Shown here: one piece after another, positions 1 through 64,000 of the stretch
How the letters are laid out: each line of letters opens with the position of its first letter
Position numbering within the stretch: position 1 is the first letter of the stretch
Origin: Candidatus Kaiserbacteria bacterium CG10_big_fil_rev_8_21_14_0_10_45_20
GTDB taxonomy: Bacteria; Patescibacteriota; Minisyncoccia; Phycocordibacterales; Phycocordibacteraceae
Direction: 5' to 3'
NCBI GenBank assembly: GCA_002773335.1
Contig: PFBH01000014.1
Coordinates: forward strand, 8,023-72,022
DNA length: 64,000 nucleotides
The notes under the pieces: model-generated
Told to the model about the DNA's origin: nothing
What the model saw: the letters and a program-made list of their open reading frames with translations, nothing else
Databases searched by the model: none
Translations under genes and position numbers: made by a program

Positions 1-1203
1 GTTCAGAGACTTTTTCGGTTTCTTCTGTAGCTGGAACCTCTTCAATAGGAGCTACCGATACGGTGTTTCCGTCAGTTTCTGCCAACTCTTCACCTTGCGT
101 TGAGTGAATATCAATTGACCACCCCGTTAATTTTGCGGCGAGACGAACGTTCTGCCCCCCTCTTCCGATGGCGAGAGACTGCTGGTCGTCGGTAACTTCA
201 ACAATCGCACGACGTTCATCTTCTTCAAGTGTGACTGAAAGAATTTCTGCGGGAGAGAGTGCATCTTCTACAAACTCTGCCGGTGACTCAGACCACTCAA
301 TAATATCAATGCGCTCACCGCCAAGCTCTGACGTTACGGTAGAAACACGCACTCCCCGCTGACCAACAAGAGCGCCTACGGGATCAATACGGTCATCAAC
401 CGATTGCACGGCGATCTTTGACCGGCTACCCGGTTCACGAACGACACCTTTTATAACAATCGTTTCTGCTCCGAGTTCAGGCACCTCCATTTCAAACAAC
501 TTTTCCAAAAACTTAGGGTGCGCACGAGACAATCGAAGAAATACGCCACGTTGCCCTTCTTCTACCGAGAAGAGGTATGCACGAATACGCTCTCCGGGGC
601 GGAATCGCTCTCCGGGAATCTGCTCTTGGTACGGCATAATGCCTGTTGCACGCCCAAGGTCAACGTACAGGTTTCCTCTCTCCATTCGTTGCACCACCCC
701 TGATACGATGTCGCCCTCTTTTCCGCCAAACTCTTGAACAACAGACGCTCGTTCTGCTTCTCGTATTTTTTGCATAATGACCTGCTTCGCTGTTTGAGCG
801 GCGATACGGCCAAAGTCAGTCCTCTTTTCAAGAGGGAAGACAATTTCATCATCAACGGACACGTCTCGTTTAATACGTTTTGCATCCTCAAGAAACATAT
901 GTTGCTCTTCATTATAGAAGGGACGTTCATCGTCACTCTCTACAACAATGATTTCGCCGTTCTCGTCTGTTTCAGGAATGCGAACTGACTCAGGTGTGAC
1001 GACTACCTTTACCTGTGAAAACTCTACATTACCGCTGACCGGGTCAAACTCTGCGCGAACAATTTGTCCACGCTTTCCAAATTCTTTCTTGTATGCGGTT
1101 GCAAGAGCACCTTCTACCGCTTCGAGCATTTTTTCTTTTGGAATACCTCGCTCTTCGGCAAGTTGCTCTATCACTACATGAATACCTTTTAAATCAAATG
1201 TCA
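1..1203 (-). CDS. nusA: Transcription termination/antitermination factor NusA (3' end of the gene runs off the window)
   Basis: Reverse-strand translation from the ATG at 1203 gives MTFDLKGIHVVIEQLAEERGIP..., the typical NusA N-terminus. Downstream S1/KH-like stretches are present (GDIVSGVVQRMERGNLYVDLG, GSRSKIAVQS). The ORF has no stop before position 1, which is why it is missing from the ORF track. Confidence 0.8.
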
Positions 1204-1591
1204 TATATTGTATATTAATTCTTCTAAGAAAAATCCGATGCTTATGGCATCGGATTTTTACTATCTGTTCGATTATCTTTCTATACTATAGCGTCCTTCC
1301 TTCTACGTCAAGAGGGAGTACAAACTGATTTTTATCTTCAGGTTTCGGTAGCGGTAAGTGAGCCTGCGTAAGGTCTCTCTCACTATCTTCAGTGCGTTGA
1401 GGTGGTGTGTTAAGAGTTCTGCTAAAAAAAGAATCTGAGGATTCAATTGCCATATAATAGGAAATTATATATTTATAAATATATTCTTACAAGTTCATTA
1501 TACCCCTATTAATTTTTTCAAAAAGATTATTTTCACAGAAAACCAGCACGTTGTAGGCTGAACCGATAATTACGATGCTACTATTGAAGTA

Positions 1592-3331
1592 ATGCATGTT
1601 TCTGATGAACAATTAAAAAAATTTATTGTTGACTCTGGTCTCGTGTCTCGTAAAGACATTGAGGAGGCTCAAACGTTTAGCGAAACACATCCCGGCGGTT
1701 TAGCTGACGCGCTCGTCTCTCTTGGGTCTCTTTCAGAAGACGATATGCGTCGTATGCTTGCGCACATTTTAGGAATCCCCTTCGTTTCTCTGGAAGGAGA
1801 GAAAATAAATCCAGATATTTTGGCACTTATTCCAGAACCGGTAGCTCGACTTCACAATATCGTTGCTTATAAACAGAGCAAAGAGGGCCTTGAGGTTGCC
1901 ATGCTCGACACCAACGACCTTACGGCAATTGATTTTATAAAAAAGAAGGTAGGTGGAAAGATTTTGCCACGATTGACCGACACTTCGTCACTGAAAGACG
2001 TACTGCTCCAGTACCAAAAGTCACTCAAAGATGAATTTGGCGAGATTATTAAAGACGCGTCAAAGCAAATTAAGGTGGTAGATGACCAAGAAGAGGACGC
2101 TGACTTGAAAAAACTGGCAGAAGACGTTCCGGTTGTAAAGATTGTAGACACACTGCTCCGTCACGCCGTCATTCAAGATGCGTCTGACATTCACATTGAG
2201 CCGATGGAGAACTCTTTGTTAATTCGGTATCGCATCGATGGCATTTTGCATGACGCAATGGAGCTTCCCCGTAACGTTGCGTCGGGTATTACTGCGCGCA
2301 TTAAGGTTCTGTCGCGGTTAAAACTTGATGAGAAACGGTTACCGCAAGACGGTAGGTTTAAAATTGAAGCTGACGGAGAAAAGGTTTCGTTCCGTGTGTC
2401 GGTGCTCCCCACCTATTACGGAGAGAAAATTGTGATGCGTCTTTTGCGAGAGGGAGGTGGAGGGTTTACGCTAGAGAGTCTTGGCTTTCATGGTGCCGGT
2501 CTCGAACGTATCCATAATGCAACGCGACAAACGACAGGAATGATTTTAGTAACCGGACCAACCGGATCAGGAAAGACAACAAGCCTCTACACGGTGCTCG
2601 ATATTTTAAACACTCCAAAGGTGAACATTTCCACTATTGAAGATCCTATTGAGTACCAAATGCCACGAGTCAATCAAACGCAGGTTCGCCCTGATATTGG
2701 CTTTACGTTTGTAAATGGTCTTCGGTCTCTGGTTCGTCAAGACCCCGATATTATTATGGTTGGAGAAATTCGTGACACTGAAACCGCCTCGCTCGCCATC
2801 AATGCCGCACTTACCGGACACTTGGTGCTCTCAACACTCCACACCAACTCGGCGGCGGCAACCATACCGCGCTTTATTGATATGGGAGCAGAGCCATTTT
2901 TATTAGTGTCAACGCTCCGCGTTATTGTTGGACAGCGACTGGTACGTCGACTGTGCTCTGAAAAAGAAGAGTACACGCTTTCTGCAGAAGAAATAAAACA
3001 GCTTGAACGTCAGGTTGATATAGAAAAGGTGCTCAATGTCCTAAAAGAAGAAGATCGAATTGAGAAGAAGGCAACCATTGAAACCATTTCTTTTTACCGA
3101 CCAAAACAAACGGACGAGTGCCCCGATGGGTACACCAGTCGTGTGGGCATCCACGAAGTGCTCGCGGTCACGCCTGCAATCAGAGATTTAATTATTAAAG
3201 AGGCGACAGCAGACGAAATTGAAGCGGCGGCAAAGAAAGAAGGAATGCTCAGTATGGTTGAGGACGGTATATTTAAAGCAGCTGCAGGTGTTACCTCGAT
3301 TGAAGAAGTACTTCGCGTTATTAATGAATGA
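1592..3331 (+). CDS. pilB: Type IV pilus assembly ATPase PilB/GspE family
   Basis: N-terminal GspE_N-like region, Walker A GPTGSGKTT, a conserved tetracysteine-free C-terminal region, and the hexameric secretion-ATPase motifs (DIIMVGEIRD, HLVLSTLHTN). Confidence 0.85.
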   Translation: MHVSDEQLKKFIVDSGLVSRKDIEEAQTFSETHPGGLADALVSLGSLSEDDMRRMLAHILGIPFVSLEGEKINPDILALIPEPVARLHNIVAYKQSKEGLEVAMLDTNDLTAIDFIKKKVGGKILPRLTDTSSLKDVLLQYQKSLKDEFGEIIKDASKQIKVVDDQEEDADLKKLAEDVPVVKIVDTLLRHAVIQDASDIHIEPMENSLLIRYRIDGILHDAMELPRNVASGITARIKVLSRLKLDEKRLPQDGRFKIEADGEKVSFRVSVLPTYYGEKIVMRLLREGGGGFTLESLGFHGAGLERIHNATRQTTGMILVTGPTGSGKTTSLYTVLDILNTPKVNISTIEDPIEYQMPRVNQTQVRPDIGFTFVNGLRSLVRQDPDIIMVGEIRDTETASLAINAALTGHLVLSTLHTNSAAATIPRFIDMGAEPFLLVSTLRVIVGQRLVRRLCSEKEEYTLSAEEIKQLERQVDIEKVLNVLKEEDRIEKKATIETISFYRPKQTDECPDGYTSRVGIHEVLAVTPAIRDLIIKEATADEIEAAAKKEGMLSMVEDGIFKAAAGVTSIEEVLRVINE

Positions 3332-4557
3332 GTATGTCAAAATTTAAAGTTAAAGCAATTACGAAAGGAGAGGATTCGTACGAAGAAGTTATTGACGCTG
3401 AAGATAAATTTGCGGCGTACAGGGAAATTCGTGAGCGTGGAGATACGGTTATTTCTCTCAAAGAGACGCAAGGCAAAGGAGGGGGTGGGCTCTCCCTCTC
3501 TTCAATAGATATTTTTTTGAGCAACGTATCTGCAGACGAAAAGGTGATGCTTACACGAAACCTCGCAGCAATGCTTGAAGCGGGATTGACGGCGTCCAGA
3601 GCTCTCGAAGTTATCGAAAAACAAACTAAAAATAAAAAACTAAAGTCAGTACTGCAGTCTATTGTTTCTGATGTAAAAAAGGGGGATCCGTTGTCGTCTG
3701 CGTTTGCTCGGTTTGATACTATATTTTCTCCACTCCTTATCTCTATGGTTCGCGCGGGTGAAGAATCTGGGCAAATGGCAGAGTCTCTCCGTGTCGTGTC
3801 TTCGCAGATGGAGAGTTCGAACAACCTATCAAAGAGAATAAAGGGAGCAATGATGTACCCGTCGATTGTTCTTATTGCGATGGTGATCATCGGTATTTTG
3901 ATGTTGATGTACGTGGTCCCTACGTTAACGCAAACTTTCTCAGAGCTGGGGACGGAATTGCCAATAACAACGCAAATGATTATTGGCGCGTCAAATTTTC
4001 TTGCTTCTAATACCGTTATCGCGCTTCTGGGAATATTTTTGGTTGTTGTGGGCTTTATATATGCACTACGAACAAAGGTTGGAGCGCGTGTATCAAACTT
4101 TATCTTGCTTCGCGTGCCGGTTATCGGAGATTTAATAAAAGAAGTGAACTCTGCCCGAACAACTCGCACCATATCTTCTCTGCTTTCGGCGGGGGTAGAT
4201 ATGGTGCTCGCCATATCTATTACCAAAGATGTGGTGCAAAACTCTTTTTATCAGAAAGTACTTATTGAAGCAGAGGCGTCGGTTGTAAAGGGCGGAAGTT
4301 TGTCTGAAACATTTCGTAAATATCCAAAACTGTATCCGCCACTGGTTCCTGAAATGGCGGCAGTGGGAGAGGAGACAGGGAGGTTGTCAGAAATGCTCAA
4401 TGAGACAGCTCAGTTTTATGAATCATCGGTAGAACGACAGACAAAAGACCTCTCAACAATTATAGAGCCGATTTTGATGTTATTTATCGGTAGCGTTGTG
4501 GGATTCTTTGCGCTCTCTATGATCGCTCCGATTTACTCACTTTCAAGTGCGATCTAA
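3328..4557 (+). CDS. pilC: Type IV pilus inner-membrane platform protein PilC/GspF
   Basis: Two GspF repeats with three transmembrane segments. Translationally coupled to pilB: the ATGA overlap at 3328-3331 joins the pilB stop to the pilC start. Confidence 0.8.
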   Translation: MSMSKFKVKAITKGEDSYEEVIDAEDKFAAYREIRERGDTVISLKETQGKGGGGLSLSSIDIFLSNVSADEKVMLTRNLAAMLEAGLTASRALEVIEKQTKNKKLKSVLQSIVSDVKKGDPLSSAFARFDTIFSPLLISMVRAGEESGQMAESLRVVSSQMESSNNLSKRIKGAMMYPSIVLIAMVIIGILMLMYVVPTLTQTFSELGTELPITTQMIIGASNFLASNTVIALLGIFLVVVGFIYALRTKVGARVSNFILLRVPVIGDLIKEVNSARTTRTISSLLSAGVDMVLAISITKDVVQNSFYQKVLIEAEASVVKGGSLSETFRKYPKLYPPLVPEMAAVGEETGRLSEMLNETAQFYESSVERQTKDLSTIIEPILMLFIGSVVGFFALSMIAPIYSLSSAI

Positions 4558-6308
4558 TGGTAAAGCAAACGCATACATACAGCACGTCTCAGAGGGGAAT
4601 GACCTTGGTTGACGTCGTTGTTGGAACCGCAATTATGCTGATGGTTTTTTTGGGTTTGTTTGGCGCCTTTAAGCTCTCTATTGAGTTGGTTTTTTCTACA
4701 AAAGCGAAAACAGGGGCGGTGTTTTTAGTAGGTGAGAAGTTAGAGCACATTCGTCTCTTGGCATATGACTCGGTAGGAACCGTTGGCGGTATTCCTCAGG
4801 GGTCAATTCCACAAACTGAAGAGGTGGTGCTAAACGGCATTCCGTACACCATTCGTACACTCATTCAGTACGTAGATGATCCGGCAGACGGCTTAGGAGA
4901 GGAAGACGAAAACGGAATTGTTGCTGACTATAAACGGGTAAAGGTAGAAGCAACGTGGAGTATAAAAGAGTCTATTCGGTCGACGTCTGTACTGTCCGAT
5001 ATTGCTCCCGTAGGAGTTGAGAGTGTCTCCGGTGGAGGAACACTGAAAGTTAATGTTTTTAACGCGCAAGCAAGCGCGGTTGCGCAAGCAACTGTGCGAA
5101 TCGTCAATAACACTCTCAATCCAATTGTTGATGTCTCGGCGCAAACCAACGACAGCGGTTCAATTTCTTTCCCCGGCGCGCTTGAGGGGAGCGAGTATGA
5201 AATTACTGTTTCAAAAGCGGGGTACTCAACGGCACGTACGTATGCGACGGATGCTGGTAACCCAAATCCTTCTCCGGGGCACGTTGCGGTGATCTCGGGA
5301 CAAACATCAGCGATGAGCTTCGGCATCGATCAACTCAGCTCTCTATTAGTCTCTACGTTTGAACCGATTAGAGATAACTCGTTTTCTGACTCGTTTATCG
5401 ACACCTCAAAGATTGCCGAGTCTTCAAACACTACCGTCTCTGAAGGAGATCTGATGCTCGCATCAGACGAAGACGGTTTCATACCTTTTGGGTACGCATT
5501 CTCTAATTCTGTCGAGCCAGAGTACCTGCACGCTTGGGATGAAGTGAGGTTTTCTACCGATGCTCCGGAGGGGACTGTTGCATCAATACACCTCTACTAC
5601 TGGGATGGAGAAGCGTACTCTCTTGTTCCTGATAGTGACGTTTCCAACAACAGCACCGGTTTACTAAAAAGCCCTGTTGATATTTCATTTCTGTCGACTG
5701 AAACATACAGCGACCTTCAGCTGTATGCTGGTTTAGAAAGCGCCGACAGTTTGGTAACGGCGCGAGTGCTGGATTGGGAAATTACTTACGAAGAAGGACC
5801 TCTGCCTCTTGCAGATGTTGCTTTCGATATTCACGGAGAGAAAATTATCGGCTCTGACTCAGAGGAAGCGCCGATATATAAGTTTGATGAAAGTTTTGTT
5901 ACTGGTAGTGCAGGAGAAAGAAATATAAGTGACATTGAGTGGGACACCTACGTTATCGGGCTTCCGCCGTCTTCTCCGTATGCGTTGGTTGAGCGTTGCC
6001 CCAACACGTTAGTGGTTACGCCAAATAGCAACAGCTCTATTTCTCTTACCGTCGACACCAAAACGACACACTCTCTACGTGCGGTAGTTGCATTTGCCGG
6101 GGACCCTGTTTCGGGGGCAACAGTAACCCTTTCGGGTGCGGGCGGTGGAACACAAACAACGTCGACGTGCGGACAAGTTTATTTTTCGGGGCTCACGTCT
6201 GGAGACCGTACCATCACCATTAACAAGACGGGGTTTGAACCATACTCTGAAAATGTCACTGTATCTGGAGAGAGTAGCGTATCGGCAATTTTGATTCCTG
6301 TTGAATAA
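4557..6308 (+). CDS. Large prepilin-type (class III signal) pilin/pseudopilin with beta-sandwich (CarboxypepD_reg-like) C-terminal domains
   Basis: N-terminus ...QRGMTLVDVVVGTAIMLMVFLGLFGAF matches the prepilin peptidase motif G|xTLV[ED] followed by a hydrophobic helix. 583 aa. A C-terminal repeat reads GATVTLSG...TITINKTGFEPY. Confidence 0.6.
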   Translation: MVKQTHTYSTSQRGMTLVDVVVGTAIMLMVFLGLFGAFKLSIELVFSTKAKTGAVFLVGEKLEHIRLLAYDSVGTVGGIPQGSIPQTEEVVLNGIPYTIRTLIQYVDDPADGLGEEDENGIVADYKRVKVEATWSIKESIRSTSVLSDIAPVGVESVSGGGTLKVNVFNAQASAVAQATVRIVNNTLNPIVDVSAQTNDSGSISFPGALEGSEYEITVSKAGYSTARTYATDAGNPNPSPGHVAVISGQTSAMSFGIDQLSSLLVSTFEPIRDNSFSDSFIDTSKIAESSNTTVSEGDLMLASDEDGFIPFGYAFSNSVEPEYLHAWDEVRFSTDAPEGTVASIHLYYWDGEAYSLVPDSDVSNNSTGLLKSPVDISFLSTETYSDLQLYAGLESADSLVTARVLDWEITYEEGPLPLADVAFDIHGEKIIGSDSEEAPIYKFDESFVTGSAGERNISDIEWDTYVIGLPPSSPYALVERCPNTLVVTPNSNSSISLTVDTKTTHSLRAVVAFAGDPVSGATVTLSGAGGGTQTTSTCGQVYFSGLTSGDRTITINKTGFEPYSENVTVSGESSVSAILIPVE

Positions 6309-6919
6309 TGCATATGCGTATACACAAACAAAAAACAATTCGCGGACTGACACTCGTTGAAATGGTTATTACCATATCAATATTTTCGATCATTATGGTT
6401 GTGTTGGTGCAGTCAATAATCTTTTTTTATCGTTCAAACACATCATCATTAGAGCAGTCGTACCAGGTGAACTCGGCGCGGAAGGGGAGCGCTGTGTTGG
6501 TGAAAAATATCCGAGAGGCAACGTATGGAGACGATGGTTCGTACCCACTTTCAAACATCGGTTCAACGACCGTCGTTTTTTTTAGCGACACTGAAAACGA
6601 TGACAGTGTTGAAAAAATAACGTACTCACTTTCGGGCACCACGCTCATACGAAACGTGCTTGAGTCTTCCGGAACACCTCCTGTATATACGGGCGGAGGA
6701 GTTGATCACCTCGTCTCTACATACGTCAGAAATGAAGAAGAAGGAGTACCTCTCTTTAGATTTTACGATGTGAACGGAACAGAGATAACAGACTACGAGA
6801 ATGTGAGTGACGTTCGCTCTGTTACTATAAACTTAGTTGTAAACGTACAACCAATTAGGGCTCCACAAGAATTTACCCTTCGTTCAAGCGCAACGCTACG
6901 AAACTTAAAGAGTGAATAG
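6308..6919 (+). CDS. Type IV pilin/pseudopilin (prepilin N-terminus)
   Basis: N-terminus MHMRIHKQKTIRGLTLVEMVITISIFSIIMVVL is the canonical G|LTLVE prepilin motif followed by a hydrophobic helix. The ATGA overlap with the upstream pilin couples the two genes. Confidence 0.7.
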   Translation: MHMRIHKQKTIRGLTLVEMVITISIFSIIMVVLVQSIIFFYRSNTSSLEQSYQVNSARKGSAVLVKNIREATYGDDGSYPLSNIGSTTVVFFSDTENDDSVEKITYSLSGTTLIRNVLESSGTPPVYTGGGVDHLVSTYVRNEEEGVPLFRFYDVNGTEITDYENVSDVRSVTINLVVNVQPIRAPQEFTLRSSATLRNLKSE

Positions 6920-8378
6920 TATGCCTGTACACACAATGGTATTAAAAAAAATGAACAGTACTGCGCGCGGGTCTTTTGTACTTCTGACGTTGGTGTTTTC
7001 AGCAGTGTTTTTGACACTCATTACATCACTCTCAGGGTACATTTTTATCGAAAAACGAGCACAGCTTGCGAAGGAAAACCTAGAAAAGTCACTCCATATT
7101 GCCGAGGCGGGGCTCAATTACTATCGGTGGCGATTAGCACACTTTCCCGGAGATATCACTGATGGCACCGGAAACCCGGGGCCGTATGTGCACACGTTTT
7201 CTGACCCGGAAGAAGGGACGATCGGAAGCTTTTCTCTTGAAATTTCCGGTCAAACTTTCTGTGGTGTAACTTCGGGCATTTCAATTACATCTACCGGGTG
7301 GACAAACGCAGACCCTTCATTAAAACGTTCTGTGCGTGCAGTGTATACAAGGCCATCGGTTGCTGAATATTCACACATTGTAGATGCAAACGTTTGGGCG
7401 GGGAGCGACCGAATAATTTCCGGTCCGTACCACTCTAACGGAGGTGTGCGTATGGACGGTACTCACAACTCGACGGTTTCTTCTGGTGTTTCGTCGTGGT
7501 ACTGCAGTAGTTCGTTTGGCTGTAGCCCTCAACAAAACCAACCCGGAGTTTTTGGTTCAGGGTCAAACCCCGAGTTATGGAGCTACCCCACAACCCCCGT
7601 TGACTTTGGTGGTATTACGGTCGACCTTGCAGAGCTACGGCAGTATGCCATTGATGACGGCGTCTTTATTGAAAACTCTAACCGTTTTGGATGGAGGGTT
7701 GTTTTTAATGGTGATGGTACGTTTGATGTTCGTAAAGTGCAGTCTGCAACTAAAGTGTGGGAGTACTCTACGGAAGACGGGTGGCAACAAGAGCGACGTA
7801 TTGTAGGAAACCAACAGTCAGCGACAACGTACAGTATTCCAGCAGATTGCCCCGTGGTTTTTATTGAAGACGACATATGGGTGGAGGGTGTGGTGAGCGG
7901 AAAGGTTATTTTAGCTTCAGCTGATGTTACCAATCCGGGTGTAGACCATTCAGTGGTACTGAGTGGCAACATTACGTACGCAAACGAATCTGGAGACGGC
8001 ATCACCATTATTGGCGAAGAAAATGTTCTTATTGGTATAGATGTTCCAAACGAGATGACCATACAGGGTGTATTTATTGCGCAAAAAGGGCGGTTTGGCA
8101 GAAACCACTACTGCGATTACGATTGCTCTAGTACAAAAGGCAATCAATCCGTTCCCGGTAGTTTAGACGAATATGTGACGCGCAGTACACTCAACACAAT
8201 AGGTACGGTTGTTTCAAAAGAGAGAGTAGGCACCAAGTGGACATCGGGGGGGGCTTTTTTATCAGGGTTTAATCAAAGAAACGACTCATTCGATAAGGCT
8301 CTTGCTGACAGCCCTCCACCGTTTACCCCGTATGTGTCCGAAGACTACCTCTTCCGTTCGTGGCGTGAGGTGAATTAA
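6912..8378 (+). CDS. Putative minor pilin / pilus-associated protein (N-terminal hydrophobic anchor)
   Basis: N-terminus ...ARGSFVLLTLVFSAVFLTLITSLSGYIFIE is pilin-like (PilX-like). The gene overlaps the preceding pilin gene and lies in the pilB-pilC-pilin operon. Confidence 0.4.
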   Translation: MNSMPVHTMVLKKMNSTARGSFVLLTLVFSAVFLTLITSLSGYIFIEKRAQLAKENLEKSLHIAEAGLNYYRWRLAHFPGDITDGTGNPGPYVHTFSDPEEGTIGSFSLEISGQTFCGVTSGISITSTGWTNADPSLKRSVRAVYTRPSVAEYSHIVDANVWAGSDRIISGPYHSNGGVRMDGTHNSTVSSGVSSWYCSSSFGCSPQQNQPGVFGSGSNPELWSYPTTPVDFGGITVDLAELRQYAIDDGVFIENSNRFGWRVVFNGDGTFDVRKVQSATKVWEYSTEDGWQQERRIVGNQQSATTYSIPADCPVVFIEDDIWVEGVVSGKVILASADVTNPGVDHSVVLSGNITYANESGDGITIIGEENVLIGIDVPNEMTIQGVFIAQKGRFGRNHYCDYDCSSTKGNQSVPGSLDEYVTRSTLNTIGTVVSKERVGTKWTSGGAFLSGFNQRNDSFDKALADSPPPFTPYVSEDYLFRSWREVN

Positions 8379-8417
8379 TCTGTCCTGTAAGTGACGCACT
8401 GATGGTACTATTGTTTT

Positions 8418-9164
8418 ATGAAACCTATTATTGTAGGAAATTGGAAAACATACGTCAGTTCGCAAAAAGACGCAAAGAAACTTTTTAAGGCAATAGATAA
8501 AAATCTTCCTCGTACGGTCCGTTCAGAGGTTGTTGTCTGCCCCCCGGCTCCACTCATTCAACCGCTCCGTGCCTCGTACGTGGGAAAGAGAATTTCTTTT
8601 GGTGCGCAAGACGTCTCGTTTGAAGACGGCACTCCAACAGGTGACATTATGCCGACAGTACTAAAAGACGTGGGGGCACAGTACGTTATTATTGGACACG
8701 CGGACAAACGGCGTGACGGAGATTCAGATCTGATTGTAGGAGAAAAAATCAACGCAGCGCTCGATAAGGGGCTACGACCAATCGTCTCTTTTGGCGAACA
8801 GGTACGAGACAAAGAGGGGATATACCTTTCAGATTTAGAACAAAGTATTCGGGGGTCCCTGTTTAACCTTACTGAGAGCGCACTGAAAAAAGTAATTATC
8901 GCGTATGAACCTGTGTGGGCAATCGGAGCTACCGTGACACCGTCAGCGCGCGAAATACAAGAGACAAATATTTTTATACGAAAGACACTCGCAACAAAAT
9001 ATTCTCGCGGAGTCGCTCTGAAGGCACGCATTATATACGGCGGTTCAGTTGATGATACAAACGCAGATGAATTAATAGCTGATGCCGATATTTCCGGATT
9101 TCTATTGGGGCGAGCAAGTGTTGATGCTGAAGTGTTTACTACTATTGTAAAAGCATGGCAATAA
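8418..9164 (+). CDS. tpiA: Triosephosphate isomerase
   Basis: IVGNWK, IGHADKRR-like and YEPVWAIGA motifs of the TIM family. Confidence 0.8.
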   Translation: MKPIIVGNWKTYVSSQKDAKKLFKAIDKNLPRTVRSEVVVCPPAPLIQPLRASYVGKRISFGAQDVSFEDGTPTGDIMPTVLKDVGAQYVIIGHADKRRDGDSDLIVGEKINAALDKGLRPIVSFGEQVRDKEGIYLSDLEQSIRGSLFNLTESALKKVIIAYEPVWAIGATVTPSAREIQETNIFIRKTLATKYSRGVALKARIIYGGSVDDTNADELIADADISGFLLGRASVDAEVFTTIVKAWQ

Positions 9165-10282
9165 GAGTTTTGGATTGGTCGCAAAATTTTTCGGGAAAGA
9201 GCGTACTCGTACGAGCGTCTCTTAACGTTCCTATTGAAAACGGAAACGTTACGAACCCCTTTCGGTTTGAAAGAGCTTTACACACCATTGAGGCACTCGC
9301 TGTTCGTGGTGCGCGGGTGGTAGTTGTTGGGCATATTGGGCGGGCGAGTACCGACTCTTTGGAGGTGGTGCATAGAGAGCTGCAAAAAAGAACTACGGTA
9401 CCCATCCATTTTGTTAACGACGTTGTCGGCGCTCAGGCGCAAGAAGCTGTCGCTCGTCTATCGGGTGGCGAAGTATTACTGTTGGAAAATGTGCGACGTG
9501 ATGCACGAGAAATTGAAAATGATGATACGTTTGCTGCCCGCCTTGCGTCGTTCGGAGAGCTTTTTGTAAACGATGCGTTTGCAGACTCTCATCGCGCACA
9601 TGCATCTATTGTGGGAGTTCCTCATTATATAGAGAGCGTAGCCGGGCCTCGCTTTATGGAAGAATACAACGGTATCCTTCCGGCGCTTAATCCACCAAGT
9701 CCGTCGTTTGCCATTATGGGTGGTGCAAAATTTCTGACCAAAGTGCCACTTATAAAAACACTTTTAGAAAAGTATGACACGGTATTTATTGGTGGAGCAC
9801 TCGCAAACGATTTTTTCTCAGCCAAAGGACACGAAGTTGGAGTGTCACTTGTTTCATCGGTGTCTCACGCAGAAGCACTTCTCAAGAACAGTAAGCTTAT
9901 TACCCCTTCTGATGTAACGGTTTGGGATGGAGAAAAAAAGGATATTAAAAAACTTTCCGACATAGCCCCACGAGACGCTATTTACGATATCGGACCCCTT
10001 TCAGTGAAAGCTATTACTCCGTACATACAAAAGGCACGTTTCATTTTATGGAACGGGCCGTTGGGAAATTTTGAGAAAGGTTTTATTGACGGTACCGAGT
10101 CAGTGGCAAAGGTTATTGCGTCCGCCTCAGGGAAGTCTGTGTTGGGTGGAGGAGACACCGTTGCCTCTATTGAACATCTGCAACTCAAAGAAAAAATAAC
10201 TTTTATCTCAACAGCAGGAGGAGCAATGCTTCAATTTATTGCCGAAGGTACACTGCCGGGTATAGAGGTCCTCAGTGAATAG
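9155..10282 (+). CDS. pgk: Phosphoglycerate kinase
   Basis: VLVRASLNVP, the N-terminal substrate-binding basic patch, and a C-terminal nucleotide-binding region (GGGDT...). Confidence 0.8.
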   Translation: MAIRVLDWSQNFSGKSVLVRASLNVPIENGNVTNPFRFERALHTIEALAVRGARVVVVGHIGRASTDSLEVVHRELQKRTTVPIHFVNDVVGAQAQEAVARLSGGEVLLLENVRRDAREIENDDTFAARLASFGELFVNDAFADSHRAHASIVGVPHYIESVAGPRFMEEYNGILPALNPPSPSFAIMGGAKFLTKVPLIKTLLEKYDTVFIGGALANDFFSAKGHEVGVSLVSSVSHAEALLKNSKLITPSDVTVWDGEKKDIKKLSDIAPRDAIYDIGPLSVKAITPYIQKARFILWNGPLGNFEKGFIDGTESVAKVIASASGKSVLGGGDTVASIEHLQLKEKITFISTAGGAMLQFIAEGTLPGIEVLSE

Positions 10283-10679
10283 CAGCTTTTATTTTTTGCG
10301 CAAGCTCTGTTGCACGACCTTTTTCGTAGGATCCTTGTGGCCACAGTACCAGAGCATCGTCTCCAAAACGAGGAATTAAGTGTATGTGAAAGTGAAAAAC
10401 AGTTTGCCCTGCCTCCGGTTCACTGTTGCACTGTACATTCACACCCTTTGCACCCAGAGACGTTTGTAGGGAGCGTGCAATTTTTTGTGCCACCAGAAAG
10501 AGATGCTGGAGAGTTGCTTCGTCTGTATCAAAAAAATTACGAGACCATTTTTTTGGTATGACGAGTGTGTGACCTTCTGTTACTGGCGCAATATCTAAAA
10601 ACGCTAATGCGATGTCGTCTTCGTACACAATGTCTGCAGAAACTTCTCGCGAAATAATTTTTGAGAAAATAGTATCCAT
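10272..10679 (-). CDS. HIT-family (histidine triad) nucleotide hydrolase
   Basis: The triad motif HFHIHLIP is present. The likely start is the internal Met (MDTIFSKIISREV...) at 10677-10679. The longer ORF in the track (to 10844) adds an implausible N-terminal extension. Confidence 0.7.
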   Translation of the reverse strand: MDTIFSKIISREVSADIVYEDDIALAFLDIAPVTEGHTLVIPKKWSRNFFDTDEATLQHLFLVAQKIARSLQTSLGAKGVNVQCNSEPEAGQTVFHFHIHLIPRFGDDALVLWPQGSYEKGRATELAQKIKAAIH

Positions 10680-10704
10680 ACGTAAATATGATAGCATTTG
10701 GTAG

Positions 10705-12360
10705 ATGCACAATCTCCACCCCGTAGCGAAAAGTATTTTAGAGGCACGCAGTATTGAAGACGTAGAGGGCTTCATTAACCTCGAGTATGACAAGCGCCCA
10801 GATCCGTTTCTGCTTACCGATATGGATGTTGCTGTGTCGCGCATACTGCAGGCAATACACAGTAATGAAAAAATTTGTGCGTGGACAGACTACGACTGTG
10901 ATGGCATTCCCGCCGGAGCGCTCCTCTCGGATTTTTTTGAAATGATTCATTACCCCCTCCGTTCGTACATACCTGAACGGAGCGAAGGGTACGCACTCAA
11001 CGAGCAAGGTATACAGAAATTAAAAGACGAAGGCGTTTCACTCATTATCACTGCCGACGCCGGCATTACCAGTAATAAAGAAGTGGCGTTTGCGCAGTCA
11101 TTAGGAATTGACGTCATTGTGACTGATCACCACCTCCCGAGCGAGACGCTCCCGCCGGCAGTCGCGATCATTAACCCGCATCGTGCAGACGACACGTACC
11201 CATTCAAAGACCTCTGTGGAACAGGGGTTGCCTTTAAGCTCGTTGAAGCACTCCTCTCAAAAGGAAGCTTTGACGTTGTTGCCGGAAACGAGAAGTGGTT
11301 GCTCGATTTGGTTGCACTCGCAACGGTTGCCGATATGGTCTCTCTGACAGGCGAAAATAGAACACTCGTTTCTTACGGGTTGCTCGTTGCAAGAAAAGGA
11401 AGAAGAAAGGGAATGCGGGTACTGTTAGAAAAAATGCGCGTTCCATACCGTACTATCACTGAAGATGATTTTGCTTTTTCCATTGCTCCTAAAATAAACG
11501 CGTCATCAAGAATGGAGAGTCCGCTCTTGGGTCTTGAACTGTTAACCACGACGAGCACTGAACGCGCAAATGAGTTGGCAAAACATTTAGTTAATTTAAA
11601 TAATGCTCGAAAGCTTGAGGGTGCGAGAGTTTCAAAAGAAGTAAAGAAAAGGTTAGACGGGTCTCAGTTATCACGGGTCATTGTTATGGGTCGGTCTTCT
11701 TGGAACCCCGCGCTCCTTGGTATTGCAGCGACGGGTATTGTTGAGATGTACGAGCGACCTGTGTGCCTGTGGGGTAAGGACGGAAGTTTAATAAAGGGGT
11801 CGTGTCGTTCCGATGGAACGGTAAACATTGTTTCGTTAATGAAAGAGGCAGAAGATTTGTTTGAAGATTTTGGTGGGCACGAGCTGTCCGGTGGATTTTC
11901 TTTAAAAGAAGGGGCGATACACCAACTGCCGGAGGCACTGGAGAAAGCGTACGCGTCGGTAACATCAGGAGAAAAAAAAGATGAACCAATGCAGATTGAC
12001 GGAACGTTAACGCTCTCTGAAGTGGGAAAGTCTTTGTACACATCTCTGCGACATCTCGCTCCCTTTGGTGTGGAAAACCCAAAACCTATCTTTCAATTTT
12101 CTAACGTACGAGTAGAGAGGGTGCTCTATTTTGGAAAACATAAAGAACATACGCGCGTTACCATTAGTGACGATACCGGCAGGGCAATTGACGCAATTGT
12201 GTTTTTTAGCGACAGGTCGTCTTTTAAAAACGAGCTCGCGTTGCTGTCAAAAGGGGACAGGGTAAGCGTCTGTGCGTGCGTGGAAGAGTCTTCGTTTGGC
12301 AACAAAACCGAGCTCCGTTTGCGAATTGAAAATATAGAAATTAAAACTACGGTACAATAA
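10705..12360 (+). CDS. recJ: Single-stranded-DNA-specific exonuclease RecJ (DHH/DHHA1)
   Basis: DHH motifs DYDCDGI, ITADAGI and VTDHH, plus a DHHA1 region (GGHELSGGFS). Confidence 0.8.
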   Translation: MHNLHPVAKSILEARSIEDVEGFINLEYDKRPDPFLLTDMDVAVSRILQAIHSNEKICAWTDYDCDGIPAGALLSDFFEMIHYPLRSYIPERSEGYALNEQGIQKLKDEGVSLIITADAGITSNKEVAFAQSLGIDVIVTDHHLPSETLPPAVAIINPHRADDTYPFKDLCGTGVAFKLVEALLSKGSFDVVAGNEKWLLDLVALATVADMVSLTGENRTLVSYGLLVARKGRRKGMRVLLEKMRVPYRTITEDDFAFSIAPKINASSRMESPLLGLELLTTTSTERANELAKHLVNLNNARKLEGARVSKEVKKRLDGSQLSRVIVMGRSSWNPALLGIAATGIVEMYERPVCLWGKDGSLIKGSCRSDGTVNIVSLMKEAEDLFEDFGGHELSGGFSLKEGAIHQLPEALEKAYASVTSGEKKDEPMQIDGTLTLSEVGKSLYTSLRHLAPFGVENPKPIFQFSNVRVERVLYFGKHKEHTRVTISDDTGRAIDAIVFFSDRSSFKNELALLSKGDRVSVCACVEESSFGNKTELRLRIENIEIKTTVQ

Positions 12361-12365
12361 CCGCA

Positions 12366-12779
12366 ATGACAATTCGTGTTTTTACTGATGGAGGTGCGCG
12401 AGGCAACCCCGGACCTGCCGGCGCAGGAGCAATTATTTACAACAATGACACAGTGGTGGGGACTGTATCTGAGTATTTAGGACGACAAACAAACAATGTC
12501 GCCGAATACGAAGCGCTTATTTTGGCGCTTACAAAGGCACGAGAGCTACACAAGAATATTTCAGACGAAGAGGTACATGTTTTTATGGACTCTGAACTTA
12601 TTGTGAAGCAGATGAAAAAAGAGTACAAAGTGAAAGACGCAAAACTAAAACAGCAGTATGCGAAGGTAGAGAGCATTATTGCCGAATCGTTTCCTTCTAT
12701 TTCGTTTATGCATATACGGCGAGAGCAAAACGTTGAGGCCGATGCACTGGCAAACGACGCGATGGATAGGGGGGTGTAA
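12366..12779 (+). CDS. RNase HI-like protein (RNase H fold, RVT_3-type)
   Basis: DEDD catalytic residues lie in TDGGARGNPG, AEYEAL, MDSELI and EADALAN. Confidence 0.65.
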   Translation: MTIRVFTDGGARGNPGPAGAGAIIYNNDTVVGTVSEYLGRQTNNVAEYEALILALTKARELHKNISDEEVHVFMDSELIVKQMKKEYKVKDAKLKQQYAKVESIIAESFPSISFMHIRREQNVEADALANDAMDRGV

Positions 12780-12794
12780 CGTAATGTAAAGACA

Positions 12795-14174
12795 GTGAAG
12801 GAGAAACATTTCTTTGAGCAACTATTTGGAAAAGAAAATGTTCTTATAACGATTTGCATTGCAATTATTGCCGGAGTCGGCGTCTGGTCGTTGTTTATTG
12901 AAACGCCGTCACTCCCTTCGTTTGAAAGGTATGAAGGTTCGCGGGTGATTATAGGGGGAGTGGTTTCTCGGGACCCCGAACACAAAGAGCACTCTTTGCG
13001 TTTAGTGGTTACCGTGCACGAACTTAATAGCGAAACACTTCAAAACGAGAAAACAAACGTTACTGTATCAACAGATAGGTTTTTAGATATACACTACGGA
13101 GACAGGGTTCGTGTGACAGGTGTGTTGCGTTCTCCTGAAGCGTTTGAAACAGAATCAGGAAGAACGTTTAATTACCCACGCTACTTGCTGGCGCACCGTA
13201 TTACACATTCAATTTCTTTTGCCGAGACAGAAGTGTTCGAGTCCGGCAAAGGAAATGTTTTTGTCGCGTCACTGCTTTCGGTAAAGCACACATTGCTGAG
13301 AGGGATGCAAAAAGCGCTTCCTGAACCGGAAGGAGCGCTCCTTGCAGGGCTATTGTTAGGAGAAAAGCAGTCTCTCGGAGACACCATTACTGATGCGTTT
13401 AGAAACTCGGGGGTCGTACACATTATTGTTCTTTCGGGGTATAACGTCGCACTGGTAATTAACTCTGTTTTGTTTGTCGCAGTACGAATATTTCCGCGCC
13501 TTGTTGCGTACAGCTTTGCCGGAGTTTTTGTTTTGGGGTTTGCGGTAATGACAGGAGGGTCAGAAACTACCGTACGAGCAACCATTATGGCAATACTGAT
13601 GATGATAGCGACAGTACTGCACCGCCCCTCTGTTGCACTGCGCGCCTTAGCTGTAGCAGGAGCAAGTATGGCAGTGTGGAACCCCCTGCTTGTTTTGTAC
13701 GACCTCTCGTATCAGCTTTCAATGGTGGCAACGCTAGGTCTCATTATATTTTCACCATACATTCAATCTAAAATTCGGTTTGTGCCGGCATCGTTTGGGT
13801 TGAGAGAGATTGTTGCAACGACGCTCGCGACACAAATTACAGTACTCCCGATTCTTATCCTTTCAATAGGGGTGGTGTCGCTAGTTTTTTTGCCGGCCAA
13901 TGTTCTAGTTTTGCCACTGGTTCCCATAGCTATGTTTGTGGGGTTTGTTGCCTCGGTTGTGGCGTTAGCCTCTCCGCTCGTCGCCCTCCCTTTTTCAGCT
14001 TTGGCGTACGTGCTCCTCAAGGGCATTATCGCAACAGCATTATTTTTTGGATCTCTACCACTCTCAACTCTTGTTATTCCTCCGCAGTGGTTATGGGTAT
14101 CACTTGCCGTTCTGGTGGTTGCATACGTTTTTGTGTGGTGGTACGTAAGACGGTTTCTTACGAGCGGTGTTTAG
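12795..14174 (+). CDS. comEC: ComEC/Rec2-family DNA internalisation channel (OB/DUF4131 plus competence TM domain, no MBL domain)
   Basis: LLAGLLLGEKQSLGDTITDAFRNSGVVHIIVLSGYNV is the ComEC competence-domain signature. Multiple transmembrane helices follow. Confidence 0.7.
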   Translation: MKEKHFFEQLFGKENVLITICIAIIAGVGVWSLFIETPSLPSFERYEGSRVIIGGVVSRDPEHKEHSLRLVVTVHELNSETLQNEKTNVTVSTDRFLDIHYGDRVRVTGVLRSPEAFETESGRTFNYPRYLLAHRITHSISFAETEVFESGKGNVFVASLLSVKHTLLRGMQKALPEPEGALLAGLLLGEKQSLGDTITDAFRNSGVVHIIVLSGYNVALVINSVLFVAVRIFPRLVAYSFAGVFVLGFAVMTGGSETTVRATIMAILMMIATVLHRPSVALRALAVAGASMAVWNPLLVLYDLSYQLSMVATLGLIIFSPYIQSKIRFVPASFGLREIVATTLATQITVLPILILSIGVVSLVFLPANVLVLPLVPIAMFVGFVASVVALASPLVALPFSALAYVLLKGIIATALFFGSLPLSTLVIPPQWLWVSLAVLVVAYVFVWWYVRRFLTSGV

Positions 14175-14749
14175 GAAACGCGGTTTTCTATCACAGACCA
14201 ATTGAGGTTATTAAAAAAAGCTTCGACGTACTCGTTTTTCTTTGCGGGGCGATAGTCAACCATAAACGCATGCTCCCACATATCGAGCGCCAAAATTACT
14301 TTTGCTCCACCCAACTGCCCAAGCTCGTGATCTGAGACCCACACTGTTTGGAGCGAATCTGCTGTTTCGTCTAAAGAGACTACTACCCACCCAATACCCC
14401 GGCTTCCGGCAACCTCTTTTATATGCGCTATAAAGTTGTCCCACGAACCGTACTTTTTTTCTGCGTGCTTTTGTAAAAGTGAGTCTGCTGTCGGGTTTTG
14501 TGGACCCCCTTCAAATTGCGTAAAGTAGTATTCGTGCATTCGGGCTCCGTTCCACTCGAAAGAAAACCTCCGTCGAAGTTCGTTAATGACGTACTGGTTT
14601 GCTCCCTGCTCTTTTAATTTTTCTAATTCTTCGGATATAACATTCATATGTTTTACGTATCCTTCGTACAGAGCAAGGTGCACGGATACCTGCTCTTCTG
14701 ATAATCCTTCCAGTGTCGGAAGGGTAAATGTTTTTGCTGTATATGTCAT
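14171..14749 (-). CDS. Fe/Mn superoxide dismutase family protein (divergent)
   Basis: C-terminal LDMWEHAFMVDY...FNNLNW corresponds to the DxWEHAYY metal-binding motif. The N-terminal HxxxH region is degenerate. Confidence 0.55.
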   Translation of the reverse strand: MTYTAKTFTLPTLEGLSEEQVSVHLALYEGYVKHMNVISEELEKLKEQGANQYVINELRRRFSFEWNGARMHEYYFTQFEGGPQNPTADSLLQKHAEKKYGSWDNFIAHIKEVAGSRGIGWVVVSLDETADSLQTVWVSDHELGQLGGAKVILALDMWEHAFMVDYRPAKKNEYVEAFFNNLNWSVIENRVS

Positions 14750-14787
14750 TTCACTATAGTACCAAATGATGTGCGAAAATACTCTCA

Positions 14788-15615
14788 GTGATTCGGTTAG
14801 CCATACTCGGAGCCTTTCTTGTAAGCACCGCTATTGCCGGGGTGTTTGCGTTTCCTACAAGCCACCTTTCGGTGTCGTTTTTAGATGTCGGGCAGGGTGA
14901 TGCCATACTTATTCAAGGCCCAACGGGGGTGCAGGTATTAGTTGACGGAGGGGTGAATCAAGCGGTTTTGCGTCAGCTTGGTAGAGAATTACCGTTCTAC
15001 GATAGAAGTATTGATGCGGTTATTGCCACACACTCTGACCAAGATCACATTGGGGGACTGCGAGACGTCGTTGAAAGGTACTCGGTAGAGTATTTTTTTG
15101 AATCGGGGGCACAGAGCAACACATCTGCAGAAAGGGTGCTTCATACTGCTTTGGAAAAGAAAGGCGTTTCTCGTACTCTGGCTCGAAAGGGGATGCGAAT
15201 GCTTCTTGGCGGTGGTGCGTACATTGATATTCTGTTTCCTGACAGAGATGTGTCTGGATTAGAAACAAACACCGCCTCAATCGTTGCTCGGGTTGTATAT
15301 GGAGATGCAGAGTTTTTACTTACCGGAGACTCTCCGCAAAGTATTGAAAGGTTTTTAGTTGCCAGTGTTGGCGACACCCTAGAGAGTGATGTATTAAAGG
15401 CGGGGCACCATGGCTCTAAAACGTCGTCTTCTTTAGAATTTGTCCGTACGGTACGCCCTCAGTATGTGGTTATTTCTGCGGGAAAAGATAATTCGTACGG
15501 ACACCCCCACCAAGAGGTTATAGATACCATACGTTCTGTTGGCGCAACTATACTGGGGACGCACACACATGGAACCGTCAAATTTTTTTCTGATGGACGT
15601 CGTGTGTGGCGTTGA
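14788..15615 (+). CDS. Secreted or anchored MBL-fold metallo-hydrolase, ComEC C-terminal (beta-lactamase-like) domain type
   Basis: Signal/anchor MIRLAILGAFLVSTAIAG. FLDVGQGDAILIQ, ATHSDQDHIGG and AGHHGS are the ComEC-type MBL motifs. Confidence 0.65.
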   Translation: MIRLAILGAFLVSTAIAGVFAFPTSHLSVSFLDVGQGDAILIQGPTGVQVLVDGGVNQAVLRQLGRELPFYDRSIDAVIATHSDQDHIGGLRDVVERYSVEYFFESGAQSNTSAERVLHTALEKKGVSRTLARKGMRMLLGGGAYIDILFPDRDVSGLETNTASIVARVVYGDAEFLLTGDSPQSIERFLVASVGDTLESDVLKAGHHGSKTSSSLEFVRTVRPQYVVISAGKDNSYGHPHQEVIDTIRSVGATILGTHTHGTVKFFSDGRRVWR

Positions 15616-15830
15616 TAGACTGTGCGTATGTTTGGAATAAAAAAAGAAAGACCGTACGATGGAAAAATTAATTTTTGCTTTGTTCATCGTGAAGGGGGTC
15701 CTAAAGGTACACTTACCGCTACATGGTGGGACACCAGAGACTTAACGCGTAAGTGGGGTGGAAAAATAAGGACGACATCATCGCGTTCGGCTTATTTTAA
15801 TAATTAAACATCCCTCCATACTGAGGGATG

Positions 15831-16073
15831 TTACACAACACCTGCTTTTTTGAGTGTTTTGTACGCTCCGCGCTTTGCAATTGTCTTCATTGCTTTTGTA
15901 GAAACAGTAACGGTAACGTGCTTATCAAGTTCGGGGACGTACACCTTCTTTTTGTGGAGGTTTGCTTTCTTGCGAGAAGTACCACACGGATTAAACTGTG
16001 TCGCACGAGTACGGTTTGAGTACTTTCCTCCCATTTGAGAGGTCTTGCCTGTTACTGCGCATTGCTTTGCCAT
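15831..16073 (-). CDS. rpmB: 50S ribosomal protein L28
   Basis: MAKQCAVTGKTSQMGGKYS...VTVSTKAMKTI follows the L28 pattern. Confidence 0.75.
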   Translation of the reverse strand: MAKQCAVTGKTSQMGGKYSNRTRATQFNPCGTSRKKANLHKKKVYVPELDKHVTVTVSTKAMKTIAKRGAYKTLKKAGVV

Positions 16074-16148
16074 AGTGAACGTGAGTATAAATGATATTGC
16101 TTAAAGTATCAAGCCCAACAAAAAGACTTATTGGTATGTGAGTAGGTG

Positions 16149-16874
16149 TTATTTTGATTTTTCCAAATACAGGGTAATGGTTCGGCGCTTCCAAGCAGAG
16201 CCGTCTTTTTTAGTATGTTTGTGCGATTTTTCAACTTTATGTACGGCAAAGTGTGTTTCAAAAAAAGATACAGCCCCCTCTTCTGTCCATACATACTCTG
16301 GAATGCCGATTTCAGGGTGAATGTACATACCTTTTTCAGGTCCCGGATGCTCTTGGAGTAGGCGATGTGCGTTTTGGTCTTCTTCAAGGAGAAACGATTT
16401 AAAGAAGAGCCACCCGCCCGGCTTGAGTACCCGATACACCTCTTCTTTTAATTGTTCGCGCTCTGCCTTACGAAGGACGTGTGATGACATCATATCCAGC
16501 GCTATGGTTATTGAAGAGTCCGGAAGGGGGATGGTTTCGGCGAGTGAGTGTACAAAAAACTCTACGGGCAAATCACCCGAAGCCTTTTGCGCCTCTTGTA
16601 TGGCAACCTCTGAAGTGTCGTACCCAACCCCACGCATACCAAAGTCGGAGGCAAGAAACAGGAGGTTTCTTCCGTTACCACACCCAAGATCAACCGCCTT
16701 TGTGGTCACGTTCAGGTGAACCTTTCCATGGTGGCGCATTAAAAATCGAGTGAACTTTTTTAAATCTTCAGAAGGTTCTGTTGAAAGTGCAAGGTGAGCG
16801 TCTTGACCGCCAATGCCACCCCTTCTTTTAGCGTACTCTTTGTTCCAAAAGTCTTTGTGTTTCTTTTTTGCCAT
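16149..16874 (-). CDS. Class I SAM-dependent methyltransferase
   Basis: Motif I VDLGCGNGRN and a post-I acidic residue (GYDTSE). Confidence 0.6.
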   Translation of the reverse strand: MAKKKHKDFWNKEYAKRRGGIGGQDAHLALSTEPSEDLKKFTRFLMRHHGKVHLNVTTKAVDLGCGNGRNLLFLASDFGMRGVGYDTSEVAIQEAQKASGDLPVEFFVHSLAETIPLPDSSITIALDMMSSHVLRKAEREQLKEEVYRVLKPGGWLFFKSFLLEEDQNAHRLLQEHPGPEKGMYIHPEIGIPEYVWTEEGAVSFFETHFAVHKVEKSHKHTKKDGSAWKRRTITLYLEKSK

Positions 16875-16952
16875 ACTTTTAGCTGTTAGGAGGATTAGGG
16901 TATTAGGATGTTAGCCTTTTGGTCGTGTTTTTAAGCTAACCTCCTAATCATC

Positions 16953-17702
16953 CTAAGGCCTATTTTGCTTGTTATTTGTTTTGGCCCATTCATAAAATAC
17001 GATTGCCGCCGAGACAGAGGCATTGAGTGACTCAACATTTTCAGAAATAGGAACCTTAAGAAGTACGTCGCAGTTCTCTTCGGTCTTTTCTCGTATGCCT
17101 TTTCCTTCGTTGCCAATAACAAATACACTCGGCTCGTCAAACACTTCTTGATCCAGTATTTTTGTTGCTTCCCCGGCAAGTCCGTATGTCCAAAACCCGC
17201 TTGTCTTGAGGCGCTCAAGCGTTCTGTTTACGTTCCCGATCTCTACGAGTGGGATACGAAATGCCATACCTGCTGATGCTTTGATTACCGATCCGGTAAT
17301 GGGTACCTGTCGGTGTTCAGGAATAAGAACTCCGCTTATACCAAACGCTGTCGCAGAGCGAATAATCGCGCCAACATTGTGAGGGTCGTGCAGTTCTCCC
17401 AACAGTACCAACGCGGGCTTTTTTGAAAGATCAAGAGAAGAGAGAAAGTCTTCAAGGGGGGTGACGAGCTTGTTTATCTGTATAAACGCGGCGACTCGCT
17501 GATGCACAGCATCTTTTCCTATATATCGCGTAAGATCTTTCATTGAAAACTGCGTACGCGTTACCTTTTTCTTTTCTACCAAGGCGTACACCTCTGGGTT
17601 GGTGTCAGAGTCAACGAACACACGGTCTATGATGTGAGGTGCGTATCGTAAGGCTTCTTCTACGGGATGTTTTCCGTATATACAAACAATATCGTTTTTC
17701 AT
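16953..17702 (-). CDS. SpoU/TrmH-family RNA 2'-O-methyltransferase (RlmB-like)
   Basis: LHDPHNVGAIIRSA, VIGNEGKGI and ESLNASVSAAI are the SPOUT motifs. Confidence 0.7.
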   Translation of the reverse strand: MKNDIVCIYGKHPVEEALRYAPHIIDRVFVDSDTNPEVYALVEKKKVTRTQFSMKDLTRYIGKDAVHQRVAAFIQINKLVTPLEDFLSSLDLSKKPALVLLGELHDPHNVGAIIRSATAFGISGVLIPEHRQVPITGSVIKASAGMAFRIPLVEIGNVNRTLERLKTSGFWTYGLAGEATKILDQEVFDEPSVFVIGNEGKGIREKTEENCDVLLKVPISENVESLNASVSAAIVFYEWAKTNNKQNRP

Positions 17703-17747
17703 ACCCCTACTCTATACTTTATACTCAATACTGTATACTCTACTAAT

Positions 17748-18386
17748 ATGGAACCTACTATTTTTGTCCCCGTTATCGTTCTCGTTATATTTTCAATTAT
17801 CTTGCACGAAGTGGCACACGGATTTGTAGCACACCTTTTGGGTGACCCTACCGCGCGCCTTGCAGGGCGCCTTACCTTAAACCCAATTCCACACTTAGAC
17901 CCTATCGGATCAATTTTGTTGCCCGGAATCCTCGCGCTTTCACAAACACCGTTTCTTATTGGGTGGGCAAAACCGGTTCCGTATAACCCATACAATTTTA
18001 AAAACCAGCGATGGGGAGAAGCGCTGGTTTCGGCGGCCGGACCCGCCACAAACATTCTTATCGCTGTTGTTATCGCGATGGCAATGCGATTTGGTATGCT
18101 CACCAACCCTGAGCTGTTTCAGATTGGAGCCTTTGTTATTCTTGCAAATATTGTATTGGCAATCATTAACCTTATCCCTATACCGCCACTTGATGGGTCA
18201 AAGATTCTCCGGTCGCTTTTGCCGTATTCTATGAACAGTTTTTTTGTCCGTATAGAGACGCTCACGTACGCACTCGGCCCTTTTGGCCTTATTGCCGCCT
18301 TATTGCTGATTGTGTACGTATTTAACGATATTATCTTTGCTTTTGTGCGCGCGATCTTCTCTCTCCTTACGGGAATGGCACTGTAA
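17748..18386 (+). CDS. Site-2 protease family (peptidase M50) membrane metalloprotease
   Basis: HExxH in ILHEVAHG, LDG in NLIPIPPLDGSKIL, multiple transmembrane segments. The likely start is the internal Met at 17748. Confidence 0.65.
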   Translation: MEPTIFVPVIVLVIFSIILHEVAHGFVAHLLGDPTARLAGRLTLNPIPHLDPIGSILLPGILALSQTPFLIGWAKPVPYNPYNFKNQRWGEALVSAAGPATNILIAVVIAMAMRFGMLTNPELFQIGAFVILANIVLAIINLIPIPPLDGSKILRSLLPYSMNSFFVRIETLTYALGPFGLIAALLLIVYVFNDIIFAFVRAIFSLLTGMAL

Positions 18387-18576
18387 GAACTACAGTACGT
18401 TAGTAGTTAGTATATTGGTATATTGAGCTATGGAATATGATATTTGAGTATTGTTCTCAATACTGTATACAGAATACTAAATACCCTATACTGTTTTACC
18501 CTTCCGCTCGCAACCATTGCGTTTTTGAGAGCTTTTGTATATAGTAAGACCTGCCCTCTGTGGGCGTTTTTAATTC

Positions 18577-18984
18577 ATGGCAACAATCAACCAATTGCGA
18601 AGAAAACCACGCCGTCCCCTTCAAAAGAAGATTAAAACGGTGGCTCTTTCTCGTGGTTTTAATACCATTAAAAACAAACCCACATTTTACCCTTCTCCAT
18701 TTAAGCGAGGCGTGTGCGTTAAGGTGACAACTAAAACACCTCGTAAACCAAACTCGGCTATCCGAAAAATTGCCCGTATTCGTCTTTCAAACCAACAAGA
18801 AGTAACCGCCTACATTCCTGCTGAGGGGCACAACCTTCAAGAGCACTCGGTGGTGGTTATCCGTGGTGGGCGAGTGAAAGACGTTTCGCTCCGCTACCAA
18901 GTGGTTCGCGGGCGACTTGACGCTGCAGGTGTTGAAAAGAGACGCCGTGGACGATCAAAATATGGCGCAAAACGACCTAAATAA
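18577..18984 (+). CDS. rpsL: 30S ribosomal protein S12
   Basis: [15 protein letters not shown] and [20 protein letters not shown]. Confidence 0.9.
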
Positions 18985-19000
18985 TTTTTAATATCGCATT

Positions 19001-19471
19001 ATGAGACGACCAATTAAAAGCAAGCACGACATTCTCCCTGACGAAAAGTACGATTCAGAGCTTTTGTCGCGATTTATAAATGCCATCATGCTTGATGGTA
19101 AAAAATCTACCGCCCGAACGGTGGTATACGATGCCCTTGATGAAATAAAAAACCGAGATAACACCGCAGATCCAATTGCTGTGTTTGAAATGGCAATACA
19201 AAATATCTCTCCGTCTGTTGAGGTACGCTCTCGACGAGTGGGAGGGGCTAACTACCAAGTGCCTCGCGAAGTTCGTGCCGAGCGCCGTCGCTCTCTCTCG
19301 TTTCGATGGATTATCGCTGCCGCGCGCGGGGCAAAAGGAAAGGCAATGTCTAAAAAACTTGCTGACGAGCTTGTTCTTGCATCTAAAAACGAAGGCTCGG
19401 CAATAAAGAAGAAAGAAGATGTCCACCGTATGGCAGAGTCAAACCGAGCGTTTGCCCACCTTGCGTGGTAG
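19001..19471 (+). CDS. rpsG: 30S ribosomal protein S7
   Basis: Conserved S7 N-terminus and GKKSTAR region. Confidence 0.9.
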   Translation: MRRPIKSKHDILPDEKYDSELLSRFINAIMLDGKKSTARTVVYDALDEIKNRDNTADPIAVFEMAIQNISPSVEVRSRRVGGANYQVPREVRAERRRSLSFRWIIAAARGAKGKAMSKKLADELVLASKNEGSAIKKKEDVHRMAESNRAFAHLAW

Positions 19472-19554
19472 TTACAAAGCAATAGGCAGGTTCACGCTCG
19501 TTGTTTTTTTGTTTTATACTAATCATTAACCACTACTAATTAAGCACTATACCT

Positions 19555-21705
19555 ATGGCCCGAGCATACCCACTAGACAGAGTAAGAAACTTTGGAATCA
19601 TCGCGCACATTGATGCGGGGAAAACAACGACGTCAGAACGTGTTCTTTTTTACACGGGTATGAGTCACAAAATCGGAGAAGTGCACGACGGCGAGACTAC
19701 TACAGACTGGATGGAGCAAGAGCGAGAACGAGGTATTACCATTACCGCGGCCGCAGTTTCTTGTACGTGGGCTCCAACATACGAAGAGGATCAGGTAGAT
19801 AAAAAGAAACGATTTTCATTTAATATTATTGACACTCCGGGCCACATTGACTTTACCGTAGAGGTGAAGCGCTCGCTCCGTGTGCTTGACGGCGCGGTTG
19901 TTGTGTTTGACGGCGTTGCCGGTGTAGAGCCACAATCAGAAACAAACTGGCGTTACGCTGACGAAGGGAAGGTGCCCCGTATCTGTTTTATTAACAAGCT
20001 TGACCGAACCGGCGCTTCTTTTGAACGTTCGTTTCAATCAATCATTAACCGTCTTACCAAAGATGCGGTACGTGCAAACCTTCCTATAGGCGAAGAAGAG
20101 AATCACGAAGGAGTCGTAGACTTGTTAACACGAAAAGCTGTCTATTTTGAAGGAGTTCTTGGAAAAGACGTCCGTTTTTCAGACGAAATTCCTGAAGCTA
20201 TGAAAGCCGACGTTGAAAAATACCGTGGAGAATTAATTGAAAAAATCGTGCAGGAAGATGAAGCAATGATGAATGCATATCTTGAAGGAAACGAGCCATC
20301 AGTAGCCGAGTTAAAACAAGCGCTTCGCAAGGGTGTTATTAATAACACCATCGTTCCTGTTTTTGCCGGCTCGGCGCTTAAAAATAAAGGTGTTCAGCTT
20401 GTGCTCGATGCAGTTGTTGACTACCTTCCGTCTCCGCTCGATGTCCCCCCAGTTAAAGGCATTAACCCTAAGACAGAAGACGAGATTGAACGCCATGCGT
20501 CAGACGAAGAGCCTTTCTGTGCACTTGCCTTTAAGCTTCAAACAGATCCGTTTGTTGGTGCATTAACATTCTTCCGTGTCTACTCGGGAACCATTAAAGC
20601 CGGAAGCTACATTTACAACTCAACAACAGGGGAAAAGGAGCGCCTAGGTCGCATTGTGCGTCTCCAGGCAGATAAACGAGAAGAGATTGAAGAAGTGTAT
20701 GCAGGAGAAATTGCCGCTGCGGTAGGCTTGAAAGATGCGCGAACCTCACACACATTCTCAGACGAGCAAAACCCAATTATTCTTGAACAGATTGTCTTTC
20801 CTGAACCGGTGGTGTCGATGCGTATTGAACCTAAAACAAAAGCCGATCAAGAAAAGCTTGGTCTCGCCCTCCGAAAACTTGCTGATGAAGACCCAACCTT
20901 CCGCGTTTCGTCTGATGACGAGACAATGGAGACAATCATCGCCGGTATGGGAGAGCTCCACTTGGATATTTTAGTGGACAGAATGAAGCGCGAGTTTAAC
21001 GTTGAGGCAAACACCGGAAGGCCACAGGTTGCGTATCGAGAGACTATTCAAAAAGAAGCAGAGGCAAACCATAAATACGTGAAGCAGACAGGAGGGAAAG
21101 GTCAATACGGACACGTTGTGCTTAAAATTAAACCTCTCGAACCTGTTGACGCTGAAGCAAAAGTAAAAAATAATGTCACTCGCGAAGACCACTTTGAATT
21201 TATTAACAACATCAAAGGAGGAGCCATCCCCGGCGAATATATCCCCGCAGTTGAAAAGGGCGTGCGTGAGGCAATGGAGAGGGGTATCGTTGCCGGATAC
21301 AAAATGGAAGACATCTCTGTTGATTTGGTTGACGGTTCGTACCACGATGTCGACTCTTCAGAAATCGCCTTTAAACTTGCTGCTCTCAACGCGTTTAAAG
21401 AGGCTGCGCAACGAGCAAACCCCGTCCTCCTTGAGCCGGTAATGAAAGTAGAGGTGGTGATGCCAGAGCAATTTATGGGAGACATTACCGGATCGCTTAC
21501 TTCGAAACGGGGAACCATTGAAAGTATGGAGGACAGAGGAATGGCAAAAGCAGTTCACTCGATGGTTCCGTTGTCAGAAATGTTTGGGTATACAACACAG
21601 CTTCGATCAATGACGGAAGGCCGCGGATCAATGACGATGGAGTTTGATCACTACGCAGTGGTACCGCCAAACGTTGCCGAAGAAATTAAATCTTCTCGAA
21701 GTTAA
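19555..21705 (+). CDS. fusA: Elongation factor G
   Basis: [23 protein letters not shown]-domain motifs, 716 aa. Confidence 0.95.
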
Positions 21706-21726
21706 CCATTTTTATTGAAGAGCATT

Positions 21727-21753
21727 AAAAAAGCATCATAACGATGCTTTTTT
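21727..21753. terminator. Rho-independent terminator hairpin (GCATC-ATAAC-GATGC followed by a T run), bidirectional
   Basis: Seen in the sequence immediately after the fusA stop. Its other side abuts the stop of the antisense ORF. Confidence 0.6.
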
Positions 21754-22303
21754 AATTTGGTGAACGTAACCATTCAAGAAGTACCATTCTTGAAATTCGG
21801 CCTTCTTTTTTCTTAATTCCCTTTTTTCTACAGAGACGATCTGCAAGAGACACTAACCCATTCTTAGAAAAGCCTTTTTTTGATGAGAAGGCGGAAGTCA
21901 GTGCTTTCGTAGCGTCTCCAAAAGAGCCACCGTTTTCTAGTACTTCAATGACGATACGCCGGCAGTCTGGGTTATTGAGCAGTAACTTTCGTACACTCCG
22001 CCTCTTTCTCTTAGGTTTCTTTTCCTTTCTTTCTGGTTCCTTTGGTGGTTGTAATGATTGAAGGTGTAGCCCTTGTGGGCGCTGTTGCATTCTCTTTAAA
22101 ATCTCTCTCGCGCCGGGCGATATACTTAATGTGTCAATGGGGTTTTGGACAGGGCGTTCTTTAGACATAAAGACAATGTTATTTAATGTGAGTAAGCCAC
22201 CAGATAAAAAAAGCTTGTAAGCTTTCTTTCTGAGAAGGGTCGTGATTTGGCCTGAAGGTGTTGCTTCGTAAGAAGGAAACCCAAGCACGTAATTTTGGCT
22301 CAT
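21752..22303 (-). CDS. Hypothetical protein, paralog of the next gene (shared NPxCRxxI/VxxxLxNGGSxxDxxxAL core)
   Basis: The ORF is antisense to the str operon. It contains a basic KKPKRKRRSVRK stretch. The alternative internal start (Met at 22166-22168) would remove the overlap with the upstream paralog. Confidence 0.4.
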   Translation of the reverse strand: MSQNYVLGFPSYEATPSGQITTLLRKKAYKLFLSGGLLTLNNIVFMSKERPVQNPIDTLSISPGAREILKRMQQRPQGLHLQSLQPPKEPERKEKKPKRKRRSVRKLLLNNPDCRRIVIEVLENGGSFGDATKALTSAFSSKKGFSKNGLVSLADRLCRKKGIKKKEGRISRMVLLEWLRSPN

Positions 22304-22643
22304 CAGTATGAAAGTTGATGCCCTGGGGAGTCGCTTTATTAAGCGCCTCAGCTACGTCGTCCCAACTACCACCTGAATTAAATGTATTCAAAATAACTTC
22401 TCGACAACCTCTGTTACTTTTTAAAATAGGTTCCAATGGGGGGTTTTGCGGGCCACGGACTTTACATTTACGAGCGGGTTTTACTGATGCCTCAATTTTG
22501 CTAGTGCGCGGTTCCATACAGGCAATTTTAGTTCCGTTGGCTCGCATCCCTTCCAGTAAACCAAGCACTCCTGCAGAGACCTTTAAAGGCGGTACTTCTG
22601 GTGGGATTCCCGAGTCTCTCTTAGCTGATTCCTCTTTTGCCAT
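22179..22643 (-). CDS. Hypothetical protein, paralog of the previous gene
   Basis: Its core CREVILNTFNSGGSWDDVAEALNKA aligns with CRRIVIEVLENGGSFGDATKALTSA of the neighbour. No recognisable family. Confidence 0.4.
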   Translation of the reverse strand: MAKEESAKRDSGIPPEVPPLKVSAGVLGLLEGMRANGTKIACMEPRTSKIEASVKPARKCKVRGPQNPPLEPILKSNRGCREVILNTFNSGGSWDDVAEALNKATPQGINFHTDEPKLRAWVSFLRSNTFRPNHDPSQKESLQAFFIWWLTHIK

Positions 22644-22651
22644 AAATATAT

Positions 22652-23740
22652 CTACAGTAAATTATAGTTAACAATTTCGTTTCCCGTACCTTCTGGTGAT
22701 ATAAAGTACTTTTCATTGACTAGTATTTCTCTTGAAAGCCCCCTTCCTTTGCGCGCTGACTTTTTCTCATTCCAGTAGAGAGACATTTTCAGTGTCGTAT
22801 GACCCTTTCTAAATTGAGGAGTATCTAAAAAGATTTTAGAATTTTTTAACTGGCTCATAATATCTTTTAGTATGCTTCGGTAGTCTTCTAGAGGAATAGA
22901 ATCTTGAATATCACGAGTAGGATTTCTTTCTATATGAATCGCAATAGTGGGAACGAGATAATGTCCGCCCTCTGGTGCAGGCTCCGCTGTCTTTAAATGA
23001 CTAATGCGGGTGATTTGTGAAAGAAAGAAACCTGTATTTTCATGTGATGGGGCATCCGTATTTTTTAAGTTTTCAACTAATTGGGTTATGTAATTATGCA
23101 GTTTCTCGCCTTCATTTTTAAGAGGAGAGTTTTTGGGGAGTGCACCCGCCTCATTTATAAGCTTTAGCTCTTGTGCGTTCTCTTTTGCAATTCGCGCCTG
23201 TCGGATTCTGTGTGCTTGAGCATTACGGAGCCTTTCCTTTCTTGCTACTTTCTCTGAAACATCGGAGAGTCTTTGGGGGGTTACTATTTCATACTGTCGG
23301 ACACTTTGTGGTGGTCTAACAACAAGCTCTCTCTCGCTACCCTGTGTTTTTATTGTTTTTGAGCATGCTCTGGTGTGTCCTGTGTGTTGTGATTCGGCGC
23401 CACTAGACGACGTGGCTTTTACGTTCTCTTGGAATTGCAACTGATCTTTTCTGACGCGGAATGCTTCTTCTAAGGTTTTAAGAAATTCGGTATACGTAAG
23501 GTTCTGTAGAGACTCGTTTTGGTGGGTAATTGAAATAAGAAATGTTCCATTCGTGTCTCGTGCGTATCTAATTATGCACTCTCTCGGAACCAGTCTTCCT
23601 TTTTTCTTTTTTAAAACAACAAAACTTCGAGATGAAGATTGCCCTGGTTTTGTCGCAAAAATTATCTTTCGGAACTCCTTTAGGTCAAGAGGTCTTTCCA
23701 TTGATTCAGGGGCACCTTCTATTGTTTTACTTGAGTCCAT
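22652..23740 (-). CDS. Hypothetical protein (362 aa, coiled-coil-rich centre)
   Basis: A long ORF with no motif I recognise. The centre (KVARKERLRNAQAHRIRQARIAKENAQELKL) is predicted coiled coil. Confidence 0.4.
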   Translation of the reverse strand: MDSSKTIEGAPESMERPLDLKEFRKIIFATKPGQSSSRSFVVLKKKKGRLVPRECIIRYARDTNGTFLISITHQNESLQNLTYTEFLKTLEEAFRVRKDQLQFQENVKATSSSGAESQHTGHTRACSKTIKTQGSERELVVRPPQSVRQYEIVTPQRLSDVSEKVARKERLRNAQAHRIRQARIAKENAQELKLINEAGALPKNSPLKNEGEKLHNYITQLVENLKNTDAPSHENTGFFLSQITRISHLKTAEPAPEGGHYLVPTIAIHIERNPTRDIQDSIPLEDYRSILKDIMSQLKNSKIFLDTPQFRKGHTTLKMSLYWNEKKSARKGRGLSREILVNEKYFISPEGTGNEIVNYNLL

Positions 23741-23890
23741 ATACGGGAGTGCTTACCTAGAAAACCTCTGCAGTGTTTTGCACTATAAACTAAAAAGGGT
23801 AAATATACAAAAAGTATTTTTGTTGTATAATTTTTTGCTGTCATTACAGACGTCGAGATACAGCCTTCTATGTAATGAATATTGAAAAGC

Positions 23891-23919
23891 TTGACTCTTT
23901 TTTGTTTTCCGATAGTATA
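23891..23919 (+). promoter_or_regulatory. Candidate sigma70-like promoter upstream of tuf (TTGACT, 16-17 nt spacer, TAGTAT)
   Basis: Sequence match only. Lies about 120 bp upstream of the tuf ATG. Confidence 0.3.
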
Positions 23920-24038
23920 GGCGGTAACGCATCACGCGTGTTTTTCTTCTGTGAATCTTGTGATTTTCAGACGAATTGGGGCGGACGCCCTTTTACAACG
24001 TTAGAAATTTAACCGCTTAATTACTAAGTAATACGCAT

Positions 24039-25235
24039 ATGGCAGACTTTGATCGTTCTAAAGCTCACGTTAACGTCGGTACTATTGGCCACGTTGACCA
24101 TGGAAAAACAACATTAACCGCCGCTATTCTTTCTGTGCTTGGAAAGGCAGGAAATGGCTACAACGCTTCCTTAAAGGACGTTGGAGAAATTGACAAAGCC
24201 CCAGAAGAGAAGGCGCGTGGTATTACTATCTCTCTTTCTCACTCTGAGTATGAGACTCCTACTCGTCACTACGCTCACATCGACGCTCCGGGACACGCCG
24301 ACTACATCAAAAACATGATTACCGGTGCGGCTCAAATGGATGGCGCCGTATTGGTGGTAGCTGCGACAGACGGAGTGATGCCACAGACTCGTGAACACAT
24401 CTTGCTTGCTCGCCAAGTGGGTGTTCCAAAAATCATCGTATTCCTCAACAAGGTGGATATGGTTGATGATAAAGATCTCGTGGATCTCGTGGAAGAAGAA
24501 GTGCGTGAACTCCTTACAAAATACGAATTTGATGGTGCAAATGCTCCTATTATCAAAGGGTCAGGTTTGAAAGCTCTTGAAAACCCAGAACCAGGAAATG
24601 AGTGGTCTGACAAGGTTATGGAGCTTGCAAAGGCGCTGGATGAGTACATCCCAATGCCTGAGCGTGATACTGAGAAGCCCTTCCTTATGCCAATTGAAGA
24701 CATCTTCTCAATTGAAGGCCGAGGAACGGTGGTTACCGGAAAGATTGAACGTGGCGTTGTAAACGTTGGTGAAGAAATTGAGATTGTTGGAATCAAAGAC
24801 ACTACAAAGACGACCGTTACTGGTGTTGAAATGTTCAACAAGTCGTTGCAACAAGGTATGGCCGGCGACAACGCAGGTATCCTTTTGCGTGGCTTGAAGA
24901 AAGACGATGTGCACCGTGGTCAAGTGCTTTCAAAACCAGGTACCGTAACACCACACACAGAGTTTGACGCAGAAGTCTACATCCTTTCAAAGGAAGAAGG
25001 TGGACGACACACACCATTCTTTACTGGCTATAAACCTCAATTCTATATCCGTACGACGGATGTAACGGGAGACGTTGCTCTTCCAGAAGGTGTTGAGATG
25101 GTTATGCCAGGTGACACAGTAACCTTTAAGGTTAAGTTGGTGGCTCCCGTGGCACTTGAAGAGCAGCAACGCTTTGCTATCCGTGAAGGTGGTAAGACCG
25201 TTGGTGCCGGTGTGGTAACTAAAATTAACGCGTAA
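24039..25235 (+). CDS. tuf: Elongation factor Tu
   Basis: [22 protein letters not shown]. 398 aa. Confidence 0.95.
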
Positions 25236-25261
25236 GGAACATTCCGTTTCGGGAGACTTGT

Positions 25262-25624
25262 ATGGTTGAAAAAAAGAAAAAAACAGCGTCTCCCCGAGAG
25301 ACACCGACCCCGGAGGCAACGAGTAAGCTCCGTCTTCGTATTCGTGGCTATGACCACAAGCTGGTTGATAGTTCGGTAAAGCAGATCATTGACACTGCGC
25401 TTCGCTTTGAGGCGCAGGTTGTTGGTCCTGTTCCGCTTCCAACCGATATCAAAAAGTTTACTGTGAACAGATCGCCGTTCATCGACAAAGACTCTCGTGA
25501 ACAGTTTGAGATGCGAACCCACAAGAGAATTTTGGATATTGTAAATCCAAATCCAAAAATTGTGGACGCTCTGACTAACATTTCTCTTCCTTCAGGTGTT
25601 TCAGTTGACGTGAAAATGACATAA
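25262..25624 (+). CDS. rpsJ: 30S ribosomal protein S10 (with short N-terminal extension)
   Basis: LRIRGYDHKLVD...GPVPLPT...RTHKRILDI. Confidence 0.9.
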   Translation: MVEKKKKTASPRETPTPEATSKLRLRIRGYDHKLVDSSVKQIIDTALRFEAQVVGPVPLPTDIKKFTVNRSPFIDKDSREQFEMRTHKRILDIVNPNPKIVDALTNISLPSGVSVDVKMT

Positions 25625-25635
25625 GAGGTACGTGT

Positions 25636-26271
25636 ATGAAATTCATCATTGGAACAAAAAAAGGAATGACTCAGGTTTTTGACGCAGAAGGCCGCGTGCA
25701 CCCTGTGACTGTTTTGTCTGTGGGCAAAGTTGCGGTAACGCAGGTTAAAACTCCTGATGTTGATGGATACGCATCCGTACAGGTTGGCTTTGGCGAAAAA
25801 GCGGAAAAGAACATTGCAAAAGCGCAACGTCCAAAAGGAAACTTTGCTCGCTACAAAGAGTTTATTGTTTCCGAGATAGCATCTTTCTCTGTCGGAGACG
25901 TTATTGAACCTTCAGTTTTCTCAGAGGGCGATATGGTATCTGCTACAGCGCTCTCTAAAGGAAAGGGTTTTCAAGGCGTGGTAAAGCGTCACGGCTTTCA
26001 CGGAGGACGCAGGACTCATGGTCAAAAGCACTCTGAGCGAGAACCTGGATCAATTGGTGGTGGACCTGGTCGTGCGGGAGGGCGTGTGGTAAAAGGGATG
26101 CGTATGGGCGGACGTATGGGCGGAGATCGCGTATACGTTAAAAATCTTCCTATCGTTCGTGTTGATAGTGACGCAGGAGAGATATACGTTCGCGGAGCAG
26201 TTCCGGGTAGACGAGGGGCGTACGTTGAAGTGTGCGAAATTCCTCCAAACAAAGAGAAGAAAACAAAGTAA
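25636..26271 (+). CDS. rplC: 50S ribosomal protein L3
   Basis: GTKKGMTQVF and FQGVVKRHGF regions. Confidence 0.9.
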   Translation: MKFIIGTKKGMTQVFDAEGRVHPVTVLSVGKVAVTQVKTPDVDGYASVQVGFGEKAEKNIAKAQRPKGNFARYKEFIVSEIASFSVGDVIEPSVFSEGDMVSATALSKGKGFQGVVKRHGFHGGRRTHGQKHSEREPGSIGGGPGRAGGRVVKGMRMGGRMGGDRVYVKNLPIVRVDSDAGEIYVRGAVPGRRGAYVEVCEIPPNKEKKTK

Positions 26272-26274
26272 TAT

Positions 26275-27021
26275 ATGGCAACTGAAAAGAAAACAACGGT
26301 AAAAAAGAAAGCTCCTTCTCAGAAGGTGGCTCCGAAAACACCAAAAGCAACAAGGACACTTTCAGCAAAGGTGTATTCGGTTGCGGGGAAAGAGGTTTCA
26401 ACCATTACACTGCCAGAAAATATTTTTGGTTTGCCAAAAAACGACGCGCTTGTGCATCAGGTACTCGTCTCGACTGAGGCAAACGCACGAACAAATGTCG
26501 CGCACACAAAAGGACGAGGTGAGGTTCGGGGTGGTGGTAAAAAGCCATGGAAGCAAAAAGGAACGGGGCGTGCACGTCACGGATCAATCCGCTCTCCAAT
26601 CTGGAGAGGGGGAGGAACGACGTTTGGTCCTACAAACGAGAGAGACTTTTCGCAAAAGATAAATAAAAAAATGCGAGTAAAGGCTCTGACCACTGTTCTT
26701 TCTGGTAAGTTTTCTGACGAAGAAGTTGTGTTTGTTGACTCACTGTCATTCAGCGAACCAAAGACAAAAGATGCGAAGGCGTTACTTGGCGCCCTTGCGA
26801 AGGCAACAGGCGTTGAGGCACTCGCAACGCGCCGTAAGAACGCAGCGTTGGTGGTTATTCCATCCGCTGATGAAAACGCAAAGAAGAGCTTTAAGAATAT
26901 GGGCAACGTTGAGGTTATTGTTTCTCGCAATCTAAACATCTCTTCATTGCTGACGTATCGATATATAGTGATAGTAAATCCAGAGGTCTCTTTTGAGTCT
27001 CTCCCCGTTAACGTGAAGTAA
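26275..27021 (+). CDS. rplD: 50S ribosomal protein L4
   Basis: KPWKQKGTGRARHGSIRSP motif. Confidence 0.9.
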   Translation: MATEKKTTVKKKAPSQKVAPKTPKATRTLSAKVYSVAGKEVSTITLPENIFGLPKNDALVHQVLVSTEANARTNVAHTKGRGEVRGGGKKPWKQKGTGRARHGSIRSPIWRGGGTTFGPTNERDFSQKINKKMRVKALTTVLSGKFSDEEVVFVDSLSFSEPKTKDAKALLGALAKATGVEALATRRKNAALVVIPSADENAKKSFKNMGNVEVIVSRNLNISSLLTYRYIVIVNPEVSFESLPVNVK

Positions 27022-27024
27022 TAT

Positions 27025-27420
27025 ATGGCACTATTTGGATCAAAAAAAGACGAGGCACCTAAGAAAGCGGTAAAAAAATCGACACCGGCTCCTAAGAAGG
27101 TTTCTTCAAAAAAAGGAACAGTAAAATCAAGTTCGCTTTCAGTGAACGAGGTTTTGATAAGTCCGCGCATTACAGAGAAATCTGCTCACTTAACCGCGCA
27201 GCGAGTGTATACGTTTAATATTTCAGTGCGCGCCAATAAGGGAGACGTTGCGAAGGCGATCTATTCGGTGTACAAAGTAAGACCAACAAAGATTCGGGTG
27301 GTAAAGAATGTTGGCAAGAAAGTTCGTCTTCGAACACGTCGTGGAGAGGGAACTAAGCCAGCTTCAAAGAAAGCGTACGTGTACCTTAAAGAAGGGGACA
27401 GAATAGAATTTTCATCATAA
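27025..27420 (+). CDS. rplW: 50S ribosomal protein L23 (Lys/Ala-rich N-terminal extension)
   Basis: ISPRITEKS...YTFNISVRANKGDV. Confidence 0.85.
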   Translation: MALFGSKKDEAPKKAVKKSTPAPKKVSSKKGTVKSSSLSVNEVLISPRITEKSAHLTAQRVYTFNISVRANKGDVAKAIYSVYKVRPTKIRVVKNVGKKVRLRTRRGEGTKPASKKAYVYLKEGDRIEFSS

Positions 27421-27427
27421 GTAGTAT

Positions 27428-28285
27428 ATGGCATTAAAAAAACGAAAACCAAGGACACCTGGAACACGCGGCATGACCTCGATTATGTACCGTGGCGTGG
27501 TCACGACCAACAAGCCTCTCAAGTCGCTTACAAAAGGTAAGGCGGCTCGTGCCGGACGGAACTCGTTTGGACGAATTACAACTCGCCACCAAGGTGCGGG
27601 AAATAAAAAGAAGTTTCGTGATATAGACTTTTTGTTTAATAAAAAAGATGTACCCGGACGAGTTGAGCACATTGAATACGACCCATACCGATCAGGATTT
27701 ATCGCCCGTGTTGTATACCGTGACGGTGAGAGACGATACATTCTTGCTCCACAAAAACTTGGTGTTGATGACACAGTCGTCACATCGGTTGACGCTCCGT
27801 TAAAACCGGGAAATCGACGTCCTCTCAAAAATATTCCCGTAGGAACCTTTGTGTTCAATGTCGAGATTAAAGAGAATGGCGGTGCCAAAATTGCTCGTTC
27901 AGCAGGTAATTACGCCGAGCTCTCTGCTCTTGATGGTGGGTACGCACTTCTCAAGATGCCATCGGGTGAAATACGAAAGGTTGTCGATGGTGCATGGGCA
28001 TCTATTGGTGAAGTTTCAAATCCAGAGTACAGACTGGTAAACAGAGGAAAGGCTGGACGCTCTCGACACTTGGGTATTAGACCTACCGTTCGCGGTACTG
28101 CAATGAACCCGGTTGACCACCCACACGGAGGAGGTGAAGGAAGGCAAGGGAGAGGCACGAAACGAGCAAAGACTGCATGGGGTAAACCATCAGGAAAGGG
28201 TCAAAAGACACGCGCACCAAAGAAATACTCAAACGTCTTTATTGTCTCGAGACGAAAAGTCGGAAAGAGACGCAAGGGAAATTAA
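27428..28285 (+). CDS. rplB: 50S ribosomal protein L2
   Basis: GRNSFGRITTRHQGAG and the C-terminal GGGEGRQGRG. Confidence 0.95.
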   Translation: MALKKRKPRTPGTRGMTSIMYRGVVTTNKPLKSLTKGKAARAGRNSFGRITTRHQGAGNKKKFRDIDFLFNKKDVPGRVEHIEYDPYRSGFIARVVYRDGERRYILAPQKLGVDDTVVTSVDAPLKPGNRRPLKNIPVGTFVFNVEIKENGGAKIARSAGNYAELSALDGGYALLKMPSGEIRKVVDGAWASIGEVSNPEYRLVNRGKAGRSRHLGIRPTVRGTAMNPVDHPHGGGEGRQGRGTKRAKTAWGKPSGKGQKTRAPKKYSNVFIVSRRKVGKRRKGN

Positions 28286-28314
28286 CAAAAAAGACCCTCT
28301 CTTTAGGGTCTTTT

Positions 28315-29001
28315 TTAATATGGGTACTGTTCTGTGTCAGAAAGCTCTTCCTCTAATATTTTTGCTGTTGATGTATTTACAAAGTCTTTGTAGTTGCTAT
28401 TTGGAGTTGTTTCAAATTGTTCGGCGATAATATCTGACTCAAGAAGTCCTCCCCACCGGTTTGCTTCGGTAAGGTCTTGAAGAGAAGACCAAGGATATGA
28501 AAACTCTTTATTTTTCCAAGCAGACAGTTCACGGGGGTTTCTATGAATATATGCTGAAAGGTAGAGTAACTGTTTATTATCTTTTACGTGCACCGATTTA
28601 AAACGGCCTTGAAACACATGACCAGAAAGATGGTGACGTGTATTCATATACATCGTGTGAGCAACGAGGATTCGTTGCATATAGGCACTGATTCCTCCCG
28701 GGATCTTTTCGCGAACAAGGAGGTGGAAGTGGTTAGGCATAAGACAAAAAGAGGTAAGCTCAACAAAACGTGACTGCAAAACCTCAGAAAGCTTTTTTTC
28801 TGAAACGGGAAACCCAGTGAGCGCGTTGTAATTTTTTATATACCGCGTGACATTTTCAAACTGAATTGGTGACTGGAAGTAGAGGATGGAGAATAAAAAA
28901 CGCCGGCGATCAATATCATCTTTAAAAATATTTCCTCTACGCGAACCTCTATTGAAAATGTGGTAGTACTCGCCTTCAGCAATATTGCGTTTCTGAGTCA
29001 T
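28315..29001 (-). CDS. tnpA: HuH Y1 tyrosine transposase (IS200-like TnpA / REP-associated tyrosine transposase-like)
   Basis: HuH motif in CLMPNHFHLLV and catalytic Tyr region LSAYIHRNPRE. The N-terminus YYHIFNRGSRRGNIFKDDIDRRRFL is typical of this family. The start was chosen as Met17 of the track ORF, so the gene does not run into the palindrome. Confidence 0.65.
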   Translation of the reverse strand: MTQKRNIAEGEYYHIFNRGSRRGNIFKDDIDRRRFLFSILYFQSPIQFENVTRYIKNYNALTGFPVSEKKLSEVLQSRFVELTSFCLMPNHFHLLVREKIPGGISAYMQRILVAHTMYMNTRHHLSGHVFQGRFKSVHVKDNKQLLYLSAYIHRNPRELSAWKNKEFSYPWSSLQDLTEANRWGGLLESDIIAEQFETTPNSNYKDFVNTSTAKILEEELSDTEQYPY

Positions 29002-29016
29002 ATCTTTTTTGAGTGT

Positions 29017-29056
29017 AACACAAATGTTGGAGACCCGGGTCTCCAACATTTGTGTT
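29017..29056. repeat. Perfect 40 bp palindrome AACACAAATGTTGGAGACCC|GGGTCTCCAACATTTGTGTT (transposon end hairpin or REP-like)
   Basis: Seen directly in the sequence. No second copy in the window. Confidence 0.8.
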
Positions 29057-29153
29057 GACAGTGTTCATTCACTTGTGTATTCTGTGCATCAAGCTCGTGT
29101 GGGCTCGTGTATAGCGAGCTTTTTTCATTCGGGTACAAATTTATTGCACAATC

Positions 29154-29489
29154 ATGGCACGATCAGTCAAAAAAGGTCCATACATTTTTCACAAACTTAT
29201 TAAAAAAGTGAGTGGCAAAACACCAAAAGAAACTGGTCCTATTAAGACGTGGGCGCGTGCATCACAAATCAGTCCGGACATGGTTGGTTTTACCTTTTTG
29301 GTACACACCGGTAAAGATTTTGCAGAAGTATTTGTATCTGAAGAGATGGTAGGTCACCGACTGGGTGAATTTGCTCCTACAAAGAAATTCCTCCGACACG
29401 GCGGTAAGATGCAGAAGGAGCTTGAGCAGAAGAAGAAAGAGTCTGAAATTGCAGCAGCAAAAGCAGCAAAAGCACCAGCAACAAAATAG
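29154..29489 (+). CDS. rpsS: 30S ribosomal protein S19 (Lys/Ala-rich C-terminal tail)
   Basis: [11 protein letters not shown]...[13 protein letters not shown]. Confidence 0.9.
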
Positions 29490-29492
29490 TAT

Positions 29493-29870
29493 ATGAAAGC
29501 AACACTTAGCAACTATCGTCAGTCTCCCCGTAAAGTTCGCCTCATAACCGAACTTGTAAAGGGTAAGAGTATAGCAGATGCGTTCACAGCGCTTACGTTT
29601 AGCGATAAGCGAGCGTCAGCCCCTATTGAAAAACTCCTTCGTTCTGCGGTTGCAAATGCAGAGCAAGCAGGAGAGAGTCTTAACGAGCTGGTTGTAGAGA
29701 ATATTGCCGTTGATAAGGGTCGCGTGGCAAAGACATATATGCCTCGTGCGTTTGGTCGAGCATCAACCATTCGTAAGCGATCGAGCCACGTAACCGTTAC
29801 CCTCGGAAAGGCAAAGCCAAAGACAGCCCGACACACTAAAGCACCGTCTGCGGGCCAGAAGAAAGCATAA
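29493..29870 (+). CDS. rplV: 50S ribosomal protein L22
   Basis: Position in the operon and L22-like sequence (RQSPRKVRLI...). Confidence 0.85.
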   Translation: MKATLSNYRQSPRKVRLITELVKGKSIADAFTALTFSDKRASAPIEKLLRSAVANAEQAGESLNELVVENIAVDKGRVAKTYMPRAFGRASTIRKRSSHVTVTLGKAKPKTARHTKAPSAGQKKA

Positions 29871-29880
29871 ATTTTTATAT

Positions 29881-30558
29881 ATGACACACACAGTACACCC
29901 ATACTCACACAGATTAGGAATTCTCCGAGACTGGAAAAGTCGTTGGTTTACCGCTGATCCTAAAAAGTACCGACAGTATGTTCGGGCTGACGCAACCATC
30001 CGAGAGTTTCTTGCAAAGCGCCTCAAAGGGAACTACGTTTCTCATATTGAAATTGAACGATCACAGAAAGACTTGCGTATCTCTGTTCATACTGCTCGCC
30101 CCGGAATGGTTATTGGTCGCTCGGGAGAAAACGCGATAAAGATTAAGTCTGAACTTGCTAACCTGCTAAAGAAGGTGTCTCCGCTTGATACCGCACAACT
30201 TCATTTCGATATTATTGAAATTCGTTCTCCTGAATCAAACGCGGCGGTGGTGGCGGCAATGGTTATTGAAGGTTTGGAGAAACGTTTTCCTTTTAGACGA
30301 GTGATGAAGCAAACCATGGACAAAGTAATGGCGAACCGTGATGTGCAAGGAGTAAAAATAAGCCTCTCGGGTATGCTTGGCGGGGCTTCTATGTCTCGTA
30401 CAGAGTCTCTTAAAAAAGGACGTATTCCGCTTCAGACATTCCGTGCTGACATTGATTACGCTCACCAAGAGGCAAGGTTGCCACTTGGCCAAATTGGTGT
30501 AAAAGTATGGATCTACAAAGGAGACGTTTTTAAGGACGAAACTGGCGCACAGTCATAA
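29881..30558 (+). CDS. rpsC: 30S ribosomal protein S3
   Basis: KH domain [11 protein letters not shown] and the conserved S3 C-terminal domain. Confidence 0.9.
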
Positions 30559-30575
30559 TCAGTAAAAGAATTTTT

Positions 30576-30995
30576 ATGTTATTTCCTAAAAAAGTAAAAT
30601 ACAGAAAGTGGAGCTCGGCTCGCTCAAATCCTGAAAAAAAGACGGTAGCAACACGGGGTACGACTGTTGCGTTTGGATCCCACGGCCTTAAGGCGCTGAC
30701 TCCATACCGCATTACATCAAACCAGATTGAAGCGGCTCGCCGAGTTATCTCTCGTTCAATGGGAAAGACGGGACGTATTTGGATCCGTATCTTTCCTGAT
30801 CGTCCGTTTACCCGTAAGGGGGCAGAGACCCCGATGGGTTCCGGAAAGGGAGAACCACAAGGATTTGTGGTTGAGGTAAAGCCGGGGCGGGTAATGTTTG
30901 AAATTGACGGCGTATCTGACGCTGCTGCGCGTGAAGCGTTTCGTCGTGCCACTGCCAAGCTTCCGGTAAAGACGCTCGTCGTAACAAGAACATAA
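30576..30995 (+). CDS. rplP: 50S ribosomal protein L16
   Basis: [11 protein letters not shown]... and the L16 core. Confidence 0.9.
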
Positions 30996-30999
30996 TAAT

Positions 31000-31191
31000 T
31001 TGCATATGAAGACTAAGGATGTTAGGAAGAAGAGCGAAGAGGAACTAAAGAAGCAACTGGCAGAGCTTCAGGAAGAGCTTCGCACGATCAGATTTGGGAT
31101 GGCCGGATCTGTGAAGCAGAATGTGCGAAAGCCGTCGCACCTAAAGAGTGACATTGCCAGAATTAAAACCATCCTCGCGGAAAAACAATAA
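31000..31191 (+). CDS. rpmC: 50S ribosomal protein L29
   Basis: Coiled-coil L29-like 63 aa in the operon position. Confidence 0.8.
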   Translation: MHMKTKDVRKKSEEELKKQLAELQEELRTIRFGMAGSVKQNVRKPSHLKSDIARIKTILAEKQ

Positions 31192-31195
31192 ACGT

Positions 31196-31447
31196 ATGAC
31201 TGATCAAACACCAACAAAAACTTCTAAACCAAAAACGCTTCGCGGGGTGGTTACGTCTGCAAAAATGAAAGACACCGTAACGGTTTCTGTTACGCGGTTT
31301 GTAAAAGACCCAAAGTACAAAAAGTACGCAACTGTTTCGAAGAAGTACCTCGCGCACGATCCCGGAAACACAAAAGCGGAGGGCGACAAGGTAACGATAG
31401 AAGAGTGTCGACCGCTCTCTAAGAGAAAGTCATTTAAAGTTATATGA
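31196..31447 (+). CDS. rpsQ: 30S ribosomal protein S17
   Basis: LRGVVTSAKMKDTVTVSV...KKYLAHD. The start is set at the Met just after the L29 stop. Confidence 0.8.
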   Translation: MTDQTPTKTSKPKTLRGVVTSAKMKDTVTVSVTRFVKDPKYKKYATVSKKYLAHDPGNTKAEGDKVTIEECRPLSKRKSFKVI

Positions 31448-31824
31448 TACAACCACAATCAATTGTTACGATAACTGATAACAGCGGAGGAAAGATCGGA
31501 CGCGTCTTTAAGGTGCTTGGTGGATCAAAGCGCCGTTATGCTGAGCTGGGCGACAAAGTTGTTCTTTCGGTACAAATTGCCGAGCCCCGTAAGGGAGTAA
31601 AGAAAAAGGATGTCCTCCACGCAGTTGTAGTGCGCCAAAGAAAGGCATTTCGCAGACAAGACGGTTCGTACATTCGCTTTGATGATAACGCGGTCGTCAT
31701 TCTTGCTAAGAACGAAAAAGATCCGTTTGAGCCAAAAGCAAACCGAGTGTTTGGACCAATCCCCCGAGAAATTGTAGAGCGCGGATATCAAAAAATAGGT
31801 TCATTAGCCCCTGAGGTTGTATAA
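31444..31824 (+). CDS. rplN: 50S ribosomal protein L14
   Basis: MIQPQSIVTITDNSGGK. Confidence 0.95.
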   Translation: MIQPQSIVTITDNSGGKIGRVFKVLGGSKRRYAELGDKVVLSVQIAEPRKGVKKKDVLHAVVVRQRKAFRRQDGSYIRFDDNAVVILAKNEKDPFEPKANRVFGPIPREIVERGYQKIGSLAPEVV

Positions 31825-32132
31825 TGTATATGAAAATAAAAAAAGGAGACAAGGTAGTGGTTATTTCAGGAAAAGACAAGGGTAAAGCCGGCGTAGTTTC
31901 TCGCGCGCTTCCGTTAGATCAAAAAGTTATTGTGGGCGGAGTGAATGTCCGTAAAAAGCACAAGAAGCCACAGCGTGGCGTGAAGGGGACTATTATCAGC
32001 ATTGAGATGCCTATCGCTGTTTCAAATGTTATGCTTGTTGATCCAAAAAGCGGTAAGAGGACTCGCGTTGGCATTGTGCGAAAGGACGGGGTACGAACAC
32101 GCGTCACCAAGAAGGGGAATCAAGAAATATAA
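31824..32132 (+). CDS. rplX: 50S ribosomal protein L24
   Basis: KIKKGDKVVVISGKDKGK KOW motif. Confidence 0.9.
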   Translation: MYMKIKKGDKVVVISGKDKGKAGVVSRALPLDQKVIVGGVNVRKKHKKPQRGVKGTIISIEMPIAVSNVMLVDPKSGKRTRVGIVRKDGVRTRVTKKGNQEI

Positions 32133-32143
32133 TATAAAAATAT

Positions 32144-32680
32144 ATGAGCATTGTTCAAGAAAGACAAAAAGAAGGATTTAAGACACTCAAAGATACATTT
32201 GGATACTCTAATGTATTTCAGTCGCCACGCTTGATAAAGGTGGTTGTTTCAACAGGTATCGGCAAAATAAAAGACAAGAACAAAATTCAAACCATTCAAG
32301 ACAAACTTGCCCTCATTACGGGTCAAAAGGTTGCACCACGCGGAGCAAAGAAATCTATCGCTTCTTTTAAGGTTCGCGAGGGAGACATTGTGGGGTATCA
32401 GGTAACGCTCCGTGGAAAGAGAATGTACGACTTTCTCGACAAAGTTATTCATATCGCGCTTCCCCGAACTCGGGACTTCAGAGGCCTTAAGCCAACGGCT
32501 ATTGATGAAATGGGCAATATGACACTTGGAATCAAAGAGAATACCATCTTTCCTGAAACGACTGACGAAGACTTGAGAGATGTGTTCGGCATTGCGATTA
32601 CCGTTGTTTCAACGGCAAAAGACAAAAAAGAGGCAGAGGCATTTTACCGGCACCTCGGCTTTCCGCTCCAGAACGATTAA
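32144..32680 (+). CDS. rplE: 50S ribosomal protein L5
   Basis: Conserved L5 core (FGYSNVFQSPRL...). Confidence 0.9.
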   Translation: MSIVQERQKEGFKTLKDTFGYSNVFQSPRLIKVVVSTGIGKIKDKNKIQTIQDKLALITGQKVAPRGAKKSIASFKVREGDIVGYQVTLRGKRMYDFLDKVIHIALPRTRDFRGLKPTAIDEMGNMTLGIKENTIFPETTDEDLRDVFGIAITVVSTAKDKKEAEAFYRHLGFPLQND

Positions 32681-32701
32681 CTCTTATCGTCTCTATTTTT
32701 A

Positions 32702-32740
32702 AAAACCCCGCCAATCTATTTTTGATTGGCGGGGTTTTTG
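32702..32740 (+). terminator. Strong rho-independent terminator (15 bp GC-rich stem AAAACCCCGCCAATC / GATTGGCGGGGTTTT, then T run)
   Basis: Seen in the sequence directly after the rplE stop. Confidence 0.75.
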
Positions 32741-33203
32741 CGACTCTAGCGAGGTTTTATGGTAAGAAGTGGCTTAATAAAAAGCCCTCAATCGCCTAAA
32801 ATGCGTAGCGTTTTAGGCGATTAGGCATTAAAAAACCTGCCCTTTTTGCCCTTGTCCCCTTAAAACTCCCCGCATGCGGTGAGTTTTTTAATAATAAAGA
32901 AATAAATACAGAACCGAATTCCTCAACAGAATCTCGTCATTTTAGGTGCGACCGCATCTAAAATGACGAGATTGAGGATAGGTTTCAGTGAGGGCGTGTT
33001 TGAAAATCCACCCGAAAAATTTCAACTGTTTTATTTGTGCTCTGGTCCCTGTGCTTTGTGTTTTATTTGGTTTTTTGGACTTCTGTGTTTTGCGCTTTCT
33101 CTTTCTAAGCACTAATAACTAATTTTCTCATAACTCATACATCGTATTTCATTTCCCCCAGCTAATCCCTAATTCCCTAACAACCTAAAATCCTAGTTTT
33201 TCC

Positions 33204-33232
33204 TTGACTCTCTACCCCTTGGCTGTTACTAT
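33204..33232 (+). promoter_or_regulatory. Sigma70-like promoter: TTGACT, 17 nt spacer, TACTAT
   Basis: A near-consensus -35/-10 pair with a 17 nt spacer, about 170 nt upstream of rpsN. A structured, GC-richer 5' leader follows (33260-33400). Confidence 0.5.
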
Positions 33233-33402
33233 GCCCCCAGCTTTATAAGCGCCTCTTTTTTGCTCTCTATGGGCGGAAGAGCGCTCAAAGGCTGAAAACC
33301 CTCCTGATTCGTCGGGAAAGGTTCACCGAAAGTGAGTAAACCTTCTGGTTGTATGGGGCTTAAGCCTCACTGCTCACGTTTCGCTCGATACATTAATTTA
33401 CA

Positions 33403-33672
33403 ATGGCAAAAAAATCACAAATTGCACGAAATGCAAAACGCGTTCGCCTTTCGAAACGGTTTGCAGAAAAAAGAGAAACGCTAAAGAAAGCTGGAGACTA
33501 CGAAGGTCTGCAGAAGCTTCCACGTAACGCAAGTCCGGTGCGTATTAAAAACCGTTGCGCAATCACCGGTCGTTCTCGTGGGTATATGCGCCTCTTTGGC
33601 CTTTCACGAATCCAGTTCAGAGAGATGGCAAACCGTGGCGAGATTCCGGGCATTAAAAAAGCATCATGGTAA
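33403..33672 (+). CDS. rpsN: 30S ribosomal protein S14 (long, non-zinc form)
   Basis: 89 aa, [28 protein letters not shown]. Confidence 0.9.
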
Positions 33673-34061
33673 CAGATCCAATCGGAGATTTTATAACGCG
33701 TCTTAAAAACGCAGGAGCGGTGCGAAAAGCATCAGTCTCTATTCCGTACTCTAAATTAAAAGAGTCTGTGGCGCTCGCACTTAAAAAGTGTGGGTACGTC
33801 GGTGAGGTTTCAGACACAGGCAAGGGAGTTGAGAAACAGTTGGTGGTAACGCTTTTGTACCACAAAGACGGATCACCTAAAATTACTGATGTAAAACGCA
33901 TTTCAAAGCCGGGCCGTCGTCTGTACGCACAAGTAAAAGACGTTCACCCTGTTCGGTACGGTAAGGGGGTGATGATTCTCTCAACACCGCGAGGAATCCT
34001 TACTGATTCAGAGGCGCGCAAAGTGCGCGCCGGAGGCGAAACCCTCTTTACGATGTGGTAA
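33666..34061 (+). CDS. rpsH: 30S ribosomal protein S8
   Basis: [13 protein letters not shown]. Confidence 0.9.
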
Positions 34062-34071
34062 TAAAACGTAT

Positions 34072-34608
34072 ATGTCTAAAATAGGAAAAAACCCAATTGC
34101 TATCCCTGATAAAACCGACGTATCTGTTACTGACGGCGTTCTTTCGGTAAAGGGCCCATTGGGTGTTCTTGAAAAACAGCTTCCGGACGCAGTCACTGTT
34201 TCTGTAGAAAATAAAGAAGTGAAAGTTTCTCCTGCCAACCAATCAAAACTTTCTCGCTCTCTGTGGGGTACGTTTGGATCACACATTAAAAATATGATTG
34301 CCGGCGTAAACAAAAAGTACGAAAAGAAGCTTGAATTACAAGGTGTTGGCTATAAGGTTGAGTTGCAGGGCAAGGTACTCAAGCTCAATGTTGGGTTTTC
34401 ACACCCGGTTATGGTCGCTATCCCTGACGAGCTTGATGTCGCGGTAGAAAAAAACACCATCACCGTTTTGGGGATTAACAAAGACCTCGTCGGTCAATTT
34501 TCTGCTAACGTGCGCGCGGTAAAGAAGCCTGAGCCGTACAAAGGTAAAGGTATTCGTTACGAAGGTGAGTACGTGCGCCAAAAGCAAGGTAAGAAAGCAG
34601 CTGGATAA
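34072..34608 (+). CDS. rplF: 50S ribosomal protein L6
   Basis: MSKIGKNPIAIP and the two L6 repeats. Confidence 0.9.
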   Translation: MSKIGKNPIAIPDKTDVSVTDGVLSVKGPLGVLEKQLPDAVTVSVENKEVKVSPANQSKLSRSLWGTFGSHIKNMIAGVNKKYEKKLELQGVGYKVELQGKVLKLNVGFSHPVMVAIPDELDVAVEKNTITVLGINKDLVGQFSANVRAVKKPEPYKGKGIRYEGEYVRQKQGKKAAG

Positions 34609-34611
34609 TAT

Positions 34612-34968
34612 ATGTCTAAAACTACACCAACAACAAAGAAAGAGTTTCGTAAAAGACGGCACGCTCGTGTGCGGGCACGTGCCATTGGCACTGAAAGCCG
34701 TCCTCGACTCTCAGTGTTCCGTTCTTCAACGCATATTTACGCGCAAGTCATTAATGACGAGCTTGGGGCAACGCTTGCAAACGCAGACTCTCGATCTTTC
34801 GAAAAAAAGAAGCCAATGGACGCAGCTGTTGAAGTGGGCAAGATGATTGCAACAGAGGCAAAAAAGAAAGGTATCGAAAAGGTGGTGTTTGACCGTGGCG
34901 GTTTTGAGTACGCTGGAAGAGTAAAGGCGCTCGCGGACTCTGCGCGCGATAATGGACTTATTTTTTAA
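34612..34968 (+). CDS. rplR: 50S ribosomal protein L18
   Basis: [20 protein letters not shown]. Confidence 0.9.
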
Positions 34969-34978
34969 TTTATAGACT

Positions 34979-35578
34979 ATGACTGACGATCACAAAGAAG
35001 AAAAGAAAGCACCAGAAGGAGAGGGGGTAACTCCAAAGCCTGCTTCTGCAAGACCGCCTGCAAAACGAGGAGGCGGAAGAGACGCGCAATCCGGTGATCG
35101 TCGTCAACGAAGATCAAACAGACGAGGGCGCGAAGAGCGCGCACGTTCTGAGTTTGATCAAAAAATAATCAGCTTGCGACGGGTGGCCCGCGTGGTTGCA
35201 GGAGGACGCCGATTCAGTTTCAGTGCGGCCATTGTTGCCGGAGACAGAAAGGGGCGAGTTGGTATTGGGCTCGGAAAAGGTATTGATACCGCACTCGCTA
35301 TGGATAAAGCATTCCGTGATGCAAAGAAGAATATGATTCGGGTAAACCTTACTGACACAAAAAGCATCCCTCACGACATTGAAACAAAGTACTCGTCTTC
35401 GCACGTCGCAATTCGTCCCGCTCCTACTCGCGGTATTGTTGCTGGGTCTTCAATCCGCACCGTGCTTGAGCTTGCTGGCGTAACCGACGTTACTGCAAAA
35501 ATTCACTCGCGCTCTCGTAACAAATTGAACAACGCGCGTGCGGCGGTTCAGGCGCTTTCACAACTTCACGCAAAGTAA
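34979..35578 (+). CDS. rpsE: 30S ribosomal protein S5 (Arg/Gly-rich N-terminal extension)
   Basis: SLRRVARVVAGGRRFSFSAAIVAGDRKGRVGIG. Confidence 0.9.
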   Translation: MTDDHKEEKKAPEGEGVTPKPASARPPAKRGGGRDAQSGDRRQRRSNRRGREERARSEFDQKIISLRRVARVVAGGRRFSFSAAIVAGDRKGRVGIGLGKGIDTALAMDKAFRDAKKNMIRVNLTDTKSIPHDIETKYSSSHVAIRPAPTRGIVAGSSIRTVLELAGVTDVTAKIHSRSRNKLNNARAAVQALSQLHAK

Positions 35579-35584
35579 ACGTAT

Positions 35585-36037
35585 ATGCAAAAACACAACA
35601 TTTTACACTCATCAGGAAAAGCTTCACGTCCGGCTCGTAGAGTGGGTCGCGGAGGAAAACGCGGAAAGACATCAGGCAGAGGTATGAAGGGTGCCGGAGC
35701 TCGCGCGGGCAACAAGGGTCGACCAGAGTTGAGAGACATCATAAAAAAGATTCCAAAACGACGTGGGTACGGTAAAAACCGTGCTCGAACCGTCGTTCCG
35801 GGGCGAGACCGTTCAGTGGTCAACCTCAGTGCATTAGAAAAAGCGTTTAATGCGGGAGAAACAGTAACTCCTAAGGTGCTCATTGGCTTAAAACTTATTC
35901 GTCGTGTTGGTGGAAAAGCTCCTAAAACGAAGATTTTAGGACAGGGAACCCTTACAAAGAAACTCATTCTCTCTGGTCTCGAGGTATCTGAATCGGCTCG
36001 TACGGCAATACAAAACGCCGGAGGAGAGGTACAATAA
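35585..36037 (+). CDS. rplO: 50S ribosomal protein L15
   Basis: GRGGKRGKTSGRGMKG. It follows rpsE with only 6 bp between them, so there is no L30 gene. Confidence 0.9.
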   Translation: MQKHNILHSSGKASRPARRVGRGGKRGKTSGRGMKGAGARAGNKGRPELRDIIKKIPKRRGYGKNRARTVVPGRDRSVVNLSALEKAFNAGETVTPKVLIGLKLIRRVGGKAPKTKILGQGTLTKKLILSGLEVSESARTAIQNAGGEVQ

Positions 36038-36046
36038 ACGAGAACT

Positions 36047-37318
36047 ATGGCAGTATTTTTTAAAAAATTAGGACTTGTATTTACCGACGGTAAACTACTG
36101 CGACGCTTAGGGTTTGTCTTTCTCGCACTCTTGGCATTTCGTGTTTTAGCTTCAATCCCCATTCCGGGTGTTGACGCTGTTCAACTTGAACAGTTTTTCT
36201 CGAGCAACCAACTCTTTGGATTTCTCAACATCTTCTCTGGAGGAGGACTCTCAGCGCTCTCTATTGTAATGCTTGGTGTTGGTCCGTACATTACGGCGTC
36301 TATTATCTTGCAGGTGCTCACCATTGTGTTTCCTGCTCTGAAGTCTATGTACCAAGAGGAGGGAGAAATTGGTCGTAAAAAGTTTAACCAGTACGGCAGA
36401 CTCCTTACGGTACCGCTCGCATTTATACAAGGGTTCAGCTTCCTCTTTCTTCTTGAAAGCCAGGGTGTTGTAACATCGCTCTCTGTTTTTGATTTTGCAA
36501 TGAACTTGATCGTTATTGTTTCAGGTTCACTCCTCTTGATGTGGATAGGAGAGCTTATTACCGAGTTTGGTATCGGTAACGGTATTTCGCTCATCATCTT
36601 TGCAGGAATTATCTCTTCATTGCCATCTGTAGTGGCACAGTTGGTGCTATCGTTTGATCCGTCACAGATTCCACTGTACGTATCGTTTGCGGTTGCAGCG
36701 CTCCTTGTTATATACGGCGTGGTATTGATGACTGAGGCAGAGCGACCAGTTCCAGTTACGTACGCAAACCGTTCTCGCGGTGGTAGTAGCCAAAACAGCG
36801 TGGCAACGTACCTCCCGCTTCGACTCAACCAAGCAGGGGTTATTCCGATTATATTTGCACTCTCCATACTGCTCTTCCCGGGACTCATTTTAAACTTTAT
36901 TGCACAGGCAAATATTGCGGTAGTTTCAGGTGTCGCGCAAACACTCCTTACCATCCATGGCGGAGCGATTATCTACGGTATCTTTTACTTCCTCTTAGTG
37001 TTTGCGTTTACCTTTTTCTATACGGCCGTTACCTTTGACCCAAATCAAATGGCAAACAACCTCCAAAAAGGAGGAGCCTTTGTTCCCGGTGTTCGACCAG
37101 GCGGTCAAACATCAGAGTACTTAGGAAGAATTATCACCAGAATTACTTTTGTTGGAGCGATCTTTCTCGGTTCGGTTGCGGTATTGCCACTCATTATGCA
37201 ATCGCTCACCGGCATAACGACACTTGCTATTGGCGGAACAGCTCTCCTTATTGCAGTTTCTGTGATCCTTGATTTGGTGCGAAAAATTGATGCTCAAATC
37301 TCTCTCCGTGAATACTAA
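36047..37318 (+). CDS. secY: Preprotein translocase subunit SecY
   Basis: 423 aa, 10 transmembrane helices, conserved GIGNGISLIIFAGI. Confidence 0.95.
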   Translation: MAVFFKKLGLVFTDGKLLRRLGFVFLALLAFRVLASIPIPGVDAVQLEQFFSSNQLFGFLNIFSGGGLSALSIVMLGVGPYITASIILQVLTIVFPALKSMYQEEGEIGRKKFNQYGRLLTVPLAFIQGFSFLFLLESQGVVTSLSVFDFAMNLIVIVSGSLLLMWIGELITEFGIGNGISLIIFAGIISSLPSVVAQLVLSFDPSQIPLYVSFAVAALLVIYGVVLMTEAERPVPVTYANRSRGGSSQNSVATYLPLRLNQAGVIPIIFALSILLFPGLILNFIAQANIAVVSGVAQTLLTIHGGAIIYGIFYFLLVFAFTFFYTAVTFDPNQMANNLQKGGAFVPGVRPGGQTSEYLGRIITRITFVGAIFLGSVAVLPLIMQSLTGITTLAIGGTALLIAVSVILDLVRKIDAQISLREY

Positions 37319-37340
37319 TTTTTTGTTACACTAAAGATAT

Positions 37341-37907
37341 ATGAGGGGACGTTTTGTTATCGTTGTGGGGCCATCAGGCGCTGGTAAGGGGACGTTGGTT
37401 CGGTATGTGCTTGAGGCGGTCCCTGCCATTTCATACGCGCAGTCATTTGTTACGAGAGGTATGCGTCCCGGAGAGGTCAATGGCGAAATGTACCATTTCG
37501 TCTCTCAAGAAGAGTTTGATAAAAAAATACAGCAAGGAGATTTTTTAGAATGGGCGGAATTTGGTGGTAATTATTACGGAACAGCGCTTTCAAGCGTTAT
37601 GCCTGAGCTTGAAAAAGGCAACATCATTCTCAAAGAGGTTGAGGTGCAGGGGGCTCGTCAAATATTAGAAAAAATTCCACGCAAATCACTCTTTATTATA
37701 TTTATACACGCGGGATCTTGGGGTGCTCTTGAAAAGAGAATTAGGGGGAGAGCGCCTATTTCTGAAGAAGAGGTGGCGAAACGGAAGGGTCGATACGACG
37801 ACGAAATGAGTTTTATACAGAAAGCAGACGTTATTATTGAAAACAATGACGGGTCTATAGAGGTTGCAAAAAAGAAGATACAAGAGGCGGTAGAGTCACT
37901 GCTTTGA
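37341..37907 (+). CDS. gmk: Guanylate kinase
   Basis: GPSGAGKGT P-loop, SFVTRGMRPGEVNGEMYHFVS, FLEWAEF...YYGT. Confidence 0.75.
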   Translation: MRGRFVIVVGPSGAGKGTLVRYVLEAVPAISYAQSFVTRGMRPGEVNGEMYHFVSQEEFDKKIQQGDFLEWAEFGGNYYGTALSSVMPELEKGNIILKEVEVQGARQILEKIPRKSLFIIFIHAGSWGALEKRIRGRAPISEEEVAKRKGRYDDEMSFIQKADVIIENNDGSIEVAKKKIQEAVESLL

Positions 37908-37940
37908 TTTTCATACCGACTTCGGGTATTGTATTGATAT

Positions 37941-38522
37941 ATGAGTACGCCTAAAAGGCTTTTTTTGTTTGTCGGCAGAACCGCATCTGGTAAAGAAACG
38001 CAAAGCCGAAAACTTGCTGAAAAAATAAACGCACCTGTCTTTATGACAGGAGAGCGGTTTCGTGAAATTATCCGTTCCGGAAGCCCATTAGGAGAGAAAA
38101 TCAAAGACGACTACGAAAAGGGGCTTTTGATGCCATCGTGGGTTGCTGATTATATGTTTCAGGACTTCGTATTTAACTTGCGGTACGATAAGAGCGCCGT
38201 TTTTGAGGGGTCCGGTCGAGACAAAAAGCAAGCAGAAGTAGTCGAGGCGGTTACCGAGTGGCTTGGCAGAGAGTACGTTGTTTTTAACCTAGAGGTTTCT
38301 CCAGAGACAGTTATTGCCCGATCGCTCTCTCGACAGCGCGATGCTACTGACGAAGAAGAGGTGATAAAGACGCGCCTTGCAGAGTACGAACGCCTCACTG
38401 CCCCGGCTATTGAGCATTTTCGATCGCTCGGAAAGCTTGTTGATATTGACGGAGAGAATTCACCCGAAGAGGTTCACAGCGAGGTAATGAAGCACATTTC
38501 AGACGATGATTATTCAAACTGA
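37941..38522 (+). CDS. Adenylate-kinase-family nucleoside monophosphate kinase (divergent P-loop GRTASGKETQ)
   Basis: Sits in the adk position of the spc operon with an Adk-like layout. The P-loop is atypical. Confidence 0.5.
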   Translation: MSTPKRLFLFVGRTASGKETQSRKLAEKINAPVFMTGERFREIIRSGSPLGEKIKDDYEKGLLMPSWVADYMFQDFVFNLRYDKSAVFEGSGRDKKQAEVVEAVTEWLGREYVVFNLEVSPETVIARSLSRQRDATDEEEVIKTRLAEYERLTAPAIEHFRSLGKLVDIDGENSPEEVHSEVMKHISDDDYSN

Positions 38523-39276
38523 AGAAGAGAGAGCAATTTTAAGAGAGGGAGGTAAACACCTCGCCTCTATTTTAAAGACGCTCGAGAGTGAACTAAAGCC
38601 CGGTATGAACACGCGAGACATTAACCTCCGTGCCGAAGCGTTGATTGCTCAGTATGGAGACACTCCGGCGCTTAAGGGGTACCACCCACAATTTGCAGAG
38701 CGCGCGTACCCGTCTTCCATATGTGTTTCGGTAAACGATGAGGTGGTGCATGGCATTCCTTCTGAAAATAATATTGTGCTACAAGACGGTGATATTGTCA
38801 GTCTTGACTTGGTCATTATTCACAATGGGTTATTTGTAGACTCTGCCCTGACTGCTCCTGTTGGAGAAATCGACAGCGCCACAAAGCGATTGCTCTCAGC
38901 AACAGAAGAGGCGCTTTTGTTAGGTATACGCCAAGCTCGGACAGGGGCGCGTATGGGCGATATTTCAAGTGCTATTGAAAACAAGGGGTACGAGTGCGGG
39001 TATGGCGTTGTGTATGACTACGGTGGGCACGGTGTCGGGAACGCGGTTCACGAAGAGCCGTCTGTCCCCAACGTAGGCGATCCAGGAAGAGGAATAGTGC
39101 TCCGCGAAGGAATGGTGCTTGCCATAGAGCCAATGTTTAACGAAGGGTCTCCTGAGGTTGTACTGGAGCCTGATGGATACACAATAAAAACCGCTGACGG
39201 AAAAAGAAGCGCGCACTTTGAACACACAATTATTGTTGGAAAGGACGGAGCGGAAATTTTGACACTGCGCGATTAG
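38506..39276 (+). CDS. map: Methionine aminopeptidase type I
   Basis: Pita-bread fold metal ligands in DLVIIHNG, GHGVGNAVHEEP, LAIEPMF, FEHTIIV. Confidence 0.9.
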   Translation: MIIQTEEERAILREGGKHLASILKTLESELKPGMNTRDINLRAEALIAQYGDTPALKGYHPQFAERAYPSSICVSVNDEVVHGIPSENNIVLQDGDIVSLDLVIIHNGLFVDSALTAPVGEIDSATKRLLSATEEALLLGIRQARTGARMGDISSAIENKGYECGYGVVYDYGGHGVGNAVHEEPSVPNVGDPGRGIVLREGMVLAIEPMFNEGSPEVVLEPDGYTIKTADGKRSAHFEHTIIVGKDGAEILTLRD

Positions 39277-39443
39277 CGTTAACTATTAAAGTATTTTTTG
39301 CCCCTTCTTTGAAATACTCTTTGCCTAAATTACGAGGCATTTGATTACACGACAACACCTCTCAGCCTTCAAAACACTAAGCACTAACAGCTAAGTACTA
39401 ATGACTCATTTTCATACCTCGCATACTGTATACTTTAAGAAGT

Positions 39444-42311
39444 ATGAAATCGCCAGACGGAGGCAAGCAGTCGCCAGAACATCAACTTAATAAACTGCGA
39501 GAGCAGGCGCGTTCCGGAGGAGGGGGCGGTGGATACAGACCTCAAAAAGTAGGAGGGAGCGATTTTTCAATTACCCCACAGGCAGAGCCAAAACAGGAGA
39601 CCTCGCTTTCACCGGAAGGAGGCGAGGGTGTGGTGTTGGATTTGGTGCCTGATGCTAACGACAAGGATATGGAAGAGCTCCTCGATATCCTCAACACACA
39701 GGGATTCTCGGCGGTAATGAAAGAGCTGGACAGGATAGACAATCCCCATTTAGAGGACGACTTTCACCGACTGCTCGTGCAATACAAGTCCGAGGGGCAC
39801 CCCATCCCCGGATTGAACCCCAAAGACCCGCTTGCAAAAGCACTCGATTTTATATTGCTTGAGGTTTCTGTCCCCGTGATAGCAAAAGAGAAAGGAGGCT
39901 CACTGAAAGACATACTGCAACAAATGGAGCAGTTTTACTTGGCAGTCACCCCGTTTGTGTACCACCCCGACCCAATCTTTTTTAAAGATTTTGCAAAACG
40001 AAAGGTAAATCACCAAGACCACTTTACGGTTGAGGTTGCGGTAACACAGGGTGGAGAAGAGGCGGTTTTTTATATTGCGACCCACCGCGCTCGGAGAGAG
40101 AATGTTGAAAAGCAGTTGCTCTCGGTATTCCCTTCGGCGCGTATCGTAGAAGAGAAGAACGACAACAACATATTCAATCAGTTTGGCTCTGTTTCTTTTT
40201 CATATGGGACACTATTTCGTCCTCCGCCATACCCACTCAAAACAGAAGGGTTTGACTACGACCCAATGAACCTCATACTAGCAGCGCTTGCCAAGGTGTC
40301 AAAAGAAGGAGAGGGGGCTGCGATACAGATATCGGTTGCCGGGGCTGGTGAGTATCACCTCAAGCGTTTTCGAGAAATGTTGAACGAAATCAAAAAGGGA
40401 AAGGTGAAGGCAACCAAGCTGTTTCAAAAACATAAGTACCTCAAAAAGCACCCACTGTGGCGACGTCTCCTCCCTATGTTCAGAGATGATTTTCAGAATT
40501 TTTTAAAATCGGCAGAACAAAAGAAAAAAGAGGGTGAAAAAACTGAGGTGGATGCTGATACCGTGGCGCAGATACAAAAAAAGATGAAGTCGGTTATATT
40601 CGGCGTCAATATCCGACTGGTTACCTCGGCGCGAACAAAAGAACGTTCTGAAGCATTATTGAAAGACCTCGAGGCGTCGTTTGGTCAATTTGAGGATCCG
40701 GTTGGAAACGTTTTCAAGTTTAGACGCCCTAAAACAAAAAAAGCCGAGAGAGACTTTATCCGCTCGTTTATATTTCGTACTTTTGATAGGGCTTCCGACG
40801 AACGCTTTTGGCCACAAATGTGGCGCGAGTTTATTGAAGCTCCGTTGTTTGGAAAGATGCCGGTTGAGATGTCGTACGGCTCTCCCGTTAACCTGCTCAA
40901 CGCTCCAGAGTTGGCGACGGTGCTCCACTTGGCAATATCTGGCTCAACCTCTTCGCGTGAAGCAAAAACCACCAGTGCAAAGCTCGCCCCTGCGCCGGTT
41001 GGACTACCGCAAGAGGGGATACTTTTGGGGCGCAACAAATACGCAAACTCGGTCACCGACATCCACCTCTCTCCTGAGGACCGCTTGCGACACTTCTATA
41101 CCATCGGTCAAACCGGTACCGGTAAAACAAACTTCTTGAAGCAAATGATTATTCAAGACATTGAAAATGGTGACGGCGTCTGCTTCATTGACCCGCACGG
41201 CGTTGACGTACTTGATATTCTTTCGCGCATTCCAAAAGATCGCATTGACGATTTGATTTACTTTGACCCGGCGCATATGGACCGCCCTATGGGTCTCAAT
41301 ATGCTCGAGTACGACCCACGGTTTCCTGAACAGAAAACGTTTGTTGTGGACGAGATGTTTAAGATCTTTAAAAAGCTGTATGGCGATGTTCCCGAAGCGT
41401 TTGGGCCTATTTTTGAGCAGTATTTTAGAAACGCAACGCTCCTTGTTCTTGAAGACCCTGAGACAGGGTCCACCTTACTTGATATATCACGAGTCCTTTC
41501 TGATGAAGATTTCAGAGCGTTAAAGTTGTCTCGCTCTCGAAACCAGGTGGTCAATCACTTCTGGGAAGACATCGCAGAGAACGTGCGTGGAGAGGGTGAT
41601 ATAAGAAACGTGGTGCCATACATTACCTCTAAGTTTGATATCTTTTTGGCAAACGAAATTATGCGCCCTATTGTTGGGCAACAAAGAAGTGCCTTTAATT
41701 TCCAAGACATAATGGATAATAAAAAGATTCTTCTCGTAAACCTCTCAAAGGGGAGGCTCGGCGATTTGAACGCTAACCTCATCGGTTTGGTACTGGTAGG
41801 AAAGATAATGATGACCGCGCTTGCTCGTGCAAGTTACCTACACACAAACCCACCACCGTTTTATCTGTATATGGATGAGTTCCAAAACATTACCACCGAT
41901 ACCGTGTCAACCATTCTCTCTGAAGCGCGAAAGTACCGCCTCTCTCTTACCATGGCGCATCAATTTATTAAACAGTTGCAAGATGGTATATCAAACGCGG
42001 TGTTCGGTAACGTTGGCTCGATGGCGGTATTCCGTGTCGGACCTGATGACGCCGCGTTCTTAGAAAAAATGTATGTTCCAAAATTTGACTCTTCTGATAT
42101 GTTGAACGTTGATAACTATAATGCGTACATCAAAATGCTCGCGAACGGTAAACCAACATCACCATTTTCTATGGAAACAATCGCCTTTCGTTCCGGTGAT
42201 TTTGCACAGATAGATGCGTTAAAACAATTGTCATATCAACGGTATGGAAGGCCACGCAACGCCGTTGATGCTGAAATTGAAGAGAAATACAGAGGTATGC
42301 GGGGTAAGTAA
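39444..42311 (+). CDS. Soluble TraD/VirD4/TrwB-like (type IV coupling protein superfamily, FtsK/HerA clade) P-loop ATPase, 955 aa
   Basis: Walker A YTIGQTGTGKTNF. The Walker B plus arginine region (FYLYMDEFQN...RKYRLSLTMAHQ) matches the TraG/TraD C-terminal NTPase architecture. No transmembrane segments. The N-terminal 480 aa match no family I recognise. Confidence 0.55.
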   Translation: MKSPDGGKQSPEHQLNKLREQARSGGGGGGYRPQKVGGSDFSITPQAEPKQETSLSPEGGEGVVLDLVPDANDKDMEELLDILNTQGFSAVMKELDRIDNPHLEDDFHRLLVQYKSEGHPIPGLNPKDPLAKALDFILLEVSVPVIAKEKGGSLKDILQQMEQFYLAVTPFVYHPDPIFFKDFAKRKVNHQDHFTVEVAVTQGGEEAVFYIATHRARRENVEKQLLSVFPSARIVEEKNDNNIFNQFGSVSFSYGTLFRPPPYPLKTEGFDYDPMNLILAALAKVSKEGEGAAIQISVAGAGEYHLKRFREMLNEIKKGKVKATKLFQKHKYLKKHPLWRRLLPMFRDDFQNFLKSAEQKKKEGEKTEVDADTVAQIQKKMKSVIFGVNIRLVTSARTKERSEALLKDLEASFGQFEDPVGNVFKFRRPKTKKAERDFIRSFIFRTFDRASDERFWPQMWREFIEAPLFGKMPVEMSYGSPVNLLNAPELATVLHLAISGSTSSREAKTTSAKLAPAPVGLPQEGILLGRNKYANSVTDIHLSPEDRLRHFYTIGQTGTGKTNFLKQMIIQDIENGDGVCFIDPHGVDVLDILSRIPKDRIDDLIYFDPAHMDRPMGLNMLEYDPRFPEQKTFVVDEMFKIFKKLYGDVPEAFGPIFEQYFRNATLLVLEDPETGSTLLDISRVLSDEDFRALKLSRSRNQVVNHFWEDIAENVRGEGDIRNVVPYITSKFDIFLANEIMRPIVGQQRSAFNFQDIMDNKKILLVNLSKGRLGDLNANLIGLVLVGKIMMTALARASYLHTNPPPFYLYMDEFQNITTDTVSTILSEARKYRLSLTMAHQFIKQLQDGISNAVFGNVGSMAVFRVGPDDAAFLEKMYVPKFDSSDMLNVDNYNAYIKMLANGKPTSPFSMETIAFRSGDFAQIDALKQLSYQRYGRPRNAVDAEIEEKYRGMRGK

Positions 42312-42557
42312 AAACGTCTGCTCCTCCCATCTCCATAGCAGAGCTGTGAGGCGTTGGGCGAGCAGAACCGGGCGTTTTTGCTGGGATAGGTGCGTCCCGC
42401 CTGCGCTACGCCGTCGGCTTTGGCAGGGCGAGCCGGACGCACTCACCGAACCCGCATACCACTCTCAAGAGCGGTGCGGGATTCAGGGCGACAATTCACC
42501 CTCTTCGCCTTGCTTCGGGCGCTCTTGTCGTCCACCAGTAGATACGTGCTACACTAG

Positions 42558-43169
42558 ATGGCGATGGATATAAAAATAGAACAATCTCTGGTTATTATAA
42601 AGCCAGATGGAGTACAGCGATCGCTTATAGGTGAAATTATTAAACGGTATGAACGTGTTGGCTTAAAAATGGTCGCGCTCAAAATGGTTATTCCATCTGA
42701 AGAGCAGTCAAAAGCTCACTATATGGTGGGAGGAGAAGAGTGGCTTGTTGCGGTAGGAGAAAAGGCCGCCGCCGCGTACGCAAAAAAGGGAGAGAAGTCT
42801 CCATACGCGACCCCTCGTGAAAACGGGCTCGCTATTTTGGCCGCAAATACAAAATATTTAGCCTCTGGTCCGGTTATTGCAATGGTGTGGCAGGGGCATC
42901 AGGCGATAGGGCTCATTCGCAAGATAACAGGAAGCACAGAACCTCTTTCAAGCGACGTAGGGACTATTCGGGGAGACTTTACCCTCGACTCGTACCAACT
43001 TGCCGATACGGGAGACAGGTCTATCCGAAATCTTATTCACGCGTCAGGCGAAGTAGAAGAAGCAAAGAAAGAAATTGCTATCTGGTTTTCTCCGGAAGAA
43101 ATTTTAAGTTACCGCTTGATTGCAGAGCAAATTTTGTACGACGTGAACCTTGACGGCATCTTAGAGTAG
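42558..43169 (+). CDS. ndk: Nucleoside diphosphate kinase (with insertions)
   Basis: SLVIIKPDGV and HASG catalytic His region. Confidence 0.75.
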   Translation: MAMDIKIEQSLVIIKPDGVQRSLIGEIIKRYERVGLKMVALKMVIPSEEQSKAHYMVGGEEWLVAVGEKAAAAYAKKGEKSPYATPRENGLAILAANTKYLASGPVIAMVWQGHQAIGLIRKITGSTEPLSSDVGTIRGDFTLDSYQLADTGDRSIRNLIHASGEVEEAKKEIAIWFSPEEILSYRLIAEQILYDVNLDGILE

Positions 43170-43437
43170 TGTTCGGTTTTATCTTATACACAAAGAATGT
43201 GTATAGTCTGGCTGATGCAGGTGGTACTCTTTAAGTAGGGTTATTGGCATCATTAACTCTAATTAAAGTTCTTAAAAGGGAGTCTTACATCGTCTGCATT
43301 TGGGGAATTTCCGTTTACGGAATACCGATAGTGACAGATTGCGGACACCCACCTAAATATTTTTAGGTTAATGAGAACCCGGTAACCCTCCTAAAAAACC
43401 CCGCTCCGGCGGGATTTTTTAATGGTTAAATGTAGGT

Positions 43438-43818
43438 ATGAAAAGAGACCGAATAGTAAGTGGTGTGAGCATACTTGCCTTGGCAGTCGTTATGACAGCT
43501 CTGCACCTCGGTGCTTATCGTTACTCGCTTTACTTCACGGTTGAGTGGTTTGATATGATGATGCACTTCTTAGGAGGGTTTCTTGTTGGCTCAAGTATTG
43601 GCTGGCTTCTGCGCTTTGAAGTACCGATTGGTTTGCGTTCACTACTGCCAACATTTTGGATAATTATTATCGGGGTTTTAAGTGTGGCGCTTGCGTGGGA
43701 GGCGTTTGAACTTGTAGCAGGAATTGCGCCATCAATCGGGTATCAAAAAGACACTATTGAAGATATAATGTTAGGGCTTATAGGAGCTGTTGTTGCATAT
43801 GGGATATTCAAAAAATAA
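43438..43818 (+). CDS. Small integral membrane protein (about 4 TM), unknown function
   Basis: Hydrophobic profile only. Confidence 0.35.
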   Translation: MKRDRIVSGVSILALAVVMTALHLGAYRYSLYFTVEWFDMMMHFLGGFLVGSSIGWLLRFEVPIGLRSLLPTFWIIIIGVLSVALAWEAFELVAGIAPSIGYQKDTIEDIMLGLIGAVVAYGIFKK

Positions 43819-45196
43819 ATCAGCGTCAATTACGTTTGTGCGAGGAGCACGTCAGGTAACGGGCTCTAATTTTTTACTCACCGTGCAGGCTCAAAATGGA
43901 AAGAAGGTAAACGTTCTTGTTGATTGCGGACTGACGCAAGGTGCCCGTTTTTGTGAATCCAAAAACAGTGTACCGTTTCCGTACACTGCATCAGAGATTG
44001 ACGCAGTGTTTGTTACACACGCGCATGCCGACCATATAGGACTGCTTCCAAAGTTACTTAAAGAGGGATTTGACGGACCTATCTACACAACAGCACCCAC
44101 AAAAGACCTCATTCCGATAATGTTAGAAGACAGCGTAACCCTCATTAACAGAGAGGCGAAGTCGTGCAACGAAGATCCTCCGTACTCAAAAGAGGACGTG
44201 GTAAATGTAAGCAAAAAGCTTACTGAAGTTGCGTACAGGCAAACAGTAGATATCGCTCCAGAGTTTTCGTGTACCGTATACAATGCAGGGCACATTGTCG
44301 GCTCTGCCACGTTTCTTTTTGATATTTCAGGAACTCGTATACTTTTTACGGGTGATTTAGGTCGGCGTGACGCCATACTGGTGCCCGAGAGAGATATTCC
44401 ACCGCACCCGATTCATTACTTGGTCACCGAGAGTGTGTATGGAAACAGAGTGCACGAAGACGGCGAGGCGAGTGAAATTGATCTTCAGAACGCTATTTCG
44501 TGGGTTCATAAAAAAAACGGAGTGCTCCTCATTCCGGCATTCTCGCTTGAACGGACCCAAATTATTTTAAGCCTCCTTCAAAAACTGATAGAGACAAAAA
44601 AAGTTCCACCAATTCCGGTGTATATGGACTCTCCCTTGGCAGCTAAGGTGACCGAGGTGTATCGGTCTCACCCAGATTTTTTAATTGACGAAGTAAAGCA
44701 AGATATACAGAAAGGAGGTGATCCGTTCTCGTTCCCTTTACTTACCGTTACGCAAAGCAAAGAAGAGTCTGAAGAGGCCCTTCGTGCCTCTACCCCAAAG
44801 GTTATTATCGCCGGCGCCGGTATGAGCCATGGAGGAAGGATTCGAACCCATGAGGCCGAGTTTTTGCCTGATGACACCACATTACTGCTCTTGGTAGGGT
44901 ACCAAACCCCCGGATCTTTAGGGCGTCGACTGAAAGATGGTGCAAAGAAGGTAAAAATAAACTGGAAAGACGTCAAGGTGCGGGCAGTCGTGCGTTCAAC
45001 GGGAGGTTTTTCTGCCCACGCCGACAGAGATGACTTGGTAAGTTTCGCGGAGGCGGTTGCCCCTCAAAAAGCATTTGTTGTATTAGGAGAGATGGAATCT
45101 GCTTCATTTCTTGCGCAACGCATTTCTGGGTTTTTAGGTATTGAAGCCGACATACCGCAAGAGGGAGAGGTGGTAGATATTCCACTTATTGGATAA
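43790..45196 (+). CDS. MBL-fold beta-CASP family ribonuclease (RNase J/CPSF-like)
   Basis: VFVTHAHADHIG (HxHxDH) and beta-CASP motifs (LVTESVYG, GFSAHAD). Confidence 0.7.
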   Translation: MLHMGYSKNKSASITFVRGARQVTGSNFLLTVQAQNGKKVNVLVDCGLTQGARFCESKNSVPFPYTASEIDAVFVTHAHADHIGLLPKLLKEGFDGPIYTTAPTKDLIPIMLEDSVTLINREAKSCNEDPPYSKEDVVNVSKKLTEVAYRQTVDIAPEFSCTVYNAGHIVGSATFLFDISGTRILFTGDLGRRDAILVPERDIPPHPIHYLVTESVYGNRVHEDGEASEIDLQNAISWVHKKNGVLLIPAFSLERTQIILSLLQKLIETKKVPPIPVYMDSPLAAKVTEVYRSHPDFLIDEVKQDIQKGGDPFSFPLLTVTQSKEESEEALRASTPKVIIAGAGMSHGGRIRTHEAEFLPDDTTLLLLVGYQTPGSLGRRLKDGAKKVKINWKDVKVRAVVRSTGGFSAHADRDDLVSFAEAVAPQKAFVVLGEMESASFLAQRISGFLGIEADIPQEGEVVDIPLIG

Positions 45197-45238
45197 AATA
45201 AAAAAACCGAGCAGTACTCGGTTTTATTTACGGGTTTC

Positions 45239-45586
45239 TTAAGAGACTTTCTTTACAAGTCTTTCAAACGCGTCGGGGTTTTCTTTTGCAAGATCAGCAA
45301 GCACTTTTCTGTTAAGCGCAATACCTGCCTTTTTTAGTGTATCGATAAAGGTGCTGTAGTTTTTAAAACCAAGCGCGCGAACACCTGCATTAACCGAGAT
45401 AATCGCGTCAGAGCGCATAACACGCTTCTTTGCCTTTCGGTCACGAAACGCGTACTTACCTGCGTGCACAATTGCCTCTTTCGCAGCTTTCTTCTTTTTA
45501 GATCGTGCAAAACGGTACCCCTTTGTCATTGAAAGGATGTTCTTTCGTCGTTTGATTGCTTTTGGTCCTCCTTTTACGCGTGCCAT
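45239..45586 (-). CDS. rplT: 50S ribosomal protein L20
   Basis: [18 protein letters not shown]. Confidence 0.9.
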
Positions 45587-45626
45587 ATGTCAGTTATTAG
45601 TTGTTAGAAAAAAGTAGAATATATTA

Positions 45627-45818
45627 CTATGCTCCTGATCCGGCAAGAAATCGTGCTCGGTCTTTTGGTTTCATTTCGATTACTCGAGATCGTCGCTTTA
45701 CCGTTTTGGTTTTACGAGATTCTTTTGCGTTAAAGTGATTCTGCCCTGATTTTCGGGCAATAATCTTTCCCTTTCGAGTAACGCGTAATCGTTTTGTATA
45801 TGATTTATTTGTTTTCAT
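45627..45818 (-). CDS. rpmI: 50S ribosomal protein L35
   Basis: MKTNKSYTKRLRVTRKGKI. Confidence 0.85.
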   Translation of the reverse strand: MKTNKSYTKRLRVTRKGKIIARKSGQNHFNAKESRKTKTVKRRSRVIEMKPKDRARFLAGSGA

Positions 45819-45885
45819 ATGCTCAACATCAGGGGAGTGGTGTGCTCGAAACGAGCAAAAACCCTCTCTACTCCAGATTGGAGAT

Positions 45886-46452
45886 TTATACCATATCTGT
45901 AGGTTTTATGCCAGTTTTCTTCTCTTTTGGCGCCTTCTTTTTTCCTTCGCGCTCAAGAACGAGGTAAAAGCCTTTTGGACCCTTCTTTATATCTTCGGCA
46001 ATTTTGTATTCTTCAGGAACAAGGAGCACAAAGCGCATAAGCCGTTCTTTGAGGAAATTTTGGTCCATATACTTATATCGACCCTTCAAAAAGAGCTCTA
46101 CCTTTACTCGGTGCCCCTCACGAAGCCACTCTGCCGATTGACGAGCCTTACGGGTAAGGTCATGTTCGCCGGTCACTACCTCTACCTGTACCGCCTTTGT
46201 CTCTGTGTGGTGCGCTTTTGCTTTTACATCACGCTCTTTCTTTTTTTCTTGGTATTGAAATTTTCCATAGTCCATAATTTTGGCTATAGGAGGCTTCGCT
46301 TTAGGAGATATTTCTATAAGGTCGAGAGACGACTCTTTGGCACGACGAAGCGCCTCTTCAAGAGAGACAATGCCAATATTGTCTCCGGTGGGACCAATAA
46401 CACGAAGTTCTTGGGCTCGGATTTGTTCGTTTATTCTGGTTCTCTGTTTCAA
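45886..46452 (-). CDS. infC: Translation initiation factor IF-3
   Basis: INEQIRAQELRVIGPTGDNIGIVS and a C-terminal domain. The true start may be a non-AUG codon, as is usual for infC. Confidence 0.85.
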   Translation of the reverse strand: MKQRTRINEQIRAQELRVIGPTGDNIGIVSLEEALRRAKESSLDLIEISPKAKPPIAKIMDYGKFQYQEKKKERDVKAKAHHTETKAVQVEVVTGEHDLTRKARQSAEWLREGHRVKVELFLKGRYKYMDQNFLKERLMRFVLLVPEEYKIAEDIKKGPKGFYLVLEREGKKKAPKEKKTGIKPTDMV

Positions 46453-46495
46453 AGCGTTGTAGCGGTATTCTAACGCGTGATTGACTCTTTTACAA

Positions 46496-46549
46496 CCACC
46501 TCCACAATCACAAATACCCCTTGCGGGGTATTTGTGATTGTGGAGGTGG
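46496..46549. repeat. Perfect 25 bp-stem hairpin that also copies the last nucleotides of ssrA plus its terminator. It is a direct repeat of 46827-46879.
   Basis: CCACCTCCACAATCACAAATACCCC-TTGC-GGGGTATTTGTGATTGTGGAGGTGG. The right arm recurs exactly at 46855-46879. Confidence 0.8.
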
Positions 46550-46869
46550 AAGGTGGCGTCAGCTCACTCAGTATTTTGTTTCGCTCGATAGTTCGCTCAC
46601 AAAATACTGAGTGGCTCCTGCCCGGGCTCGTCCGTCGCAGGGCGGCATGACTCCGCCTTTCATTCCCCCACGAAAGCCAAGCAGTTGGCTTTCTCCACTG
46701 CGTTTGAAATCTGTTAAGCGCTCGCGACCCCGGCTCGGCTTTTCTCTTTCGCAGGAAAATACAACGAAAGAGAAATATACCTCCGCCCGGTTCATTCCCC
46801 ACGCACAGTGCGCAGGCACTGTGCTCCCACCACCCAATAAAAATACCCCTTGCGGGGTATTTGTGATTG

Positions 46870-47257
46870 TGGAGGTGGGGGGGAATGAACCCCCGTCCGA
46901 AAAGGGTCTTTGGGACGACTCTACAAAGCGTAGTTCTTTTTTTCACCGTGAAGTGAATTTAAGTATTAGTGTATAAAACGAACAAAAGAAGCTAATACCG
47001 AGCTCTCAATTTTCGAGAAGTTGTACGAGCAAAAAACTTCCTTATTCCGACTATATTACACCGGGTATCTCACTGTCAGAAAGAGTGAGATTCGATGCTG
47101 CTTAGGCTAAAGCGTAAGCAGGAGCACCTACGAACTGAGCGTAAGGGCTCTTAACAAGTGATTTTACACTTTGGGTTACTCGAGATTTTAGGTGTTCTCG
47201 AGCATTCACCGCTTTGCACGAAACAAAGGTGACCTTCCGTCAAAACTAGTCACCCCC
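46870..47257 (-). ncRNA. ssrA: tmRNA (ssrA), standard one-piece form
   Basis: The minus-strand 5' end GGGGGTGACTAGTTTTGACGG matches the tmRNA consensus GGGGnUGA...UUCGACGG. The 3' end GGACGGGGGTTCATTCCCCC-CACCTCC-A is a T-arm plus acceptor strand that pairs with the 5' end (one G.U pair). An internal tag reading frame ends ...GAPAYALA-TAA. A terminator hairpin follows immediately. Located just downstream of smpB. Confidence 0.8.
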
Positions 47258-47354
47258 CCACAGTATGTCCGCGTACGAACCTGTTCGTACAAGAGCTGGT
47301 ATGAAATATTCATAACAACTCTTGGCGGATATACTGTGGCCGAGCGACTAGTGC

Positions 47355-47798
47355 TTATTCTCCTTTCAATGTTCTGTCTATGTGGCGTTTCGTATCTTTT
47401 GCTTTCAATAGCGCACGTTTATCATACCTCTTTTTGTGTCGCGCTACAGCAAATTCCAACTTTACCTTCCTGTTACCATTATACCACTTTATCGGGATAA
47501 TTGTCAACCCTCTCTTCCCGTCTTGTTCTGCAAGTTCAAGAATCTCTTTTTTTGAAAGAAGCAGTCGGCGTGCCCGTTCAGGGTCGTATGATGCAGGCGT
47601 GTTCTTTTCTTGATATGGAGATATCGAAGCTCCAACCAGAAACACTTCACCTCCTCGCACTAATACACGAGCTCCAAGCAAAGAAGCTTTTCCTGCACGA
47701 ATGGCTTTTACTTCATACCCAAAAAGCTCTGCTCCTGCAGAGTACGTTTCAAGAAATTCATAGTCAAAATGCGCCTTTTTGTTTTCTACAAATGCCAT
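47355..47798 (-). CDS. smpB: SsrA-binding protein SmpB
   Basis: MAFVENKKAHFDYEFLETYSAGAELFGYEVKAIR is the conserved SmpB N-terminus. Confidence 0.9.
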   Translation of the reverse strand: MAFVENKKAHFDYEFLETYSAGAELFGYEVKAIRAGKASLLGARVLVRGGEVFLVGASISPYQEKNTPASYDPERARRLLLSKKEILELAEQDGKRGLTIIPIKWYNGNRKVKLEFAVARHKKRYDKRALLKAKDTKRHIDRTLKGE

Positions 47799-47873
47799 AC
47801 CAAACAGTGTACAACGTCATACCTGTTTACGCATTTGCCACACGCCACTGCAGTAGTTTTGGAGTTGCGCTAA

Positions 47874-49853
47874 ATGACAGGTATACTACGAAGAATGAAT
47901 AACGCATCGTCTGGGAAAGGCTCTAAAAAACCTACATCACCAAAAAAAACACCGCCTGGTTTTGGAAAACGAGGTCCTCGTATTAAACGTCCACAAAATA
48001 AATATGGAGGAAACTTTACACTTTCGTTAATCGCAGCGCTCATTGTGTTAACGATCTACTCGTTTATGACTAGTCAGTCGGGCGATGTTGAGGATATCTC
48101 ACTCTCTACACTCGCGTCAGATATTAAGTCTGAGCTGGTAGAAGAAATTACCGTGCAAGGAGATACACTGACCATCGTGTATACAGACGAGACAAAAAAG
48201 AAGGCAAAAAAAGAACCAGACAGCTCGCTTTCAACAACGCTCGTAAACTATGGACTCACCCCAGACGAGTTTGCGTCAGTCTCTATACTTGTTGAAAACG
48301 AAGGAGGGTTTCGTTTTTGGTTCTTCTCACTCGCTCCAATTCTCGTTCCGCTACTCTTGATTGTTGTGTTTATTTGGTACCTCTCGCGACAGGTAAAGGG
48401 GGCGGGAGTGCAAGCCTTCACGTTTGGGCAGTCAAAAGCGCGTCTCATTGATCCGAAAGATAAGGTGCAACGAGTAACGTTTGCTGATGTTGCTGGCGCA
48501 AAAGAGGCGAAAGAAGAGCTAACAGAGATTGTAGATTTTCTAAAGAACCCAAAAAAATTCTTAGATATTGGAGCCACCATTCCAAAGGGTGTGTTAATGA
48601 TGGGTGCGCCGGGTACCGGAAAGACTCTCTTAGGGCGAGCTGTTGCCGGAGAGGCGGGAGTGCCTTTCTTCTCTATATCGGGTTCAGAGTTTGTAGAAAT
48701 GTTTGTAGGAGTTGGGGCAAGCCGTGTTCGCGACCTCTTTAAAATGGCGAAAGCATCGGCACCTGCAATTATATTTGTTGACGAAATTGACGCGGTGGGG
48801 CGCGTACGTGGAACCGGCGTTGGCGGTGGAAACGATGAACGCGAGCAGACACTGAACCAAATCTTGGTTGAGATGGACGGGTTTGAGCCAACAGAAAAGG
48901 TGATTGTGATGGCTGCGACAAACAGACCAGACGTACTTGACCCTGCGCTGTTGCGACCGGGGCGTTTTGACAGAAGGGTCACCATTGACCTGCCTGACCG
49001 TGATGGTAGAGAAGAGATACTCAAGATCCACGCCCGCAAAAAGCCACTCGCCGAAGACGTAAACCTGCGCGTCATTGCCGAGAGAACTCCAGGATTTTCT
49101 GGGGCTGACTTGCAGTCACTAATGAACGAAGGGGCTATCCTTGCCGCGCGAGAAGACCGCAAAAAGGTGTCGCAGTTTGACTTGGTGCGTTCAATTGAAA
49201 AGGTTATGCTCGGGCCTGAACGTAAAACACACTTGCTGAACAAGAAAGAAAAAGAAGTGACGGCATACCACGAAGCAGGTCATGCGCTCATTGCCTCGGT
49301 GTTGCCGTACGCTGATCCGGTTCACAAGATATCTATTATTTCTCGCGGTCGGGCAGCGGGGTACACACTAAAACTTCCTCTCGAAGATAAGAAGATGCAA
49401 TCTAAAAAAGAGTTCTTGGACGACATTGCTGTTTCTCTTGGCGGATACGTGGCAGAGAGAATGGTATTTGGTGATCTCACCACCGGCCCTTCAAATGACC
49501 TGCAAGTACTTACGTCACTGGCGCGCGATATGGTAACAAAGTATGGTATGTCGGATAAAATGGGACCGGTTGCGCTTGAAGGAGAGGGAGGCAAGGCGCT
49601 GTTTGGAAGGGGAGTAAATGAAAAAGAGTACTCAGAGCGCGTGTCGGCAGAAATTGACGCTGAGGTAAAACAGATTGTTGACGAAGCCTACGCAAAAGCA
49701 ACCACCATTCTGACCGACCACCGAAAGGCACTTGATGCCATCTCTGCAAAACTTATGGAAGTAGAAACGCTTGAGCGCGATGAATTTGAGAAGCTTTTGG
49801 TGGTTCACGGTATTGAGCCAAAGAAAAAACAAGACATAGAGCACCAAACGTAG
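47874..49853 (+). CDS. ftsH: ATP-dependent zinc metalloprotease FtsH
   Basis: AAA Walker [12 protein letters not shown] region, HEAGHAL zinc site. Confidence 0.95.
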
Positions 49854-49893
49854 AGGGAAAGCGCTGAGTCGTTAGAGATCTATAATAAAAAAC

Positions 49894-49925
49894 ACCTTCC
49901 GTTGTGCTCGGAAGGTGTTTTTGGT
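49894..49925 (+). terminator. Rho-independent terminator after ftsH (ACACCTTCCG...CGGAAGGTGT, then a T run)
   Basis: Seen in the sequence. Confidence 0.6.
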
Positions 49926-50029
49926 GAAACATTCTTGCAAAAACTCACTGCTTTTGTTGGGTTGTATATCCACATGGTGTGTGGATAGTATTTGTACGTT
50001 TAAACTATAATATAAAAGAGATAGTTTAA

Positions 50030-50734
50030 ATGTTCGGTATTATGTCAAAGTTTTCAAAACGAGACCTAGCGATTCGGATGCGAGAAAAAGGAATGAGTTA
50101 TTCTCAAATAAAAGAGCATTTGCAAGTCAGTAAAAGCACCCTTAGTTTATGGCTTCGTCATATGCCCCTCTCGGAACAGAGAATACGAGAACTGCGAGAT
50201 CACTCTGAGCAACGAATAGAGAAAACAAGGGAAACAAAACGAAAGAAAAAGTTACAGCGTATACGCAGTGTTTACTCTGAGGCTGTAAAAGATATTGGTA
50301 AAGTTTCAAAAAGAGAACTGTATATAGCGGGGTTTTTTCTCTATTGGGGGGAGGGGGTAAAAGCTGATCCGTATACAACGATGTTTACGAATACTGACCC
50401 TGCTATGGTGAAGTGTTTCATTCAGTGGATCGCTCTTTTAGGAGTAAAAAAATCTGACTTGAAAGTATATCTACACGTTTATAGTGATATGGACATTCCC
50501 CAAATAATTACATTCTGGTCTAATGAATTAAATATCCCTCAATCGTCGTTTCGGAAACCATACGTTAAAAAAAGTGTTGCTGGTAAACAAAAAAATTATA
50601 AGGGTCGTTTTGGTTTTGGTACCTGTAATATATATGTGCGTAATAGAGACATACGTGAAAAAATAATTATGTCTATTGCCAGGATACGAGAAGTCTATGG
50701 GGGTATTGCTTTTGACCCTGAAAAAGAGATATAG
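50030..50734 (+). CDS. HTH-containing protein with a degenerate single LAGLIDADG-like motif (putative free-standing homing-endonuclease-like gene)
   Basis: N-terminal helix-turn-helix (MSYSQIKEHLQVSKSTLSLWL). YIAGFFLYWGEG sits at the LAGLIDADG position. Distal KGRFGFGTCNIYVRNRDI resembles the second conserved block of LAGLIDADG enzymes. The gene is bracketed by GAGATA(TA)GTTTAAAT direct repeats. Confidence 0.35.
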   Translation: MFGIMSKFSKRDLAIRMREKGMSYSQIKEHLQVSKSTLSLWLRHMPLSEQRIRELRDHSEQRIEKTRETKRKKKLQRIRSVYSEAVKDIGKVSKRELYIAGFFLYWGEGVKADPYTTMFTNTDPAMVKCFIQWIALLGVKKSDLKVYLHVYSDMDIPQIITFWSNELNIPQSSFRKPYVKKSVAGKQKNYKGRFGFGTCNIYVRNRDIREKIIMSIARIREVYGGIAFDPEKEI

Positions 50735-50741
50735 TTTAAAT

Positions 50742-50816
50742 CCGCCCTTAGCTCAATTGGTTAGAGCATCTAGCTTATACCTAGAAGGTTTCCTGGTTCG
50801 AGTCCAGGAGGGCGGA
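50742..50816 (+). tRNA. tRNA with anticodon UAU (Ile, reading AUA), no encoded CCA
   Basis: Acceptor stem CCGCCCT/AGGGCGG, D-arm GCTC-AATTGGTTA-GAGC, anticodon arm TCTAG-CTTATAC-CTAGA, T-arm CCTGG-TTCGAGT-CCAGG. The variable loop appears to be 6 nt, so the fold has one irregularity. Confidence 0.6.
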
Positions 50817-51282
50817 CATGATAGAGAAAAGCAAACTGCTTTGCTTTTCTCGATACATGTCCGAGCCGGAGCCATGTTTTTCCAGCAGGAAAAACAGGCG
50901 AGGCGGGGTCGCGGAATTTTGCGAGTGACTGACGAGCAAAATATCCGTGACGACCAGACAGAAATATCCCGCCTGCGCGGGATTTTCTGCGTCAGTCCGA
51001 GGCACAGGGTTGTGTGAGTTTGAGCGAAGCGAAAGGCGAACACCCCGAGCCGGGGTCACCACAAGAGTACTTCTATTTCTCTAATTCGATGACTCATAAG
51101 AGAAATTGGTCGCGCGAAAAATTTCCGTTAGGAAATTTATTTGTGACGACCAGATACAAATATCCCGCCTGCGCACTGTTTTTGTTTACATGTCCGAGCC
51201 GTACCACACGGGCACTTCACAAACGTGTGCAAAAAATCATTGTAGTGGCAATAACACATAACATCCTATATCATAGCTGTAT

Positions 51283-51675
51283 ATGGCAAAGGTAATACAA
51301 TTTCCCGGTAGCCCAGAGAAGCGAAGACGAATGGCTCAGGAAAGAAAATTAAGGGAAGATAGGGATTATTTTGATAAAAACAGAGCAAAGGTGCGCGTTG
51401 CCCTTGATCGACAAAAGGCATTTTCTCAACAAGTTTTTACAGAAGATATGCAAGGTAAAAAGAAAACACTCTTTGCTCACGAAAAAGACGCCTTTTCTCA
51501 AATGTCACTTGAAGACTTAATTCACGAAGCGTGGAATATTGACGAGACGGTATGGAGCGGTACACCAGCGCGAGCAAAGGCTTTCCTTTCTGCTCTGGGT
51601 GCTCGAATTGTTCGATGTGGTGGCTTTAGTGATGTTATTTCTGACCCTTCAGAGTATCCAGATGATATTGGATAA
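51283..51675 (+). CDS. Hypothetical protein (130 aa)
   Basis: ORF only. Follows a repeat-rich spacer downstream of the tRNA. Confidence 0.3.
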   Translation: MAKVIQFPGSPEKRRRMAQERKLREDRDYFDKNRAKVRVALDRQKAFSQQVFTEDMQGKKKTLFAHEKDAFSQMSLEDLIHEAWNIDETVWSGTPARAKAFLSALGARIVRCGGFSDVISDPSEYPDDIG

Positions 51676-51682
51676 GCTGACA

Positions 51683-53851
51683 CTATTCAAAGTGGAGGCT
51701 CCGAGCTTTCTTTTGAGACATCTCGCCAAGCGCGGGATGTTTTTTTAATATCGGATCTTTGGCAACCAATGCAAACGCTTCAGTGCGTGCCGCTTCAACC
51801 AGCTTAAGGTTTTTGAGTGCCTCCATTCCAATATCGGAGAGGCCGGATTGGTGCCTTCCGTATAATTCTCCAGCCCCCCTGATAGATAAATCTTTTTCGG
51901 CAAGCTCAAACCCATTCTTTGCTGTTTGTATTGCTTTTAATCGGGACGATTCGCTTTTGGCAGACGATTCAACCATTAAAAAACAGTATGGCTGGTGACT
52001 TGAGCGCATTACGCGCCCACGAAGTTGGTGGAGTTGTGCCAACCCAAACCTGTCAGCTCCCTCTATCATAATCACGGTAGCGTTTGGAACGTTTACACCA
52101 ACCTCAACGACAGAGGTTGCTACTAAAATATCTATCTCTCCGTTAGCGAACGAGTTCATCACGTCTTCTTTTTCTTTCGGAGTCATTTTGCTGTGCAATT
52201 TTTCAATACGCCACTCTGGAAACACGCTCTCTTTGAGGCGTTTTGTCTCTGACGCAACACTCCTCGTTTGAAGAGCCATATACTTTGTTGGATCAGGCTC
52301 ATCAATGCGCGGGCAAATAACGTATGCTTGATGACCCTCTTTCAGAAGTTCTAACACTTTTTTATACGCGGTGTCTCTTTTTGGAGGTGTAATGATATCG
52401 GTAACAATGGCCTTTCTTCCAAGAGGCATCTGCTCAAGTACCGTTAAATCAAGGTCTCCGTAGAGTGTGAGCGCAAGCGTGCGGGGTATTGGTGTTGCGG
52501 TCATTGAAAGGAGGTGGGGCGACGCACCGTCTTTTTTTGCAATTTCTTTTCTTTGCGCGGTACCAAATCGATGCTGTTCGTCGATAATAACGTAGGCGAG
52601 GTGTTTAAAATTAACTGTCTTCTGTATAAGAGAGTGCGTTCCAATAAGAATTGGAATTTCTCCATTTGCCACCCACTTTAGTAGTTGAGTGCGAGAAATA
52701 GGCGTCGCGTCTTTTTTATTTACCTTTGATGGAAACTTGTAACAACCGCTTGATGTTATAAGCCCGATATTGATAGGGTGATCGATAAAAAAATCGGTAA
52801 ATGTTTTAAAGTGTTGCTTTGCCAAAATCTCAGTCGGTACCATATAGGCAACCTGAAGGTTGCCAAAATCCTGCCCGTGGGGGCGCGAAGTCACTACACT
52901 GTAGGCGGTTGCAGCAGCGACAGCCGTCTTTCCGCTTCCTACGTCTCCTTCAAGGAGGCGGTGCATAGGGTAACTATTTTCAAAATCTTTCAAAATGTCA
53001 CTGATAGAGTCCACCTGCCCTTTTGTGGGGGTAAACGGAAACGAGTCAATAAACGTCTGAAGCTTTTTTTTGTCTGTGTCTATAACGTACGACTTCTCGT
53101 TTTTATTTCGCTCTCGTTCTTTTGCACGGTCAACTTGAATAAGAAACACCTCTTCAAATGCAAACCGTTTTCGCGCTGTTTCTGCGTCTTTTTCTTTTTT
53201 GGGTTGGTGCGCAAAGACAAACGAGTCTCTGAGTGATGGCAGGTTATATTTTTTTAAAATGGTAGGAGGTATAACGTCTTCAATAAAATCAAGCACATCA
53301 CTGCGCAGTACTTTTTGGATGGTGTGGTACAGCCACAGAGACGAGACGCCGGCTGACTCTGGGTACACCGGAAAGAGCCCTTCGTATCCCTCAAGAATGG
53401 GAATGCATGTTGCTTTCTCAACAACGGGGTTGGCGACATACTTCTTTCCGTTTCGTTCGGTTACTTTTCCACGAATACGAACGAGCTCTCCTTCTTGAAT
53501 CATTTTTGCCAGATACGGTTGATGAAACCACACAACACGGAGGGTATGAGATCCGTCAGAAAACGAACCTTCTGCCATCGGTACTTTTGTGCGGAATGAT
53601 TTTTTTATTTCTAATTTAGAAAACTGACCATATATAACCACTGTTTCATTTGGCTCTGCGGTTGCAATGCGCCTAATATCGGCAGAAGACTCGTACCGAG
53701 AGGGGATGTGGTACAAAAGGTCCAGCACCGTTTCTATACCAAGCTTTGTGAGGGCAACAGCTTGCTGTTTCTGTATCCTAAAATGAGAAGAGAGCGTATC
53801 GTGTGGCTTCATGCTAAATTGTTTCAAGTATACCTCTCTTATATATGACAC
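51683..53851 (-). CDS. recG: ATP-dependent DNA helicase RecG
   Basis: Wedge domain, helicase motifs GDVGSGKT, IIDEQHRFG, and the TRG-like C-terminus. Confidence 0.85.
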   Translation of the reverse strand: MSYIREVYLKQFSMKPHDTLSSHFRIQKQQAVALTKLGIETVLDLLYHIPSRYESSADIRRIATAEPNETVVIYGQFSKLEIKKSFRTKVPMAEGSFSDGSHTLRVVWFHQPYLAKMIQEGELVRIRGKVTERNGKKYVANPVVEKATCIPILEGYEGLFPVYPESAGVSSLWLYHTIQKVLRSDVLDFIEDVIPPTILKKYNLPSLRDSFVFAHQPKKEKDAETARKRFAFEEVFLIQVDRAKERERNKNEKSYVIDTDKKKLQTFIDSFPFTPTKGQVDSISDILKDFENSYPMHRLLEGDVGSGKTAVAAATAYSVVTSRPHGQDFGNLQVAYMVPTEILAKQHFKTFTDFFIDHPINIGLITSSGCYKFPSKVNKKDATPISRTQLLKWVANGEIPILIGTHSLIQKTVNFKHLAYVIIDEQHRFGTAQRKEIAKKDGASPHLLSMTATPIPRTLALTLYGDLDLTVLEQMPLGRKAIVTDIITPPKRDTAYKKVLELLKEGHQAYVICPRIDEPDPTKYMALQTRSVASETKRLKESVFPEWRIEKLHSKMTPKEKEDVMNSFANGEIDILVATSVVEVGVNVPNATVIMIEGADRFGLAQLHQLRGRVMRSSHQPYCFLMVESSAKSESSRLKAIQTAKNGFELAEKDLSIRGAGELYGRHQSGLSDIGMEALKNLKLVEAARTEAFALVAKDPILKKHPALGEMSQKKARSLHFE

Positions 53852-55005
53852 GAAAGAAAAAGTATATCGGCGCCCACTCCCTCTCTGAGCACAAGAAATT
53901 AAAAGGGAAGATCGAGGTTGTAGGAAAAGTGCACCTTAAAACACTTGAAGACTGGTCAACTTTTTACACGCCGGGGGTAGGGGCCGTTTCAACGCACCTT
54001 GGCAAAACTCCGGAAGATGCTCGTGTCTACACCATTAAACGAAACACGGTGGCAGTTGTCTCGGACGGCTCTGCTGTACTCGGCTTAGGAAACATCGGCC
54101 CTTATGGAGCACTGCCGGTGATGGAAGGTAAAGCACTTATCTTTAAAGATAGGGCGAACATTGATGCGTTTCCGATTGTGCTTGATACGCAAGACCCCGA
54201 CGAGATTATTGAGACGGTAGTGCGTATTGCCCCTGCCTTTGGAGGCATCAACCTTGAGGATATTGCCGCTCCACAGTGTTTTTATATTGAAGAAGAGTTA
54301 AAGAAACGACTACCAATACCGGTAATGCATGACGACCAACACGGCACCGCGATTGTCGTTTTAGCAGGGTTAATAAACGCACTAACGGTGGTAAAGAAAA
54401 AGTTGTCAGCAGTCTCTATTACTGTCGTTGGAGCAGGGGCCGCCGGTTTTGCCATCGCTCAATTATTAAAAAAAGCGGGAGCGTCTGACATTCGCGTCAC
54501 TGATCGAGTGGGGGTTATTGGAAAACATCGCGCAGGTCTTGCACCCCACAAAACCGTTTTGGCAAACCTCCCTACAAAACGTCCAAGAGCGGTAACACTA
54601 CTAGACGCGACGACTGACTCTGACGTCTTAATTGCGGTATCGGGCCCCGGTACGGTAACTGCTGAGCACATTATCGCGATGAATAGTAATGCCATTGTGT
54701 TTGCGCTCGCAAACCCGACTCCGGAAATTATGCCAAACATTGCAACGCAGGCGGGGGCAACAGTGGTCGCAACGGGGCGGTCCGATTTTCCGAACCAGAT
54801 AAACAACGCACTCGTCTTCCCGGGTATTTTTAGAGGGGCGCTTGATAGCGGTGTTTCCGATATTACTGAGGATATGAAACTAAAGGCCGCGTACGCGCTG
54901 GCACGGTTAGTGAAGGCTCCTCACAAAGATAATATTGTGCCGTCTGTCCTTGACGGTAAGGTGGCAAAGGCGGTGGCACGAGCGGTGAGCGGTTTTAAAA
55001 AATAA
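53845..55005 (+). CDS. NAD(P)-dependent malic enzyme (short bacterial form)
   Basis: Malic enzyme N-terminal and NAD-binding domains (VVGAGAAG). Confidence 0.8.
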   Translation: MTRKKKYIGAHSLSEHKKLKGKIEVVGKVHLKTLEDWSTFYTPGVGAVSTHLGKTPEDARVYTIKRNTVAVVSDGSAVLGLGNIGPYGALPVMEGKALIFKDRANIDAFPIVLDTQDPDEIIETVVRIAPAFGGINLEDIAAPQCFYIEEELKKRLPIPVMHDDQHGTAIVVLAGLINALTVVKKKLSAVSITVVGAGAAGFAIAQLLKKAGASDIRVTDRVGVIGKHRAGLAPHKTVLANLPTKRPRAVTLLDATTDSDVLIAVSGPGTVTAEHIIAMNSNAIVFALANPTPEIMPNIATQAGATVVATGRSDFPNQINNALVFPGIFRGALDSGVSDITEDMKLKAAYALARLVKAPHKDNIVPSVLDGKVAKAVARAVSGFKK

Positions 55006-55006
55006 T

Positions 55007-55663
55007 ATGTCGGCAGAGTCATTTAAGAGAGCAAGAGATCGTTGGCAAATTGAAAGAGAGGCTAAGATTTTTCTTTCAAAAAAAGGTATTGCAAAGTGGA
55101 AAGAGAGGTTAGAGCAAGAAGGGCTCCGTAAATTTCATGACGCGATTATTGATACTCGGTGGGTACGGGTTCCTGATATACGCGGTCGATTTGTGAGCGC
55201 TCGCCTCCGTACCGCGACAGAGAAAAAAGACCCGAAGCAGTTTTTATGGGCAATTAAGGTTCGTACATCAGCGCACTCTGAGGCAAAGCACATTAAAGAG
55301 TGTTACGAACTCGAAGGAAGTGGAGATTCAATGAAATCAGTACGAAAAGAACTCAAGAAACACTTAAGGGCGGTGCTCGGCAAAGAAACTCCAGACAAGT
55401 TGATAGAAGATAGGCGTCTTATAAAACGACGAGTGTCGTACGAAACGCAAGATCTTAACCACTCACTTTTTGGCGTACGGTTTGATATAGATACACTTGA
55501 GACTGTGAACGGTAAAAAAATAGACCCTCCCATCCACATTCTCGAACTAGAGGGGCTTTCGGAAACGTTGATACTCTCAGCGACTAAACACTTGGGGATA
55601 GATCCGCAAAAACTTTCTTCTATATCAGGCAAGGTATTGCTGAAAGAGACGGGGTATTTGTAG
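55007..55663 (+). CDS. Hypothetical protein (218 aa, Lys/Arg/Glu-rich)
   Basis: ORF lies 1 bp after the malic-enzyme stop. No recognisable motif. Confidence 0.4.
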   Translation: MSAESFKRARDRWQIEREAKIFLSKKGIAKWKERLEQEGLRKFHDAIIDTRWVRVPDIRGRFVSARLRTATEKKDPKQFLWAIKVRTSAHSEAKHIKECYELEGSGDSMKSVRKELKKHLRAVLGKETPDKLIEDRRLIKRRVSYETQDLNHSLFGVRFDIDTLETVNGKKIDPPIHILELEGLSETLILSATKHLGIDPQKLSSISGKVLLKETGYL

Positions 55664-56246
55664 AGAGTGCGGGATGTGTCTTCGCTACGCTCGCACGCAT
55701 CGGTCACAGATATTTTGTTCGCCGTCGCTCACAAAATTCCGCGCGACCAATTTCTCTTACGAGTCTGCGAGTTAGAGAAATGGAAGTACTCTTGTGGTGA
55801 CCCTGTCTCGCGACCCATTCTGCTGAATGGGTACCCTGCTCCGGCTTTCGCGACTTTGTTTTGTTACGAACGAAGTGAGTTAGAAAACAAGAAGTGCCCG
55901 TGTGGTACGACTTTGTTTTGTTACGAACGAAGTGAGTTAGAAAACAAGAAGTGCCCGTGTGGTGAATCCCGACGTAAAGCACGCAGGTGCTTTACTCACT
56001 CTCCGCAGTATACTCACTGCGCTCGAATCTGCGGAGAGTGCGGGATGTGTCTTCGCTACGCTCGCACGCATCGGTCAGGAATAATTTGCTCGTCAGTCAC
56101 TCGCAAATTTTCACGACCCTGGCTCGTCTGTTTTTTCTGCTGAAAAAACATGACTGCGCCTTTCGAATCCCGACGTAAAGCACGCAGGTGCTTTACTCAC
56201 TCTCCGCAGTATACTCACTGCGCTCGAATCTGCGGAGAGTGCGGGA
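55664..56246. repeat. Array of long direct repeats seeded from the 3' end of tRNA-Ser: an 82 bp direct repeat (55965-56046 and 56165-56246), a 44 bp direct repeat (55664-55707 and 56034-56077) and a 57 bp tandem duplication (55851-55907 and 55908-55964)
   Basis: Exact string matches seen in the sequence. The last copy runs into the tRNA-Ser 3' end. Confidence 0.8.
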
Positions 56247-56319
56247 TTCGAACCCGCGAGGGCGGTTAAGCCCTACCTCGTTAGCAGTGAGGCGCTTTCG
56301 ACCACTCAGCCAACTCTCC
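56233..56319 (-). tRNA. tRNA-Ser (anticodon GCU), long variable arm
   Basis: The reverse complement gives GGAGAGT acceptor, anticodon loop CTGCTAA, a 19 nt variable arm, T-arm GCGGG-TTCGAAT-CCCGC, and 3' ACTCTCC-G. Confidence 0.8.
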
Positions 56320-56445
56320 GTGTTATACACAATGAAGCGATGACTTCTATCTATCTTTCGACAGATGTTCCCGTCATATTGGGACAGGCAGCCAACTCTC
56401 CGTAAGGTGAACTATATTGCATTTTCTTGTTAGTTGCAAAAACTA

Positions 56446-57102
56446 TTAGTGCGCTAGCGCTATTCCGATAACTTCTTTTGCGCCTGCCTCAAGGAGGGCA
56501 CGACGCGCGTCTTTTAGTGTCGCGCCGGTTTCTGACACGTCGTCTACCACAATACAGCACTCACCCGAGACGAGCTGTCTTTGCGCTTCATCGTTCGTGA
56601 CAAAAAATGCACGAGACACATTCTCGACACGTTTTTTCTTTTCGGTGCGAAGTTGGCTTGGTCTCTCTTTTCTCTTTAATACATTGGGCGTGTATCGTAC
56701 CGACGTTTCTATAAAGGGAAGTGCGTACTCAACTATTCTTTCAACTTGATTATACCCGCGCTTTCTCTTGCGTTTTGCTGAAGAAGGGATAGGAACGAGA
56801 AGCGGTCGTCGCCACTCAAGGTCAAGCGCGCGTTCTTCAAGGGCGTTCAGCACCATATCGGACATACACAGACCAAGAATCTGAGACGCTTTCTTTGTTC
56901 CATAAAATTTGTTTGCACGGATGAGCGATTGAATATCTTGGTCGCGGTATGAAAATCCGACAAAAATCCACGGGAGAGGCTTGGCACGCACAATCAGTTT
57001 TTCTCGTACCGTATCGATGGTAATGGCGCGAATACGTACCACATCTTTTGGTGGAGGAAAAAAGAAGTCTATAATGGAAGAGACGAGTGTAGGTGCGTGC
57101 AT
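56446..57102 (-). CDS. comF: ComF-family protein (phosphoribosyltransferase-type, competence)
   Basis: C-terminal PRTase motif CIVVDDVSETGATL. Sits next to the type IV pilus genes. Confidence 0.6.
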   Translation of the reverse strand: MHAPTLVSSIIDFFFPPPKDVVRIRAITIDTVREKLIVRAKPLPWIFVGFSYRDQDIQSLIRANKFYGTKKASQILGLCMSDMVLNALEERALDLEWRRPLLVPIPSSAKRKRKRGYNQVERIVEYALPFIETSVRYTPNVLKRKERPSQLRTEKKKRVENVSRAFFVTNDEAQRQLVSGECCIVVDDVSETGATLKDARRALLEAGAKEVIGIALAH

Positions 57103-57127
57103 GGTATACTCGTCTTATTCTACGCCC

Positions 57128-58237
57128 ATGGCATCCTTTCTTTCAGGTTTTTCACAATCACTTAGTAATCTTGCCGGTGCATTTGCAAAAAAAGACGGCG
57201 AGAGCGTTTTTGGTATTGATATAGGAACATCATCTATAAAAGTAGTGCAGTTGGTTGAAAAGAAGGGGGTGGCGGTACTAGAGACCTATGGCGAAATCTC
57301 GCTTGGTCCGTACGCAGAGGCAGAAGTGGGGCAGTCAGTAAACCCACCACTTGAAAAGGCGTCTGAAGCGTTGGTTGACCTGCTTCGCGAAGCAAACGTA
57401 ACGGCAAAAACCGGCGGTGTCTCTATCCCACTTTCATCAAGTCTTATTAGTGTTATCAGTCTTCCTACAAGAAACGAAGAAGATTTGGCGACAATGATCC
57501 CCATAGAGGCACGAAAGTACATCCCCGTCCCCGTGTCTGAGGTAACGCTTGACTGGTTTGTTATCCCCGAAGCAGAAGCAGAGTTTTTGAGCGCCGCGGG
57601 TAGTGAACGCGCAAAAAATGCCACCGACGTGTTGCTTGTTGCTATCCACAACGCCGCGTTAGAGCGGTACCAGTCTATTGTTTCAGGAGCAAAACTGTCG
57701 CCTCGGTTTTTTGAAATTGAACCGTTTAGTATTTCACGGTCTGCCTACGAACACAGCACCGCTCCGGTGATGATTGTTGACTTGGGAGCGTCAAGTACCC
57801 GTGTGTACATTATAGAGTTTGGCATTGTCGATGTTTCGCACACCATTAGTCGCGGTTCACAAGACATTACCCGTTCTCTGGCGCAGTCAAAAAATTTGAC
57901 GTTTCTTGAAGCAGAAAAACAAAAAAGACGGACCGGTGTTTCTGAAACTGAAGCGGGGCTCTCTACACTCGAGTATGTGTTTTCAGAAGCAAAGCGAATC
58001 TTTTTAACGTACCAAAGAAAAGAGGGGAAGGCGGTCTCTGAGATGGTGCTCGTTGGAGGAGGAGCGTCTCTGAAAGGAATTGAAGACATCGCTAAGAAAT
58101 ATTTTGACGCGCCGGTTTCAATATCAAACCCATTTGATAAAACGTCAGCCCCAGCGTTTGTTATTGATGTACTGAAAGACGCAGGACCTTCGTTTGCTCC
58201 GGCGGTGGGGCTCGCGCTTCGCGCGTTGAAGCAATAA
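57128..58237 (+). CDS. pilM: Type IV pilus assembly protein PilM (actin-like)
   Basis: VFGIDIGTSSIKVVQL and an actin/FtsA-like fold. The start is set at the Met that avoids overlapping comF. Confidence 0.75.
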   Translation: MASFLSGFSQSLSNLAGAFAKKDGESVFGIDIGTSSIKVVQLVEKKGVAVLETYGEISLGPYAEAEVGQSVNPPLEKASEALVDLLREANVTAKTGGVSIPLSSSLISVISLPTRNEEDLATMIPIEARKYIPVPVSEVTLDWFVIPEAEAEFLSAAGSERAKNATDVLLVAIHNAALERYQSIVSGAKLSPRFFEIEPFSISRSAYEHSTAPVMIVDLGASSTRVYIIEFGIVDVSHTISRGSQDITRSLAQSKNLTFLEAEKQKRRTGVSETEAGLSTLEYVFSEAKRIFLTYQRKEGKAVSEMVLVGGGASLKGIEDIAKKYFDAPVSISNPFDKTSAPAFVIDVLKDAGPSFAPAVGLALRALKQ

Positions 58238-58314
58238 TAAAAACTATTAAGTCTTTTCCACTGCCACCGTGGCACAACAGGAAACAGAGTTTTCTATAGT
58301 GATACACTTACCAT

Positions 58315-59028
58315 ATGCAAGAACGTGTTAAAACGTCGTTCATTCCCAAAGCGTCTCTTAAAAGTGAGCGCGCGAGGACACCAAGTAAATCCCCGATGGG
58401 GCTCTTAAACTTGATCTCAGTCATTCTTTTAATTCTCGCCATTGTCGGAGGGGTTGGAGCATTTCTGTTTCAGCAGTTTGTGACACAAAGTATCGTGAGC
58501 AAAAAAGCATCTCTTGAAAAAGCACGAGCAGCGTTTGAGCCCGCAACAATAAAAGAGCTTTCTCGTCTCAATGCGCGGTTGCTTATCGGCCAAAATTTAC
58601 TCGACGGGCATGTAAGTTTTTCAAACTTATTTAATGAGATTGAAGTACTCACGCTCGAAAATGTTCGTTTCAGAGAGTTTACCCTTGAAGAAACATCACC
58701 GGGGAATATGAAGGTATCAATGGACGGAACTGCAAGTAGCTTTAACGCACTTGCGGGACAAGCAGATGCGTTTGGGAAGAGTAGGATTTTGCAAGAATCA
58801 GTCTTTGCCGACTTTAACGTAGACGCGTTTGGCGCGGTAGTATTTACGTACACTGCGACGGTTAACCTTGACGAGTTGAAGTATACGCCATCGTCTTCTT
58901 CTGCCCCTGCTCCAGAGCCGATTGAAACAACACCTCCTGCCGAGCAGGGTGGAGAGGCATCCTCAGTAGATACTCAACCTGAACCAACTCAACCTGAACC
59001 AACTCAACCTGAAGAAACAACACCATGA
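58315..59028 (+). CDS. pilN: PilN-like bitopic membrane protein (Pro/Glu/Thr-rich C-terminal repeats)
   Basis: Single N-terminal transmembrane segment, then a periplasmic domain. Position follows pilM. Tail QPEPTQPEPTQPEETTP. Confidence 0.55.
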   Translation: MQERVKTSFIPKASLKSERARTPSKSPMGLLNLISVILLILAIVGGVGAFLFQQFVTQSIVSKKASLEKARAAFEPATIKELSRLNARLLIGQNLLDGHVSFSNLFNEIEVLTLENVRFREFTLEETSPGNMKVSMDGTASSFNALAGQADAFGKSRILQESVFADFNVDAFGAVVFTYTATVNLDELKYTPSSSSAPAPEPIETTPPAEQGGEASSVDTQPEPTQPEPTQPEETTP

Positions 59029-59567
59029 AAACACTCTTTCCAATTCTCTTTATTCTTGTTGCCGGAGGTATTCTCTTTGGCTTTATAAACCCGACATGGA
59101 GCGAGATTAAAGTGCTCCGCGAAGAAGAAGAGAAGTATAACTCTGCCCTTGATAGGTCGCGCTTGTTACAAGAAACGCGAGACCAACTGCTTTCGCGGTA
59201 CAACACATTCTCTCCTGCAGAGTTGGCACGTCTCGAAAAGTTTTTGCCAGATAACGTTGACAATGTGCGGCTTATCTTAGACATAGACTCTATCGCAGGG
59301 AGGTACGGTATGCGCATCCGAGACGTGATCCTCAGCTCTGACACATCGCGAACGGACCTCGGTCAGCTTGGACCTGACGAAAACAGGTTTGACTCACGCA
59401 TACTCTCTTTCTCGGTGACAGGTTCGTACACCGAGTTTAGAGCATTCCTTGAAGATCTTGAGCAGAGCCTCCGTTTGGTTGATGTAATGAAAATTACATT
59501 TAGCTCGACGGACTCGGGCGTGTATGATTATTCGCTTTCTATAAAAACGTATTGGCTAAAACCATGA
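59025..59567 (+). CDS. pilO: PilO-like bitopic membrane protein
   Basis: N-terminal transmembrane segment, a coiled coil, operon position. Confidence 0.5.
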   Translation: MKTLFPILFILVAGGILFGFINPTWSEIKVLREEEEKYNSALDRSRLLQETRDQLLSRYNTFSPAELARLEKFLPDNVDNVRLILDIDSIAGRYGMRIRDVILSSDTSRTDLGQLGPDENRFDSRILSFSVTGSYTEFRAFLEDLEQSLRLVDVMKITFSSTDSGVYDYSLSIKTYWLKP

Positions 59568-59869
59568 ATAAACTATTCCAACAGTATAAAAATGTCATCA
59601 TCGTCTTTGTCGTTGTGATAGGGCTCTTTGTCGCATACTCGATATTTTTTGGCGAAGAGGACACTGACACACTATCAGTAACAAATGTTGCCACCGAGCA
59701 AACCGTGGTAGAGCAAGAGCTTCTGTCTCTCTTGCTAGAGTTGCGCTCCATTACTCTTGATACGTCGCTCTTTGACGACCCACGTTTTAAATCTCTGAAA
59801 GATTTTAGCCAAGAGTTAACGTCTGAACCTGTTGGTCGCCCCAACCCATTCTCTCCTCTTGGTGAATAG
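59552..59869 (+). CDS. Small bitopic membrane protein (possible PilP-like component)
   Basis: Transmembrane segment plus acidic tail. Position only. Confidence 0.3.
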   Translation: MAKTMNKLFQQYKNVIIVFVVVIGLFVAYSIFFGEEDTDTLSVTNVATEQTVVEQELLSLLLELRSITLDTSLFDDPRFKSLKDFSQELTSEPVGRPNPFSPLGE

Positions 59870-59932
59870 GGGTCGTGCGAGGTGGATGAAATACCTCACG
59901 CAATCTTCATTAGTCTAGTATTATAAAAACAA

Positions 59933-61690
59933 ATGGATACGCTATCACTACTTGAAGAAAAAGGACTCATCGACAAGAGCGCCGTTGCCTCTATTAGAGA
60001 AGAGGTTGATGTGCAGGGTAAAAATCTCGAGCAAGCACTTCTTTCTCGAGGTGTCTCTCAATCAGATATTCTCTCTGCGTTAGGCAACTACTACCAAGTG
60101 CCAACAAAAATATTGGATAAAGGCTCTGCGATTCCGGAAGCAATCCTGAAATATATCCCCGAAGAGTCTGCGCGACACTACGGCTTTGTTCCTATTGGTA
60201 TTGAAGACGATATTCTTGAGATAGGAACCATTGACCCCGATAACCTCGAGGCAACTGAGGCGCTCAATTTTATTACCGCTCGCACCAACATTCCGTATAA
60301 GATATTCCTTATCTCAAACGAAGATTTTGAATCGGTGCTCAATATGTATAAAGGACTCAGCGGAGAGGTGGGGAAGGCGTTAACCGAGTTGCAGTCAACC
60401 ATTTCTGAAGACGACATTTCTGCTGCCGTTTCGTCGGGTGGAGAAGGTGAAACAACACCATCTTCAGAGAATAATAAAGCAATAAAAGAAGATGCTCCGG
60501 TTACCAAGATCGTCGCTTCAATTTTGCGTCACGCTGTTGATGGTCGTGCATCCGACATTCATATAGAGCCGACTCGTGAAGAGCTTCGTGTTCGGTTTCG
60601 TGTTGATGGTGTCCTCCATACGTCGCTCCGTTTACCAAAAAATGTTGAACGCGCGGTGTCTGCCCGTATTAAAGTACTCGCGTCATTGAAACTTGACGAA
60701 AGAAGAAAACCACAAGACGGACGCTTTTCAGCGACAATTGATAATCGGCGTATAGATTTTCGTGTTTCAACGTTTCCTACATACCATGGTGAAAAGGTGG
60801 TTATGCGTATCTTAGATCGCTCAAGTACACTTTTGACGCTTCAAGATATCGGACTCACCGCTGGCAATATTGAAAAAGTGCGAGAAGCAATTCGTCGACC
60901 ATACGGAATTATTATTATTTCCGGACCAACAGGCTCAGGTAAATCAACGACGCTGTATACGATGTTGCAAGAGTTGGAACGTACCGAACTTAACGTTGTT
61001 TCACTTGAAGACCCTGTTGAGTACGATGTTGAGGGTGTTTCGCAGTCGCAAGTTAGACCAGAGATTGGCTATACCTTCGCAGCCGGACTCCGTTCAATTT
61101 TGCGACAAGACCCCGACATTATTATGGTGGGAGAGATTCGTGACAAAGAGACCGCACAACTTGCGATTCAAGCCGCTCTTACCGGACACCTCGTTCTCTC
61201 TACGCTCCACACTAATAACGCCATTGGCGTAGTGCCTCGGCTCATTGATATGGGCATTGACCCATACTTGATCGCGCCAACACTTGTTCTTTCTATGGCG
61301 CAACGATTGGTGCGTAAGCGTTGCGAGGGGGCTGGAAAGCCAATGCCGGTTGAGGGTGCAGTGCAGTCGTTTATTAATAAAGAGTTCCAAGGAGTTCCTG
61401 AAGAGGTAATGAAAACAATTCCTCAGCCGAAAGAGGTATTTGGTATTGCTCCAAGCGATGGGTGTCCAAACGGTACGCGCGGACGAGTCGGTGTTTTTGA
61501 ATTTCTTCCTACTTCAAAAGAATTGGAGCGAGTTATTTTAGAGAACCCTGTCGAAGAAGAGATTTTCAAGATAGCCCGTGCGCAAGGTATGTTGACGATG
61601 AAAGAGGATGCTATTATTAAAATGTTAGAAGGAACGATTCCATTTGAAGAAGTGACGACACTTGGTGGAGACGTTGCCCTTGAATCTTAA
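59933..61690 (+). CDS. pilB: Second PilB/GspE-family type IV pilus ATPase
   Basis: GspE_N, Walker A GPTGSGKSTT, DIIMVGEIRD, HLVLSTLHTN. Paralog of the gene at 1592. Confidence 0.85.
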   Translation: MDTLSLLEEKGLIDKSAVASIREEVDVQGKNLEQALLSRGVSQSDILSALGNYYQVPTKILDKGSAIPEAILKYIPEESARHYGFVPIGIEDDILEIGTIDPDNLEATEALNFITARTNIPYKIFLISNEDFESVLNMYKGLSGEVGKALTELQSTISEDDISAAVSSGGEGETTPSSENNKAIKEDAPVTKIVASILRHAVDGRASDIHIEPTREELRVRFRVDGVLHTSLRLPKNVERAVSARIKVLASLKLDERRKPQDGRFSATIDNRRIDFRVSTFPTYHGEKVVMRILDRSSTLLTLQDIGLTAGNIEKVREAIRRPYGIIIISGPTGSGKSTTLYTMLQELERTELNVVSLEDPVEYDVEGVSQSQVRPEIGYTFAAGLRSILRQDPDIIMVGEIRDKETAQLAIQAALTGHLVLSTLHTNNAIGVVPRLIDMGIDPYLIAPTLVLSMAQRLVRKRCEGAGKPMPVEGAVQSFINKEFQGVPEEVMKTIPQPKEVFGIAPSDGCPNGTRGRVGVFEFLPTSKELERVILENPVEEEIFKIARAQGMLTMKEDAIIKMLEGTIPFEEVTTLGGDVALES

Positions 61691-61696
61691 AACTGT

Positions 61697-62104
61697 ATGG
61701 ATACACAAAAAAACACAAAAGACATCTCCATTATGCTCGTTGACGATGATAGGTTTCTTCTTGATATGTATGCGCTCAAATTTAAAGAGCATGGGTGCGC
61801 AGTAGAGGCGATTGCTGATTCAGAAAAAGCACTCGAGCGTATCCGTGGGGGAGCACACCCCGATATTATTCTCCTTGATATTATTATGCCGGGTATTGAC
61901 GGGTTCCAGTTTCTTGAAGCCCTTAAAAAAGAAGGACTTACGGGAAACACAATTGTTATCGTACTTTCAAATCAGGGAGTAAAAGAAGACATTGATAAAG
62001 CGCTCTCTCTTGGAGCGGAAGGGTTTATCGTAAAGGCAAGTGCTATTCCTTCTGAAGTGCTTCAGAAGACATTAGAGTTTGCAGAAAAAGCACATAAAGC
62101 ATAA
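61697..62104 (+). CDS. Stand-alone response-regulator receiver (CheY-like) domain protein
   Basis: LVDDD...ILLDIIMPGIDGF...KASAIP. The phospho-acceptor Asp is present. Confidence 0.75.
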   Translation: MDTQKNTKDISIMLVDDDRFLLDMYALKFKEHGCAVEAIADSEKALERIRGGAHPDIILLDIIMPGIDGFQFLEALKKEGLTGNTIVIVLSNQGVKEDIDKALSLGAEGFIVKASAIPSEVLQKTLEFAEKAHKA

Positions 62105-62110
62105 GTACCT

Positions 62111-63178
62111 ATGGCAATAGATTATAAAACAGAAATAGATTCTCTTTTTGAAACGGTAATCGCCGAAGGCGCCTCAGATTTACACCTTTCATCAGATATG
62201 AATCCGATTATCCGCGTATCGGGTTCATTGATTCCGTTAGTAAAAAGACAAAAATTTACTTCAAACGATATCTCTGCGTTTTTGGATGTAATGACAACGC
62301 CAGAGAAAAAGAAGCTGTTTTTAGAAACACAAGAACTTGATTTTTCTGTACAGTATAAAGACCTCGCCCGCTTTCGGGGCAACGCATTTTTTGAACGAGG
62401 GACCATCTCAATTGCCCTCAGAATGATTCCCCGTGAGATAAAGACACTTGACCAACTTCAACTACCGCCAATTTTAGAAACGTTTACGCAACTGCAACAG
62501 GGATTCTTTTTGGTGGTCGGTCCCGTGGGACAAGGTAAATCAACAACACTCGCCGCAATGATTGAGATGATAAATCAGACACGCACCGAGCACATTATTA
62601 CCATTGAGAATCCTATAGAATATTTGTTTGAATCAAAGCGTTCAATTGTCGCGCAACGCGAAGTAAAAGTTGATACCCAAAGTTTTCGTAACGCACTTAC
62701 CTCTGCCTTTCGAGAAGACGTAGACGTTATTATGGTCGGAGAGATGCGAGGCCCAGACACGATGGCTGCCGCGGTAACCGCAGCCGAAACAGGGCACTTA
62801 GTGCTCTCAACACTGCACACAAACAATGCCGCGCAGACAATTGACCGTATTATTGATACGTTTCCACCGGGGCAACAAGATCAAATTCGTATCCAGCTTG
62901 CCGCATCACTCGCCGGTATCTTTTCACAGAGACTGATTCCTCGTATTTCGGGAGGACTTATCCCTGCGTACGAGCTTCTGATAAACAACGAAGCAATCGC
63001 AAATCTTATTCGCGATAAGCGCACGCACGAAATTAACTCTGTTATAGAGACGGGTATGGAGTCTGGCATGATTGATATGAACCGATCTCTTGCAGAGTTG
63101 GTGCGACGAGGTGAAATTACACCAGAGAATGCACTCTCTCGTTCATTAAATCCAAAGGCGTTCAGTAAGATACTATAA
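62111..63178 (+). CDS. pilT: Type IV pilus retraction ATPase PilT
   Basis: 355 aa, Walker A GPVGQGKSTT, HLVLSTLHTN, no GspE_N domain. Confidence 0.85.
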   Translation: MAIDYKTEIDSLFETVIAEGASDLHLSSDMNPIIRVSGSLIPLVKRQKFTSNDISAFLDVMTTPEKKKLFLETQELDFSVQYKDLARFRGNAFFERGTISIALRMIPREIKTLDQLQLPPILETFTQLQQGFFLVVGPVGQGKSTTLAAMIEMINQTRTEHIITIENPIEYLFESKRSIVAQREVKVDTQSFRNALTSAFREDVDVIMVGEMRGPDTMAAAVTAAETGHLVLSTLHTNNAAQTIDRIIDTFPPGQQDQIRIQLAASLAGIFSQRLIPRISGGLIPAYELLINNEAIANLIRDKRTHEINSVIETGMESGMIDMNRSLAELVRRGEITPENALSRSLNPKAFSKIL

Positions 63179-63187
63179 AGATACTCT

Positions 63188-64000
63188 ATGTTATTTAAAT
63201 ACAAAGCAGTTGATAAAAATGGTACAGCACAAGAAAGCACGATTGATGCTGTCTCTCGTGATATTGCCATTAACTCACTCCAGTCACGAGGCTTCATTGT
63301 CTCTTCTGTTGAGCCGGTAGACGAAGGAGGCGACGGTTTATTTAAAAACATTGTCTTGTTTGAAAGTGTTTCAAACAAAGACATCGTGCTGTTGTCGCGA
63401 CAAATCTCTACGCTCTTTGAAGCACAGGTTTCGGCACTTCGAATTTTCCGATTACTTGCCTCTGAGGCAGATACTCCTTTGATGCAAAGAATACTGACGG
63501 CTGTTGCCGATGATTTGCAGGCAGGTAGTCCAATATCAAAAGCACTTTCTAAACACCCAAAGGCGTTCAGTGACTTTTACGTCAATATGATTAAGGCAGG
63601 TGAGGAGGCGGGAAAGCTCGACGAAACCTTCTTGTACCTTGCAGACTATATGGATAGATCGTACGCGGTTTCATCTAAAGCACGAAACGCACTTATTTAT
63701 CCGGCCTTTGTTATCTCGACATTCTTTATCGTGATGATTCTGATGATGACAATGGTTATTCCACGAATTTCTCAAATTTTGATTGACTCGGGGCAAGAAA
63801 TACCGGTCTACACGCAAGTTGTTATTGCAATTAGTAACTTTTTTGTTGATTTTGGCCTCTTCTTATTGGTGTTGGTAGTTGTTGGTGGCTTTTTCTTCTT
63901 CCGGTATGTAACAACCGGTGCGGGGAAGGGCGCACTTGATCGGCTCCAGCTTGGTTTGCCGTACGTGGGCGACCTGTTTAGAAAATTGTACCTTTCTCGT
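63188..64000 (+). CDS. pilC: Second PilC/GspF platform protein (5' part, runs off the window)
   Basis: The translation from the ATG at 63188 has GspF-domain features and stays open to the window end. Confidence 0.7.
   Translation, partial: MLFKYKAVDKNGTAQESTIDAVSRDIAINSLQSRGFIVSSVEPVDEGGDGLFKNIVLFESVSNKDIVLLSRQISTLFEAQVSALRIFRLLASEADTPLMQRILTAVADDLQAGSPISKALSKHPKAFSDFYVNMIKAGEEAGKLDETFLYLADYMDRSYAVSSKARNALIYPAFVISTFFIVMILMMTMVIPRISQILIDSGQEIPVYTQVVIAISNFFVDFGLFLLVLVVVGGFFFFRYVTTGAGKGALDRLQLGLPYVGDLFRKLYLSR

Follow-up and report, generated by a model that had tools for sequence, protein, structure and literature searches.

Tandem structured non-coding modules downstream of ssrA and tRNA genes in a Candidatus Kaiserbacteria genome

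The window, the whole stretch of 64,000 nucleotides analysed here (contig PFBH01000014.1 of Candidatus Kaiserbacteria bacterium CG10_big_fil_rev_8_21_14_0_10_45_20), contains the tmRNA gene ssrA and, further downstream on the same strand, infC of the infC-rpmI-rplT operon. The two genes are separated by a spacer of 414 nt, the features of which are listed in Table 1 together with those of two related loci in the window. The tmRNA at 47257-46867 was missed by ARAGORN. Its CCA end is not encoded (the genome has CAA at this place), and the G3·U70 pair as well as the gene ends were assigned by reading the sequence. None of the three ORFs in the spacer had a match in Pfam. A 158-aa 'gene' spanning ssrA and the spacer is called on all sister contigs, which is a spurious ORF call. 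The 13 contigs from the same population (L001-L013) were 100% identical at this locus and therefore give no information on polymorphism.

Table 1. Features of the ssrA-infC spacer and of the sister arrays (positions in the window)
Feature	Position	Strand	Remarks
ssrA (tmRNA)	46870..47257	minus	Rfam RF00023, 94.3 bits, full length; RF00023 match spans 47257-46867
tmRNA T-loop UUCAUUC	46889-46883	minus	read from sequence
tmRNA T-stem 3' strand	46882-46878	minus	read from sequence
tmRNA acceptor 3' strand CACCUCC	46877-46871	minus	discriminator A at 46870
tmRNA-proximal copy of 38-nt repeat	46841..46878	minus	last 9 nt of tmRNA, trailer, terminator 5' arm, loop and start of 3' arm
Terminator stem-loop AAAUACCCC-GCAA-GGGGUAUUU, U-tract UUUUAUU, then GGGUGGUGGG	46826..46862	minus	from sequence and fold
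Hairpin h1 of unit T1 (GCACAGUGCCUGCGCACUGUGC)	46803..46824	minus	homologous to AGCAAAGTGCCTACGCACTTTGC in L070
T1 inverted T-loop/T-stem copy (GUGGGGAAUGAACC)	46789..46802	minus	12 nt, 100% complementary to 46880-46891
T1 core, decayed	46713..46794	minus	GGGCGGAGG, P_a hairpin (46741-46775), CGAGCCGGGGUCGCG (46723-46737); P_b truncated
Start of unit T2	46659..46701	minus	homologous to GAGAAAGCAAACTGCTTTGCTTTCGGGAAATTGAATCAGTCGGAGTCATG in L017
T2 remnant acceptor-strand complement GCAGUGGAG	46693-46701	minus	
T2 hairpin h1'	46672-46692	minus	
T2 inverted T-loop/T-stem copy GUGGGGGAAUGAA	46659-46671	minus	fragment annotated earlier at ~46661
T2 core, decayed	46556..46664	minus	AGGCGGAGUCAUG, ACGAGCCCGGGC, long h3 hairpin; end ...GAGCUGAC
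Perfect 25+4+25 palindrome	46496..46549	minus	holds infC-proximal 38-nt copy 46512-46549, then UGGAGGUGG
Promoter-like TTGTAA-17-TAGAAT	46467..46495	minus	abuts palindrome, upstream of infC; consensus evidence only
infC	46452-45886	minus	TTG start at 46452
Array behind tRNA-Ile(UAU) (50742-50817)	50818..51282	plus	model R1: I1 97.1 bits, I2 21.1 bits
Units of tRNA-Ile array	I1 core 50858-50951; I2 50994-51093	plus	partial third unit from ~51189
Array behind tRNA-Ser(GCU) (56319-56232)	55663..56247	minus	model R1: 83.2, 30.6 and 35.3 bits
Cores of tRNA-Ser array	S1 56074-56167; others 55763-55852, 55705-55743	minus	

A repeat search of the window revealed a perfect direct repeat of 38 nt (46512-46549 and 46841-46878), consisting of 9 nt of the tmRNA 3' end and 29 nt of trailer and terminator. 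Allowing up to 3 mismatches, the window contains two occurrences of the 38-mer and no more (0.00 expected). This agrees with the first-pass annotation, in which the ssrA 3' end and its terminator were described as duplicated. The same annotation described the infC-proximal copy as a perfect palindromic unit of 54 bp. This sequence is a perfect palindrome of that length (arms 46496-46520 and 46525-46549). BLAST showed the 54-nt palindrome unit and the 52-nt tmRNA-proximal unit to be 92.6% identical with 2 gaps. The two terminator copies differ in their 3' arm only.

In the tmRNA-proximal copy the stem is followed by UUUUUAUU. The GGGUGGUGGG segment after the terminator is an imperfect complement of the tmRNA acceptor 3' strand, a layout also found in L017, L023, L024 and L044, and the stretch 46826-46862 forms with 46863-46879 an imperfect long hairpin, 'H0' of unit 1. 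In the palindrome, UGGAGGUGG is the exact complement of the acceptor strand, with an A facing U70. A U-tract is present at the tmRNA-proximal copy and absent after the palindrome on both strands, and a pair of intrinsic terminators was rejected on this ground. The palindrome is not a displaced native terminator either, because the native terminators of the closest relatives (GCCGGCG...) are unrelated to it. By analogy with the truncated terminal units in L112 and with an 83-nt repeat behind tRNA-Ser (see below), the best interpretation of the palindrome is as an H0 hairpin belonging to a third, truncated unit. On its infC side it abuts a promoter-like sequence, for which there is consensus evidence only; a similar TTGCGA-spacer-TAGAAT precedes infC in the relatives L096-L099.

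The decamer TTCATTCCCC occurs 3 times in the 64 kb (0.09 expected). One occurrence lies in the tmRNA T-loop (minus strand, 46880-46889), the other two in the spacer (plus strand, 46659-46668 and 46791-46800). The T-arm pieces reported earlier between the two terminator copies are thus real, but they are inverted relative to ssrA and not further direct fragments; read on the tmRNA strand, both are complements of the T-loop/T-stem. The inverted copy at 46789..46802 is the fragment that had been placed at ~46796. These 'degenerate' pieces, in which the T-loop/T-stem of the target is copied in inverted orientation, are one of the features that define each unit.

The 291 nt between the 38-nt repeats consist of two tandem decayed units, T1 and T2, of a non-coding structured module. 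A covariance model of the module (R1) was searched against 665 kb, made up of the window and 85 loci of relatives. The T1 core scored 23.9-24.0 bits (E = 0.027 over 665 kb, 2.2e-5 locally) and was also matched by nhmmer; the T2 core, the h3 hairpin of which has perfect 15-bp arms (46565-46613), scored 21.6-24.9 bits (E = 0.085 over 665 kb, 1.4e-5 locally). These R1 scores are weak (~24 bits), and T1 and T2 were assigned to the family on the combination of the scores, the common anatomy and clear local homology to units in L017 and L070. On both strands the 414-nt spacer is much more stably folded than its shuffles (z = -12.3 and -12.8).

Sister arrays lie behind tRNA-Ile and tRNA-Ser. In the tRNA-Ile array, a hairpin CGGACAUG...CAUGUCCG takes in the last 4 nt of the tRNA, and units end in GTGACGACCAGA at 50947 and 51143. 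The tRNA-Ser array contains a perfect direct repeat of 83 nt (56165-56247 and 55964-56046), which starts inside the T-loop/T-stem of the tRNA (AUCCCGCACUCUCCG...) and has a third, short copy at 55663-55675. With the tRNA-Ser unit as query, nhmmer matched only the three arrays in the 64 kb. Units I1 and S1 are 82% identical and have the same h3 loop; copies within one genome have private features in common.

The family comprises protein-less, highly structured modules of about 130-190 nt, tied to the 3' ends of stable RNAs. Read on the strand of the host gene, a unit starts with a terminator-like hairpin, after which the host 3' end (acceptor 3' strand and/or T-stem/T-loop) appears as a Watson-Crick inverted copy. 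Then comes a core of two hairpins with an invariant junction, AG-N-CGGAG ... CGAG-N'-CGGGGUCGCGG ... AUCCGUGAC. Right after the GTGAC at its end follows a direct copy of the host 3' end, which runs from C56 of the T-loop to the last nucleotide or, in a second subtype, consists of the last 3 nt and 3-6 nt of trailer. In an alignment of 28 sequences, 22 of the 31 predicted core pairs showed compensatory changes, with P_b under-sampled since the metagenome set was gathered with a pattern that fixes part of it. Of the cells at paired core positions 94.9% could pair, against 31-46% when the partners were slid, and none of 500 shuffles reached the observed values. The junction pair N:N' was CG in 12 sequences, GC in 10, AU in 5 and UA in 1. 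A G·U pair in P_b was kept in all 10 sequences gathered without the search pattern, which favours the sense strand.

At gathering score, Rfam 15 recognised only the tmRNA and tRNAs in the window. Nothing credible was found in the spacer at E values up to 10 or in the tRNA-Ile array at E values up to 5, and no Rfam family covered the modules in 14 further loci. Permissive searches returned only microRNA-like hairpin matches and a sub-threshold match to tmRNA_permuted (21.4 bits, cut-off 47), the latter because the sequence holds a tmRNA end and its complement; no ribozyme, leader, group I intron or known small RNA was among the results. Hammerhead, twister and HDV ribozymes, group II intron domain V, K-turn, mini-ykkC and a tRNA-like cloverleaf were considered as candidates and rejected, none of their models giving a match. 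A full-text literature search yielded no description of such modules, nor are they mentioned in a paper of 2026 that deals with tRNA group I introns in Patescibacteria.

Over the 665 kb, model R1 gave 16 matches with E ≤0.11, all of them just downstream of a tRNA or tmRNA gene; T1 and T2 (~22-25 bits), I1 (97 bits) and S1 (83 bits) were among them. In the metagenome census, which the search pattern biased towards one subfamily, 62 of 108 genuine modules were situated at most 300 nt downstream of a tRNA or tmRNA gene on the same strand, and in none of the 108 was there an opposite-strand tRNA on the 5' side of the module. The host genes were tRNAs of 16 isotypes and tmRNA, with one case in a 23S-5S spacer. 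One element family per gene or site, as is the rule for islands, was rejected on account of the same core being present at all these targets. In GC-rich contigs the core also turned up with no tRNA nearby.

In 30 of 54 tRNA/tmRNA-adjacent cases, CCGTGAC was followed by a stretch of 10 nt or more that copies the 3' part of the gene exactly; copies of 15-21 nt usually began at the base right after CCGTGAC and at C56 of the T-loop. An inverted copy of at least 8 nt was present in 45 of the 54. In four tRNA-Ala units, as in the palindrome in the window, the inverted copy has an A opposite U70, from which it follows that it is the complement of the 3' strand. The shortest direct repeats have about 6 nt and others exceed 20 nt; in arrays they reach 83 nt. 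Three loci show signatures of insertion: L189 contains two identical units of 135 nt, after which the native flank resumes; in L131 the direct copy is immediately followed by the next tRNA gene; L112 contains three identical units of 134 nt and a truncated fourth.

Comparison with relatives at ssrA, which the first-pass annotation had proposed as a check, showed an empty site in L096-L099 and L015: with the same smpB-ssrA-infC synteny, the tmRNA is followed by a terminator, a promoter and infC. An insertion architecture at the ssrA 3' end, as had been suspected, is thus supported by both the repeat and the empty sites. The spacer after tRNA-Ile is only 36 nt in L096. The window and L028 have a module at this position, and L100 has a variant whose core is different. 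The units in L040 and L060 are apparently orthologous and have diverged in place, which indicates that at least some copies are old. Among relatives the ssrA-infC interval varies (134 nt, 426 nt with a GIY-YIG ORF, ~3.2 kb). Small GIY-YIG ORFs were seen directly after ssrA in L014 and L027; their flanks contained no module and no repeat, and no connection to the family was made.

In our judgement the ssrA-infC spacer probably, though by no means certainly, consists of two decayed units and a truncated third unit of an insertion element that is non-autonomous and specific for the 3' ends of stable RNAs. Its anatomy, its membership of a family, the directional link of that family to tRNA-type genes, the covariation and the patchy distribution are established by the observations above. 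The 38-nt repeat and the palindrome are target-derived boundaries, and the two T-arm fragments are the inverted copies of the two units. Modules would arrive by an insertion that duplicates the 3' end of the target, could pile up in tandem and would be served by a factor encoded elsewhere; the form selected may be a folded single strand, either RNA or ssDNA, with the polarity of the host gene. Locally, the inserted unit would provide a working terminator for tmRNA, and the array would move the infC promoter ~330 nt away from ssrA. Since the cores have decayed and the 38-nt repeat is nevertheless perfect, an extra event is needed, be it conversion, recent duplication or selection. Further points speak against an insertion element: a single site-specific recombinase explains neither 17 targets nor the target-matched inverted copy, and the covariation and invariant junctions fit equally well with a vertically inherited, often lost RNA that benefits the host.

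A selfish element whose target is set by its own folded nucleic acid, and not by a site for a sequence-specific protein, is an idea we put forward tentatively, as unlikely but of interest. The segment complementary to the tRNA/tmRNA 3' end resembles a primer-binding site or a guide, and through pairing with the tRNA 3' end insertion could occur by any stable-RNA gene. Copying primed by the tRNA 3' end is a conceivable route, and so is a single-strand att site that folds into a mimic of the target duplex; by both routes target-matched ends would be remade at each jump.

Of similar standing, and likewise unlikely, is the explanation that the modules are cis-elements which belong to stable-RNA transcription units, are inherited vertically and benefit the host. 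Local duplication and gene conversion, rather than mobility, would then have produced the arrays and repeats. As a 3' trailer RNA the module might work as an insulator or terminator, offer a platform for processing, or serve as a decoy by base-pairing with the tRNA 3' end. The strong covariation, the invariant junction nucleotides and the sense-strand G·U argue for such a function, as does the strict downstream position on the same strand after tRNA, tmRNA and 23S genes. All three tRNA-type genes in the window carry a module, each unit contains a terminator-like hairpin (the tmRNA-proximal one with a U-tract), the units in L040 and L060 look orthologous, and no mobility gene is nearby. However, the module is wholly absent at orthologous sites (at ssrA in L096-L099 and L015, at tRNA-Ile in L096), the target 3' end is cleanly duplicated with the native flank resuming (L189, L131), tandem copies are identical (L112, L189), and GC-rich contigs contain the same core without a tRNA close by. 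With a terminator between gene and module, transcription from the tRNA or tmRNA promoter would mostly stop short of the module, and an inverted copy, if co-transcribed, would compete with folding of the tRNA.

A direct repeat of the ssrA 3' end is a hallmark of integrase islands, and the insert is flanked by a 38-nt repeat that includes the last 9 nt of tmRNA. The repeat could accordingly be read as attL and attR of an integrase-mediated island or prophage in ssrA that was imperfectly excised or has decayed to 291 nt, an explanation also in keeping with the variable ssrA-infC interval in relatives. In Dehalococcoides, ssrA islands have a 20-bp ssrA repeat at their boundaries and are found in tandem (PMC3146451). 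Here, however, the intervening DNA is not a random remnant but two units of a conserved structured family, and this family also follows tRNA-Ile and tRNA-Ser in the window and 16 tRNA isotypes elsewhere. None of the ~100 modules adjoins an integrase or a recurrent protein family: the 137 ORFs flanking modules contained no recurring protein or recombinase family beyond pairs of housekeeping domains. The 3.2-kb ssrA-infC inserts in L016 and L027 contain neither an integrase domain nor an ssrA repeat.

An attP of such an island would contain CCACCTCCACAATCACAAATACCCC beside an integrase gene. The search for an attP gave no match for the 25-nt arm in the metagenome collection or for the spacer in the phage collection. 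The 25-mer arm had 0 matches in one metagenome collection, which apparently lacks the contigs of this genome itself, and blastn, with limited sensitivity, found no match in phage and plasmid collections. In viral contigs the full core pattern had 0 matches, again with limited sensitivity, and two short patterns matched about as often as estimated for chance and without a true module. No enzyme that could mobilise the modules came to light, nor did an autonomous relative or a free or circular form, and no transposase candidate adjoined the modules. An island origin is very improbable; nothing indicates the excised or decayed island with a lost integrase envisaged in the first-pass annotation, and of the three options given there the miniature element is the one that fits.

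The position of the spacer directly upstream of infC and its very stable fold would suit a regulatory leader of the infC-rpmI-rplT operon, for instance one binding L20 and carrying an attenuator, with the likeness to the tmRNA end being incidental. L20 leaders upstream of infC are known in Firmicutes (Rfam RF00558). This is highly improbable: neither RF00558 nor another leader family matched at E values up to 10, the promoter-like site is downstream of the whole array, relatives have the same operon without the spacer, and the same modules follow tRNA genes whose downstream genes are unrelated. Quasi-palindromes can be 'corrected' to perfect palindromes by template switching, and the two terminator copies differ in the 3' arm only, yet a purely local accident, in which slippage or template switching duplicated the terminator and perfected the palindrome with no element family involved, is hardly credible, as it leaves the two inverted T-loop copies and the model matches of T1 and T2 unexplained while the same architecture recurs at two other loci in the window and at dozens elsewhere. 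Template switching may still have been the step that perfected the palindrome.

Genes for tRNA and tmRNA are classic landing sites of integrases. Here an integrase-like footprint is left by a protein-less element of 130 nt with at least 17 targets, a covarying core and no match in Rfam. If the modules are mobile, their targeting must adapt to each tRNA 3' end, which would be a new principle of site choice in bacteria; targeting by a folded nucleic acid, if true, would make them a bacterial analogue of a SINE or a guide-directed miniature element. If they are not mobile, they represent a structured RNA, so far uncatalogued, that belongs to the stable-RNA operons of Patescibacteria and of some other uncultured bacteria. 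In practice, the arrays break assemblies (contig L008 stops in the repeat), yield spurious ORF calls and can be mistaken for island scars.

Among known systems, the islands that target tRNA and tmRNA genes are alike in that the insert lies between direct repeats of the target 3' end while the gene stays intact, in that the repeats run from the T-loop to the 3' end of the gene, and in forming tandem arrays with one repeat per unit and a patchy distribution among relatives. They include tandem accretion and integrase-less 'cis-mobilisable' remnants, e.g. the Dehalococcoides ssrA islands (PMC3146451). Unlike islands, the module units measure 130-190 nt, encode nothing and have no integrase adjoining any copy; one core serves 16 tRNA isotypes and tmRNA, each copy being matched to its own target; and the units also hold an inverted copy of the target and a core with RNA-like covariation.

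With MITEs, REP/BIME/REPIN, IS200/IS605-derived PATEs, Correia, ERIC and RPE elements the modules share that they are small, non-coding, hairpin-rich, multi-copy and intergenic; like other bacterial miniature repeats they are probably mobilised in trans, and the copies within a genome are the most similar. REP and IS200/IS605 ends also have a strand-specific folded form. The modules differ from miniature repeats in being strictly positioned and oriented directly after stable-RNA genes. Their direct repeat is long, target-derived and variable (6 to more than 20 nt) instead of fixed and short or missing, and their 'inverted repeat' is a copy of the target and not an element terminus; no related transposase was identified. 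A MITE was rejected, since the inverted segment copies the host 3' end and is different at every target, and the direct repeats have no fixed length. Elements of the IS200/IS605, PATE and REP type have strand-specific subterminal hairpins and insert 3' of a short target without duplicating it; in the modules, strand-specific hairpins and a conserved 3' end (...CCGTGAC) occur together with a target duplication.

In integron attC sites and the attP(+) hairpin of CTX phage, which is used by XerCD, the object selected is, as apparently here, a folded single strand. An inverted target-like pair can fold into a duplex that mimics the double-stranded target, and integrated copies gather in arrays beside the target; the resemblance is structural only. 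The modules have no integron integrase or phage context and are found at many tRNA 3' ends instead of one site. Two further parallels serve as leads only. The primer-binding site of retroviruses and LTR elements has 18-20 nt complementary to a tRNA 3' end (acceptor 3' strand and T-stem/T-loop), and tRNA-derived SINEs are small, non-coding, tRNA-related elements that multiply and have terminal direct repeats. In contrast to both, the modules lack a complement of CCA where CCA is not encoded, their complementarity is often broken by a hairpin, there is no linked reverse transcriptase, and the module adjoins the tRNA gene itself.

The ssrA-infC spacer of this genome, a member of the Patescibacteria (CPR) whose SmpB is identical to that of 'Candidatus Kaiserbacteria bacterium CG10_big_fil_rev_8_21_14_0_10_45_20', is well supported as consisting of units of a module family located at the 3' ends of stable RNA genes (see the table). 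A perfect direct repeat of 38 nt (46512-46549 and 46841-46878), comprising the last 9 nt of the tmRNA, the trailer and the terminator, confirmed the duplication of the ssrA 3' end and terminator proposed in the first-pass annotation; chance would yield no match of this kind in the window. The infC-proximal copy lies within a palindrome at 46496-46549, which was indeed perfect (25-nt arms, 4-nt loop) and directly precedes a promoter-like sequence of infC. The tmRNA-proximal unit is an imperfect form of it (92.6% identity over 54 nt). The sequence TTCATTCCCC was found three times in 64 kb (0.09 expected), one occurrence being the tmRNA T-loop and the other two lying in the spacer. The T-arm fragments previously seen between the repeats were therefore present, but both are inverted: they lie on the opposite strand and form, on the tmRNA strand, complements of the T-loop/T-stem. 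The spacer is a run of near-perfect hairpins (folding z of about -12 on both strands).

Features of the ssrA-infC region, in order along the minus strand, and of module arrays elsewhere
Feature	Position	Strand	Remarks
smpB	47798-47355	minus	
ssrA (tmRNA)	47257-46867	minus	Rfam 94.3 bits
Spacer	between ssrA and infC		414 nt
Unit T1	46794-46713 (core model match)		imperfect first long hairpin (H0) with predicted U-tract terminator, small hairpin h1, inverted T-loop, decayed core without P_b
Unit T2	46664-46556 (core model match)		remnant acceptor complement, h1', inverted T-loop, decayed core ending GAGCUGAC
Perfect H0 hairpin	46496-46549		taken as truncated third unit
Promoter-like sequence	between palindrome and infC		TTGTAA-17-TAGAAT
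infC-rpmI-rplT	start 46452	minus	
Array behind tRNA-Ile(UAU)	50818-51282	plus	
Array behind tRNA-Ser(GCU)	55663-56247	minus	
Module in 23S-5S rRNA spacer	L156: about 1250-1335	minus	metagenome contig

ARAGORN made no tmRNA call at 47257-46867, in contrast to the 94 bits obtained with Rfam. The tmRNA gene and both tRNA genes of the window lack an encoded CCA. The acceptor strand CACCUCC pairs with 5' GGGGGUG via G3·U70, and we infer that the mature end is the A at 46870, 3' of this strand. In a 28-nt inverted repeat (47245-47272 / 47325-47352, complementarity 82%), the tmRNA start (13 nt, together with the 15 nt before it) pairs with the end of smpB, 52 nt further upstream; this could be a stem for 5' processing or the terminator of smpB. 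An ORF of 158 aa (46470-46946, minus strand), annotated as a gene on every sister contig, takes in the 3' part of ssrA as well as the spacer; since it had no match in Pfam and overlaps the tmRNA, it is almost certainly spurious. The 38-nt repeat breaks short-read assemblies, and one sister contig (L008) terminates inside the tmRNA-proximal copy.

Short BLAST matches led to the regions just 3' of the two tRNA genes of the window, where the same module is present. In the tRNA-Ser array a perfect 83-nt direct repeat begins within the T-loop/T-stem of the tRNA and reappears 201 nt downstream, and the array closes with a third, short copy. With one tRNA-Ser unit as query, nhmmer detected in the 64-kb window these two arrays and the one behind ssrA, and no others. 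Identity between the tRNA-Ile and tRNA-Ser units is 82%, and they have a private loop sequence of hairpin h3 in common.

In the orientation of the host gene (the gene that is followed), a unit consists of a terminator-like hairpin; a complement of the acceptor 3' strand and/or the T-stem/T-loop, often interrupted by h1; AG-N-CGGAG; hairpin P_a; CGAG-N'-CGGGGUC; hairpin P_b (GUCGCGG ... CCGUGAC), in which a G·U is conserved and an A is bulged; and a direct copy of the host gene 3' end. In 10 hand-collected units N:N' takes all four Watson-Crick pairs, and the P_b G·U was present in all 10. RNAalifold analysis of 28 further units, in which P_b was partly fixed by the search pattern, gave 31 predicted pairs, 22 with compensatory changes. 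Paired cells amounted to 94.9%, against 31-46% with the partners slid, and double changes to 168, against 14-42; none of 500 shuffles reached the observed values. The modules matched no family in Rfam 15.

A covariance model of the core (R1) scored about 22-25 bits for T1 and T2, versus 97 bits for the tRNA-Ile unit. The block of h1 and inverted T-loop in T1 is clearly homologous to that of L070, and its equivalent in T2 to that of L017. The perfect repeat beside decayed cores points to recent duplication or conversion, or to selection on the hairpin; if a quasi-palindrome was 'corrected' by template switching, this could explain why the palindrome is perfect. The tmRNA terminator is unrelated to those of the closest relatives (GCCGGCG...), which is consistent with a terminator hairpin that would belong to the inserted unit.

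Scanning of metagenomes with a P_b-region pattern yielded at least 120 loci; among the matches listed, 108 were considered genuine modules (pattern match plus complementary N). Of these 108 listed modules, 62 follow a tRNA or tmRNA gene on the same strand at a distance of up to 300 nt, no listed module has a tRNA of the opposite strand 5' of it, and the host genes represent at least 16 tRNA isotypes plus tmRNA. Other modules follow tmRNAs without an ARAGORN call, or are located in a 23S-5S spacer. Among the listed matches adjacent to tRNA or tmRNA genes, 30 of 54 contained an exact copy (at least 10 nt) of the 3' part of the gene after CCGTGAC, in most of the 30 beginning at the next base and at T-loop C56 and running for 15-21 nt, including CCA where encoded; in 45 of these 54 there was an inverted copy, 8 nt or longer. 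A second subtype, including the tRNA-Ile units of the window, duplicates just the final 3 nt of the tRNA and 3-6 nt of trailer, and has a long hairpin with the tRNA end within its base. An A stands opposite U70 in the inverted copy of four tRNA-Ala units and of the window palindrome, showing that this copy is the complement of the 3' strand and not a copy of the 5' strand of the gene. As an unbiased test, R1 was run over 665 kb (the window and the relatives' loci): each of the 16 matches with E <= 0.11, T1 and T2 among them, immediately follows a tRNA or tmRNA gene.

A GC-rich subclass (56-65% GC; L101, L102, L107, L123, L124, L134, L164 and others) retains the P_a/P_b core, preceded by ...GGCCGCAAGGGCGGAGG and enclosed by long closing inverted repeats. 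It is found not beside tRNA genes but in ordinary intergenic regions between housekeeping genes. On L132 and L151 such a unit and a tRNA-Arg-linked unit lie about 50 nt apart on opposite strands. A contig with a module and several tRNA genes also carries a group I intron (L109:9925-10175, minus strand; Rfam 67.9 bits).

Thirteen metagenome contigs with the same SmpB or IF3 were 100% identical across the locus; they represent one population and are uninformative for comparison. Among species-level relatives the ssrA-infC interval is highly variable. The first-pass annotation had asked whether relatives carry intact islands here. The insert is absent from L096-L099 (IF3 80% identical) and L015, which have tmRNA, terminator, promoter and infC; the inserts of about 3.2 kb in L016 and L027 contained no integrase domain and no ssrA repeat. 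Small GIY-YIG nuclease ORFs (83-84 aa; Pfam E = 1e-17) lie directly 3' of ssrA in L014 (2272-2526), between ssrA and infC, and L027 (4986-5237); no connection to the modules was demonstrable. In L094 and L095 (SmpB 77% and 74% identical) smpB-ssrA is inverted relative to infC-rpmI-rplT, unlike in the window, and the contigs stop at most about 30 nt past ssrA, as though assembly broke at a repeat.

In L023, L024, L040, L060, L070, L073 and L100 a systematic scan detected a second ssrA 3' end 150-250 nt beyond the gene, with inverted T-arm copies in between, each matching the T-loop sequence of its own genome. In L100, 150 nt of non-coding DNA lies between 21-nt repeats of its own ssrA 3' end. 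The inserts of this contig behind ssrA and tRNA-Ile (L100:5905-6080 and 2760-2925 (-)) contain a terminator, an inverted T-arm copy, two hairpins and a 15-21-nt copy of the gene 3' end. The equal architecture and different core, also at the tRNA-Ile beside ftsH, suggest a wider superfamily. At this orthologous tRNA-Ile, the module is present in the window and L028, and L096 has a 36-nt spacer without module.

The modules are more likely, though not proven, to be mobile insertions; among the options of the first-pass annotation, 'miniature element' pointed in the right direction. L189 carries two identical 135-nt units, each ending in GTGAC-A and then 18 nt copied from the tRNA-Trp end, followed by native flank; in L131 the next tRNA gene comes immediately after the direct copy; and in L112 three identical units of 134 nt are accompanied by a truncated fourth. 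That the modules are cis-RNAs which are frequently lost is less likely; the covariation would suit this reading too, and the relatives without an insert speak against it. The scar of a lost integrase or island is very unlikely; flanking ORFs included no integrase, transposase or other recurrent protein, and phage, plasmid and viral-contig collections yielded no copies.

The modules form a widespread and apparently undescribed family; they are structured, encode no protein and are tied to stable-RNA 3' ends, and a literature search gave no description of them. The classic analogue is formed by the tandem ssrA islands, which are bounded by a 20-bp ssrA repeat and carry a serine-recombinase integration module (PMC3146451); they share their footprint with the modules, but not their content.

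Follow-up and report, generated by a model that had tools for sequence, protein, structure and literature searches.

Copies of a conserved, apparently structured module behind the tRNA-Ser(GCU), tRNA-Ile(UAU) and tmRNA genes of a Candidatus Kaiserbacteria contig

The window, that is, the whole stretch of 64,000 nucleotides that was analysed, contains an intact tRNA-Ser(GCU) gene embedded in a field of long direct repeats. These repeats had been pointed out in an earlier note on the same DNA; they are real and are reproduced by independent assemblies. In the direction of the tRNA, the field consists of a promoter-like site, a 15-nt copy of the tRNA 5' end, a 67-nt insert, the tRNA itself, two modules (E1 and E2) and a partial copy of the tRNA 3' end. 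The features are given below in this order, followed by two further modules of the window; R1 is a covariance model built from ten units of the module.

56411..56439, minus strand: promoter-like site TTGCAA-17-TATAGT, found directly 5' of the tRNA in relatives
56389..56403, minus strand: upstream exact copy of the tRNA 5' end, ACGGAGAGTTGGCTG, at the ancestral position of the tRNA start
56322..56388, minus strand: leader insert, 67 nt, between the two copies of the tRNA 5' end
56232/3-56319, minus strand: intact tRNA-Ser(GCU), CCA not encoded (ARAGORN and Rfam)
56165..56247, minus strand: copy 1 of the 83-nt direct repeat, with the last 16 nt of the tRNA, a trailer hairpin, an inverted 3'-end copy (56198-56209), a 9-bp hairpin and GGGATTC
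56032..56173, minus strand: module copy 1, core and terminal copy of the tRNA 3' end (R1, 98.7 bits, E 1e-23)
55964..56046, minus strand: copy 2 of the 83-nt direct repeat, which is the start of module copy 2, with an inverted 3'-end copy at 55997-56008
55850..55963, minus strand: two 57-nt hairpin units (D) in module copy 2, after GGGATTC
55744..55799, minus strand: third, diverged hairpin unit (X) with compensatory changes in the stem
55661..55853, minus strand: core of module copy 2, ending in a partial third 3'-end copy that abuts the stop codon of the ORF (R1, 46.9 bits, E 8e-10)
55007..55663, plus strand: orphan ORF, 218 aa, a flanking gene outside the repeat field
50865..50950, plus strand: module behind tRNA-Ile(UAU) (50742-50817) (R1, 50.4 bits)
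46512..46878, minus strand: module behind the tmRNA gene (46867-47257) (R1, 48.3 bits at 46541-46669)

A repeat search refined the earlier description. The longest direct repeat, previously given as 82 bp, is exact over 83 nt (55964-56046 and 56165-56247) and comprises the last 16 nt of the tRNA and 67 nt of the trailer. The 44-bp repeat is the exact core of a 66-nt repeat with 88% identity (55656-55721 and 56027-56092), and the 57-bp tandem duplication, also seen before, is an exact 56/57-nt tandem at 55851-55963 (55851-55906 and 55908-55963). The 5' end of the tRNA (56307-56321) does recur upstream as an exact 15-nt copy; its coordinates, 56389-56403, differ by 1 nt from those first reported, and the spacing is 82 nt and not 80. 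The 3'-end string GGAGAGTGCGGGAT occurs, as noted earlier, three times (at 55662, 56033 and 56234), and nowhere else in the 64 kb (0.22 occurrences expected). However, the third copy is only partial (55662-55675): about 13 nt match, and then the stop codon of the ORF 55007-55663 follows. The tRNA-Ser 3' end is also present in inverted form, which the earlier note did not mention. This 12-nt inverted copy, CTGCGGAGAGTG, lies 20 nt downstream of each full direct copy.

The two units between the copies of the 3' end, E1 with a period of 201 nt and E2 with a period of 371 nt, are homologous end to end. E2 consists of an E1-like backbone and three hairpin units, two of them identical 57-mers and one diverged, with compensatory substitutions in its stem. 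The head of the hairpin unit, ACCACAnGnGnACTTC, occurs five times in the window, always in the trailers of tRNA-Ser or tRNA-Ile and always co-oriented with the tRNA; unit X resembles a unit behind tRNA-Ile (51058-51116), with about 86% identity. The only ORF between the tRNA-end copies (55667-56143, 158 aa) is made up of the repeats themselves, with no Pfam hit recorded. The repeats are two tandem copies of one module (201 and 371 bp) and not decayed scars of large islands. A simple tandem duplication was rejected because the two interiors are not alike and the sequence inserted at the 5' side is foreign. A decayed tRNA pseudogene in the trailer was rejected as well, the similarity being marginal (6-20 of 300 shuffles score as well).

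Over the whole region, an independent MEGAHIT k141 contig (L001/L008) agrees with the window except for one mismatch in 2201 nt, and portions of the region recur in contigs from five other samples. Many short-read contigs break within the repeat region, which would fit an assembly artefact in this metagenome-assembled genome. However, the spanning contig, the partial agreement of the five further samples and the homologous architectures in many unrelated assemblies make an artefact extremely improbable. Variants were found as well. One of these partial contigs (L004) has a single 57-nt unit instead of two. Another one, L013, which belongs to the same population as the window, is 100% identical over 969 nt upstream and has a different sequence from the tRNA 3' end on; the junction, ...CTCTCCG-CCA-ATTTTCAC..., starts exactly at this end.

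Relatives of the locus were collected by scanning metagenomes with a 38-mer that is conserved in the tRNA body, which yielded at least 120 loci, about 100-110 of them with enough flanking sequence. As this set was gathered through tRNA-Ser, other tRNAs are thinly sampled in it. Among the matches listed, 18-19 of about 100 tRNA-Ser loci repeat the 3' end in direct orientation at short range, where chance would give about 0.02. There are one to two such copies per locus, at most three with the tRNA's own; they comprise the last 13-16 nt and lie at +99 to +546. Several of these loci also contain the inverted copy. The sequences between the copies are homologous across loci, and units from at least 12 loci can be aligned. 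They share a layout of a hairpin (terminator-like in many loci and often followed by T's), the inverted copy of the host gene's T-loop, T-stem and acceptor 3' strand (..GGGATTCGAA), a core, and the direct copy (GAATCCC and the acceptor strand), where the core has the form AAGGCGGAG-hairpin-CGAGCC.GGGTC-hairpin-GTGACC. The module is a conserved non-coding sequence of about 130-200 nt. A second class of modules, with a different core, was found in six loci (L106, L110, L134, L137, L149, L171).

R1 matches of 66-113 bits are situated directly downstream of tRNA-Ser and co-oriented with it in L148, L123 (twice), L095, L082, L159, L165, L108, L140 (twice), L170, L190 and L189; the two tandem copies in L140 are 100% identical, and the number of copies varies from one to three across loci. 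The model also finds modules behind tRNA-Ile(UAU) in L108, L098 and L128. In the window itself it has matches at five places only, all of them behind tRNA-Ser, tRNA-Ile or the tmRNA gene; one of the five is a weak match at 46686-46787, also behind tmRNA. Hence all three tRNA-like genes of the window carry the module. Taken together, the R1 matches place the family behind tRNA-Ser(GCU), tRNA-Ile(UAU) and tmRNA in many contigs of the ultra-small CPR bacteria. The tmRNA gene (46867-47257), missed by ARAGORN, was found by Rfam, and its module lies between two copies of a direct repeat, exact over 38 nt, that comprises the tmRNA end and terminator (46841-46878 and 46512-46549). The core behind tRNA-Ile is similar to module copy 1, roughly 85% as judged by eye.

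A genome scan with a 26-mer of the 3' end gave 49 loci with this tRNA end, none of them from Kaiserbacteria. The module was present in only one, a Saccharibacteria contig, and in no non-CPR locus among the 49. Scanning metagenomes with a 34-mer gave no matches. In viral contigs the tRNA 3' end matched only tRNA arrays of jumbo phages, and neither the junction of element and tRNA nor the L013 tail nor the trailer had a match. In searches at E up to 1-10, none of the Rfam families matches the modules, and the tRNA and tmRNA genes are all that is recognized; a hammerhead, a group I intron or another known ribozyme was rejected on the same grounds. No description of the modules was found in the searchable literature.

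The ends of the module are tailored to the gene behind which it stands. Behind tRNA-Ser it starts with GGGATTCGAA, the inverse of TTCGAATCCC; behind tRNA-Ile with GGACTCGAA, the inverse of TTCGAGTCC; and behind tmRNA with GGGGGAATGAA in the window or GGGGAATTGAA in L108, the inverse of the respective tmRNA T-loop. At the other end of the module, the conserved GTGACC leads into the host gene's own sequence, approximately from T-loop position 56 to the 3' end. This direct copy is exact over 20 nt for tRNA-Ile in L108 and over 38 nt, including the terminator, for tmRNA in the window. Such matched inverted and direct ends were seen in two genomes. The cores at different host genes of one genome are similar, roughly 85-93% as judged by eye. 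Similar cores with host-matched ends suggest a shared core whose termini are made anew at every target, the boundary falling in the T-loop. By pairing with each other, the inverted and the direct copy can close the module. As the module ends in a fresh tRNA 3' end, its insertion would leave the tRNA intact and produce the direct repeats. A primer-binding site of the retroviral type was rejected, as the inverted copy is complementary to the trailer in the genome (CAG, GCAA) and not to a CCA end.

From these observations we infer mobility, present or past: the modules would be non-autonomous elements that are moved in trans. However, the direct repeats are 13, 38 and 83 nt long, so there is no target-site duplication of fixed length, and this counts against mobility. 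Contigs with an identical tRNA differ in the presence of the module, and this was counted in favour of mobility; as their other flanks are unrelated, they do not form matched filled and empty sites. No clean pair of this kind was found, since contigs with identical tRNAs share nothing downstream of the tRNA, and no free or circular form of the module was seen. The similarity of cores within a genome could also be due to gene conversion rather than transposition.

The predicted secondary structure of the module is supported by covariation. In an alignment of 27 R1 hits, which is itself fitted to the model, 92.4% of pair cells are standard pairs versus 72% in shuffles and 30-53% in slid controls, and 16 of the 23 pairs show compensatory changes on both sides. 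E1 is predicted to fold with a 12-bp closing stem (z = -7.7 as DNA), and the opposite strand folds almost as well (z = -6.8). Counts of G-U and A-C pairs (14 versus 9) do not single out either strand. These strand-neutral counts and the good folds of both strands of E1 were counted against our preferred interpretation. The loop motifs, on the other hand, are biased to the tRNA-sense strand: CGAAG occurs 40 times and CTTCG six times, GCGAAGC 12 times versus two for its complement, and GAGCGA ten times versus none. GCGAAGC is known from DNA, as an unusually stable mini-hairpin, rather than as an RNA motif.

One possibility is that the module is a functional RNA, transcribed by read-through from the tRNA or from its own start. 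Its tRNA-like closing stem would let RNase P, RNase Z and the CCA-adding enzyme trim and stabilise the RNA, and the repeats would be the tRNA-like ends that it needs. Such a processed RNA is the main rival to a mobile module. In agreement with it, the module always stands directly behind a tRNA-like gene in the same orientation, its structure is supported by covariation, the loop motifs are specific to the tRNA-sense strand, and the closing stem reproduces the 7-bp acceptor stem and the T-stem of the host. Moreover, upstream modules mirror this arrangement with the tRNA 5' end, and a conserved TATAC(T/A) lies about 7 nt 5' of the acceptor-like strand in the window and in L072. However, in approximately half of the loci, including tmRNA and tRNA-Ile of the window, a hairpin and a T run separate the tRNA from the module. 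The patchy presence of the module among contigs with identical tRNA, its variable copy number (1 to 3), the abundance of the DNA motif GCGAAGC in the loops and the lack of a matching Rfam family do not fit a functional RNA well either, and thus this explanation seems unlikely.

The earlier note read the repeats as att sites, left by integration or excision of elements at tRNA-Ser and now decayed. Part of this stands, as the insertions do regenerate the tRNA end; however, the intervening DNA consists of two homologous structured modules and not of decayed attL and attR copies. That tRNA-Ser is used as an integration site was borne out by the comparison with relatives proposed in that note. Among the matches listed, genes of large serine recombinases abut the tRNA 3' end in eight loci of related CPR contigs (L182, L180, L196, L152, L103, L146, L084, L104; detected by phmmer, and by Pfam for L182). 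The junctions in these loci mostly read CCG-CCA-A..., resembling the variant junction of L013. The tRNA-Ser 3' end is thus a true hotspot of recombination.

These islands lend some weight to a second alternative, namely that the repeats are decayed attL/attR sites from repeated integration and imprecise loss of large integrase islands. Direct repeats of the tRNA end have the classical topology of such events (PMC4383910), the recombinase islands occupy the same tRNA in eight related loci among the matches listed, the variant junction of L013 belongs to the same population, and in L159 a 4-kb insert separates the tRNA from the module. However, random decay would not leave one structured sequence of 130-200 nt across lineages and behind three genes, and it would leave the inverted copy of the tRNA end unexplained. 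Besides, the R1 search found no module sequence beside the tRNA in the recombinase-bearing loci, and an island-sized interval between 3'-end copies was seen in only one of about 100 loci among the matches listed. In the window the intervals are 201 and 371 bp, with no integrase between or beside the repeats. We consider decayed islands quite unlikely.

The modules are not associated with any recombinase, transposase or nuclease, and none lies near them in the window. The flanks of the IS200-like Y1_Tnp gene (28315-29049) contain no R1 match and share no hairpins with the modules, so the relationship expected of REP/REPIN sequences and their RAYT transposase is not seen; a link to this transposase was rejected on the grounds of the hairpins. 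GIY-YIG mini-genes occur at related loci (about 11% of those listed): in four loci they stand between the duplicated 5' ends, and in six they lie immediately downstream.

Relatives for the comparison of gene order were collected via the ComF-like neighbour. The order in L076 is PilM, ComF, 35 nt, tRNA-Ser, 3 nt, the stop codon of a convergent malic-enzyme gene, and RecG. This is the gene order of the window, but without the orphan ORF, the repeats and the leader insert. The 3 nt between the tRNA and the malic-enzyme stop codon would represent the ancestral state without a module, and this was counted in favour of module insertion. In L074 the promoter TTGCAA-17-TATAGT is followed by 7 nt and then by ACGGAG of the tRNA, and from the stop codon of ComF there are 44 nt to the upstream 15-mer in the window, compared with 35 nt to the start of the tRNA in L072, L076 and L078. 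The arrangement in L076 and L074 indicates that the upstream 15-mer is the original tRNA start and that an insertion makes up the following 82 bp.

The orphan gene, suggested earlier as possible surviving cargo, is not cargo. Its position is beyond the last of the 3'-end copies, and its sole homologue found (76% identity) is likewise situated directly after a malic-enzyme gene, followed by 25 nt and an unrelated convergent gene, with no fragment of a tRNA. Leader inserts recur: among the matches listed, about 25 of 110 related loci have the first 13-14 nt of the tRNA copied at -61 to -330. Two loci (L145 and L107) resemble ORF-less remnants of such 5' elements, and the 67-nt leader insert of the window may be another.

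A third alternative is purely local duplication, by slippage or unequal crossing-over, of a native trailer that is neither mobile nor functional. Unequal recombination would account for the 201- and 371-nt periods and for the exact 57-nt tandem, and the number of 57-nt units differs between samples. However, the ancestral-like L076 has no trailer to duplicate, the same module with gene-matched ends stands behind tRNA-Ile and tmRNA, and the 67-nt leader insert is a foreign sequence between 15-nt repeats and not itself a tandem copy. Local duplication as the origin of the module is therefore largely refuted, and as the whole explanation of the field it is very improbable; at the same time, it is likely to be the cause of the tandem amplification step.

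The preferred explanation is a conserved, structured, non-autonomous module that has the T-loop and 3' end of tRNA-like genes as its target. The repeat field would consist of tandem copies of it, amplified by recombination between end-plus-trailer segments, with copy 2 invaded by the 57-nt units; we would give this explanation a probability of roughly 0.55. The module would have been inserted with its aim at the T-loop and 3' end of a tRNA-like gene. Tandem amplification would have followed through recombination between the repeated segments of tRNA end and trailer, after which module copy 2 may have been invaded by the 57-nt hairpin units. A separate insertion of 82 bp would have occurred at the tRNA 5' end.

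The attP site of CTX phage and the attC sites of integrons recombine as folded single strands. By analogy with them, the mechanism that we prefer is one in which a folded single strand of the module would recombine, its closing stem re-creating the duplex of the target. In both of these systems inverted target-like copies about 100 nt apart fold into a duplex site (XerCD acting in the case of CTX phage and IntI in that of integrons), structure is kept over sequence, and tandem integration is common. Unlike them, the target here is the end of a tRNA-like gene and not dif or attI, and the whole element has only about 150-200 nt; no link of the modules to XerCD or IntI was found, and the likeness is one of analogy. 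Going further, and only tentatively, the modules might form a class of non-autonomous mobile elements specific to CPR/Patescibacteria, whose folded single strand, DNA or RNA, presents a closing stem that mimics the target to a recombinase of the host or of an island and is re-tailored for each gene. We regard this wider proposal as doubtful.

Other known systems share some features with the modules. Insertion of tDNA islands regenerates the tRNA end and leaves direct repeats (PMC4383910). By the logic of Islander and of the tandem arrays at tmRNA genes, the target is regenerated and a displaced direct 3' fragment is found at the far end, and an intact tRNA with such a fragment is what is observed here. 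The boundary in the T-loop (the T-loop sublocation class), the tandem arrays and the presence of recombinase islands at the same tRNA in relatives are further likenesses. However, the units described here are 130-370 bp long, non-coding and without an integrase, and they have a conserved folded core and an extra inverted copy of the target end; no integrase or cargo lies between the att-like copies. Cis-mobilizable elements (CIMEs) and the accretion of att-flanked elements likewise involve att-flanked units that lack a recombination module and stand in tandem at one tRNA gene, but CIMEs are kilobases long and derived from ICEs, whereas the units here have about 0.2 kb and a conserved RNA-like fold.

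Like MITEs and REPINs, the modules are small, non-coding, rich in hairpins, multicopy and patchy in distribution, and they have terminal inverted repeats (12-16 nt or more). In contrast to these elements, they occur only behind tRNA-like genes rather than at dispersed unrelated sites, their terminal repeats are copied from the host gene, and they lack a short target duplication of fixed length. Free-standing genes of GIY-YIG homing endonucleases, the seg genes, are known from the tRNA regions of phage T4 (PMC2330249). The GIY-YIG mini-genes beside or inside duplications of tRNA-Ser in related loci are reminiscent of them, but there is no such gene at the window locus, and the tie to the modules is only positional.

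In practical terms, the modules make short-read assemblies break at tRNA genes and mislead gene prediction, the 158-aa 'protein' at 55667-56143 being a spurious call of this kind. Programs that find islands by their att sites could mistake them for island boundaries. For the biology of these bacteria, the genome is a very small one of the CPR, and yet it devotes several hundred bases to one and the same folded module behind each of three tRNA-like genes. If the modules are RNAs, a new and widespread non-coding RNA family, with ends like those of tRNAs, would have come to light. If they are mobile, they would represent a new way of targeting tRNA and tmRNA genes, with the end of the target in both arms of a stem and no recombinase of their own.

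The conserved folded module found behind the tRNA-Ser(GCU) gene of the window is also present 3' of the tmRNA gene and in the DNA following tRNA-Ile.

46867-47257, minus strand: tmRNA gene (Rfam, 94 bits; ARAGORN gave no call)
50742-51282, plus strand: tRNA-Ile, with the unusual anticodon UAU, and its trailer region
50030-50734, plus strand: 234-aa ORF, with its stop 8 nt upstream of tRNA-Ile

The tmRNA gene adjoins smpB (47355-47798). Its end and terminator are repeated downstream (38 nt, exact), and the distal copy of this repeat forms a perfect 54-nt palindrome (46496-46549).

Directly 3' of tRNA-Ile(UAU) lie approximately 460 nt of non-coding DNA that include one copy of the module core, the conserved multi-hairpin middle of the module. 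The same stretch contains a 37-nt repeat (50942-50978 and 51138-51174), a 15-nt repeat (50854 and 51187) and hairpin units akin to those of the tRNA-Ser trailer. Two other contigs have tandem arrays of the core behind tRNA-Ile(UAU), their tandem periods being 137 and 84 nt.

L098, 3036-3392: three tandem copies of the module core
L128, 1405-1641: three tandem copies of the module core

Judged from its sequence, the ORF preceding tRNA-Ile in the window may be a homing-endonuclease-like gene. It has matches to resolvase-type HTH, and its C-terminal part is LAGLIDADG-like on visual inspection (IAGFFLYWGEG).

In related loci, tRNA-Ser(GCU) is directly adjoined by GIY-YIG mini-genes of approximately 80-95 aa. 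At four loci the mini-gene lies within an insert of approximately 300 nt bounded by duplicated tRNA 5' ends and also flanked by GC-rich hairpins with loops CCAAGG or CTCGGG. Large serine recombinase genes at other loci are convergent on the tRNA 3' end; in L182 a type I restriction-modification system comes next after this gene. The CCA is encoded at the junctions of recombinase genes with tRNA-Ser, in contrast to the native trailers.

L133, L157, L158, L161: GIY-YIG mini-gene upstream of tRNA-Ser
L083, L086, L088, L114, L115, L176: GIY-YIG mini-gene downstream of tRNA-Ser
L182, 238-1626: large serine recombinase gene
L180, L196, L152, L103, L146, L084, L104: large serine recombinase genes
L159, 250-530 and 3784-4064: inverted repeats (281 nt, 99% complementary) bounding an insert
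L095, 297-360: truncated tRNA-Ser copy (first ~63 nt of the tRNA), 197 nt upstream of its intact counterpart
L176, 4979-5067: tRNA-Ser with an apparently incomplete T-arm

The 4-kb insert in L159 separates the tRNA trailer hairpin from a module core. It encodes an HTH protein, a T5orf172/MUG113 protein and an MFS transporter, and no integrase. The tRNA-Ser of L176 appears to have lost a part of the T-arm (GGTTCGAAT / GTCTCCGCC). Two 115-nt units were also observed upstream in L095.

Two further features lie within the ribosomal-protein operon of the window.

28315-29049, minus strand: IS200-like Y1 transposase gene (Pfam Y1_Tnp)
32680-33403: rplE-rpsN gap

The transposase gene is placed between rplB and rpsS on the opposite strand, and its flanks contain nothing beyond ordinary terminator hairpins. 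The gap is non-coding and has several hairpins; with ~720 nt it is unusually long, given the compactness of a CPR genome. Rfam yields no significant match in the gap, and R1, the covariance model of the module, gives no hit there.

Finally, one gene call of a public assembly falls in the tRNA-Ser repeat field.

55667-56143, plus strand: 158-aa ORF (L001, 891-1367)

This ORF consists wholly of repeat modules read from the opposite strand, and as a gene it is almost certainly spurious.
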